From the UHGV virus genome UHGV-0165227: a stretch of DNA of 34,611 bases. One strand, given 5' to 3'. The notes beneath the pieces are model-generated. The model ran no database searches, was not told the origin of the DNA, and saw only the letters and a list, made by a program, of their open reading frames with translations. Numbering within the stretch: position 1 is the first letter of the stretch; the number at the start of each line of letters is the position of its first letter. This DNA comes from a virus. This document shows positions 1 through 34,611 of this stretch, piece after piece. Both the position numbers and the translations under genes were made by a program.

Positions 1-247
1 CTCGAAGGGCTTGCTTAATTGACATAACAACTTTTTCAGAAGTTGTCTTGTTTGATTTTTGAACTACGAAAATTTCGTAGTGCTCACCTTCAAGTTCATC
101 CTTAATGCGTGCAATAAAGTCGTTATTGCGGACTTCTTTTTCCCCGCACTGTCTACGAGCATGATTGACCATCTCTAACAGGTACTGGCTATCAATGGTT
201 TTATCCGTGACAACGGATCCGATGTTTGCTACATTCTTAAAAGTCAT
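1..247 (-). CDS. Hypothetical phage protein, N-terminal 82 codons only (continues past left edge); not a tailspike N-terminus
   Basis: ATG at 247..245 with AAGGAA RBS 7 nt upstream; open frame to position 1; no P22/Sf6 tailspike head-binding motif. Confidence 0.35.
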   Translation of the reverse strand, partial: MTFKNVANIGSVVTDKTIDSQYLLEMVNHARRQCGEKEVRNNDFIARIKDELEGEHYEIFVVQKSNKTTSEKVVMSIKQALR

Positions 248-285
248 TAGGCATTCCTTATGTGGTAGTAAGGGTGTGACATAGG

Positions 286-316
286 CCGCCAGCAGCACAC
301 TGGCGGTTTTCTTTTT
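286..316 (+). terminator. Plus-strand intrinsic terminator facing the 3' end of ant
   Basis: Stem CCGCCAG (286-292) / CTGGCGG (300-306), 7-nt loop, then TTTTCTTTTT (307-316). Confidence 0.5.
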
Positions 317-335
317 GCGCCGTCCGGCGCACCAA

Positions 336-962
336 TCAATGAATCCATTCCTCGCCGCGCAGTTTTGCCAGCATTGGCTGAGCGTTCTTTACGACAAAAT
401 TGTTGGTATCAAGATTCTTCATTTCACGAAGAAGTGATTTCTTGGTTTCTTCTGACATGTAGCGAGTCTCATATGCAATATCGTAAATCCTTCCTGAAAG
501 CTCAGAACCAATTTGCTTCATTCCTGGGTAGATGTGTTTGCACATTTGTTGACTCTTCTCCATCCACAATTGTAAGTAGCAGAGATTAACCAGTTCTTCG
601 TCAGTAAACTGTTTTGCAATCGGTGAGCATTCTGCCTGCCGATCCAAAATATCCAGCACCCAGCGGCGGAACTCTTTGGCTACCTGAGTGCGAGCAAACA
701 TCGCGATTAGGTGGGCACCGCGTAGTGAGAAAACACGCACTTTTTTGCGATAATTTCCTGAGGTACTCACTTCGAGTACCTGAGTCATTCCGGCGCTAAA
801 CTCATCGCTATACTTGTTATAAATCATTGTTACTGCACGACTATTTGCGTATTTAAGTGCAGATGCAATATTAGATGATGTAAACCAAACACCATGCATA
901 TCACGGGTGGGCACCAATTCAACTCCGTGGAAGTTATAATCTGATTTTGCTACAATATTCAT
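336..962 (-). CDS. ant: Antirepressor Ant (Bro-N/AntA-type N-terminal domain)
   Basis: Immediately downstream of arc on the same strand; AAGGAAA RBS before ATG at 962; Bro-N-like N-terminal pattern; upstream in-frame part of the track ORF lacks an RBS. Confidence 0.6.
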   Translation of the reverse strand: MNIVAKSDYNFHGVELVPTRDMHGVWFTSSNIASALKYANSRAVTMIYNKYSDEFSAGMTQVLEVSTSGNYRKKVRVFSLRGAHLIAMFARTQVAKEFRRWVLDILDRQAECSPIAKQFTDEELVNLCYLQLWMEKSQQMCKHIYPGMKQIGSELSGRIYDIAYETRYMSEETKKSLLREMKNLDTNNFVVKNAQPMLAKLRGEEWIH

Positions 963-1037
963 GTTAGTTTCCTTGCATACGGTTACTGACATAGAGGCCC
1001 GGTTTGTGTTCACGCACTGCCGGGCTTCACTATTTTT
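948..1037 (+). ncRNA. Candidate sar-like antisense RNA covering the ant ribosome-binding site
   Basis: Extended -10 TGCTACAAT (948-956) inside ant 5' end on the opposite strand; hairpin GCCCGG (997-1002) / CCGGGC (1020-1025) followed by U-rich tract 1026-1037. Confidence 0.35.
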
Positions 1038-1209
1038 ACTGGGCATTAGCTCTTTCCTCTCTCAGGCTTTTAGCCAGTCGCTGCACAATCGCAGAGTTGA
1101 TAGAAATTCCATCCATTTCAGCAACACGTCTAATCTCCTCCTTCATTCGCGCTGGCAAACGAAGCTGGAAACTTTGACTTTTACGACCTGTGTAAAGCAC
1201 ATCTTTCAT
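1036..1209 (-). CDS. arc: Arc-like ribbon-helix-helix repressor
   Basis: GGAGG RBS before ATG at 1209; N-terminal beta-strand plus helices motif typical of Arc/MetJ family; directly upstream of ant. Confidence 0.65.
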   Translation of the reverse strand: MKDVLYTGRKSQSFQLRLPARMKEEIRRVAEMDGISINSAIVQRLAKSLREERANAQ

Positions 1210-1237
1210 AAGTAATCCTCCCACAATGATACCAACT

Positions 1238-1251
1238 TGGTTCTAGAACCA
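1238..1251. promoter_or_regulatory. Perfect 14-bp palindrome TGGTTCTAGAACCA in the arc-mnt divergent control region; candidate operator
   Basis: Exact self-complementary 14-mer between divergent arc (start 1209) and mnt (start 1321); flanking CCAACTTGG / CAAGTTGG inverted repeat. Confidence 0.55.
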
Positions 1252-1320
1252 ATTTAACACCATTTATTTTGATGTCAAGTTGGTGCTATTGTTTAGCGAA
1301 CATCTTTACGTTGAGGTCAT

Positions 1321-1641
1321 ATGAGCAAGTTCCCTAGTCATGAAATGGATAGGTTCAATATCAGGCTTCCTGCAGGAATGCGGGATGCTATAGCTGAACG
1401 AGCCAAACGTAACGGCAGATCAATGAACTCAGAGATTGTTCAGATACTGGAAGATGCCTTGAATGCAGAAAATACACTCGGGGAAATAGCAGATAAAATC
1501 AACAGCGTCTCGGTTCCGCTAAATGTTGATGCGCTAGTTCAACTTCAAGCCCAGGTTATCGCCATGCAAAAAGAAATACAGGAAAAGTTCAGAGAGCAGA
1601 ACGAAAAGTTGAGAGAACTGCTAAACAAAAAAACCACCTGA
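1321..1641 (+). CDS. mnt: Mnt-like ribbon-helix-helix repressor
   Basis: N-terminal FNIRLP...RNGRSMNSEIVQ motif matches P22 Mnt/Arc family; GAGGT RBS; divergent from arc-ant. Confidence 0.75.
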   Translation: MSKFPSHEMDRFNIRLPAGMRDAIAERAKRNGRSMNSEIVQILEDALNAENTLGEIADKINSVSVPLNVDALVQLQAQVIAMQKEIQEKFREQNEKLRELLNKKTT

Positions 1642-1668
1642 CGGTGGGTTAATTTTTGCCTTTTTTGG
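1634..1668 (+). terminator. Weak intrinsic terminator after mnt
   Basis: CCACC-TGAC-GGTGG hairpin overlapping mnt stop, followed by interrupted T-rich tract. Confidence 0.35.
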
Positions 1669-1739
1669 ACCATATTGACTACTCATAAAATGAGATCAAT
1701 ATTTAATCGCCCAATAACGGGTGCATGTTGAGGTATATC

Positions 1740-1919
1740 ATGGCGAAAAAACCAGGTGAAAACACAGGAAAAAACGGCGGAATATACCAAGAAGTTGGCC
1801 CGCGCGGAGGTAAGAAAGACAATTTTGCCACCGTCAAGGACAACGAAAGGCTTCCGCCAACAACAAAGCCAGGTCATGGCTGGGTATTAGATAAGCGAAC
1901 TCCAGACAGCAAAAAGTAA
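1740..1919 (+). CDS. Small YjzC-like protein (function unknown)
   Basis: GAGG RBS 6 nt before ATG at 1740; KPGENTGKNGGIYQEVGPRGG pattern resembles the YjzC-like small-protein family; same strand as mnt. Confidence 0.45.
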   Translation: MAKKPGENTGKNGGIYQEVGPRGGKKDNFATVKDNERLPPTTKPGHGWVLDKRTPDSKK

Positions 1920-1925
1920 TAATCA

Positions 1926-1948
1926 AGCCGGGTCACTCCGGCTTTTTG
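1926..1948 (+). terminator. Intrinsic terminator after the YjzC-like gene
   Basis: AGCCGG (1926-1931) / CCGGCT (1938-1943), 6-nt loop, TTTTT (1944-1948); overlaps stop of the convergent minus-strand gene. Confidence 0.6.
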
Positions 1949-2298
1949 ATATGTCGCTCGCAGAACTCAACAAGCCTGCTCATTAAGTAGCAGTAAGTCT
2001 CGTTGGCTCTTCCTGGTTCAACATCAACGCCGACCCTTGAGCAGATATCGAATGCCATGTGAGCGCACTCATGGGCAATAGTAGATAGTTTGCCATTGAA
2101 CACACCTATCACATGCAAAACACCATTCTCGCTGCTCATTGTATGAGACGCTCCGTTGGCATCCGAGTCCTGCACGTCCACGCCAAGTTTTTGATGCAGG
2201 CGTTGCCATTCTGGAAAGTCTCTGCAAAACACAATTGTACCGCTCTCAAAGAGCGGAACGAGCATTTTTGGTACGTTTCCAATGTTAACTTTTTTCAT
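1933..2298 (-). CDS. Small HExxH-motif protein, candidate minimal zinc metallopeptidase
   Basis: 121-aa ORF with HECAH (HExxH) and downstream Glu residues; AGGA RBS; lies where P22 carries sieA. Confidence 0.45.
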   Translation of the reverse strand: MKKVNIGNVPKMLVPLFESGTIVFCRDFPEWQRLHQKLGVDVQDSDANGASHTMSSENGVLHVIGVFNGKLSTIAHECAHMAFDICSRVGVDVEPGRANETYCYLMSRLVEFCERHIKKPE

Positions 2299-2328
2299 GG
2301 TATCCTGCTCAAAACTAAGGAGGTTGGT

Positions 2329-2556
2329 GTGAAGCGATGGTTCCTCATAATTACTGTTTTCGCGATCATTTACACTATTTTCCCTGCATTAAAAGCACCA
2401 ATGCAAATAATTTCGCTAGCAATAATTGCAATTGGTGCTTTCATTGCAGTAGCCGTACTTGTGTTTAAGGTTTTAAAGTTTTTAGTTTGGCTATCAAAAG
2501 ATGATGGATGCAAAGTTCATCAAGAAAAAGAAGGCAAAATAACCAAAGTTGACTAA
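2329..2556 (+). CDS. Small two-helix membrane protein (75 aa), GTG start
   Basis: Strong RBS TAAGGAGGT (2316-2324) 4 nt before GTG 2329; two hydrophobic segments; AT-rich; convergent with gp16. Confidence 0.4.
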   Translation: MKRWFLIITVFAIIYTIFPALKAPMQIISLAIIAIGAFIAVAVLVFKVLKFLVWLSKDDGCKVHQEKEGKITKVD

Positions 2557-4676
2557 CTGTCACTAGCGAGCCATGTAATAATCCCCGTGCGGGCAATGGT
2601 TTTTGCTTCATCTGTTGATAAGGTTTTCTCCCATCTCTTAAATGCCCCAGATTGCATCAGTTTCCTTTCTATTACGCGTCTCACTTCTGCTCTGTCTACT
2701 GGTGCGTTTTGCAGGCGAAATAGCATTGATTTAAACTCAGGAGAAGACAGTAGAGCATCAGCAGCCTTTATCCTGCTTGTTTTCCCTGACATCAATGCTG
2801 ACGTTATCACCCCTGTTGCACCTACACCAGGAAGACCAGATAAGCTTGTAATACCTTCCGCCGCAGCAGCTTTTGAGGCTATTCCATAAATTTTTGCGAG
2901 ACTACCCTTTTCTTTCAGAAAGTTATTAACTTGCTGATCCACAAGGCTGCTAGCATACTGCTTACCAGTATTGAGTCTATTCATAGCCTTGGCTGCTTGA
3001 TAAATCGTATCAAGGCGCTTTGATGCATCTGTGCCAATAGCATCACGGAGAGCCTTCATATTGGCCCCATTGCGTGACATTCCGTTATACCATTTTACAA
3101 ATCCATCAACCCCTAATTGCTGGCCTGGTGATTTAGCATAGCTGGTAAATGCTTTATTCATTGAGGTGAGCGCAACTTCCTGCCGCATATCCTTTGGAAT
3201 TGACTTCATTAATTGCCTAAAGTCACCACCGTTTCCTTTTGCCATATTAACAACGGCACTTTCAACTTTTGGAATTGCTGATTGCTGAAGTTTTCTACCC
3301 AAAACGGTTACGGCATCATCTTCAATGGATTTTCGTGTTTTTACCAACTCCTTACCAAGCGTCCATAACTCCCCTGCGCCATATTTTTCTGCGACAGCCT
3401 GTTGGTCATCTGTTATAGCCGCATATAACTTTTTAAGAACACCTGTTTCTTCATCCTTGAATGGGCCAGAGCCTTTGCCAATAGCTTGCCCAACCTGCTT
3501 TCTAGCGAGATCTAAACGCCCATACGTTGGCAAGGTGTTTGGATCAAGTCGGTTCAATGTCCGCTTCATTATTGGAGATAATTCATCAATTCCACCTATA
3601 TCATCAGCAAAATCCTCTAAAAAATTCAATGTATTAGTTGCCTCAATCCGGTCTCTTACAGGAACCTTTTCGGCAATTTTGTTGTAGATGTTATCTGACT
3701 GATTTTGTAATGATGAAATGGTTTTATCAAAATTATCTGCAAGCCTGTCAGAAACCAGTTGCTTATCAAGGCTTCCCCCAAATGAAGTTATCATTTCATC
3801 AGCTTTTCTTCCTAATTCAGTAATAAAACGCTTATGCGCCTCACTAATCTCTGTTCCAGGGAGACTTGCCACTGCATTATCAAGAGCCCTGACAGCAGGA
3901 TTATTAGAGATCATGCCTGGAGTGGCATAATTTTCCAGTTCTAGCTCACGAATAGCATTTATCGCGTTAAAATCAGGATTAACTTCATCGGCGAAATCTT
4001 GAATAGCTCGTTGCCCGCCGATAAATTTATTGTCCATTGCGCCAGCAGCTTTCTTTAACGTTGCTTTAGATGATTTACTACCCATCCCTACGGATGAGCG
4101 ATAAATATCTCCGGCACTATTTTTAATTTTTCCTGCAATCTTCCCAAGCGCTGGACCAACAATCTCTGCTACAGGGCCAGCCACAGCGCCAATAGCAGCT
4201 CCAGAAGCAACATCGCTATTTGTTCCATTGGCTACAATAGCCCCTTCTCCAGCACCAAGCCCTGCGGCGGCAGCCAGCCTTGCCGCCCCTTTCGGAACCT
4301 GAGAAATAATCCCACCACCACTAACAAATGGCGCTGCTTGTCCAACAAACTCACCAACATCTTGTGCGGTTGATGGTTTTGCCGCTAACTTCTGCTGTAG
4401 AGACTGAATTGCGGCTTGCTCTTCTGGTGTCATATCCTGAAACAGGCCAACACCTTTACCAACATCCATCAATCCACTGAGAACGCCATACATAAAACGG
4501 TCGAAACCGTTAGCATTATTAACAACATTTTCCTGTCTGGAATTTTCCTCTGGCGAAACCAAAGGTGATTGCTGCTGTTCTGGTTGGGCATCAAGCACAA
4601 AACCATCAGGAAGCTGTGAGTTATCAGGCTGATTATCGAGAACAAAGCCTTCGGGTAAACCTACATCGGTTGCCAT
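2553..4676 (-). CDS. Ejection (injection) protein, P22 gp16-like
   Basis: Last gene of the ejection-protein trio by synteny (gp7, gp20, gp16); 707 aa, Gly/Ala-rich. Confidence 0.7.
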
Positions 4677-6004
4677 TGTCCGTTCCTGTAAATGAGTTTC
4701 TGACCAGTTTTAGGGTTCGTTGCCGTCGCGCCTTCTGATATCCCACTTGGCGCAGCTTTTGTCTGCCCATTACCACCTTGTGGTGTAGGCTGCGCTGGGA
4801 CATCGTCAAATAGCTTGGCCTTCCTTCTCCCTAAGCTTTTTTTCAGCCCCTGAGGAATAGTATCTCCATACGTATCCAGATATTCGTCTACCTGCTGGTT
4901 AAACTGCTGCCCCATAGCGTTGGCGTTAATTTTTGCTGCGTTAACAATGTTATCCCTCGCTTCCTGTGACAAGCCATTCCCTGCATTAAGCTGGTCTACA
5001 TATCCTTTTATCTGCCCCCATATGCCATCAGAGCGCATGACCTGAACCTGTTCACCTTCGCGAACAACTGACTGAGGGTCGAGAGACTTCATGTAATTAA
5101 AGATAATCCCAAGTTGGGCAGCGCCAGTATTTACCTTGCTAAGGGCTTGCAGAGAGTTTGCCGCCGCTCTGACAGAGTTATAATTTTTGCCAAAATTGGT
5201 AATGTCAGAATTTAATCCCTTAATTAAGTCTGCTGACGGCTTACCTTTTTGCCCCAGCTCCATTAGCTTCAATCCCATCTCATCTGAGTGCATTTGTGCC
5301 CGCTGAGCCCTGTCTAGTTGAGCGTTCTGGATATTTGCCCATCCTCTCGCATTCTCCATGTCAGCCTGACGGATGCTTTCATCCAATCGCCCTTTCTCAA
5401 GTTGGCGACCAACCATCTTATCCTGAACAGCAAACGCCTTTTCTGGTCCAAGCGCACCGAGAGACATAGTAGTCAGCATGTGTGATAGCTGCTCTGGATT
5501 CTGAATACCTGTCTGAATCATCCAGTCAGCATTCGCCCCCACGCGATTTAACCTGTCCTTGTTGTCAGTAATGAATTTACTGTAGGCTTCCGGTCCCTGA
5601 GAAAGAGCGACGTTAGCCCTCATGGCTAAATCGCCCATATCGTTGCGTTGCTGATCATTAAGACCGGAAAACGCCTGTTGTGCCTGTGCAACAAACGCTG
5701 GATTTTCCTGGGCAAACTTAAATAGTCCCGATGGATCACCAGAAGCCCATGCATCAGCGTGAACCTTATTGAACGCACTAATAGCTTTCTGTTGCTGTTC
5801 CTGATTGTAAATATCAGCAACTCCAGCCAGACCACGTAACGCGGTCAGGCCAACGTTATTTGCACCTGAGCGAGCCAGTTCATTGTTTTCGCGGATCATA
5901 CCAAGCGTTGCGTTAATGTCGCTTGCCTTTGGCGCATTCTCATTTTGCGTACCGATGCCAGCCAGAAAACCACCAGAATTAATACCCTGTTGCCACGTAG
6001 CCAT
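4661..6004 (-). CDS. Ejection protein, P22 gp20-like
   Basis: Synteny and length (447 aa) consistent with P22 gp20. Confidence 0.75.
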
Positions 6005-6014
6005 TGATTACCCC

Positions 6015-6707
6015 TTAAAACAACGAGCCAAGCAGACCAAGACCGCCGCCGATCGCAGCCCCCCACGGAGTTGATGAACCAATTAATTTCGCAAGTCCGG
6101 CCCCAGCAATAGCACCAGACGCACCTCCGCCAATAGCAGATTGCATTGCTGATGGTCTGTTGGCATTTGCCGCTGCAAGAGCCGCACTTTGCTGCGAAAT
6201 CTGACTCATGTTGTTGGCATATGTTTGCCCGGCGTTTGCCTGCCCCTGAAGAGCGCCAAGACCGATATTTGCCAGGTTGTTGTAATTGTTCATTTGTCCA
6301 GATAGCCATTGCTGACCTAGCGTTGGTGCGATTGTTGCTAACTGATTACTGGTTGCGGTGGAACCTAATCCACCTGTTGCTTCCGCTGCCGCCAGACTCT
6401 GATAACGAGCCTGACCAGCAAGATCTTTGTACTGCTGAGAGTTGTAATACTGGTTAAGTGCCTGACCTTGCCCTTCCAGAGACGATAAGTTCTCGAGGCT
6501 GCCGACATACTTATCAGCCAGAGGAGTAAACGGCTTCAGGTTGTTCATGATGGTGTTGAACTGCTGATTTTGCAGGTCTGCTGCATACTTCTGAGCTTCT
6601 GCGGCATACTTTGCGCTTTTATCAGAACTGCCACCTTTCCCGCCTTTTTCAGGGCAATAAGGTTCCTCGCCGCGCAGTTTTCTGCCCAGCTTAAATGCAT
6701 ATAACAT
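6015..6707 (-). CDS. Ejection protein, P22 gp7-like
   Basis: 230 aa; sequence recalled as near-identical to P22 gp7; Gly-rich C-terminus. Confidence 0.8.
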   Translation of the reverse strand: MLYAFKLGRKLRGEEPYCPEKGGKGGSSDKSAKYAAEAQKYAADLQNQQFNTIMNNLKPFTPLADKYVGSLENLSSLEGQGQALNQYYNSQQYKDLAGQARYQSLAAAEATGGLGSTATSNQLATIAPTLGQQWLSGQMNNYNNLANIGLGALQGQANAGQTYANNMSQISQQSAALAAANANRPSAMQSAIGGGASGAIAGAGLAKLIGSSTPWGAAIGGGLGLLGSLF

Positions 6708-6709
6708 GG

Positions 6710-7168
6710 CTATCTCCCGTGATTCAGGAAGTCGATTAGTTCTTCGCGTGTGGCGCTGTAAAACGTCACGTCATCCACGCCTTTGAAGTATTTCTTGATG
6801 GTTCCTACACGATTAAGGCCAATCATTGCGCAATACATCTGACCGTGGCGGAATTTGCGTGCAGCGAACGATGTAACGCACTGAACGGTGGTGTTAGTCA
6901 GAATGTATCGCCAGAACGCCAGCCCGATTTCCTTGCTGAAGCCGCGAATCTCTGGCAGGTACATGGCGTGGCAATCGAATGTCAGCGGCTGAATCTCCTG
7001 ATAGTAAACAATGCCGCCGAACTGCCCGTGCACGTTCACCTCAAAGTAACGGCAATCAGGTTTGTAGTCGTATCCATCACCGTTGTTGCTCCCGGCAATA
7101 ATGTCAGGGTGATTTCCGACTGCTTCGATCAGGTCGATGTTTCGCGTTGGTTTGAACTGAATCATCAC
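6710..7168 (-). CDS. Virion protein in the P22 gp14 position
   Basis: Position between tail needle and gp7 matches P22 gene 14. Confidence 0.5.
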
Positions 7169-8118
7169 TGCTCCGCGATTATCTTGATGGTTGTGGCAGT
7201 AAACGCCGCACCATTTGACTGGATGGTTAACGTACTGCCATTTGTGGCAAGAAATCCGTCTTTATCCACGCTGAAGAACGTAGCTAACAGGATGTTGTCG
7301 GTTGTTGTCGCCGCATTACGACTGCTAACCAGTGTGTCAGGAACAGAGCCGGAAAAGGTTAGCTGCATTGACCTGTTGGCGGTTCCGCTGGGCCACGTCC
7401 CGACGATCGACAGCTTGAAGAACAGGGTTTTGTTCTCGTTGAACACAACCATCTTGTTGTTAACGGTGTCGAAGAATGGTGCCAACGTGCCGGATGACGG
7501 CGTGAACGTTTTCAGCAGGCTAACAAGGTTGGTAGGCGCTGTCGGAATTGTTACCGATACCCCTGAGTAAACAACCTCTGATTTCTTGCGCGTGGTGGCA
7601 TACTCAAGCGCAGATATTCTTGTTGAGTGATCACCAACTGTGCTTTGTAGCGTCGAAATACTTCCCTCTGCCGCTGTGAGCCTGGTATCAAGTGCGTCGA
7701 TATCGGTTGTATTCTGAGTTATGCGCGCATCATGGTTTGCTAACTCAGATTCATTGGCAGCAATTCTCGTCTCGTGATCAGCCAGCTCTGTTTCAGCAGC
7801 CGTAATCCTTGTTTCATGATCTGCAAGAGTGCTTTCCGCTGCTGCAATTCTATGCTCATGATTGATGAGAGTTGCTTCAGCTGCTTCAATTCTGGATTCA
7901 TGGTCTGCAAGGGTGACATCCTGCTCATCGTTCCTGACCTGTGCATCATAAGCGCCCTGTCCGGCCTCGTTGGCTTTGTTAGCCACGTTACCAACATCAG
8001 TACCCTGTGCGATAACGTAAAGCAGATACGACTGCGAGAAGATATTGCGTGGAAGGACTGATGTGTCGAGCCGTGTAGCCTGAATGATTACCGGCACATT
8101 GAGATTCGAATCCGCCAT
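7165..8118 (-). CDS. Tail needle (P22 gp26-like) with extended coiled coil and C-terminal knob
   Basis: N-terminus MAD...VIIQATRLD...[13 protein letters not shown] matches P22 gp26; five 14-aa repeats (ADHETRI...) then beta-rich C-terminal domain. Confidence 0.8.
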
Positions 8119-18968: not shown

Positions 18969-19481
18969 TTAAACGGTATGATATTTCATTCTGGCTGCCT
19001 CAAAAGCCGCAGCGGCAAGTTCGGCAGTGTCATGGTATCCAAGGTTAATACACTTTCCAGACGCATTAATTCTTGCTCTCCATTTCCCGTACTTAGCATC
19101 CCAAGACACGCCACGGTATCCAGATTTATTATTCTTCTGAATTTTCCTGTTTTGCATATTTTCGGAATGAGTGACAAGACGAAGATTTGATATCCGGTTA
19201 TCTGTTCTTACCCTGTTGATGTGATCAATAAAACCATCGGGCATGGTGCCATAAACAATCAACCATGCCAGTCTGTGAGCAGGGTATGCTTTACCATTAA
19301 TCATAATCATTAAATACCCATCAGAATTTATTGATGAGCATTTCTTGAAAGCAAAACGAGAGTTCCATGTCAAAGTGGTCCTCTCTCTCCCCTGCCTCCA
19401 TCTCCAGTGAAAGTCGCCTGACGATGGATTGTAATCAACAACAGAAAGCACCATTTCTGGCGTTAATTTTATTTCTTTCAT
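18969..19481 (-). CDS. HNH homing endonuclease with AP2-type DNA-binding domain
   Basis: HNH motif DHINRVRTDNRISNLRLVTHSENMQN and AP2-like GYRGVSWDAKYGKWRARI; AAGGT RBS; sits between tR'-like terminator and late leader. Confidence 0.8.
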   Translation of the reverse strand: MKEIKLTPEMVLSVVDYNPSSGDFHWRWRQGRERTTLTWNSRFAFKKCSSINSDGYLMIMINGKAYPAHRLAWLIVYGTMPDGFIDHINRVRTDNRISNLRLVTHSENMQNRKIQKNNKSGYRGVSWDAKYGKWRARINASGKCINLGYHDTAELAAAAFEAARMKYHTV

Positions 19482-19603
19482 CGCTTTACCTTAGGGATAG
19501 AGCCTGTTCGCGTAGATATGACAGCCAAGAGCGGAGCGATGTTTCCACCACCATATCTCAGGCCCATATCACTAAGACTCTTGTTTTGATTGCACGCGAA
19601 TGC

Positions 19604-19628
19604 AAAAAAGCCCACAGGAGGTGGGCTT
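19604..19628 (-). terminator. Intrinsic terminator downstream of late promoter (tR'-like)
   Basis: Minus-strand GCCCAC-CTCCT-GTGGGC followed by TTTTTT. Confidence 0.6.
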
Positions 19629-19668
19629 GTGATGGTTGCTGAATGCAAAAGCAGCAGCATATGTGAAT

Positions 19669-19698
19669 ATTATGGCTAAATGGCTAATTGCATGTCAA
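19669..19698 (-). promoter_or_regulatory. Candidate late promoter pR' overlapping the 3' end of Q
   Basis: Minus-strand TTGACA (19698..19693), 18-nt spacer, CATAAT (19674..19669). Confidence 0.5.
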
Positions 19699-20194
19699 GG
19701 TTTTTAACAGCAACATGCTTAACTTTCTCAACACGTTTACGCATTTTGAAAGCATTTTGCATTGGCTGGTACAAAACAAATAATGACGCTTTCAGGATGT
19801 CGTCAATTTCGTTTCTACAGGTTGCCAGTGAAGGTTTTCTCCATCCCTCGCCACCACGTCCACACATCTTGCGTGGCTTTGCAGTCGCGTGATAGTAGGA
19901 TGCAATTGCTCGCTTAGATGAACCATGAGCGTAGTAGCTGAGGAGGATGCCAAAGGCTTTCTTGTCAATGTACATGACGGAATCGACGACCTGAGAAATC
20001 AACATTCCATCATCATCATTGCACATTGGCCTTGTCATAACTCTTCCCGGCTCTACGCTCTCCATGAACTTCGCTATTACGCTGCTCATGCGCTTTTCCA
20101 GACGACCTGAATAAACCCATGCGCCCCACAGTTCAAGCCAGCCATTCAGCCACTCATGCTGTTCTTTGGTGAGGTTTAGTTCTCTTATGCCCAC
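19676..20194 (-). CDS. Q: Late-gene antiterminator Q (Phage_antitermQ family)
   Basis: LELWGAW...RPMCNDDD...LLSYY pattern as in DLP12 QuuD-type Q; GTG start with GGGAGAAGG RBS; directly upstream of late promoter. Confidence 0.7.
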
Positions 20195-20856
20195 GCGCCT
20201 TCTCCCTGTACCTGAATCAATGTGAGATTTCCGCAGAACACTGCGCCGGTATCGATATACATCTGGTTGGAAAACTTGAGTGGTTTCACTGCTGGCGTAT
20301 GACCAAAGATGAACGTGTCCGCGCCTTTGATTTCTTTCACGATCCCGTCTTGTGAGTTGCTGATTCGTTCGCGGTTCCAGATTACCTGCTGATGATCAAC
20401 TGGCTTTCCAAACTCGTATTTATCACAAGGATAATCGGCGTGGCAGATGACATATTTTTTACCTTTGCTCACCAGTTCGATGATTAACGGAAGTTCACCT
20501 GCTTTATGGGCAAGAGCTTTAGCCAGAATTTCTTTGTCGTAATCGAGATTAAAGAACCAGCCACCGCCATTAAGCAGCCAGTGATTGACGTTTCCACGCT
20601 CTGATAAGCCATCAATCATCATTTGCTCATGGTTTCCACGTACAGCTCTGAACCAGGGGAATGTGATTAATTCCAGGCATTCGACGTTCTCTGTACCGCG
20701 ATCAACCAAATCGCCAACCGAGATAAGCAGGTCTTTTTTGGTGTCGAATCCTATCGTCTCCAGTTTTTTCATCAGGTTCGTGTAGCATCCGTGCAGATCG
20801 CCAACTACCCAAATATTTCGGTATTTGCTGCCATCAATTCTTTCGTAATAGCGCAT
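20185..20856 (-). CDS. Ser/Thr protein phosphatase (lambda PPase / NinI-like)
   Basis: GDLHG, GDLVDRG, GNHE metallophosphatase motifs; start taken at MRYYE as in lambda ORF221. Confidence 0.9.
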
Positions 20857-21040
20857 CTCTTTCACTCCATCCGCGATGAACCATGAGAACGTCGTTGACG
20901 ATGGCGTGCATTTTCCCGTCTTTATCATCAACGTATTTTCTGACCGTACCGCGACTACATTTCAGTCTGCGTGCTACTTCTGTCTGGTTTCCGTATGCTT
21001 CAACGAGCATGTCTGGAATGGTTTTTACTGAGAACGTCAT
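20834..21040 (-). CDS. ninH: NinH
   Basis: 68 aa, sequence recalled as lambda NinH; overlaps phosphatase start. Confidence 0.7.
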
Positions 21041-21648
21041 GCGGCCTCACTTCTGCTGTTTCGCAGGTCTTTGAGTTTCTGCTGATACTCCGCCTTGATG
21101 GCCCTGCACTCTTCGACAGTCCAGCGATGGCGGTTATGGTTTGATTCGATTTCGTCTACTGCTTCCTGCCCGATGCGGCTAATCAGTTCGACGCGATACG
21201 GAACGAGATTCCCGCTTTTGTGCTGGTTGCACACCACGCATTGCTTGTGAATATTGCGTTCATCAAATCGGAGTTGAGGTGCCGCAGCAGTTGTCCGGTA
21301 ATGTCCGGCATCCCACTGAGCAGACGTGAGCGTTCCGCACGAGATACATGGTAAGTCGCGGTCTCTTTCTCTGATGAAGGCGTTTACGGCTTGTTGGGCT
21401 TGTTTAATCCAGTAACTGCGTGGCTTTAAGGCGAGTTTTCGAATCTTAAGTTTATCTTTCTGTTTCTGCTCCTCTCGTCGTCGTTTCTTCTCTGCTGCTT
21501 TTTCCGCTTTTTCGCGTTCTTTGCTTCGTCGTTCGAGTGCTATCTTGGTTCCACACTCTGGAGAGCACCACCACTGATTAGCGAATGCAGGGTGAAACCA
21601 TTCCCGACATTCTTCGTTTTTACATCGTCTTCGCGCTGGTTTAGCCAT
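21037..21648 (-). CDS. ninG: NinG (Rap) recombination protein
   Basis: Cys-rich N-terminus, basic Lys/Arg/Glu stretch, 203 aa as in lambda NinG. Confidence 0.85.
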
Positions 21649-21817
21649 CGTCTTCTTCCTCGTACATTGAGCTATTCGGATCGCTCATCAGTTCTGCACA
21701 GCAGTGCTCACACACGTGAACTTCCAGCACATGCAGCTTCTGACCGCAGTTAGCGCACGTTAAAGCCCGCTCGACGCTTTCTTTCTGGTATTGAAGGGAT
21801 TGGGATGGGCTAAGCAT
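21641..21817 (-). CDS. ninF: NinF
   Basis: 58-aa Cys-rich ORF ([25 protein letters not shown]...) not on the track; ATGGCTAA overlap with ninG start. Confidence 0.65.
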
Positions 21818-22181
21818 TATTGGCGTCCTGCATCATGAGAAAGACAATCATGGCGGCGCGGAGGGGATTTTCATGTATAGCTCGCTTAGATTTACAGTAG
21901 GCCACACCGCGTGCACCCCACTCGTCTTCATCGAGATTGATAATGCTAATCCTGTATTTTTCAATAATCGGCCATGCGTCTGCTGGGTTTGCGCATGGGT
22001 TAAAGGATCCGCGCTCAACTTCTACTTCAACTGCGTCTCCGTTTACAATGTCTCCCTCAAATGAGACAAACACCATATCGCCATTCTCACCTTCTTTGTA
22101 ATCCGGTGATCCGTTATGAATGGCTTCGAATACCGCCACGTTAATTTCAAAATCACTTAACTGTGAATAATCCATTGTCAT
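21810..22181 (-). CDS. Hypothetical nin-region protein
   Basis: ATG at 22181 overlaps ninE stop (ATGA); acidic 123-aa protein. Confidence 0.5.
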
Positions 22182-22354
22182 TTCCTCGCACGATGTCTTA
22201 GCCACCGGATATCCCACAGGTGAGCCGTGTAGTTGAAGGTTTTTACGTCAGATTCTTTTGGGATTGGCTTGCGTTTATTTCTGGAGCGTTTCGTTGGAAG
22301 GTATTTGCAGTTTTCGCAGATGATGTCGGTGATACTTCGTCGCTGTCGTCTCAT
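22178..22354 (-). CDS. ninE: NinE
   Basis: [23 protein letters not shown]... recalled as lambda NinE; ATGA overlap with ninB stop. Confidence 0.65.
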
Positions 22355-22761
22355 TCGTACCTCCTGTCGGTAAATCTGACACCCTGACCAATAGCCCATG
22401 CTGTCGTGTACTCAATCAGACTTGCCATACGCTTCACGCTCATCTGCGCGCTACTTTCGCGAATGTTGACGTATTCGCCTTCAAGCCCGGGCAAAACATC
22501 AGCTTCCTGCTTTGTAGCCACTGCATGACCGCTGATCAACAAAACCTTCCATTGTTCCGGTTTTAACCATTTGTCGCGCCACTGAACTTGCCTAGCGATA
22601 TCTGCGACCATCGCGTGAAATTTTGCGTTCTGGTCAAGGTTGCGCTTGTAGTCAGTAATGCGGATGGTGACTGGCTTGTCTTTATCGAGTGGTGTTGCGA
22701 GGATGGCATTTATTGCAGCTTGCTGTTGTTGCTTAGTTCGGAGGAAGATTGTTTGCTTCAT
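22351..22761 (-). CDS. ninB: NinB recombination protein
   Basis: Pattern [12 protein letters not shown]...WKVLL resembles lambda NinB; start at internal ATG 22761. Confidence 0.75.
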
Positions 22762-22763
22762 CG

Positions 22764-23081
22764 TTACTCCTTCACTTTGACTCCAACAGCGCGAATCCGT
22801 CCTTCGCATTCACTAATTGCGTCGTTATAACCAAATGTGACCCCATCCTCGAAATCGGTAGAAAATGCCTCACGCTCTCTTTTTCCAGGACACTCAATCT
22901 CGATAGCTGCTCGCGATGCCTGCCACGTTTGCCAGTGGCCTTGAACATCGTCCATCACGTATTGACCACCAATATCACCACTGCCAATTTCATGGTGATT
23001 TTCAGGGTAACGGATAAGGTCTGAAGATTCGCCTCCACGTCGCAACCAACTTTCTTCAAACTGCTTTCTTGATTCGTCCAT
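22764..23081 (-). CDS. Hypothetical protein at start of nin region
   Basis: 105-aa acidic ORF abutting ninB. Confidence 0.45.
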   Translation of the reverse strand: MDESRKQFEESWLRRGGESSDLIRYPENHHEIGSGDIGGQYVMDDVQGHWQTWQASRAAIEIECPGKREREAFSTDFEDGVTFGYNDAISECEGRIRAVGVKVKE

Positions 23082-23098
23082 CGATACTTACCCTCAGT

Positions 23099-23305
23099 TC
23101 AACTCACAAAACGCCACGCCATTTTTGCTACAGCGACAGGCATAACACCGATAATCACCCAGACAAATGCAGCGCCAAACAACGTATACCATGGATCTTT
23201 ACCGTCATTCACAAGGCGAATGTAGCTATGCAGAACAATAAAAAACGTCAGAAGAATCCATCCAACGCCAACGCATTTGAGTGCGACGAGCATAAACTCA
23301 GCCAC
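23099..23305 (-). CDS. Small membrane protein (68 aa, GTG start)
   Basis: Two hydrophobic helices; GGAG RBS 9 nt upstream; directly after tR2-like terminator. Confidence 0.4.
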   Translation of the reverse strand: MAEFMLVALKCVGVGWILLTFFIVLHSYIRLVNDGKDPWYTLFGAAFVWVIIGVMPVAVAKMAWRFVS

Positions 23306-23320
23306 GATTTACTCTCCCCC

Positions 23321-23352
23321 AAATAAAAAGGCCTGCGATTACCAGCAGGCCT
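23321..23352 (-). terminator. Intrinsic terminator between replication and nin genes (tR2-like)
   Basis: Minus-strand AGGCCTGC / GCAGGCCT 8-bp stem, 8-nt loop, then TTTTTATTT. Confidence 0.55.
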
Positions 23353-23381
23353 GTTATTAGCTCAGTGATGTAGATGGTCAT

Positions 23382-25262
23382 TTAATACTCCGTCACGTTT
23401 TCCTGTCGCCACGCCTCGTCATATTCCGATTTCGGCATATTGGCGATGTAGCTATATGGCGATCCTGATTCAAGTTGCAGGAACTGGTGCGATTGCTCGT
23501 CAAGGAACAACGGGACACCACCTTCCCAACCTTCGCCGTTACGTTGTTTTTCAAGCATCAAAACAGATGCCGGAGATGCCAGTAGCTGTTCGTCCTTCTC
23601 TGACATCTTTTCACCACTCTGAACTCTCTGTAACGCTCTCTCGCGAGCCTTGTTACGCCAGATGATGAAAAGGTTGTCTGTCAGGTCTGTTATCGCTCCA
23701 GAGCCTTTTACGTCCATTTTCCCGGTTGGTTTTTCTTCGCTATCTCCTTTTCTGGAGTGAGTAACGAGAATGACGTGGGAGTTTGTTTTGTTTTTGAAGT
23801 CACAAATCGAGTCAACAAATGCTTTCTGCCCGTTATAGTCATCGTCACCTATGCCGCATTTCATCAGGCTGTCGATGATGAATAACTGGATGCCGTATCG
23901 GCGGCGAGCGTAGTCGAATATTTCGATCAGCCTGTCGGCTTTCGCCGTTCCGGTCAGGCCAAACACCCAAAGTCTTTCGTCATAAAATTTAAATGCAGAG
24001 TCAATTTCCAGCACTGGCGGCATCTTGCAGCACGTCGCCTGACGGGTAAGGCGCTTAAGGAGAATACCAGGCTTCAGCTCAAGTGACGCGATGCACGTCT
24101 TCACACCCTGACGCATTGCCTCAAGTGCCATATGCCCGACAACCTCCGTTTTTCCGTGACCGTTCACACCATTGACCAGCGTCAACTCTGCCTCACGGAA
24201 CTGGAATTTATCTGCCAGAGATTCCCACGGTGGATTAAACAGATACTGCTGCTTGCCGTAGAAAGCGTTGATAGTGTCCTGGTAAAACTCTCGCGCACTG
24301 TAGAGTTCTTCAGGATCGAAGTAGGATGCCGTGCCGATGTACTGCCAGATTTCATCCTCGGTAACACCGTTCATCAGGCATTCGTTGATGTCTTTGTACG
24401 GCAGAGTAACAAGACGGCAACGATGTTCACCGAGTCGGCTTGCGATTTCCCTTGCGGCTTCACGACCAACATCATCAACGTCCATCGAGATGAATATTTC
24501 CTCAAACCTGTCGAGGTTGTGATACTCAAACTCAATCCACTGTTGCTTAGCGCCTTTCCCGCCACCAAACGGCACGGATAACGCCGAGATGCCGTATTGC
24601 GCATAGCTCATACAATCAATTTCGCCTTCGCAAAGTACAACCGCCCTCACGCCAGCGTCCAGAGCCTGCCATCCAAACAGACAAGGTTCGCAATCACCTT
24701 CTGCCATAATGACTTTCTTCCCGTCCGGTCGCTCAGTGCTGATTCGCTTGACCTGCAACAACTCACCATCGCGTTTGTACGGAAGCACCAGTGCATCAAG
24801 TTCTCGTTCTCCATTCCACACCTTGCCGCTGACAACCTCGTAGCGCTTTACGACTTCTGGCGATATGCCACGCGATTGCAGGTACTCAAGATGGGATTCT
24901 GTTCTGGTAACGTAGCGGGCGATTTTCTTGCGGTCAGGTCTGGAGAATTTCTTCTCACGTTTGGCATCGAAATGGTGATCGTCATCCTTGATTCCGAGAA
25001 AGGCTTTCGCTTCCTGCATAGCCTGATGCAGGTTAATTCCACGACATGCCATCCACAAATCAAGCATGTCACCGCCGTCTCCCTCAGCGAAATCAGCCCA
25101 TTTTTTCTTGCCGCTAAGGTTGACCTTAAGGCTGTTTCCCTTGTCACCGTTGACGTTACCGGCAACCCACTCATGCCCCTCTTTCTTGCCGTTTGGCAAC
25201 AGGTGCGGAGCCACCCTGTCAACCTGCGCCCAAAGCAGGTCACTGAGTTCACTTGGAGTCAT
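23382..25262 (-). CDS. Bifunctional DNA primase-helicase (TOPRIM + RecA/DnaB-like ATPase)
   Basis: TOPRIM-like VVLCEGEIDCMS; Walker A GVNGHGKT and Walker B IIDSL in C-terminal half. Confidence 0.8.
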   Translation of the reverse strand: MTPSELSDLLWAQVDRVAPHLLPNGKKEGHEWVAGNVNGDKGNSLKVNLSGKKKWADFAEGDGGDMLDLWMACRGINLHQAMQEAKAFLGIKDDDHHFDAKREKKFSRPDRKKIARYVTRTESHLEYLQSRGISPEVVKRYEVVSGKVWNGERELDALVLPYKRDGELLQVKRISTERPDGKKVIMAEGDCEPCLFGWQALDAGVRAVVLCEGEIDCMSYAQYGISALSVPFGGGKGAKQQWIEFEYHNLDRFEEIFISMDVDDVGREAAREIASRLGEHRCRLVTLPYKDINECLMNGVTEDEIWQYIGTASYFDPEELYSAREFYQDTINAFYGKQQYLFNPPWESLADKFQFREAELTLVNGVNGHGKTEVVGHMALEAMRQGVKTCIASLELKPGILLKRLTRQATCCKMPPVLEIDSAFKFYDERLWVFGLTGTAKADRLIEIFDYARRRYGIQLFIIDSLMKCGIGDDDYNGQKAFVDSICDFKNKTNSHVILVTHSRKGDSEEKPTGKMDVKGSGAITDLTDNLFIIWRNKARERALQRVQSGEKMSEKDEQLLASPASVLMLEKQRNGEGWEGGVPLFLDEQSHQFLQLESGSPYSYIANMPKSEYDEAWRQENVTEY

Positions 25263-25369
25263 GATTCCCTCAGATTGAGATTTTTAAACCAGAAATCGAC
25301 AAACGAAATACTTAACCAGCCGTGGTTATAACCAGCGACCAGTAGCGATTTGATTTTTGATTTCATGGT

Positions 25370-26230
25370 TCACCTGTCGAAAAACACGTAGCCAGTTTTC
25401 GATACGGTGATTGCGGATGATGGTTTGGATTGTGGTTGAATAGTTTCTGGCTTCTCGTCGTTCCAGCGCTGACCGTTCAGGTAGCTCGATGGTAACAACC
25501 TGTCGAATCCGAACTGCTTACCATTCCTGCATGCGATGTCTTCTGCTAGCATCGTGGCAAACTCGCTTGCCGTACCCCTGGTAGTTTTACGCCATTCCCT
25601 GAACTGTGTTCTGAATGCCGAAGCTGCGTTTTTCTTCCCGGCTTTCCGCATGCCTGCACACCAGAATATTTCCTCGAATGCCTTGTCGGTTTCTTCGTGA
25701 CGGTCAGGTGATTTTTCACACTCCGTCCGAACACTTTCGGACATAGTGTTTTTATTATTTCTTTTTTCTTTTGTAATAGTTTCTTTTGTGTGTCCCTGTT
25801 TTGGTGACAGCGCTGTCACCGTTTTGGTGACACTTTTTGTCACCAATGCAGTGACATTATCACCAGAGTAGTGACACCCTTCGATTTGCCATTCCTCGAT
25901 GTTCTTGTTAGGCCCGATTTGCTGGCCTTCGCGAAGGATAACCTTCATCGCGATAAGCTCATTCTTGGCCTTGTTTACCTTCTGTCTTGGCAGCCTGGTA
26001 ATTTGAGCTAACTGACTATCAGAGATGCGATCCATCTTTTTACCGTAGCCGTATGTTTTACGGCATATGGCGTGGGCAACCTTGCTCTGATTTTTCGTTA
26101 AATCTGCGCCGATAAGCTCTTCATACAGGGCATTTGCAAGACGGGTATAACCATCTTCAACTTCTGCCACACGACGCTCCACAGGCCGTTGTGAAGGCCT
26201 TAAATGTGTTACGGTTGCAAGATTACTCAT
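25370..26230 (-). CDS. Replication initiator, lambda O-like N-terminal domain
   Basis: GADLTK...RKTYG...MDRISDSQL...GPNKNI pattern as lambda O N-terminus; iterons inside gene. Confidence 0.7.
25749..25880. other. Candidate replication origin: GTGACA-type iterons (25797-25880) plus AT-rich tract (25749-25796) inside the O-like gene
   Basis: Perfect 18-bp palindrome GGTGACAGCGCTGTCACC (25803-25820) and at least four further GGTGACA/TGTCACC half-sites, flanked by a T/A-rich stretch. Confidence 0.55.
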
Positions 26231-26369
26231 GACCTTTCTCCTTCTGCATCAGCTTCACTTTTTCCAACTCAGCCCGGAATCGACCAGGCTGCTTGAAGCT
26301 GGACAGGAAGCGATCACGTAGTATGTGTTTGTGAATTTTGTCCTGGTAAGGACTGAGTTGTTTTGTCAT
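26223..26369 (-). CDS. Small basic hypothetical protein (48 aa) between cII and O
   Basis: AGGAG RBS 5 nt before ATG at 26369; stop overlaps O start codon. Confidence 0.3.
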
Positions 26370-26403
26370 AATGACTCCTGTGGATTGATCCAGTCTTTCT
26401 ACA

Positions 26404-26685
26404 TCAGGCCTCGAAGAATTCGCCGTTCTTCGGGGCTTTTTCTTTTGTCAGGTAATCGGCAAGCCGCTTAGTCAATTCAGCCATTTCATCGTCTTCGATT
26501 CCGTATTCCAGAACAGCAAGCATCATGCTTACCTGCGAGAAGAAACCATTCTTCCATCGGCTTACCTGATATTCAGGAACCCCCATTGCTCGAGCGAATG
26601 TCTTCTGCCCCATCAGTGCCAGTTTGTTCAGCAAGGCCGACTCGATGCGAGCCGCTTTCTTGCTTTTAGTTGCAATAGTACCCAT
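26404..26685 (-). CDS. cII: CII-like transcriptional activator
   Basis: [11 protein letters not shown]...SRWK...MLLAVLE pattern as lambda CII; position downstream of cro/nutR. Confidence 0.8.
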
Positions 26686-26761
26686 AGATAATTTCCTTAA
26701 TGATTAGATAGAGTTGGCTTCGCAAAGAAACGCAAAACCATAGAGATTTGTTTCTGGTAAT

Positions 26762-26793
26762 GCCCTTTTTCAGGGCTGGGATGTGTAAGAGCG
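26762..26793 (-). promoter_or_regulatory. nutR (boxA + boxB)
   Basis: Minus-strand boxA CGCTCTTA (26793..26786) and boxB GCCCTGAAAAAGGGC (26776..26762) just after cro stop. Confidence 0.7.
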
Positions 26794-26801
26794 GGAATGT
26801 C

Positions 26802-28154
<1,353 letters not shown>

Positions 28155-28203
28155 TCCCCACCTCAATCTCGATAACCAAAAACAAACTATTTTTCATTTA
28201 AAA

Positions 28204-28271
28204 ACAATGGAGTTTGTTTTTCACGCCCCTTTTTACAATATTTCTTGTTTACAACATACAATCTTTCTTGT
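28204..28271. promoter_or_regulatory. 434-type left operators (three ACAA-N6-TTGT sites) with pL
   Basis: Sites at 28204-28217, 28235-28248, 28258-28271 upstream of nutL and N. Confidence 0.75.
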
Positions 28272-28315
28272 AATTTTAAGCCATCAGCAGGACGCACTGA
28301 CCACCATGAAGGTGA

Positions 28316-28346
28316 GGCTCTTAAAAATTAAGCCCTGAAGAAGGGC
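28316..28346 (+). promoter_or_regulatory. nutL (boxA-like GGCTCTTA + boxB GCCCTGAAGAAGGGC)
   Basis: boxB perfect hairpin at 28332-28346; context ATGAAGGTGA-GCTCTTAAAAATTAAGCCCTGAAGAAGGGCAGC as in lambda nutL. Confidence 0.75.
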
Positions 28347-28614
28347 AGCATTCAAAGCAGAAGGCTTTGGGGTGTGGTGAAGCCAGCTAGTCACTGGCAA
28401 GTGCTTACCTACTGTTGAGCGGTGAAGAGCTCCCAACGCTAGCAATAGCGTGGACGAGATGGGGAGCCGCGGGCGATAAGGCCGCCATAACGCGCACGTT
28501 GTCGCATGGAAAAATCGCTGGGGTGCCGGTTATACCCCTCCGAATGAGACTCAACAAGCTGGAGCTAGACTACCAGCCACCACACCACCAAAGCTAACTG
28601 ACAGGAGAATCCAG

Positions 28615-28941
28615 ATGGATGCACAAGCACGCCGCCGCGAACGTCGCGCAGAGAAACAGGCTCAATGGAAAGCAGCAAATCCCCTGTTGGTTGGGGTAAG
28701 CGCAAAACCAGTTAACCGCCCTATTCTCTCGCTGAATCGCAAACCGAAATCACGAGTAGAAAGCGCACTGAATCCGATAGACCTTACGGTGCTGGCTGAA
28801 TACCACGAACAGATTGAAAGCAACCTGCAACGTATTGAGCGCAAGAATCAGCGCACATGGTACAGCAAGCCACGCAGTGAAATGGGTGTGACTTGTGTTG
28901 GTCGCCAGAAAATGAAATTAGGCAGCAAACCACTTATTTGA
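28615..28941 (+). CDS. N: Antiterminator N
   Basis: Arg-rich N-terminus MDAQARRRERRAEKQAQWKAANPLL, lambda N-like throughout. Confidence 0.9.
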   Translation: MDAQARRRERRAEKQAQWKAANPLLVGVSAKPVNRPILSLNRKPKSRVESALNPIDLTVLAEYHEQIESNLQRIERKNQRTWYSKPRSEMGVTCVGRQKMKLGSKPLI

Positions 28942-28949
28942 GGTGATAT

Positions 28950-29201
28950 ATGGAATTTCATGAAAGTGCGATTTGTGATTTTCGCGCTAACGCAAATTCA
29001 GTAAAACCACAGCCAATTGCAGTTCTTTTTAAAACAATGGGGGCGTGGGCTGTTTTATGCTTCGCCGCTGACGACACTGACGCAAGAATGGCAATAGGCC
29101 AAGAGATGGAGATGGACCCGACAAACGATGAATTCATAATTTATGGCGCTCCATCTAATTACTTACTTGATACCTGCAACATTTACAACAAGGCTGCCTG
29201 A
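28950..29201 (+). CDS. Hypothetical protein downstream of N
   Basis: GAGGTGA RBS before ATG 28950; 83 aa, no recognised family. Confidence 0.45.
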   Translation: MEFHESAICDFRANANSVKPQPIAVLFKTMGAWAVLCFAADDTDARMAIGQEMEMDPTNDEFIIYGAPSNYLLDTCNIYNKAA

Positions 29202-29260
29202 TGGTGGCCTTTATTTTTTGGCCGTAAATAATTTCATGCTTATTACAATCAAGGGGATAT

Positions 29261-29710
29261 ATGGAAGAACAAGCAAACAAGATTCTCGTAGAACTACTGC
29301 AAAAAGCCAGCAATGGAATAGACATGGCTGTTTCATTCAGCCAGGCGCAGATTCCTGATGTTGTTCATCAGTTGCTGCTATGGAATATGGTTGACAGTCT
29401 GATTAAAACATTAATAGCCATTCTAACAATCCCACTGGTTTTCTGGTTTATGAAGAAGCAGTGCCGAAGAGTTGAGACAGGTAAAATCGGTGATGAAGGA
29501 TATTCATGGGAGAAGGGAAATCCCAAATACAGGCCGACAATGGTTTGGGATAGCAAAGGTGATATTAATCTTCTTATCATGCCATTAGTTGTAGTTTTGG
29601 CTCTGTGGGGGATTTTTATTATTAGTGCAGTAACCAATATGACATGGTTAAAAATTTTGCTGGCTCCAAAGCTTTACCTTATCGAATATGCAGCATCATT
29701 GGTTAAGTAA
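29261..29710 (+). CDS. Two-pass membrane protein (149 aa), function unknown
   Basis: AAGGGGA RBS; two hydrophobic helices; followed directly by intrinsic terminator. Confidence 0.5.
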   Translation: MEEQANKILVELLQKASNGIDMAVSFSQAQIPDVVHQLLLWNMVDSLIKTLIAILTIPLVFWFMKKQCRRVETGKIGDEGYSWEKGNPKYRPTMVWDSKGDINLLIMPLVVVLALWGIFIISAVTNMTWLKILLAPKLYLIEYAASLVK

Positions 29711-29714
29711 TTTC

Positions 29715-29740
29715 AGGCCGCATAGTCGGCCTTTATTTTT
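29715..29740 (+). terminator. Intrinsic terminator
   Basis: AGGCCG / CGGCCT stem, 6-nt loop, TTATTTTT. Confidence 0.6.
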
Positions 29741-29859
29741 GGCATAAACAACAGAATAAACACTGCACTGTGTATTCATTCCAACGAGTGAATACACGGA
29801 GCAATGTCGCTCGTAACTAAACAGGAGACGACTTGTTCTGATTATTGGAAATCTTCTTT

Positions 29860-29885
29860 GCCCTCCAGTGTGAGGGCCTTTTTAT
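29860..29885 (+). terminator. Intrinsic terminator upstream of cIII
   Basis: GCCCTC / GAGGGC stem, 6-nt loop, CTTTTTAT. Confidence 0.5.
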
Positions 29886-29949
29886 ATGCATACCAATAAC
29901 GCTTCACTTGAGGCGTTTTCGTTATGCAATCAAACAGAAGGAGCATCCT

Positions 29950-30120
29950 ATGCAACAGTTCGCTATTGCAGGGGCGGCATCGGTTCGCCCTTTCAACCCG
30001 ATTTTATCGGTACAGCATTCACGAAAAAACATTTTAACCGGAGCAGACTTTAAACAACCAAGAATGAAAAGTTTGCTCGAAAAGCTTTGGGATATTTTGA
30101 AACAACAAGGCCGTCCATGA
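29950..30120 (+). CDS. cIII: CIII-like protein (FtsH inhibitor)
   Basis: AAGGAG RBS; MQQFAIAG...SLLEKLWDILKQQG resembles lambda CIII core; 56 aa. Confidence 0.6.
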   Translation: MQQFAIAGAASVRPFNPILSVQHSRKNILTGADFKQPRMKSLLEKLWDILKQQGRP

Positions 30121-30275
30121 GTTTTACAGATAACTGGTCAGACGAAGAATTCATTCGTCAGATGAAAGATTTAATCGGTAACGAAGGAGATATTCATGTC
30201 ACTTGCAACCACAGTGAAGGAGAGCAAGTTACAGAGACGCATGTACACGCAGAAAGCTCTCTGGTATCGCCATAA
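30117..30275 (+). CDS. Small acidic hypothetical protein (Kil position)
   Basis: ATG overlaps cIII stop (ATGA); 52 aa. Confidence 0.3.
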   Translation: MSFTDNWSDEEFIRQMKDLIGNEGDIHVTCNHSEGEQVTETHVHAESSLVSP

Positions 30276-30374
30276 TGGTGACCGCGAAGGAATGCGGGTA
30301 TGCCTTAATTTGTCCCGAGTCGAAGTATTAAATCAGCGTTATTTCCTTGGGCCGTGTCCATTCTGAGGTGAATT

Positions 30375-31082
30375 ATGGATTTGAATAAATTCGATGAGCC
30401 ATTCAGCCCTGAAGATATCGAATGGCGAATACAGCAAAGCGGTAAAACACGCGATGGCAAGGTGTGGGCTATGGTGCTGGCTTATGTCACGAACCGGGCA
30501 ATCATGAAACGCCTTGACGATGTTTGTGGCAAAGCAGGATGGCGCAATGAATACCGCGATATTCCCAACAACGGCGGCGTTGAATGCGGCATATCAATCA
30601 AGATTGATTCCGAATGGGTAACCAAATGGGATGCTGCTGAAAACACGCAGGTAGAAGCCGTCAAAGGTGGTCGTTCCGGTGCAATGAAGCGCGCTGCTGT
30701 TCAGTGGGGAATCGGTCGGTATCTGTATAACCTTGAGGAAGGTTTCGCACAAACATCTCTCGATAAAAAGCAGGGATGGCACAGGGCAAAACTCAAGGAT
30801 GGAACAGGATTTTACTGGCTCCCTCCATCGCTGCCGGGATGGGCAATCCCAGCATCAGATAACAAACCATCACCAGAAAATACCAACCAGAAATCTCCAT
30901 CGGTTGACTGCGAGCAAATCCTGAAAGACTTCAGCGATTATGCGTCAACAGAAACTGACAAGAAAAAACTCATCGAGCGTTATCAGCGTGACTGGCAATT
31001 AATGGCTGGCAACGAGGAGGCGCAGGCTAAATGCGTTCAGGTAATGAACATCAGAGTTAACGAACTAAAACAGGCGGCATAA
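30375..31082 (+). CDS. Rad52-family single-strand annealing protein
   Basis: GGRSGAMKRAAVQWGIGRYLYNL and upstream GW...EY pattern resemble Rad52 N-terminal domain; GAGGTGA RBS; adjacent to ssb. Confidence 0.55.
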   Translation: MDLNKFDEPFSPEDIEWRIQQSGKTRDGKVWAMVLAYVTNRAIMKRLDDVCGKAGWRNEYRDIPNNGGVECGISIKIDSEWVTKWDAAENTQVEAVKGGRSGAMKRAAVQWGIGRYLYNLEEGFAQTSLDKKQGWHRAKLKDGTGFYWLPPSLPGWAIPASDNKPSPENTNQKSPSVDCEQILKDFSDYASTETDKKKLIERYQRDWQLMAGNEEAQAKCVQVMNIRVNELKQAA

Positions 31083-31544
31083 ATGGCAAGCAGAGGCGTA
31101 AATAAGGTGATTATCCTTGGTCGGGTAGGACAAGACCCGGAAGTTCGATACTCACCATCAGGTACAGCGTTCGCTAACCTGACAATAGCCACGTCAGAAC
31201 AATGGCGAGATAAAAATACTGGCGAGCAAAAGGAATTGACTGAATGGCATCGTGTTGCTGTATCCGGGAAACTGGCTGAGGTCGTGGGGCAGTATGTGAA
31301 AAAAGGTGATCAGATTTATTTCGAGGGAATGCTGAGAACCAGAAAGTGGAAAGACCAGTCAGGGCAAGACCGTTACACAACCGAGGTTCATGTCGGAATT
31401 AATGGCGTGATGCAAATGCTTGGCGGCATTGGCGACAGCAAACAACAAGCAGCCAGCAGGCAATCACAGAAGCCACAGCAGCAATCATCACCAGCACAAC
31501 ACAACGAACATCCTATGAACTTCGACGATGAGATCCCATTTTAA
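31083..31544 (+). CDS. ssb: Single-stranded DNA-binding protein
   Basis: OB-fold N-terminus [23 protein letters not shown], Gln-rich linker, acidic tail DDEIPF. Confidence 0.9.
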
Positions 31545-31559
31545 TCATTGGGAGAAAAT

Positions 31560-32027
31560 ATGATCACTTGCAAAAAATGTGGAGAGAATAAACCACCTAA
31601 TGGTTTTTATCCTAGAAATAAGGTGTGCAAGGAATGCACTAAAAAACGAGTAACTGAATATCAAAAAGGAATAGGAAAGCTAATACATAATAATGCTTGT
31701 AAAAAATATAACAAAAGCGAAAAGGGCAAGGTTGCATTAATCAAAGCAAGAGAGAACTATCTGGAATCTCATCGCCAAAGACAGCAAGCAAGATGGTCAG
31801 TCAAACGAGCAATTAAATCTGGTAAGTTATGTAGACCAACAACGTGTCAGAAATGCAACAGCAAATGCCACCCAGACGCTCACCACTGCGATTACAGTAA
31901 ACCTCTTGAAGTGATGTGGCTATGCAAAGCATGTCATGTTGAATGGCACAAGCACAACAAGCCAATATATCCAGACGAGGAACCAGTAACTCTCCCCTTC
32001 CCTCGTCACGCTATTCACGCAATTTAA
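31560..32027 (+). CDS. HNH endonuclease (Cys-rich, zinc-binding)
   Basis: C-terminal HHCDY...LCKACHVEWHKHN HNH motif with paired CxxC; GGGAGA RBS before ATG 31560. Confidence 0.7.
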   Translation: MITCKKCGENKPPNGFYPRNKVCKECTKKRVTEYQKGIGKLIHNNACKKYNKSEKGKVALIKARENYLESHRQRQQARWSVKRAIKSGKLCRPTTCQKCNSKCHPDAHHCDYSKPLEVMWLCKACHVEWHKHNKPIYPDEEPVTLPFPRHAIHAI

Positions 32028-32040
32028 TCAGGAGAAAATC

Positions 32041-32337
32041 ATGCCAGCGCCTCTGTATGGTGCGGATGACGCGCGCCGCTGTTCCGGCAATTCCGTATCG
32101 GAGGTGCTGGATAAATTCAGGAAAAACTACGACCGGATAATGTCGCTACCGCAGGAAACGAAAGAGGAAAAGGAATTTCGCCATTGTATATGGCTTGCAG
32201 AGAAAGAAGAACGCGAGCGAATTTACCAGACATCAATCCGACCATTCCGCAAAGCCACATATACCCACTTCCCTGAATATATCGACCCGCGCCTGCGTAA
32301 TTACCGCTCACGTTATGGCGCTATCAGTAATGACTGA
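32041..32337 (+). CDS. Hypothetical phage protein
   Basis: AGGAG RBS; 98 aa. Confidence 0.45.
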
Positions 32338-32347
32338 GGAATTTACC

Positions 32348-32515
32348 ATGAGAGGACTTGCATACAATCCCGGCATTCTTCCGGCAGAAATGATTATTCG
32401 CCAACGCGTAAAGCCAATGCCATCGAGAGAGGAATTGCTTAAGAGAAATTCTTTTCCTTCAGTGAATCAAAACAAATATCTGAATGAGATGTGGCGCAAA
32501 GGAGGCAACCAGTGA
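32348..32515 (+). CDS. Small hypothetical protein
   Basis: GAGGA RBS 7 nt before ATG 32348; 55 aa. Confidence 0.3.
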
Positions 32516-32832
32516 GCAAGATTGACTATCAGGCACTGCGTGAGGCGGCAGAGAAAGCAACTAAAGGAAGCTACATCGTAGGGCATACATCTGTTAACCA
32601 GCACGGCAATTTAACAGGAGTTTTTGTTTGTCAAAAATGGAAAGGAGAACCCGGTGGCGTGATTGCAGAATGTCATGTTAACTGCCTGGTTAAAACAGAT
32701 GTTCAGGCTTATGCAAACGCTGAATTTATTGCTGCCTTTAATCCAAATGTTGCGCTGGCACTACTGGATGAACGGGAAAGAAACCAGCAATTTAAGCGAA
32801 TTAACGTGGTGCAGCCACAATCAGCACCATGA
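32512..32832 (+). CDS. Hypothetical protein, possibly Ead/Ea22-like C-terminal domain
   Basis: GTG start overlapping previous stop (GTGA) with GGAGG RBS; motif [19 protein letters not shown]. Confidence 0.35.
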
Positions 32833-32985
32833 TGACACGCTATATGTTCGAGCTGACCTTGTGAATGGCAACTCTCCGGTAACTCCGGATGGTTCGGATG
32901 ATGGTTAACCATTTTTGATGTAAAAACATCCTTCTCTGAGGGCTTGCTCCTCAATAAGTTTGGTTTTATAATTATGCGCAATGAA

Positions 32986-33039
32986 GGTGGGCGGTTCGCT
33001 ACTATACAAGAGGGGTGTACCCCGCGAACTTAACCCACC
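32986..33039 (+). other. Predicted nested stem-loop immediately upstream of the NYN-domain gene
   Basis: GGTGGG (32986-32991) pairs with CCCACC (33034-33039); GTTCGC (32994-32999) with GCGAAC (33024-33029); inner GGGG-TGTA-CCCC hairpin (33012-33023). Confidence 0.35.
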
Positions 33040-33057
33040 ACCCCTTTCCTCCCTACT

Positions 33058-33705
33058 ATGAATTGCAAATCAATGACCAGAAAATATGCCATCATGATCG
33101 ATGCTGGTTTTTTGCGTGCAAAATTAGGCACAAAAGATAAGCCAATCGATGCGGAAGTAATCAAAGTATTTGTAGAAAAACTAACAAAAAGGCCTGAACT
33201 AGAAGGCATGATTTTGCACCGTGTTTATTATTACGATGCAGAGCCGCTTACCGGAATACAGACGCATCCGATTAGTGGAGAGAAAATTGACTTCTCTGAA
33301 ACAGAAGTTTCTAAAAGAAATAAAGCCATGCTTGATGAGTTGAAAAGAACTCCTTTTTTTGCAGTAAGACTTGGAGAGACAAACTTTCGAGGATGGAAGG
33401 TTGACCCATGGGCATTAAAGAGCAGTGACTCTAAAACTTCTTCCATTAATGCCTACAATGTTAAGCCTAATGTTCAGCAGAAAGGCGTTGATATGCGTAT
33501 TGCGTTAGATATGTCATCAATGTCATTAAAAAAACAGGCAGATATATATGCTTTGGTGACTGGTGATTCAGATTTTGTTCCAATTATAAAATTTGCCAGG
33601 AAAGAAGGCCGACAGATTTTTCTATACACACTGGGACATAGTGTCAAGCAGACGATGTATGAACATTCCGATTTGTTAGTGCCAGATACCATGGATAAAT
33701 TGTGA
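33058..33705 (+). CDS. NYN-domain (PIN-like) predicted ribonuclease
   Basis: NYN signatures: N-terminal YAIMIDAGFL strand and GVDMRIALDM...VTGDSDFVPII; start uncertain (33058 or 33073), no clear SD. Confidence 0.6.
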   Translation: MNCKSMTRKYAIMIDAGFLRAKLGTKDKPIDAEVIKVFVEKLTKRPELEGMILHRVYYYDAEPLTGIQTHPISGEKIDFSETEVSKRNKAMLDELKRTPFFAVRLGETNFRGWKVDPWALKSSDSKTSSINAYNVKPNVQQKGVDMRIALDMSSMSLKKQADIYALVTGDSDFVPIIKFARKEGRQIFLYTLGHSVKQTMYEHSDLLVPDTMDKL

Positions 33706-33807
33706 TTGGAGCTAGGAATAGGTTAGCCGCGCCTTAATAGATGATCCATTCTGGCAGAAAAAGAACACAAAGAAGTAGCCTAAGTGCCCCCAACAGCATT
33801 TACACCC

Positions 33808-33940
33808 AGGCCCTCATTGCGGGCCTTTCTATTTACAGAGATGGCTGAGCAGAACGCCAAGAACTGACAACCTGAACGAATACGAACCCGCCTAGTGCGG
33901 GTTTTCTTTTATCTGAACTCGCTACTGCGAGTTTTGTTTT
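33808..33940 (+). terminator. Three consecutive intrinsic-terminator-like hairpins (33808-33834, 33885-33910, 33916-33940)
   Basis: Each is a 6-7 bp GC-rich stem followed by a T-tract; second and third are tandem near-repeats. Confidence 0.5.
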
Positions 33941-33952
33941 ATGGAGATGATT

Positions 33953-34252
33953 ATGGTCTGTTCAACATTCAACCCTCTAACGTTACAGAAATACCAGCCA
34001 GACCCTGAAGATTTATGCTCACTGTGTGGCGGAAATCATGGCAAAGCCGCCATGATCGAATGTAAGGACAAAATCCACATATGCCTTAATTGCGTTGATG
34101 TCCTCGTTGATATCAAAAATGAGAGAGAAGATAAAAAGCGTAGCGAGGCTGTTCGCGCCTTAGATTCATGGATGCGAGATGGGTATAGTGCCGCGCAAAT
34201 TTATGACTTAGCAATATCAAAAGGCGAAATACCAGGAGTGCGTATCGAATAA
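33953..34252 (+). CDS. Cys-rich (zinc-ribbon-like) hypothetical protein
   Basis: GGAG RBS 7 nt before ATG 33953; CSLCGG...ICLNC paired-Cys motifs. Confidence 0.4.
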   Translation: MVCSTFNPLTLQKYQPDPEDLCSLCGGNHGKAAMIECKDKIHICLNCVDVLVDIKNEREDKKRSEAVRALDSWMRDGYSAAQIYDLAISKGEIPGVRIE

Positions 34253-34360
34253 GACGTAACCAACATTCGAATTGAAGAACTGAAAGAACACCAAGCCGCC
34301 TGATGGCGGTTTTTTATTGCCTGATTTGCAGGTTCGATTCCCTATTCGGAGATAGCACTC

Positions 34361-34561
34361 ATGCAACACGAACTACAACCTGATTCACTGGTTGATTTGA
34401 AATTCATCATGGCCGATACTGGCTTCGGTAAAACCTTCATCTATGACCGGATTAAGTCCGGCGACCTGCCAAAAGCCAAAGTTATCCACGGACGCGCAAG
34501 ATGGTTATATCGTGACCATTGTGAATTCAAAAATAAGCTCTTAAGCCGCGCCAATGGGTAA
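34361..34561 (+). CDS. xis: AlpA/Xis-family excisionase-like DNA-binding protein
   Basis: Winged-helix AlpA pattern IMADTGFGKTFIYDRIKSGDLPKAKVIHGRARWL; at prophage edge where int would follow. Confidence 0.65.
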   Translation: MQHELQPDSLVDLKFIMADTGFGKTFIYDRIKSGDLPKAKVIHGRARWLYRDHCEFKNKLLSRANG

Positions 34562-34611
34562 AATAGCGGGTAAAATATTTCTAACATCTAAAAAACACCA
34601 TTCCAATCAAT

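Follow-up and report, generated by a model that had tools for sequence, protein, structure and literature searches.

Background

The closest described relatives of the gene analyzed here, called X, are Sf6 gp26 (NP_958202) and Huey CDS0028. Both occupy the same place in a lambdoid recombination (Rec) module, i.e., the slot in erf-ssb-X-abc2, both share the architecture of X, and both belong to PHROG 2340, 'endonuclease'. GenBank has listed Sf6 gp26 from 2004 on, and no experimental characterization of it or of Huey CDS0028 was found in the literature. In the ES18 functional type of lambdoid Rec module, an anti-RecBCD function, an SSB, a nuclease, and an annealing protein are combined (PMC12315714). 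A further relative, I-KsaII of the staphylococcal Kayvirus phages K, A5W, and 812, is annotated merely as a 'putative endonuclease'. Unlike X, it does not follow ssb; its record annotation places it in a polA intron.

Among small nucleases that resemble X, HK97 gp74 and N.phiGamma are phage HNH endonucleases with a zinc ribbon (Xu and Gupta 2013, PMC3592412). Neither trait of the gp74-type genes, a place beside terminase and the cos site and a match to Pfam PF01844, is found in X. For PacI (PDB 3LDY/3M7K; His-Me finger group 20), two zinc sites are reported, placed around a beta-beta-alpha-metal site. PacI has no catalytic His; a loop Tyr serves instead (PMC5714182). T4 endonuclease VII (PDB 1EN7/2QNC) is the remaining point of comparison.

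Gene X and its neighborhood

The window, i.e., the whole stretch of 34,611 nt analyzed here (UHGV-0165227), contains an E. coli prophage recombination module with the order erf-ssb-X-abc2, all on the + strand. The first Rec-module gene, erf (30375–31082), encodes a Rad52/Erf-type single-strand annealing protein (Pfam Rad52_Rad22, 5e-26; PHROG 1097). It is followed by ssb (31083–31544; Pfam SSB, 1.2e-36), the translation of which is a canonical OB-fold SSB ending in ...MNFDDEIPF. X extends from the ATG at 31560 to a TAA ending at 32027. As the original prediction had it, the product is a Cys-rich protein of 155 residues, with 12 Cys; it is a candidate two-zinc HNH-like (His-Me finger) endonuclease homologous to Sf6 gp26. 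The ribosome-binding site claimed for X is also there: GGGAGA at 31550–31555, 4 nt before the ATG. This ATG is favored over an upstream TTG at 31548 because relatives begin 'MI(T/S/A)C'.

ssb and X lie in one reading frame, separated by the ssb stop TAA (31542–31544) and 15 nt. The gap on the other side is 13 nt, after which abc2 (anti-RecBCD; 32041–32337; Pfam Anti-RecBCD_p2, 4.1e-61) begins with its own AGGAGA. The packing is that of a tight operon, and no internal promoter or terminator was predicted around X on the + strand of erf-ssb-X-abc2. As in the ES18 functional type, a putative nuclease gene is thus found packed among canonical early-left Rec genes.

Judged by homology, X is no chance ORF, because it has close homologues (E down to 1e-103) and its family profile retrieves 46,944 cluster representatives at E ≤ 1e-3. 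Its secure assignments, made by sequence comparison, are to PHROG 2340 'endonuclease' (5.4e-39 over residues 1–139, a full-length family match), to Sf6 gp26, and to I-KsaII. Huey CDS0028, annotated as 'endonuclease', is 99% identical to X. Sf6 gp26 is 48% identical overall (BLASTP 4e-51); the predicted catalytic half is near-identical and the 14-residue tail is shared. Unlike Sf6 gp26, the window allele has a different, AT-rich version of the N-terminal 100 residues (zinc ribbon and helices). At the DNA level, the match to Sf6 does not resume before 31872, and the helical middle region differs between the alleles. I-KsaII is 44% identical to X over residues 50–130 (E 6e-25), a match spanning the helical repeat and all of the CxxC-HH-DY-WLC-CH core; its N-terminus differs, being a double zinc ribbon.

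Several HNH-type genes per lambdoid phage are common. The original prediction counted two HNH nucleases in this prophage, X and an HNH-AP2 gene. Both genes stand. The second, a homing-endonuclease-like gene on the − strand at 18969–19481 (Pfam HNH_3, 2.1e-18; AP2, 1.6e-8), lies between the Q antiterminator gene (19676–20194) and the holin gene (18191–18514). The count does not stand, as NinG/Rap (21037–21648, − strand; Pfam NinG, 1.9e-91), of His-Me finger group 24 (PMC5714182), makes three. The best reading is that the prophage carries three His-Me finger nucleases, X, HNH_3-AP2, and NinG, with X as an HNH-like candidate.

The conserved core of X

X begins with an N-terminal Cys4 zinc ribbon (C4, C7, C23, and C26; 31560–31649, + strand), predicted with pLDDT >90, whose Cys residues are kept in 281–291 of 297 aligned relatives. 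Next is a four-helix middle region, residues 24–87 (31629–31820, + strand), in which AlphaFold places helices at 24–36, 38–52, 54–70, and 72–87; it is the probable DNA-recognition part. The predicted catalytic core, residues 94–132 (31839–31955, + strand), is delimited by conservation and by beta-beta-alpha secondary structure in two models. The C-terminal tail PVTLPFPRHAIHAI, which with the stop codon occupies 31982–32027 (+ strand; blastn and translations), is predicted to be disordered (pLDDT <50). GC is 0.36 over codons 1–104, the N-terminal two-thirds of X, versus 0.48–0.50 in the flanks. The AT-rich composition looks foreign and was counted for homing.

In the first half of the core, C96 and C99 form a CxxC, strand 106–109 ends in H108-H109, and a loop carries D111-Y112. 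The second half has strand 118–121 (VMWL), C122-x2-C125, and helix 123–132 with H126 and H130. The two motif strings quoted in the original prediction are found at residues 108–112 (HHCDY) and 121–133 (LCKACHVEWHKHN). The family motif, C-x2-C-x8-HH-x-DY-x5-V-x-WLC-x2-[CH]-H-x3-H, shows little or no variation among the 297 relatives. C96, H108, H109, and Y112 are kept in 100%; C99, D111, W120, C122, and H126 in at least 99.7% (H126 in 296); and H130 in 277 (93%). Position 125 is H in 59% and C in 40% (C or H in 294 of 297), and with C96, C99, and C122, which are kept in about 100%, it makes up a [CxxC]2 zinc site. Position 117, the equivalent of the 'N' of HNH (the structural Asn between the two His), is D in 53%, E in 27%, N in 6%, S in 4%, and A in 3%, so that Asn is not conserved there and polar or acidic residues stand in for it. 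Where an HNH enzyme has its catalytic His, at the end of predicted strand 1, all 297 relatives have H108 and H109; H126 and H130, at the place of the metal-binding His/Asn of the core helix, both fall on predicted helix 123–132. Loss of the motif residues in homologues, which had been named as a sign of a non-catalytic zinc finger, was looked for and not seen: the His, Cys, Asp, and Tyr are invariant. Because the motif residues are invariant and sit on a confidently predicted beta-beta-alpha unit (AlphaFold pLDDT 89–92), the best reading is that X is a putative HNH-type (His-Me finger) nuclease.

The conserved motif and the predicted beta-beta-alpha unit agree with that much of the HNH reading; formal family membership is the part that could not be established. 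The profile search proposed for classifying the HNH subfamily gave no Pfam or NCBIfam HNH family at E ≤ 1 for X or 27 close relatives. An NCBIfam scan of X returned 0 matches, and X does not reach the curated thresholds of PF01844, HNH_3, HNH_5, Endonuclease_7, or the NCBIfam HNH models. In a Pfam scan of 52 distant representatives there was one weak HNH_5 match (E 0.0019) and otherwise zinc-ribbon noise; PF27269.1 is a Pfam accession precomputed for some relatives. PDB sequence searches with the single X sequence and two profiles found nothing. Foldseek against the PDB gave no significant match for the full-length or domain-only models: the top match of the full model was PacI (E 0.41, TM 0.22; not significant), the Cap5 HNH domain scored TMq 0.50 and E 1.1 (not significant), and the lists for the domain model were mostly zinc fingers. 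Against BFVD, Foldseek significantly matched viral proteins that bear the names 'Recombination endonuclease VII' (2.9e-6), 'HNHc domain containing' (6.4e-5), and 'Restriction endonuclease HNH' (1.1e-3). Aligned by hhalign, the X family matched neither the HK97 gp74 (PF01844) alignment (probability 1–2%) nor T4 endonuclease VII (P-value 0.12) significantly; both comparisons aligned the motifs in the right order. No report of nuclease activity for any X-family member was found in the literature.

Like X, HK97 gp74 and N.phiGamma are small, come from phages, and combine an extra zinc ribbon with a beta-beta-alpha core (predicted in X) that a [CxxC]2 zinc site surrounds, and the C-x2-H-H variant of the gp74 family is also found in 59% of X relatives. 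The hairpin loop is much shorter in X than in the gp74-type enzymes. PacI is like X in size (about 140–155 residues), and other annotators label X relatives PacI-like. Unlike PacI, X retains the invariant H108-H109; it also has an invariant loop Tyr, Y112. By the definition in PMC5714182, in which a Tyr of the omega loop takes the place of the missing catalytic His, X falls outside the PacI group. T4 endonuclease VII has a similar CxxC...H-x-D/H...LLCxxC[NH] layout, and UniProt and phage records give some X relatives the name 'Recombination endonuclease VII'. Junction resolution and dimer architecture are traits of the T4 enzyme, to which X is likened on motif layout and on the names of these relatives.

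A polymorphic slot between ssb and abc2

Presence or absence in related prophages had been proposed as a check on X, and the comparison shows X to be a variable occupant of the ssb-abc2 slot. The contents of the slot vary between flanks that are 95–98% identical. It is empty in HK75, holds a DnaQ-like exonuclease gene in mEp235 and an unrelated HNH_3 gene in ES18, is occupied by X in the window, Huey, and Sf6, and has X plus the exonuclease in two E. coli loci (L008 and L009). HK75 and mEp235 are 98% identical to the window in erf-ssb and 95–96% in abc2, and 31542–31981 is absent from both. That is, X shows the presence/absence polymorphism between otherwise near-identical genomes that is looked for in homing genes. 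The ES18 occupant, gp47, and the HNH_3-AP2 gene of the window are free-standing HNH-type lambdoid genes; both match Pfam HNH_3, neither has detectable sequence similarity to X, and, unlike X, both lack the two zinc sites. As an X homologue, ES18 gp47 was rejected, being an HNH_3 protein.

The 46-nt stretch from 31982 to 32027 is 100% identical to the ssb 3′ end of the X-less phages HK75 and mEp235, so that the last 14 residues of X are identical to the C-terminal SSB extension in X-less phages. On these alignments, the presence/absence polymorphism has its right edge at this stretch. Of X, only the 46-nt tail is found in about 300 E. coli records, and nearly all of those sampled annotate it as ssb; in about 300 E. 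coli prophage SSBs, the IPF tip is followed by an extension of 15 residues, the extended tail reading ...IPFAPVTLPFPRHAIHAI. X itself is rare. The window allele is found in 10 of 5426 complete E. coli genomes, and about 98 E. coli records match the 3′ third of X only, at 80–90% identity. In both of the latter that were examined, an intact Sf6-type allele is present, left unannotated by RefSeq.

The HK75 state might be taken as a simple deletion of X. This was dropped as the sole reading because in one locus (L051) an SSB extension, SPVGLQYGRHRIYAL, similar to the X-less type, precedes X. From the sequences compared, the X-less state may be a deletion or an ancestral empty site.

At the other edge, divergence is concentrated in the last 32 nt of ssb (31510–31541, + strand), which contain the codons for the acidic tip. 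Of the 32 nt in this segment, 9 are not shared by X-plus and X-minus alleles, compared with about 1% of positions elsewhere; across 1167 nt there are 22 mismatches to HK75 and 18 to mEp235, and in each case 9 of them fall here. The segment is a candidate target or co-conversion tract, and the mismatch cluster at the junction may be no more than an old recombination breakpoint.

X relatives mostly follow genes for SSB tips

The variable ssb-abc2 slot and the tie of the family to ssb 3′ ends appear from the sequences to be more telling than the number of nucleases. Synteny was scored at the 80 best viral loci of X relatives, which include 63 full-length relatives. At 54 of the 80 loci, and in 53 of the 63 full-length relatives (84%), the ORF directly upstream closes with an SSB-type acidic ...[IV]PF (...D-I-P-F) tip. 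As a control, 2075 six-frame ORFs contained 53 with the tip pattern, 52 of which are that upstream neighbor of an X relative. The tip-bearing ORF is an OB-fold SSB, a small protein of 80–110 residues, or a protein of 240–290 residues. Long upstream ORFs at the 49 loci without an OB-fold SSB match include YqaJ (7), ERF (2), and RecT (1).

The closest homologues of X stay directly after ssb while the annealing protein (AAA_24/Sak4, Rad52, or ERF) and the downstream gene change. HNH_3 genes also adjoin ssb in ES18 and two other loci (L011 and L014). A full-text literature search for HNH genes after ssb found nothing specific. The tips themselves differ: ssb alleles linked to X mostly encode MNFDD(E/SD)IPF (also MNFDDDIPF in L017 and MDFDDSDIPF in L029), and the alleles of X-minus phages encode the canonical MDFDDDIPF, which we take to be the tip of the host ssb as well.

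Proposed role: homing at ssb 3′ ends

We propose that X is a His-Me finger endonuclease, most likely of the free-standing homing type, that lives at phage ssb 3′ ends; a rough probability for this reading is 0.5. X would share the early-left operon transcript of erf, ssb, and abc2 and would therefore be made only after induction or infection. The N-terminal Cys4 zinc ribbon and the four-helix region probably read DNA, and the second zinc site (C96, C99, C122, and C125) would hold the C-terminal core. Other HNH enzymes suggest the residue roles: H109, which closes strand 1, is expected to act as general base, with D111, H126, and H130 as holders of the catalytic metal. In a mixed infection, X would cut X-less ssb alleles at or near the DNA for the SSB tip (...DDDIPF), and repair of the break from the X-bearing genome would copy X in. 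The neighboring Erf/SSB machinery seems well placed to aid this repair.

We infer catalysis, the target site, and homing. Several lines of comparison favor homing: the slot polymorphism, the rarity of X, its foreign GC, the divergence at the junction, the ssb synteny, and the other HNH_3 genes beside ssb. I-KsaII adds a relative that, per its record annotation, resides in an intron, as relatives of homing endonucleases do in self-splicing introns and inteins.

Tight packing and recombination-module neighbors would also fit a working recombination role for X. Host SSB partners dock on the SSB C-terminal tip, and the P1 HNH nuclease Ref is directed by RecA. X might likewise be an accessory recombination or replication nuclease, recruited to SSB-coated ssDNA by docking on the SSB tip; nicks or cuts that it made there in forks, D-loops, or ends would feed Erf annealing while Abc2 redirects RecBCD. 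Docking would account for the synteny as well as a DNA target does, because the SSB types behind which the X family is found, in at least three size classes, share only the ...DIPF tip peptide. The 15-nt and 13-nt gaps with no predicted + strand internal promoter or terminator, the loyalty of the closest homologues to ssb while annealing and downstream genes change, and the YqaJ, ERF, and RecT genes among the other upstream neighbors are consistent with such a role. HNH genes in this slot (ES18 type) are treated as probable legitimate members of the Rec module in PMC12315714; against this, the same paper cautions that, HNH genes being mobile, their position says little about what they do. Against the accessory role, the near-identical HK75 lives without X, the slot can carry an unrelated HNH_3 gene, one family member is annotated as polA-intron-encoded and has no SSB context, and about 10 of the 63 full-length relatives lack a tip-bearing neighbor. 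On balance, an accessory nuclease is possible but somewhat doubtful.

It is improbable that X is a competition or host-takeover nuclease that cuts host or co-infecting phage DNA, e.g., at host-type ssb tip codons, without homing. Early expression with Kil, Abc2, and other takeover genes would suit it, as would the canonical MDFDDDIPF of X-minus phages, and presumably of the host, beside the mostly variant X-linked alleles. However, the PADLOC defence models give no match to X, nothing ties X to exclusion phenotypes, and the sequence signatures predicted are those of homing, which leaves this role no specific support.

Very unlikely indeed is a non-catalytic zinc-finger DNA-binding or regulatory protein, HNH-like in motif only: the lack of significant matches to curated HNH profiles and solved HNH structures, the zinc-finger-dominated Foldseek PDB lists, and the mix of D, E, and N, and sometimes S or A, at the place of the canonical Asn would agree with it, but H108, H109, D111, Y112, H126, and H130 are invariant or nearly so beyond the zinc ligands, where an HNH active site needs them, UniProt names relatives HNHc or endonuclease VII, 1 of 52 relatives matches HNH_5, and X keeps the His that inactive His-Me derivatives typically lose (PMC5714182).

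Implications

X is an ordinary kind of phage gene, and the HNH count of the prophage is routine. What is new here, as far as sequence comparison goes, is the polymorphic slot, the identity of the 14-residue tail with an SSB extension, and the position of X relatives behind genes for SSB tips. Annotation pipelines miss the family because, very large as it is, it matches no curated HNH model tried.

We tentatively suggest that the whole X family, with its tens of thousands of clusters, may be specialized on the SSB C-terminal tip, by DNA target or by docking. If the target version is true, this would be the first homing-endonuclease lineage with ...DDDIPF-stop DNA as its conserved target, and X could jump between phages with unrelated SSB folds. 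If the docking version is true, X would be an SSB-directed counterpart of the P1 RecA-directed nuclease Ref. Either version would explain why 84% of full-length relatives lie directly behind a tip-encoding gene, and specialization on the tip would also explain the 15-residue, tip-burying extension on the SSBs of X-less E. coli prophages. The SSB tip is thought to need a free C-terminus for partner binding, and for this reason the extended prophage SSBs may behave unlike host SSB. The strict position of X behind SSB-tip codons offers a concrete candidate homing target or else a new SSB partner.

The gene and its operon

Gene X, the reading frame that directly follows ssb on the plus strand, runs from an ATG to a TAA at 31560–32027 and encodes 155 aa. 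It is preceded by GGGAGA at 31550–31555 (+), exactly as expected from the original prediction of a gene with its own RBS after ssb, the stop codon of which is at 31542–31544 (+). All on the plus strand, erf (30375–31082; Pfam Rad52_Rad22, 5e-26) and ssb (31083–31544; Pfam SSB, 1.2e-36) precede X, and abc2 (32041–32337; Pfam Anti-RecBCD_p2, 4.1e-61), with its own AGGAGA before the start, follows it. In this P22/HK97-like E. coli prophage, the stretch makes up the early-left recombination module, which is transcribed through erf, ssb, X and abc2 and then toward xis and int, the same order as in phages Huey and Sf6; no promoter-like or terminator-like site interrupts the plus strand of the module.

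Further neighbors on the same strand are an Ead/Ea22 gene, a gene for a 215-aa NYN-domain protein (33058–33705 (+); Pfam NYN, 1.7e-11) and an excisionase-like ORF, in that order. The NYN protein, which has weak PADLOC matches to NYN and HEC-09, could be a nuclease moron.

The ssb and X genes share a single reading frame (31083–32027), being separated by a TAA plus 15 nt; this arrangement is also found in Sf6 and is absent from locus L010. Readthrough of the single ssb stop would result in an SSB-X fusion.

An HNH-like protein and its relatives

The C-terminal motif of X, C96-x2-C99-x8-H108-H109-x-D111-Y112-x5-V118-x-W120-L-C122-x2-[C/H]125-H126-x3-H130, varies little or not at all in alignments of 27, 52 and 297 relatives. 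Loss of these residues in homologs, named beforehand as the sign of a non-catalytic zinc finger, is not observed. The position of the central Asn of HNH is occupied by D, E or N. In AlphaFold2 models (pLDDT 89.3 for the whole protein, 92.4 for residues 76–140), the motif residues lie on a strand (106–109), a second strand (118–121) and a helix (123–132), i.e., a β-β-α unit, which comes after an N-terminal Cys4 ribbon (C4, C7, C23 and C26) and four helices. X matches PHROG 2340, labeled "endonuclease", at 5.4e-39, and its membership in the Sf6 gp26/PHROG 2340 family is secure. Significant Foldseek matches among predicted viral structures are to proteins named "Recombination endonuclease VII" (2.9e-6), "HNHc domain containing" (6.4e-5) and "Restriction endonuclease HNH" (1.1e-3).

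Against these stand the curated resources. Neither X nor 27 close relatives match any Pfam or NCBIfam HNH model at E ≤ 1, and a single one of 52 distant relatives matches HNH_5 (0.0019). Searches of the PDB with the sequence and profiles of X matched nothing, and Foldseek found no significant PDB structure, the best nucleases being PacI, at E 0.41, and Cap5, whose HNH domain scores TMq 0.50 and E 1.1. When the X family was aligned by hhalign with the HK97 gp74 (PF01844) alignment and with T4 endonuclease VII, the motif order was right, at a probability of ~1–2% and P-values of 0.02–0.12. X is thus filed, by motif and predicted fold, as a candidate HNH-like His-Me finger nuclease, with no curated HNH family to which it demonstrably belongs; the HNH reading was essentially right, without gaining proof at the curated-family level. 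P0192, P0079, P0209, P0211 and other database relatives bear the precomputed Pfam accession PF27269.1, under which a curated model for the X family or its zinc ribbon may already exist.

The original prediction counted two HNH nucleases in the prophage. The other, a 170-aa protein of the late leader encoded between the Q antiterminator and holin genes (18969–19481 (−)), is real, with Pfam matches to HNH_3 (2.1e-18) and AP2 (1.6e-8). The count was too low, as NinG/Rap (21037–21648 (−); Pfam NinG, 1.9e-91) is classed as a His-Me finger nuclease of group 24 (PMC5714182). There are, therefore, three such nucleases, from three unrelated families.

A profile search with the X family returned 46,944 representatives at E ≤ 1e-3, and by tblastn 532 phage records contain relatives, the hosts being mostly Vibrio, Staphylococcus, Escherichia, Erwinia and Bacillus. 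I-KsaII, annotated within the polA intron of staphylococcal Kayvirus phages, is 44% identical to X over residues 50–130 (E 6e-25). Huey has the same gene (99% protein identity). Sf6 gp26 is 48% identical overall, with two differences from X in the last ~55 residues and none in the last 45; at the DNA level, the window and Sf6 are similar only from 31872 onward. The window allele has a GC content of 0.36 in the N-terminal 104 codons and 0.47 in the rest, against 0.48–0.50 for ssb and abc2. It follows that the presumed DNA-reading half has been swapped.

A polymorphic slot between ssb and abc2

Where the flanks are 95–98% identical to those of the window, the ssb-abc2 space is found in five states: empty (HK75); a DnaQ/Rv2179c-like exonuclease (mEp235); gp47, an HNH_3 protein unrelated to X (ES18); X (the window, Huey and Sf6); and the Sf6 allele of X plus the exonuclease (E. 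coli chromosomes L008 and L009). The full-length window allele occurs in 10 of 5426 complete E. coli genomes. About 98 E. coli records match only the 3′ third of X, at 80–90% identity, and both of the two examined hold an intact Sf6-type allele; ~300 match only the last 46 nt.

L008 (1477–1956; NZ_CM149871) and L009 (1468–1947; NZ_CP040886) each carry, between ssb and the 3′-5′ exonuclease gene, an intact 159-aa ORF of the Sf6 gp26 type that RefSeq leaves without annotation. Among the matches listed for the ~98 records, none of 10 has an annotated feature under the Sf6-type match.

Rec modules come in an ES18 type with a nuclease and an HK75 type without; HNH genes packed in the ssb-abc2 position may be real members of the module, with the caution that the mobility of such genes makes position a weak guide (PMC12315714). 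HNH_3-type genes unrelated to X adjoin ssb upstream in two lambdoid Rec modules (L011, 3077–3544; L014, 3010–3534), and that of ES18 gp47 (12214–12735 of L007) lies downstream. HNH genes seem to have a hot spot on each side of ssb.

Mismatches between X-plus and X-minus alleles cluster at the junction: over the 1167 nt of erf and ssb, HK75 differs at 22 positions and mEp235 at 18, and in each comparison 9 of these lie within the last 32 nt of ssb. X-linked ssb alleles mostly encode the tips MNFDDEIPF or MNFDDSDIPF, and X-less alleles MDFDDDIPF. The database proteins P0015, P0017 and P0024 are fusions that join either an N-terminal portion of SSB with the catalytic half of X or the X C-terminal half with the DnaQ-like exonuclease. 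They appear to derive from deletions within the ssb-X-exonuclease region of E. coli prophages and show that deletions over the ssb-X junction recur. The X-less state is either a deletion product or an ancestral empty site.

Linkage to the SSB tip

The closest homologs, P0005 (77% identity) and P0010 (62%), are also encoded directly 3′ of ssb, at loci where the annealing protein varies (AAA_24/Sak4, Rad52 or ERF) and the next gene is other than abc2. Among the best 80 IMG/VR loci (28–99% identity to X), X directly follows the end of a same-strand OB-fold SSB gene in 29, and in none does such a gene lie elsewhere in the flanks. At many others, the gene directly upstream, which often follows a YqaJ, ERF or RecT gene, encodes a protein of 80–110 or 240–290 aa whose C-terminus is likewise an acidic ...[IV]PF tip. 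Altogether, X is linked to a tip-bearing gene at 54 of the 80 loci; among full-length relatives, the count is 53 of 63. In a control, the tip pattern occurred in only 53 of the 2075 six-frame ORFs of these loci, and 52 of the 53 are the upstream neighbor of X. No description of this synteny was found in the searchable literature.

At five loci, 80–110-aa proteins with SSB-like acidic tips (…DLDF, …SDVPF and …EDIPF) follow YqaJ-type exonuclease genes directly before X relatives (L030, 2709–2960; L034, 2683–2925; L038, 2699–2962; L054, 2598–2867; L079, 2669–3004) and are probably non-canonical single-strand-binding proteins.

Homing or recruitment

We give a probability of about 0.5 to the proposal that X is a free-standing homing-type endonuclease gene living at the 3′ end of ssb. 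An ssb allele lacking X would be cleaved near its tip codons and would receive a copy of X as the break is repaired. The catalysis, the site cut and any contact with SSB are putative. Several observations favor the proposal: one relative is annotated as intron-encoded, the polymorphic slot also draws HNH genes unrelated to X, the base composition is foreign, the recognition half has been swapped and mismatches cluster at the junction. A rather less probable, though serious, alternative is that X is a working nuclease of the recombination module, recruited by the SSB tip; it explains equally well why the upstream genes have only the tip in common and why recombination genes are the neighbors. 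There is a slim chance that X serves as a competition or takeover nuclease. A non-catalytic zinc finger is very improbable, given the near-invariance of the motif.

Extended SSB tails

In HK75 and mEp235, ssb finishes with the very 46 nt that close X (1670–1715 of L005 and of L004, respectively, against 31982–32027; 100% identity), which in X encode PVTLPFPRHAIHAI and the stop codon. The SSBs of these phages end in ...DFDDDIPF-APVTLPFPRHAIHAI, 15 residues past the canonical IPF end, as do prophage SSBs in ~300 E. coli records. In X, the tail is disordered in the AlphaFold2 model, and family conservation ends at about residue 140. The sharing is already on record in part, as the Sf6 GenBank entry notes 14 residues common to gp26 and an E. 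coli SSB. Locus L051 has a similar extension (SPVGLQYGRHRIYAL) past IPF, upstream of X. Binding of partner proteins requires the C-terminus of the SSB tip to be free; therefore, the extended prophage SSBs may bind their partners differently. Along with the ssb-tip synteny, these extended tails are the parts that deserve pursuit.

Follow-up and report, generated by a model that had tools for sequence, protein, structure and literature searches.

The window, 34,611 nt of viral DNA from an E. coli prophage, carries an NYN ribonuclease gene for which comparative analysis strongly supports a promoter of its own and a functional structured leader RNA. The gene lies in a 1.1-kb moron (32867-33951) that appears, from sequence comparison, to be a self-contained, horizontally mobile module, and in this two-part module the NYN protein most likely recognises its own leader, by way of autoregulation or of a restraint resembling that of type III toxin-antitoxin (TA) systems. 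Its parts run in the order sigma70-like promoter, 54-nt three-stem hairpin, pyrimidine-rich linker, NYN gene and terminator-like hairpins, located as follows:

32867-33951, no strand assigned: mobile cassette (moron) comprising putative promoter, leader, NYN gene and putative 3' terminators.
32944-32972, plus strand: sigma70-like promoter, with -35 TTGCTC at 32944-32949, a 17-nt spacer and -10 TATAAT at 32967-32972.
32986-33039, plus strand: leader RNA hairpin, with stems P1 (32986-32991/33034-33039) and P2 (32993-32999/33024-33030).
33000-33011, plus strand: one-sided 12-nt leader bulge, UACUAUACAAGA, followed by the P3 hairpin at 33012-33023.
33040-33072, plus strand: pyrimidine-rich, G-poor linker from hairpin to start codon, lacking a Shine-Dalgarno (SD) sequence.
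33073-33705, plus strand: NYN-domain (PIN-like) predicted ribonuclease of 210 aa; the longest ORF starts at 33058.
33808-33826, plus strand: first terminator-like hairpin, from a pattern scan, 3' of the NYN gene and within the shared cassette.
33884-33934, plus strand: two tandem terminator-like hairpins (33884-33904 and 33915-33934) derived from a 30-nt duplication.

A nested stem-loop at 32986-33039 had been proposed in the initial annotation, and folding confirmed it (-26.4 kcal/mol, z = -3.6, with none of 200 shuffled sequences equally stable). When folded in its wider context the signal is weak (z = -1.6 over 101 nt, z = -0.57 over 278 nt), so that conservation, rather than energy, is the real evidence for the leader. 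The covariance model R1 scored the window leader at 72.7 bits (E = 5e-17), and models R1 and R2 found a sense-strand motif directly 5' of the NYN ORF in 41, later at least 55, of 80 gamma- and betaproteobacterial loci whose NYN proteins share 43-53% identity. In the 41 sequences of this form (variant 1), 97.3% of cells were paired and 14 of 16 base pairs showed compensatory changes, compared with 26-62% paired in slid controls for all variants. The leader is not a chance fold. Lack of conservation among homologues had been named as grounds for abandoning it, and this is decisively contradicted by compensatory changes down to about 43% protein identity. Model scores on the minus strand were far weaker (15-23 bits versus 80-93 in sense) and G-U pairs were tolerated only on the sense strand, which argues that the element acts as a sense-strand RNA.

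Variant 1 is characterised by a conserved one-sided, A/U-rich bulge of 10-12 nt and a variable terminal loop. Inspection across the loci revealed no consistent pattern of pairing between the bulge and the start codon region, or between the A-rich 5' tract and the tail, and no second copy of the bulge sequence or of the motif was present within the window. A search of the window against Rfam at E <= 10 returned nothing at the leader; the matches to STnc130, Trp leader, isrK and STnc420 elsewhere in the window were set aside as chance. Similarly, Rfam had nothing at the motif of the proteobacterial variants in 16 loci at the gathering threshold.

Most of the remaining loci among the 80 carry a second form (variant 2) at the same place 5' of the NYN gene, with 96.5% of cells paired and compensatory changes in 11 of 17 pairs. 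NYN homologues from Firmicutes prophages (30-35% identity) are preceded by a third form (variant 3; 94% paired, 14 of 14 pairs compensatory), which is Rfam family RF03535 (TEG147, known in S. aureus as Teg147, sRNA85 or srn_0960, with Teg147 at CP000253 386294-386353). These Firmicutes leaders scored 30-81 bits against the TEG147 covariance model, the gathering threshold of which is 56.1 bits, and the same model found nothing between window positions 32000 and 34611 with the cut-off relaxed to E <= 10. In Firmicutes prophages and islands, TEG147 stands immediately upstream of genes belonging to this NYN clade, an association found here that stands outside the Rfam definition. We found no literature linking TEG147 to NYN genes, and our search for NYN proteins together with structured RNA, riboswitches, type III TA or anti-phage functions returned nothing on such a pairing. 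Like the window leader, TEG147 is a short promoter-proximal hairpin 5' of NYN clade genes on mobile DNA, with covarying stems, conserved unpaired nucleotides and a G-run beside an A/U-rich exposed segment. TEG147 differs in topology, combining an internal loop of the AGUA/GAA (sarcin-ricin) type with a conserved terminal loop, A..AUA, and a U-tract after the hairpin. In the window leader the bulge is one-sided and the terminal loop variable, and both a U-tract and an SD are missing. The two proteobacterial motifs appear to be undescribed RNA variants, with strong covariation support. A U-tract follows P1 directly in 20 of 26 variant-2 leaders, in 10 of 52 variant-1 leaders and in most of the aligned variant-3 leaders (judged by eye rather than counted), suggesting an attenuator or short-RNA design in these relatives. 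The window leader ends instead in the tail ACCCCUUUCCUC.

The promoter reads in the sequence exactly as first annotated (TTGCTC, 17 nt, TATAAT), with transcription predicted to start near 32979, a few nucleotides 5' of the hairpin. A generic promoter scanner did not list this site because its -35 element fits the consensus at only three of six positions. Serratia (TTGCGC/TATAGT) and Morganella (TTGAAG/TATAGT) retain both hexamers around a spacer whose sequence has diverged, and promoter-like sites occur at the equivalent relative position in 57% of 82 loci versus 7.7% of within-ORF control windows.

The start codon needed revision. The longest ORF (33058-33705) does encode the 215 aa first assigned to it, but the start conserved in the family alignment and in the Serratia/Morganella alignment is the ATG at 33073 (MTRKY...), which gives 210 aa; the ATG at 33058 is not conserved, and PGAP chooses either 33073 or 33094. 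Equally, the reported hairpin-to-ATG spacing of 18 nt is correct for 33058 but becomes 33 nt for the conserved start. The absence of an SD sequence was borne out: duplexes with the anti-SD had energies of +0.2 to +3.0 kcal/mol across the three candidate starts and +0.4 kcal/mol for the linker, whereas 51 annotated neighbouring genes have a median of -6.6. SD sequences are weak throughout the family in Proteobacteria (median -2.2, only 17% at or below -5), which could simply reflect weak expression. Across the family the start lies 5-50 nt (median 21) downstream of the hairpin and the SD is usually absent, so that anything bound to the hairpin would cover the initiation region.

Pfam NYN (PF01936) matched the encoded protein with 45.2 bits (cut-off 24.2), aligning residues 130-191 only, and phrog_5783 matched it over its full length (E = 6e-53). 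Four aspartates (D15, D145, D170 and D172, numbered on the 215-aa form) never vary among 37 sequences and are also kept in the Firmicutes and ev099 homologues; the conserved acids comprise an Asp in strand 1, the Asp of a GVD motif and a GDSD motif. The AF2 model (pLDDT 91.3) has a PIN-like alpha/beta fold, for which the top Foldseek matches in the PDB were the NYN protein 2qip (E = 7.6e-7) and the MARF1 NYN domain 5yaa (E = 7e-5); a sequence search of the PDB gave no match. The protein is thus modelled as an NYN fold with intact catalytic aspartates and is a predicted metal-dependent ribonuclease. Its catalytic fold and acidic residues match those of LabA-like/MARF1-type NYN proteins (2qip, 5yaa) and of a bacterial CRISPR-associated NYN enzyme with demonstrated Mn-dependent endonuclease activity on ssRNA (PMC11346440). 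The solved structures share only 12-14% sequence identity with the window protein, in which residues 60-135 form an additional conserved insert (about 75 residues); unlike the LabA/MARF1 types, it occurs by itself, as a 210-aa protein preceded by an RNA leader of its own. The conserved R..G..FRGW insert could serve in RNA binding. PADLOC and NCBIfam yielded weak, partial NYN matches only, so the protein is not filed under a known defence system.

The cassette was found in 7 of 5426 complete E. coli genomes, and a DNA-level search of the phage collection did not find it. Its left edge was set at 32866/32867, where homology begins with two other E. coli prophages whose flanking genes are unlike those of the window, and its right edge at 33951 by comparison with locus L002. 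It is a discrete insertion, present in some related prophages and absent from others, with sharp edges at 32867 and 33951 and differing neighbours. In E. coli prophages it occupies the early-left region, and the placement of the NYN gene there, near xis, agrees with a TorI-type excisionase at 34361-34561. In prophages of Serratia and Morganella the slot lies between the tail chaperone and the tape measure; in ev099 the cassette adjoins cI and in Javan85 it sits between repressor and integrase. All-against-all BLAST of the ORFs in 56 loci identified no conserved partner gene, and Pfam analysis of 110 neighbouring genes showed the surroundings of the NYN loci to be heterogeneous. Apart from the hairpin, the NYN gene has no conserved partner. 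No tandem or direct repeats were seen upstream of the ORF and no direct repeats flank the cassette, arguing against a ToxI-like array and a transposon-type origin.

Lambdoid phages carry lysogenic-conversion morons such as rexAB, sieB and bor. The cassette resembles phage morons in its single ORF with a predicted promoter and terminator of its own, in being present or absent in related prophages and in occupying accessory slots; it differs in having a structured leader that is widely conserved and accompanies the gene from one phylum to another. With respect to an own promoter and an own terminator, conserved hexamers and three terminator-like hairpins were found, both as sequence predictions. 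The stretch 33838-33950 is 88-91% identical to DNA beside theta-subunit-like genes in other prophages.

Some copies of the module have decayed. One E. coli locus (L003) has a 148-bp deletion in the NYN gene and an intact leader. Among 13 distinct motif matches in metagenomes, obtained by a pattern search that selected intact motifs, six had an intact NYN N-terminus, three a truncated gene and four were orphans; one phage lineage has an orphan motif with its own terminator. The orphan motifs are nearly identical to the linked copies and may be recent remnants. An exact 15-mer scan of viral contigs produced 88 matches, and only two of the 80 loci tested with the covariance model were real; the rest were taken as chance matches.

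We consider the chances about even that the NYN protein of this RNA-plus-RNase module recognises its own leader and so holds its own synthesis down. The leader hairpin would then be the cognate RNA of the NYN ribonuclease, which would bind, and possibly cut, the exposed bulge, and binding would lower NYN synthesis by blocking the nearby SD-less start. Binding might alternatively stabilise the terminator-like hairpin, in relatives that possess a U-tract, or trigger decay. By any of these routes, a potentially harmful RNase would be kept low and buffered in the lysogen. E. coli RNase III acts on the rnc leader, RNase E on the rne 5' UTR and mammalian NYN/PIN-like Regnase-1 on a stem-loop of its own mRNA. 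These self-regulating RNases share with the module a conserved stem-loop in the untranslated region of the RNase gene itself, a possible feedback target. They are housekeeping or immune-regulatory enzymes with many substrates, whereas the NYN gene is an accessory moron gene whose interaction with its leader is proposed from comparison.

We infer that the hairpin is read by the NYN protein, as opposed to a host factor, the ribosome, RNA polymerase or a ligand, and the direction of regulation, toxicity and an anti-phage role are likewise deductions. A gene and its 5' UTR are co-inherited, so that strict linkage by itself is no proof of interaction, and orphan motifs would be unexpected for a purely cis-acting operator unless they are recent remnants. 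The functions suggested in the initial annotation, namely a toxin, an abortive-infection effector or mRNA turnover during lysogeny, may apply: they are supported by the lack of a conserved protein partner, by the moron and lysogeny-module positions and by decayed cassettes that keep the RNA and lose the nuclease. The weak, partial PADLOC matches speak against a known defence role.

A possible but more doubtful reading is a type-III-like TA or abortive-infection module, in which excess hairpin RNA inhibits an NYN toxin in trans. The hairpin would act as a leaky terminator that generates the RNA excess, and infection, by stopping transcription or turning the RNA over, would free the RNase. Known type III systems (ToxIN, CptIN, TenpIN) similarly place a structured RNA immediately 5' of an endoribonuclease gene under one promoter, with a terminator-like element between RNA and gene as in relatives of the window leader, in a small mobile locus that is often phage- or plasmid-borne. 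The order of promoter, structured RNA, terminator-like U-tract and RNase gene in variants 2 and 3 mirrors ToxIN, and TEG147 accumulates separately, having been detected in S. aureus as a discrete 60-nt RNA (PMC5826253). The NYN gene is solitary and scattered, as TA loci are, and the cassette occurs at prophage moron and lysogeny-module positions. Decay is asymmetric, each NYN gene having the RNA but the RNA outlasting the nuclease both in the metagenome matches and in L003, and the orphan with its own terminator is what would be expected of a decoy; against this, orphans may be recent remnants and the pattern search favoured intact motifs. The module also has a single hairpin in place of a tandem array of short direct repeats, and its NYN/PIN-like nuclease is unrelated in fold to ToxN/AbiQ, CptN and TenpN (by Pfam, PADLOC and fold search), with PADLOC matches that are weak and partial. 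Moreover, as there is no U-tract in the window variant, RNA and protein would be expected in a 1:1 ratio. That TEG147 and the two proteobacterial variants together form a new, widespread RNA-protein TA/abortive-infection class, in which one structured RNA without a repeat array restrains a PIN-like NYN ribonuclease and orphan RNAs are phage decoys, is as a whole a tentative proposal.

It is unlikely that the hairpin is a riboswitch-like or host-factor-dependent attenuator that responds to a small molecule, or to binding of a host or phage protein, by turning NYN on conditionally. Covarying helices do frame conserved unpaired nucleotides, many relatives have a U-tract joined directly to the hairpin, and the TEG147 internal loop has been scored as a sarcin-ricin module, an element at which proteins commonly dock (PMC13085918). 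However, riboswitch cores are usually conserved, and the unpaired core here differs among the three variants (UACAAUCCAAGA in variant 1, ACAUAUAA in variant 2 and the AGUA/GAA loop in variant 3), a pattern more easily explained by RNA and protein surfaces evolving together than by an invariant pocket for a small molecule. The leader folds as one hairpin bulged on one side, no association with a metabolic gene was seen, and a non-exhaustive inspection of upstream sequences noticed no conserved antiterminator pairing or competing helix. As the window variant has no U-tract, attenuation cannot be the mechanism here.

A passive role, as a 5' stabiliser and/or an insulating terminator against read-through from the pL operon with no specific partner, seems quite improbable. 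The hairpin does stand at the extreme 5' end of the transcript, many loci have an A-rich tract before it and a U-rich tract after it, like a bidirectional terminator, and the window cassette is placed within a long phage operon. Nevertheless, generic stabilisers or terminators would not keep a 10-12-nt bulge across bacterial orders while the stems covary, and the U-tract is absent from many variant-1 leaders, that of the window included. Mobility and sharp cassette boundaries might suggest a DNA-level inverted repeat serving as a recombination or transposition site, but this is highly improbable for a single-copy element internal to the cassette, between promoter and start codon, with G-U pairs and high model scores confined to the sense strand and neither flanking direct repeats nor an associated recombinase.

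Recognition of the leader by the NYN protein thus stays the preferred reading, and autoregulation, an RNA antitoxin and an attenuator are each directly testable with a 54-nt RNA, a 210-aa protein and a cassette-bearing strain. If confirmed, the orphan Rfam family TEG147 would acquire both a function and a partner protein, the proteobacterial RNA motifs would add two members not described before, and a compact RNA-plus-RNase module would be recognised in accessory slots of both Gram-negative and Gram-positive prophages. Such a module could account for unexplained prophage morons in E. coli, Klebsiella, Enterobacter, Citrobacter, Serratia and staphylococci.

The window belongs to the early-left arm of a lambdoid/P22-like prophage, carrying genes for N, a Rad52/Erf-type recombinase, an SSB, an anti-RecBCD protein, Ead/Ea22 fragments and a TorI-type excisionase, and is a 100% match to the chromosome of E. 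coli DETEC-E601 over the region compared (31001-34611). The longest open reading frame at the NYN locus is:

33058-33705, plus strand: longest ORF at the NYN locus, 215 aa

The initial annotation described its product as a 215-aa NYN/PIN-like protein. The NYN identity holds, with a Pfam NYN score of 45.2 bits (cut-off 24.2) and full-length alignment to PHROG 5783; the length does not, as ATG 33073 is the conserved start in both the family alignment and the Serratia/Morganella alignment, giving 210 aa, and ATG 33058 is conserved in neither. The promoter-like hexamers TTGCTC (32944-32949) and TATAAT (32967-32972) and the nested hairpin (32986-33039) are present in the window sequence where they had been placed. 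No Shine-Dalgarno (SD) sequence was found at any of the three candidate starts, with anti-SD duplex energies of +0.2 to +3.0 kcal/mol compared with a median of -6.6 kcal/mol across annotated neighbouring genes of related loci (n = 51). The observation of an NYN gene behind a promoter-like element and a structured leader is confirmed, and its interpretation as a leader-controlled RNase is supported in part.

An AlphaFold2 model of the protein, built from the family alignment, reached a pLDDT of 91.3, and its top PDB matches were NYN proteins (2qip, E = 7.6e-7; the MARF1 NYN domain, E = 7e-5). In the family alignment, all four acidic residues that an NYN/PIN nuclease should have are invariant, as are R104, G106, F110, R111, G112 and W113 within an insert of ~75 residues that minimal NYN domains lack. 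HMM score, catalytic residues and modelled fold all place the protein in the NYN family. A bacterial CRISPR-associated NYN protein has been shown experimentally to be a Mn-dependent, sequence-nonspecific ssRNA endonuclease (PMC11346440).

Folded in isolation, the leader hairpin (32986-33039) has a free energy of -26.4 kcal/mol (z = -3.6; 0/200 shuffles equally stable), although its z-score was unremarkable in longer contexts. To assess conservation, we fetched 80 loci encoding NYN relatives 43-53% identical to the window protein, from Gamma- and Betaproteobacteria and one Binatia MAG. An nhmmer search with the window upstream region matched ten of these at the same relative position, and their alignment revealed a common hairpin with compensatory substitutions. 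A first covariance model, built on 11 sequences, detected the motif in 41 of the 80 loci (E < 1e-3), lying immediately 5' of the NYN ORF on the sense strand, and scored the window leader at 72.7 bits; a re-trained model found it in 55 or more. In the 41-sequence variant-1 alignment, which was fitted to the model and so favours the structure, standard pairs occupied 97.3% of cells, 14/16 pairs showed double changes, and compensatory cells numbered 126 (shuffles, 40 ± 6); pairing fell to 29-62% when the partners were slid. Most remaining loci carry variant 2, of like architecture with another bulge, ACAUAUAA, for which a plain MAFFT alignment gave 96.5% pairing and compensatory changes in 11/17 pairs, one of them lengthening stem P3 across a bulged A. 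Covariance thus upheld the proposed leader upstream of these divergent homologues. Since G-U pairs are frequent and minus-strand scores are much weaker (15-23 bits against 80-93 for the sense strand), the data indicate a sense-strand RNA. The bulge region (32997-33013) and the variant-1 consensus GCUACAAUCCAAGAG appear similar to a conserved segment of 16S rRNA in E. coli (GUGCUACAAUGG...AUACAAAGAG), perhaps by chance, because variant 2 lacks this likeness.

The leaders share further features. Just upstream, a promoter-like site scoring at least 8/12 was found in 57% of 82 loci versus 7.7% of ORF-internal controls, its -10 element mostly ending 12-20 nt before stem P1. The hairpin is preceded by an A-rich 5' tail and has a one-sided bulge of 10-12 nt; P3 is variable (often with a UUCG loop, sometimes with insertions), and the tail after the hairpin is rich in pyrimidines and poor in G. 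The start codon follows P1 by 5-50 nt (median 21), usually with no SD: the median anti-SD duplex is -2.2 kcal/mol, near that of random 20-mers, and only 17% reach -5 kcal/mol or below. A U-tract directly after P1, making the hairpin terminator-like, is present in 20/26 variant-2 but only 10/52 variant-1 leaders, and is missing from the window leader. All-against-all comparison of flanking ORFs from 56 loci found no conserved neighbour gene, and Pfam assignment of 110 flanking proteins turned up a varied set, mainly housekeeping, with a few transposase, conjugation and AAA_15/AAA_21 matches. The conserved unit is therefore promoter, RNA and NYN gene.

Of 5426 complete E. coli genomes, only 7 contain DNA identical or near-identical to 32900-33950, and none of the records in the phage collection does. 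We set the limits of the cassette by comparing the window with two prophages with different neighbours, one having a dATP/dGTP pyrophosphohydrolase-domain gene on the left and a different excisionase plus integrase on the right. Common sequence begins at 32866/32867, in the final 42 nt of the gene upstream, and ends at 33951; given these sharp limits, the unit brings its own upstream region along with the NYN ORF, and its 246-nt 3' part holds three terminator-like hairpins. Serratia (88% identity) and Morganella (66%) homologues with the same upstream region occupy another slot, between the tail-assembly chaperone and tape-measure genes of siphovirus-like prophages, and there the -35 and -10 hexamers are kept on either side of a diverged spacer. 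The 210-aa protein occurs unchanged in 185 contigs, and its 90% cluster covers E. coli, Klebsiella, Enterobacter and Citrobacter. The cassette fits the description of a moron with a candidate promoter and candidate terminators.

The surroundings of the cassette were also inspected. Window 32491-32908 is a mosaic junction: an Ead/Ea22 gene, truncated here and annotated by PGAP as a pseudogene in the identical genome, is joined to the final ~110 nt of a DUF551/EaA-type gene. The left limit at 32867 falls inside the tail of this second gene, which is shared with the dATP/dGTP pyrophosphohydrolase-domain gene of another prophage. The 3' end (33838-33950) is 88-91% identical to DNA next to genes resembling DNA polymerase III theta in ~86 further E. 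coli genomes and may be a recurrent recombination joint; it includes a 30-nt tandem duplication (33884-33942) involving a terminator hairpin. Between cassette and excisionase, a 103-aa Cys-rich ORF (33941-34252, plus strand; phrog_3680, function unknown) weakly matches the ClpX N-terminal zinc-binding region (E = 0.002-0.003). Elsewhere, five clustered tRNA genes ~2.9 kb downstream of one NYN cassette (L062:6898-7477) and an ALIL pseudoknot, an IS3-family frameshift element, upstream of another (L070:820-936) hint at mobile-element neighbourhoods.

A pattern scan of viral contigs found the variant-1 motif alone in one GC-rich phage lineage, where it follows the stop codon of an HTH gene, has a strong terminator of its own and precedes gpW-like and portal genes; NYN is absent. 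Stem P2 of this lineage differs from the nearest gene-linked copies by a compensatory double change, and the motif may serve as a decoy RNA or be left over from a cassette. All variant-2 pattern matches in viral contigs (8/8) were followed by NYN. Metagenomes yielded 17 true matches representing 13 distinct sequences, six with an intact NYN N-terminus, three with truncated or internally deleted genes and four orphans. Part of the NYN gene is also missing from one of the seven copies in E. coli. These loci are:

L167:4268-4347; L225:4268-4347; L100:609-688 (variant context L226/L188): orphan variant-1 motif, GC-rich uncultivated phage, 65.6 bits
L003 (E. coli WP4-S18-ESBL-08), deletion equivalent to window 33492-33639: decayed cassette, 148 bp lost within the NYN gene, leader intact
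L203, L207/L217, L210: further decayed cassettes, NYN gene deletion or truncation of 148 bp or larger, hairpin intact

This asymmetric decay, with the gene lost and the RNA kept, is suggestive only, because only motifs with an intact core could pass the scan and the orphans differ little from linked copies.

More distant NYN homologues (29-35% identical) sit in three accessory slots: the rexAB position adjoining cI in lambdoid phage ev099, a site separating the repressor and integrase genes of Streptococcus phage Javan85, and one in Dorea phage DO134P1. In ev099 (L089:3007-3864) and Stx2a-converting phages, a 29%-identical NYN paralogue lies just downstream of cI and has a long basic C-terminal tail; a hairpin with U7 precedes it, followed 9 nt later by an AUG with no SD, and the proteobacterial leader model did not match this hairpin. 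Among IMG/VR contigs we found at least 498 NYN relatives. Upstream regions of these relatives carry a Firmicutes-type leader (variant 3): promoter, 8-bp P1, AGUA...GAA internal loop, short P2, CCCC/GGGG P3 capped by an A..AUA loop, U-tract and strong SD. In a plain MAFFT alignment it was 94% paired, with compensatory changes in 14/14 pairs. Three loci scored 80.9, 61.3 and 58.3 bits against Rfam RF03535 TEG147 (gathering score 56.1) and others scored lower; the top-scoring locus codes for a staphylococcal NYN protein. On these scores, we assign variant 3 to TEG147. Teg147 is listed as a 60-nt 'bona fide' sRNA in S. aureus HG003 (PMC5826253), has been described as a transcript of a genomic island (PMC3053349), and has an internal loop scored as sarcin-ricin by JAR3D (PMC13085918). 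Our literature search on Teg147 found nothing on its function or on NYN genes.

The anatomy of the module, a promoter-like site, a leader RNA and an NYN gene, is shown. The best-fitting reading, held with about even confidence, is that the NYN protein would recognise its own leader and in this way limit its own production. It fits best because the unpaired nucleotides are conserved inside each variant and different among variants, the sole conserved protein is a predicted RNase of an ssRNA-cutting family, and the hairpin lies only a few nucleotides from a start codon that lacks an SD and is itself terminator-like in many relatives. [quoted passage not shown] By repeats and toxin fold the module falls outside type III systems, yet it may still work alike. 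Less probable than this is an attenuator under ligand or host-factor control, and lower again a passive stabiliser or insulator. A DNA-level site is highly improbable.

Returning to the leader itself, the window RNA matched neither TEG147 nor any other Rfam family, yet it occupies the same place ahead of the same NYN gene clade. It is an undescribed proteobacterial counterpart of the orphan Rfam RNA TEG147 and, as far as our searches show, provides the first tie of such a counterpart to a specific protein partner.

Follow-up and report, generated by a model that had tools for sequence, protein, structure and literature searches.

Why a phage operon should place three terminator-like hairpins in a row ahead of one small gene is the question raised by the window, by which we mean the whole 34,611-nucleotide stretch of viral DNA analyzed here (UHGV virus genome UHGV-0165227). 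An earlier note on this DNA had described three stem-loops downstream of an NYN-domain gene, each followed by a T-tract, and had taken them for terminator-like elements. Our reading, to which we give a probability of roughly 0.7, is that the three hairpins (H1, H2, and H3) are putative Rho-independent terminators in the sense orientation of the early-left (pL) operon, that they would have come from three different cassettes, and that polymerase modified by the antitermination protein N would read through them.

Three hairpins with T-tracts in the early-left operon of a lambdoid prophage

The window is a P22/Sf6/HK620-like lambdoid E. coli prophage whose early-left operon occupies the + strand from about position 28300 on. 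After N, this operon comprises, in order, a Rad52-family recombination gene, abc2, an Ea22-like gene, the NYN gene, a homolog of gene 19/L0063, and a TorI-type excisionase gene. An SSB-like ORF at 31083-31544 is the counterpart of Sf6 gene 27, judged by position and by eye. The features that frame the hairpins are as follows.

28317-28346, + strand: lambda-type nutL, with a boxA-like GCTCTTA (28317-28323) and boxB GCCCTGAAGAAGGGC (28332-28346)
28615-28941, + strand: gene for the N antitermination protein (PF11438, N36; E 3e-25)
33058-33705, + strand: NYN-domain gene (PF01936), cargo of the cassette 32908-33837
33808-33836, + strand: H1 and its T-tract; GC-rich hairpin of 6 bp (33808-33826), last element of the NYN cassette
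33884-33914, + strand: H2 and its T-tract; hairpin of 8 bp (33884-33904), putative terminator of a theta-like gene
33915-33940, + strand: H3 and its T-tract; hairpin of 8 bp (33915-33934), ortholog of the predicted lambda terminator t4
33953-34252, + strand: downstream gene (PGAP start, phrog_3680), encoding a 99-aa homolog of Sf6 gene 19 and 933W L0063 with no assigned function

The nutL site resembles that of lambda, with a boxA (GGCTCTTA) one base apart from lambda boxA (CGCTCTTA). Both nutL and the N gene precede the hairpins within one transcription unit and on one strand, the distance from nutL being about 5.5 kb. It is textbook knowledge that phage operons under N antitermination contain terminators, and this operon, which the earlier note had overlooked, is a setting in which such terminators are expected. 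A total of 15 terminator-like sites were found on the + strand of the window, 8 of them in the pL operon, where they form clusters at 29190-29917 and 33808-34312. In lambda, tL1, the tL2 cluster, and tL3, which polymerase modified by N passes, are likewise sense-strand intrinsic terminators, some of them clustered, within an N/nutL operon, and the window repeats this arrangement with one proximal and one distal cluster. The proximal cluster contains four + strand hairpins past N (at 29190, 29715, 29860, and 29898), and its position recalls the tL1/tL2 series of HK620, whose record annotates tL1, tL2A-D, and tL3 in the early-left operon.

We then considered the hairpins themselves. The arms of H1, AGGCCC and GGGCCT (33808-33813 pairing with 33821-33826), enclose the 7-nt loop TCATTGC and are followed by the tail TTCTATTT. 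In H2, GAACCCGC (33884-33891) pairs with GCGGGTTT (33897-33904) across the loop CTAGT, and the tail reads TCTTTTATCT. In H3, GAACTCGC (33915-33922) pairs with GCGAGTTT (33927-33934) across the loop TACT, and the tail TGTTTT runs to 33940. Local RNA folds gave -10.9, -12.0, and -11.2 kcal/mol for H1, H2, and H3, with z-scores of -2.8, -3.2, and -4.4, respectively, and all three hairpins persisted when the entire 255-nt intergenic stretch was folded. The stems are within the range of about 5 to 12 bp of intrinsic terminators, with GC pairs at 5/6 (H1), 5/8 (H2), and 4/8 (H3) positions, and at least five of the eight bases past each stem are T on the + strand, i.e., in the sense of the pL operon. 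Each T-tract is broken by one or two non-T bases (UUUCUAUUU, UUUUCUUUU, and UUUUGUUUU for H1, H2, and H3, respectively).

We evaluated 5,000 dinucleotide-preserving shuffles of 33706-33952 with the same kind of terminator criteria. A single terminator-like site turned up in 73 of them and two or more in none, compared to three in the real sequence, which excludes a chance origin of the three sites. Direct reading, a consensus scan, and the folds thus agree with the earlier note that three stem-loops, each with a T-tract, are present on the + strand, and the description as terminator-like also stands, since their layout fits that of intrinsic terminators and no shuffle reached two sites. A terminator acting on the minus strand was considered and rejected: the tail of H2 would there read CGTATTCGTT, and an H3 with the frequent U·G allele would have a C·A mismatch on that strand.

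The three hairpins belong to different cassettes

The earlier note had placed all three hairpins after the NYN gene without distinction. Alignments and cassette edges uphold this for H1, which lies in the NYN cassette, but give H2 and H3 another origin. According to these comparisons, H1 appears as a part of the NYN cassette, H2 as the orphaned terminator of a theta-like gene, and H3 as a widespread element of the lambda t4 type. Two gene remnants delimit these parts.

33838-33883, + strand: stump of a DNA polymerase III theta-like gene (last ~10 codons, TGA at 33865-33867) and its 3' untranslated stretch
34253-34318, + strand: 3'-end remnant of lambda orf55 and a t5-type putative terminator (stem 34293-34312, -13.0 kcal/mol)

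The NYN cassette (32908-33837) was found in 7 of the 5,426 complete E. coli genomes. Its right edge (33837/33838) coincides with the end of the H1 T-tract, similarity to theta-gene loci starts from there, and the NYN gene has a G+C content of 36 to 39%, versus about 43 to 49% in flanking windows. Morons are phage cargo genes with their own promoter and terminator. The NYN cassette is similar to them in being rare, lower in G+C, and equipped with its own putative terminator, H1, and its promoter is a candidate seen by eye only (TTGCTC-17 nt-TATAAT, 32944-32972), absent from the output of the consensus scan. The phage homologs closest to the NYN protein belong to Firmicutes phages and share about 34% identity with it, and PADLOC returned weak matches to an NYN nuclease model (E 2e-5). 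In E. coli EC6563 (NZ_CP095856.1, 1514169-1517519), an identical block running from the NYN gene through the hairpins and the gene 19 homolog to torI adjoins dsdC. An opposite-strand lysis gene is located about 600 bp upstream of the NYN gene in this strain, and the locus looks like the remnant of a heavily deleted prophage of the same type. In the window, TTTACAGAGATG (33832-33843, past H1) and TTTATGGAGATG (33938-33949, past H3) agree at 10 of 12 bases, a similarity that looks coincidental or could be the trace of a junction.

The stump of the theta-like gene was recognized by alignment to two loci with an annotated theta-like gene before the same H2, and homology to the window begins at 33838 in 9 loci. 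In two related loci inspected, the theta-like gene is annotated as a pseudogene with an internal stop.

The counterpart of H3 is found in lambda, where the element lies between ea8.5 and orf55 and where, in the pL direction, two tandem hairpins precede the start of orf55. The first (t3) is ATCCTCGC-ACTC-GCGGGGAT with the tail TTATTTTATCT, and the second (t4) is GAACTCGC-TACG-GCGGGTTT with the tail TGTTTTATGGAGATGATAAATG. Terminators t3, t4, and t5 of the lambda exo-xis region are in silico predictions made with ARNold, t5 being the hairpin past orf55 (Bloch et al. 2014, PLoS One 9:e108233, PMC4195576, Table 4). H3 is identical to t4 (TTTTATCTGAACTCGCTACGGCGGGTTTTGTTTTATG) at 35 of 37 bases, and the window hairpin at 34293-34312 is identical to t5 at 38 of 40 bases, t4 and t5 themselves being predictions. 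H2 shares its position and T-tract with t3, but the stems differ (GAACCCGC versus ATCCTCGC), and H2 does not qualify as a t3 ortholog; homology of the window to lambda-type loci starts only at 33899.

The window and the lambda exo-xis region nonetheless have the same order of elements, i.e., the last exo-xis gene, two hairpins, a small gene, a hairpin, and xis. What sets the window apart is the extra hairpin H1 from the NYN cassette and the gene 19/L0063 homolog, which stands in the place of orf55 between t4 and t5. Since the 3' end of orf55 and t5 are left at 34253-34318, the gene 19 homolog has replaced the body of orf55 between conserved flanks. The hairpin at 34293-34312 lies just upstream of a site matching the pI promoter annotated in Sf6.

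Neither of the two lambda records annotates a terminator between ea8.5 and orf55. In the literature searched, no paper besides PMC4195576 dealt with the t3/t4 sequence and no experimental mapping of this distal pair was found; most papers on tL3 either dealt with synthetic TL3S terminators or lacked a sequence. Likewise, no transcript 3' ends or read-through measurements were found for the prophage, the lambda source being an in silico prediction (PMC4195576). The ea8.5-orf55 pair is not tL3, which is located directly after exo according to a description of pKD46 (PMC8402550). Cryptic prophages of K-12 were also set aside as carriers, as the K-12-like matches proved to be lambda lysogens.

Constraint on the H2 and H3 stems

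Tandem Repeats Finder reported a repeat at 33884-33942 with a period of 30, 1.9 copies, 82% matches, and a score of 83. As read from the sequence, the lone stem difference between H2 and H3 is compensated, with C33888:G33900 in H2 versus T33919:A33930 in H3. H2 and H3 are therefore tandem near-repeats with one compensated difference, as had been noted before. The further claim that this compensation indicates selection for the structure was only partly borne out. The C:G to T:A swap does exist between the paralogous copies, but a formal pair count over 37 distinct sequences of H3 orthologs, which are 98% paired, found no pair altered on both sides; changes were one-sided, chiefly U-A versus U·G. 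Because the H3 orthologs lack two-sided changes, the compensatory change is real only between the two paralogous copies, and the covariation evidence for H3 is thin.

Other features of the loci speak to structure more directly. The H3 alleles are split between GCGAG (U-A, 60 loci) and GCGGG (U·G, 50 loci). Both alleles pair in the + strand RNA, while the second gives a C·A mismatch on the other strand, and the constraint is therefore on the pL-sense transcript. Stem-breaking variants of H3 were seen in one or two loci apiece, and nucleotide diversity in the H3 stem-loop, with the A/G site left out, was about 0.012 (pi), versus 0.066 at the third codon positions of orf55. At the position of H2, different phages carry at least five unrelated GC-rich stems with the same TTTCTTTTATCT after each: the stem of lambda, which includes a U·G pair; two versions with C:G or U-A instead, the latter with a loop of 6 nt; the stem of the window; and AGCCCGC/GCGGGTT. 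Other types at this position include one with a stem of just 4 bp and one (type D, three loci) without a convincing hairpin. The unrelated stems at the H2 position and their shared T-tract are better evidence for structure than covariation.

A conserved 53-bp core at a mosaic junction

A sensitive search with 33790-33965 against 5,426 complete E. coli genomes gave matches in 2,416 of them, lambda included, and nearly all matches span just 33899-33951 with at least 90% identity. This stretch defines a core.

33899-33951, + strand: 53-bp core, made up of the H2 3' arm with its T-tract, the complete H3, and a ribosome-binding site
33943-33946, + strand: GGAG ribosome-binding site within the conserved core, serving different downstream genes

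In most of the matches listed, no annotated feature underlies the core. Related prophages thus keep the H3 core, on whose conservation the earlier note had made its reading depend. We also used a flank pattern (TTATCTG, 18 to 24 free bases, and TTGTTTTATGG), which retrieved 120 viral contigs. Of 124 loci, 104 have their left homology breakpoint relative to the window at 33899/33900, and 113 have their right one at 33946-33951. When 200 nt on each side of 118 loci were clustered, 27 upstream and 7 downstream sequence clusters were obtained, in many combinations around the one core, which therefore marks a mosaic junction. All four combinations were found both for H2 type with the H3 A/G allele and for H3 allele with the downstream gene.

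This pattern invites another explanation, in which the core is kept mainly as a shared stretch for homologous recombination that allows flanking genes to be swapped, its terminator shape being secondary. The sharp breakpoints, the many combinations of clusters and alleles, and the presence of the core at high identity in so many E. coli genomes all fit such a role. Boundary sequences of lambdoid phages were reportedly described by Clark et al. in 2001 for HK620, and the core resembles them as a short conserved early-left stretch with reassorting modules on both sides. Within this operon, the Sf6 record also has annotated boundary sequences. The core is not among them in the part of that record covered, where bsq2 corresponds to the xis region and bsq3 to the gene 21/22 border, and where the gene 20-gene 19 spacer holding H3 is unannotated. 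Sf6 bsq2 was examined as an element that might cover the hairpins and does not extend over them. Moreover, a stretch of 53 bp offers little length for efficient exchange of the RecA or Red type, the survivors of rare illegitimate joins at gene borders would give the same pattern, and the H3 A/G site is a transition that may recur by mutation. Recombination also leaves unexplained why unrelated sequences at the H2 position all form hairpins. We consider this explanation a genuine but doubtful possibility, and one that is compatible with the hairpins being terminators.

A wider contig scan relied on a loose pattern that also matched random AT-rich sequence and lambda-identical contigs in unrelated assemblies. 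Among the matches listed, non-lambda copies came only from Escherichia sp. E1V33, Shimwellia pseudoproteus, and a Segatella copri MAG contig of the E. coli-phage type. Thirteen loci had the lambda sequence across the ea8.5-orf55 spacer. The species-representative assemblies that were checked among them belong to Shewanella canadensis, Algoriphagus pacificus, Chromatium weissei, two Pseudomonas sp., Pseudoxanthomonas kalamensis, Bradyrhizobium frederickii, an Ancylomarina sp., and a Pseudomonadales MAG, and the remaining loci show the same sequence. Such lambda-identical stretches are most likely contaminating lambda control DNA. One of these loci (L197) has two copies, one with a rearranged left flank.

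Other roles for the hairpins and the core

The hairpins could instead be mere message stabilizers that shield processed 3' ends from exonucleases with little termination, or H1 and H2 could be neutral leftovers of cassettes. The interrupted U-tracts and modest stems would suit this, as would the three type D loci at the H2 position. H2 is also orphaned, and it cannot serve the theta-like gene because that gene no longer exists. However, the hairpins display a full terminator layout, including a T-tract that would be superfluous for a pure stabilizer, and the collected loci show hardly any variation in H3 or the H2 T-tract, both of which are widespread in E. coli genomes. We therefore find stabilization alone unlikely and favor the terminator reading.

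Conservation of the core extends to its loop and spacer, which exceeds the strict need of a terminator, so another sequence-level role may add to its conservation. A double-hairpin Hfq-binding module has been described for enterobacterial small RNAs. H2, the U-rich spacer, H3, and poly-U would, by analogy, resemble such a module, with two hairpins, UUUUCUUUUAUCU between them, and UUUUGUUUU after them, and a stable small RNA processed from the 3' end of the upstream message could bind Hfq through them. The same lambda operon offers a precedent, since the PreS/LPR1 small RNA ends at tL2a (bioRxiv 10.1101/2024.10.31.621285). Like H3, the PreS/LPR1 end is an early-left terminator conserved across many prophages, but neither a stable small RNA nor Hfq-binding evidence was found at H3. 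An Hfq RIL-seq study of lambda names three small RNAs, and its main text does not mention ea8.5, orf55, or xis (bioRxiv 10.1101/2024.10.31.621285). Rfam assigned no family: a search at a permissive E-value gave sub-threshold chance matches (such as Trp_leader at 19.6 bits versus a cut-off of 41), and one of the whole window at gathering scores gave none. The sequence upstream of the core, in which a seed region would be expected, differs between phages, as seen from the 27 clusters, and the consensus scan shows no nearby promoter, making a small RNA very unlikely. More broadly, it is improbable that the core is more than a terminator, whether as a point under selection at which lambdoid phages exchange cargo genes beside the excision module or as the Hfq-binding 3' terminus in a so far undescribed family of small RNAs that derive from messages and vary in their 5' parts with the upstream gene.

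H3 adjoins a shared ribosome-binding site

The third T-tract had been described as ending directly before a start codon. It does end at 33940, and the ATG at 33941 is the start of the longest ORF, but the likely start is at 33953. The GGAG at 33943-33946 is separated from the ATG at 33953 by 6 nt, RefSeq PGAP placed the gene start of an identical copy at the equivalent of 33953, and the 99-aa profile phrog_3680 covers residues 1 to 99 of the protein translated from 33953. In addition, TTTTATGGAG is common to at least seven unrelated downstream genes with varying ATG offsets, and this comparison identifies it as a putative shared ribosome-binding site rather than a start codon. The downstream gene thus probably starts at 33953 rather than 33941, in which case the T-tract of H3 adjoins the ribosome-binding site and not the start codon.

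Discussion

We infer termination at H1-H3 and read-through by N-modified polymerase from the hairpins with their T-tracts, the homologies, and the operon in which they lie. The NYN cassette may have been acquired recently, replacing the body of the theta-like gene, with H1 closing the cassette. H2 would be what was left behind, and H3 would be a terminator of the t4 type joined to the ribosome-binding site from which the following gene is translated. The fourth terminator in the series, of the t5 type, would lie past the gene 19 homolog, just before the excisionase gene (torI/xis). During lytic growth, pL polymerase modified by N at nutL would read through all of these hairpins. Unmodified polymerase, i.e., early pL transcription before N accumulates as well as transcription from cargo-gene promoters in the lysogen, would be stopped before the gene 19 homolog, the site corresponding to pI, and the excisionase gene. 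Given the interrupted U-tracts and the stems of 6 to 8 bp, each hairpin may terminate only partly, and moderate terminators in series could sum to a tight block. The core would then probably help keep the excisionase silent unless N is made.

The feature is real but ordinary, and its value as a discovery is small, as the central hairpin had already been predicted in lambda. Its value lies in annotation: in about 45% of complete E. coli genomes, an unannotated element of 53 bp separates the cargo genes from the excision module. For lambdoid prophages, the core marks a site where cargo such as the NYN gene is swapped, and a stack of terminators can accumulate there through cassette insertion rather than by design.

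Follow-up and report, generated by a model that had tools for sequence, protein, structure and literature searches.

Immediately upstream of the excisionase gene of the lambdoid prophage considered here lies a short reading frame for a cysteine-rich protein, and its location raises the question of whether this protein takes part in excision together with its neighbour or belongs to some other process, and of what kind of protein it is in the first place. The window (the whole stretch of 34,611 nucleotides of the virus genome UHGV-0165227 that was analysed) is an Sf6/P22-like (Lederbergvirus-type) lambdoid prophage, with the late and structural genes on the minus strand and the early-left operon on the plus strand. 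This operon includes the genes for a lambda-N-type antiterminator (28615-28941, plus strand), a CI-like repressor, a Rad52-type recombinase, an SSB and the Abc2 anti-RecBCD protein, and it ends, in this order, with a truncated Ead/Ea22-like gene, a gene for an NYN-domain protein, the gene studied here and a TorI/HkaC-type xis gene (34361-34561, plus strand; 66 aa, the counterpart of Sf6 gene 18 and of HkaC of HK620). Positions 33880-34330 are 100% identical to a prophage of E. coli DETEC-E601 (NZ_CP116176.1), where xis is followed by the csc sucrose-utilisation genes of the host, as attP lies between xis and int in Sf6 and HK620. Because of this order in DETEC-E601, the end of the window (34554-34611) has to be near the prophage/host junction, and int must sit at the other end of the prophage.

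The reading frame runs on the plus strand from the ATG at 33953 to the TAA at 34250-34252 and encodes 99 amino acids, with two CxxC pairs, C22/C25 within CSLCGG (residues 22-27) and C44/C47 within ICLNC (residues 43-47). Direct reading of the sequence places a GGAG ribosome-binding site at 33943-33946, 6 nt 5' of this ATG; two further in-frame ATG codons, at 33941 and 33947, both lack a comparable site. Since the 99-aa form is also the PGAP call in the 100%-identical E. coli prophage and the alignment of homologues begins at the Met of the same ATG, 33953 is the likely start codon; a 103-aa form is used in the records of Sf6 and 933W. An earlier, sequence-only reading of this DNA had proposed a 99-aa frame with two cysteine pairs and a GGAG site, located between tandem hairpins and the excisionase gene, and all of these elements are present as it described them.

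That the frame is a gene rather than a product of chance can be judged from its relatives. The protein matches phrog_3680, a family of unknown function, with E=3e-69, and is 97-99% identical to the products of Sf6 gene 19, 933W L0063 and VT2-Sakai H0073/ECs1162 (Z1426), which occupy the same position 5' of xis and are, with essentially no difference, the same gene; many further ORFs of Stx phages show the same degree of identity (97-99%), and all copies are labelled hypothetical. Homologues in Enterobacter and Klebsiella prophages are 50-60% identical. Between the E. coli and Enterobacter copies synonymous sites are saturated, while the cysteine-rich N-terminal domain (see below) is nearly invariant, and dN/dS between two Enterobacter copies is 0.19, i.e. 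the gene is under purifying selection. On the strength of the phrog_3680 match, the homologues in other genera, the saturated synonymous sites and the dN/dS ratio, we regard it as a real gene, more than a chance ORF. The family is a small one: an exhaustive HMMER search of 1.84e9 representative proteins returned 33 matches, and when 185,579 species genomes were searched, the family profile detected just 2 loci, which is why we call it narrow. Searches of the literature yielded no functional study of Sf6 gp19, 933W L0063 or ECs1162; no paper mentioning L0063 was found, the name has 0 occurrences in a review on the modelling of exo-xis proteins (PMC8614690), and ECs1162/Z1426 was encountered in a CGH table only. 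The gene itself has already been catalogued, and the finding comes down to a domain of a known kind that a phage protein carries by itself.

This domain occupies the N-terminal half. PF06689 (zf-C4_ClpX) is the sole Pfam match of the protein, and at 15.8 bits (E=0.014) the single sequence remains below the gathering threshold of 27 bits; its best matches in NCBIfam are ClpX equivalogs, and all the top matches in a sequence search of the PDB are ClpX zinc-binding domains. The relatives match more strongly: PF06689 was detected in 14 of 16 family members, with the highest score in P0048 (43.3 bits against the cutoff of 27, E=3.3e-11), and the nine distant matches from the exhaustive search that were scanned (P0053, P0055-P0058 and P0060-P0063) all clear the threshold, with 41-133 bits. 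There is, moreover, a chain of homology that involves the full length of the protein. It leads from the target to P0046, with which it aligns from end to end, the C-terminal tail included (E=2e-14), and from P0046, for which a precomputed record lists PF06689, to the zinc-binding domain of E. coli ClpX, with 46% identity, a common heptad LCNDIIR and E=6e-9. Comparison of the close family with ClpX-type domains by hhalign gave a probability of 97.35% and E=1.6e-11, with a template alignment that was built in part from proteins retrieved by our own profile. A profile of the domain constructed from family members alone detected 1OVX in the PDB with E=1.3e-8. The top of that list is taken by ClpX sequences, seven in number and from different entries, and the next match has E=0.1. 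Members of the cluster also carry the UniRef label 'ClpX-type ZB domain-containing protein', which was assigned independently of the present analysis.

The pattern of conservation agrees with a metal-binding role of the cysteines. When the wider family is aligned, no column is invariant except those of C22, C25, C44 and C47; neither C3 nor C37 is conserved. The spacing C22-x2-C25-x18-C44-x2-C47 is identical to the CxxC-x18-CxxC of E. coli ClpX, and the two domains share about 34% identity over 38 residues, including the motifs CS-x-CG, I-C-x-x-C-V-D and D-I. The reference descriptions of this domain are its entries in Pfam (PF06689, zf-C4_ClpX), PROSITE (ClpX-type ZB) and the PDB (1OVX, 2DS5-2DS8). 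There are differences as well. Of the residues of the ClpX pocket, F16 and I46 correspond in the alignment to L24 and I54, so that the hydrophobic character is kept, whereas several residues of the ligand-binding strands are altered (Y34 of ClpX is replaced by H42 and A29 by E36) and the G-P turn is lost, with C/G-K-D in its place. Specific to the family studied here, in comparison with ClpX, are a lead-in Y-Q-P-D-P-E-D-L and a helical tail of approximately 45 residues. ClpX combines its zinc-binding domain with an AAA+ ATPase, whereas the protein of 99 aa has the domain in a standalone form; a ClpX unfoldase proper is ruled out, as there is no AAA+ ATPase module.

Structure prediction is compatible with this assignment. 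The AlphaFold2 model of the domain (pLDDT 89.5) comprises strands 23-25 and 31-33 followed by a helix 34-50, and in the model of the full-length protein (pLDDT 76.7) the long helix is prolonged to residue 75 (helix 45-75) and a further helix, 80-88, is added. The former shows a zinc knuckle, a short hairpin and a long helix and is consistent with a treble-clef finger as the predicted fold. In Foldseek searches of the PDB with the domain model, ClpX entries rank 2 and 8, with 2ds5_A superimposing at TM 0.59/0.69, rmsd 2.2 Å and 34% identity, at E>0.1, which is usual for a domain of 40 residues. No significant match was obtained by Foldseek for the domain model in the PDB or for the full-length model in the PDB and a viral library, and for this reason the assignment rests on the sequence profiles. 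They place a ClpX-type C4 zinc-binding domain at residues 22-57 (34016-34123, plus strand), with C22 (34016-18), C25 (34025-27), C44 (34082-84) and C47 (34091-93) as the predicted zinc ligands. The sequence-only reading had predicted zinc binding, which is supported by the four invariant cysteines and the confident model, but had recognised no family, and here it has to be corrected. For the identity of the gene and of its domain taken together, our confidence is high.

The C-terminal helical tail, residues 55-99 (34115-34249, plus strand; ...EREDKKRSEA...IYDLAISKGEIPGVRIE), has a different distribution. It contains a hypervariable stretch between a conserved motif ERDDKKR-EA and a conserved end IYDAIAAGKIPxIRID, and a search with a profile of the tail retrieved many prophage proteins of 70-100 aa from Enterobacteriaceae with unrelated N-termini (among the tail-bearing proteins are P0054, P0059 and P0066-P0095). 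The tail matches the C-terminal ends of phrog_7798 and of phrog_3483, and Pfam has no family for it. Distant relatives of the zinc-binding domain possess, in place of the tail with IYDAIAAGKIPxIRID, a second type of tail, characterized by LYDAGYRK. By these comparisons the tail is a separate module, which lambdoid prophages exchange between many small early proteins.

The surroundings of the gene give an indication of when it is expressed. A scan for terminators (7 sites, against 1.6 expected from shuffles) placed two terminator-like hairpins with T-tracts directly upstream, at 33884-33904 and 33915-33934, both of which fold as hairpins and the second of which reaches the ribosome-binding site, and another one, also with a T-tract, between the gene and xis, at 34293-34312 (all on the plus strand). 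The first hairpin differs in sequence from its counterpart in Sf6 and 933W (stem AACCCGC...GCGGGTT here, AATCCTCGC...GCGGGGATT there), with the GC-rich stem and the T-tract retained. That the stem is kept despite the differing sequence suggests selection for a functional terminator or an RNA structure ahead of the gene. The second hairpin is nearly identical in Sf6 and 933W. An Rfam scan of the hairpin region gave sub-threshold matches only (STnc130 with 24 bits against a cutoff of 55, Trp_leader with 20 against 41), and no sigma-70-like promoter was found by scanning 33000-34611. Given the tandem terminators upstream, the result of the promoter scan and the lambda-N-type antiterminator encoded by the phage, the layout indicates that the gene is probably expressed from antiterminated pL transcripts alone, at an early stage of infection or induction. 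An autonomous moron is ruled out, for the gene has a terminator downstream but no promoter-like site, and two terminators directly 5'. We take it for an authentic accessory gene, not an essential one, which lies at the distal end of the early-left (pL, 'exo-xis') operon.

Directly 3' of the stop codon, at 34253-34303 on the plus strand, comparison with the translation of lambda orf55 (lambdap35) reveals the last 16 codons of that gene, in frame (DVTNIRIEELKEHQAA, followed by a stop), overlapping the terminator at 34293-34312. Remnant and terminator adjoin or overlap a region that is annotated as 'bsq2 boundary sequence' in Sf6. The remnant piece is far more widespread than the full cassette: among 5426 complete E. 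coli genomes it is present in about 2490, and the cassette in 310 (about 6%).

What would a free ClpX-type domain do in a phage? The reading we prefer is that it mimics the N-domain of ClpX. ClpX uses its zinc-binding domain, a dimer, for docking: the degradation of lambda-O requires this domain, and lambda-O, SspB, RssB and trigger factor are bound in its hydrophobic pocket (F16, I46) (PMC7804408). The mimic would capture peptides, adaptors or substrates whose usual docking site is the ClpX N-domain, or else it would pair with the N-domain of ClpX itself, and in either case the consequence would be an altered ClpXP-dependent turnover of phage or host proteins; a lambda-O-type replication initiator, for instance, could be stabilised. 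The phage encodes an initiator of the lambda-O family, alongside the lambda-N-type antiterminator; what counts against the mimic is that the N-terminus of this O protein (MSNLATV...) differs from that of lambda-O. Our literature search retrieved no paper on 'ClpX-type ZB' or on a phage-encoded mimic of the ClpX zinc-binding domain. There are parallels with another unfoldase: mycobacterial ClpC2 is reported to be a decoy of the ClpC1 N-domain (PMC10030653), and SPO1 gp53 is described as a ClpCP adaptor-like phage protein (PMC6873191). According to these two reports, Clp proteolysis can be rerouted by a phage protein or by an N-domain of a Clp unfoldase that is present as a free copy or mimic; the unfoldase (ClpC), the fold and the organisms are different, which makes this an analogy, not a homology.

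The explanation in its entirety (an accessory gene, two modules, expression by read-through and the mechanism of ClpX mimicry) is put forward as a tentative one, and the mechanism of mimicry, taken by itself, we infer with considerable doubt. Its most specific version gives lambdoid phages, among them the major Stx2 phages of O157:H7, a free decoy of the ClpX N-domain, which during early lytic growth would intercept adaptors and substrates or cap the N-domains of ClpX, and would thus stabilise ClpXP-labile proteins such as O; in this form we consider it unlikely, if worth stating. Were the decoy real, it would tune replication, induction and possibly toxin output, and would represent a phage counter-measure against substrate selection by ClpXP, of which we found no report. 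It would also be a new route by which phages control host proteolysis, and it could bear on the replication and induction of Stx prophages. Sf6-like phages carry the gene, as do the Stx2 phages 933W and Sakai Sp5, which are of clinical importance; some 6% of the complete E. coli genomes have it, as noted above, and its annotation is still 'hypothetical'; recognition of the ClpX-type domain turns it into the subject of a specific and cheaply testable hypothesis, namely interference with the docking of substrates and adaptors to ClpXP.

The alternative that survives best, in itself a possibility we would not bet on, accepts the same fold and gives it an unrelated target: the ClpX-like finger would be a dimerisation or peptide-binding scaffold for some other protein of the host or the phage, with no effect on ClpXP, and it might serve host takeover, anti-defence or the modulation of the lysis-lysogeny decision, like other exo-xis proteins, some of which affect lysogeny and induction (PMC8614690). 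The changes on the ligand-facing side described above (Y34 to H42, A29 to E36, and the G-P turn) speak for this alternative and mean that the ligand of the protein may differ from that of ClpX. Fingers of the PF06689 type occur in varied architectures, including kinases and multi-repeat proteins, so that the ClpX-like fold may be a general module for interaction or dimerisation that is unlinked to ClpXP. Besides, the presence of the tail in many small prophage proteins with other N-termini suggests a common function of the tail combined with variable heads. On the other hand, documented functions of the ClpX-type domain are known solely in ClpX, the hydrophobic positions of the pocket are kept, and the data point to no alternative target.

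Less probable by far is a regulator that would bind DNA or RNA with its zinc finger and helical tail and control the early-left genes, int or xis. A small zinc-finger protein encoded in a regulatory region naturally evokes such a role, and lambda offers a model for it in Ea8.5 (PDB 2M7A), a small zinc-containing protein with a homeodomain/zinc-finger fold that was proposed to be a transcription factor (PMC8614690). Ea8.5 and orf55 occupy in lambda the same slot between ea22 and xis, and it is the 3' end of that very orf55 which survives after the present gene. However, the zinc module of Ea8.5 is C-terminal, whereas ours is N-terminal, and membership in the Ea8.5 family is ruled out by a probability of 0.5% in hhalign and by the lack of any Ea8.5-family entry among the PDB sequence matches. 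The protein has no HTH or other DNA-binding family match, the zinc-binding domain of ClpX binds protein and not DNA, and the surroundings of the finger are acidic to neutral (PDPEDL). A TraR/DksA-type or HTH regulator was likewise rejected, as no matches to these families were found, and so was a known anti-phage defence protein, no PADLOC family being matched at E<=0.01.

As to the question posed at the outset, the sequence-only reading had suggested a factor that sets the direction of recombination or regulates excision, working with Xis and Int, and the gene does directly adjoin xis here, in Sf6 and in 933W. We nevertheless consider this role very improbable, as the comparison of related phages dissociates the gene from any particular module. 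A Xis 100% identical to the one in the window occurs in 19 phage records. Six of these, representing three phages (Sf6, Kapi1 and IME10), are among the listed matches for the gene, while two others that were inspected directly, HK620 and HK633, carry in its slot an eaG-like gene (hkaD) and no copy of the gene, even though their int/attP module is of the same type as here. Conversely, the cassette is shared with 933W at 98% nucleotide identity (about 33899-34318), but in 933W and other Stx phages it adjoins an unrelated xis/int pair; in Enterobacter prophages the homologue is followed by one extra ORF and then by a xis of the HTH_17 type, and more distant homologues lie 1-4 genes away from xis, with distant relatives 2-4 genes from the integrase gene. 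Co-variation of the gene with one int/xis/att module was accordingly not observed, either in HK620 and HK633 or in 933W and the Enterobacter prophages. The terminator at 34293-34312 separates the gene from the xis unit, and the cII-dependent promoter pI, in the position annotated in the maps of Sf6 and HK620, falls downstream of the gene. The protein itself does not resemble such factors: no match to an HTH family was found at E<=1 in Pfam and NCBIfam, and in the model a long helix comes after the zinc finger, in contrast to the winged-helix/HTH structure typical of Xis, AlpA and TorI. Because the identical Xis can do without the gene, the cassette can stand beside other xis/int genes and a terminator intervenes, the adjacency is, on this comparative evidence, positional, reflecting the far end of a mosaic accessory region between exo and xis, and not functional.

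The last possibility, that the ORF is decaying or non-functional and is merely carried along between mosaic boundary sequences, deserves hardly any credence, for although it is bracketed by boundary sequences and the orf55 remnant, and although some derivatives are truncated or fused (P0039, P0035 and partial proteins), the cassette is intact in the 310 E. coli genomes mentioned above as well as in the main Stx2 phages and Sf6, the cysteine ligands are invariant, and both the dN/dS of 0.19 and the saturation of synonymous sites between genera argue for a maintained protein.

Some further observations were made in the course of the analysis. P0039 (257 aa) and P0035 (96 aa) are recombinant proteins with differing N-terminal regions, both containing the motif EAEPVAW, and their joins fall inside the zinc-binding domain, with loss of the first CxxC, or at the tail; to judge from these joins, recombination breakpoints occur within the gene. 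A copy of the gene with 96% identity is located on a contig of 2749 bp (JAJXBQ010000315.1) that was binned in a 'Segatella copri' MAG, and this contig is almost certainly a fragment of an E. coli phage mis-binned into a Bacteroidota genome. Within the window, the Ead/Ea22-like gene (32491-32832) is truncated and is treated by PGAP as a pseudogene in the identical E. coli prophage. The NYN-domain gene that follows it (33058-33705, 215 aa) encodes a predicted RNase, has its own terminator-like hairpin at 33808-33826 and gives a weak match to the PADLOC family 'NYN' (E=2.3e-5); it may represent cargo that was inserted, or a gene of the defence type, which Sf6 does not have at that position. Finally, the window contains a second cysteine-rich ORF (31548-32027; 159 aa, with a TTG start and several CxxC pairs), a homologue of Sf6 gene 26, which has no Pfam family above threshold and matches phrog_2340, annotated as 'endonuclease', with E=5e-40.
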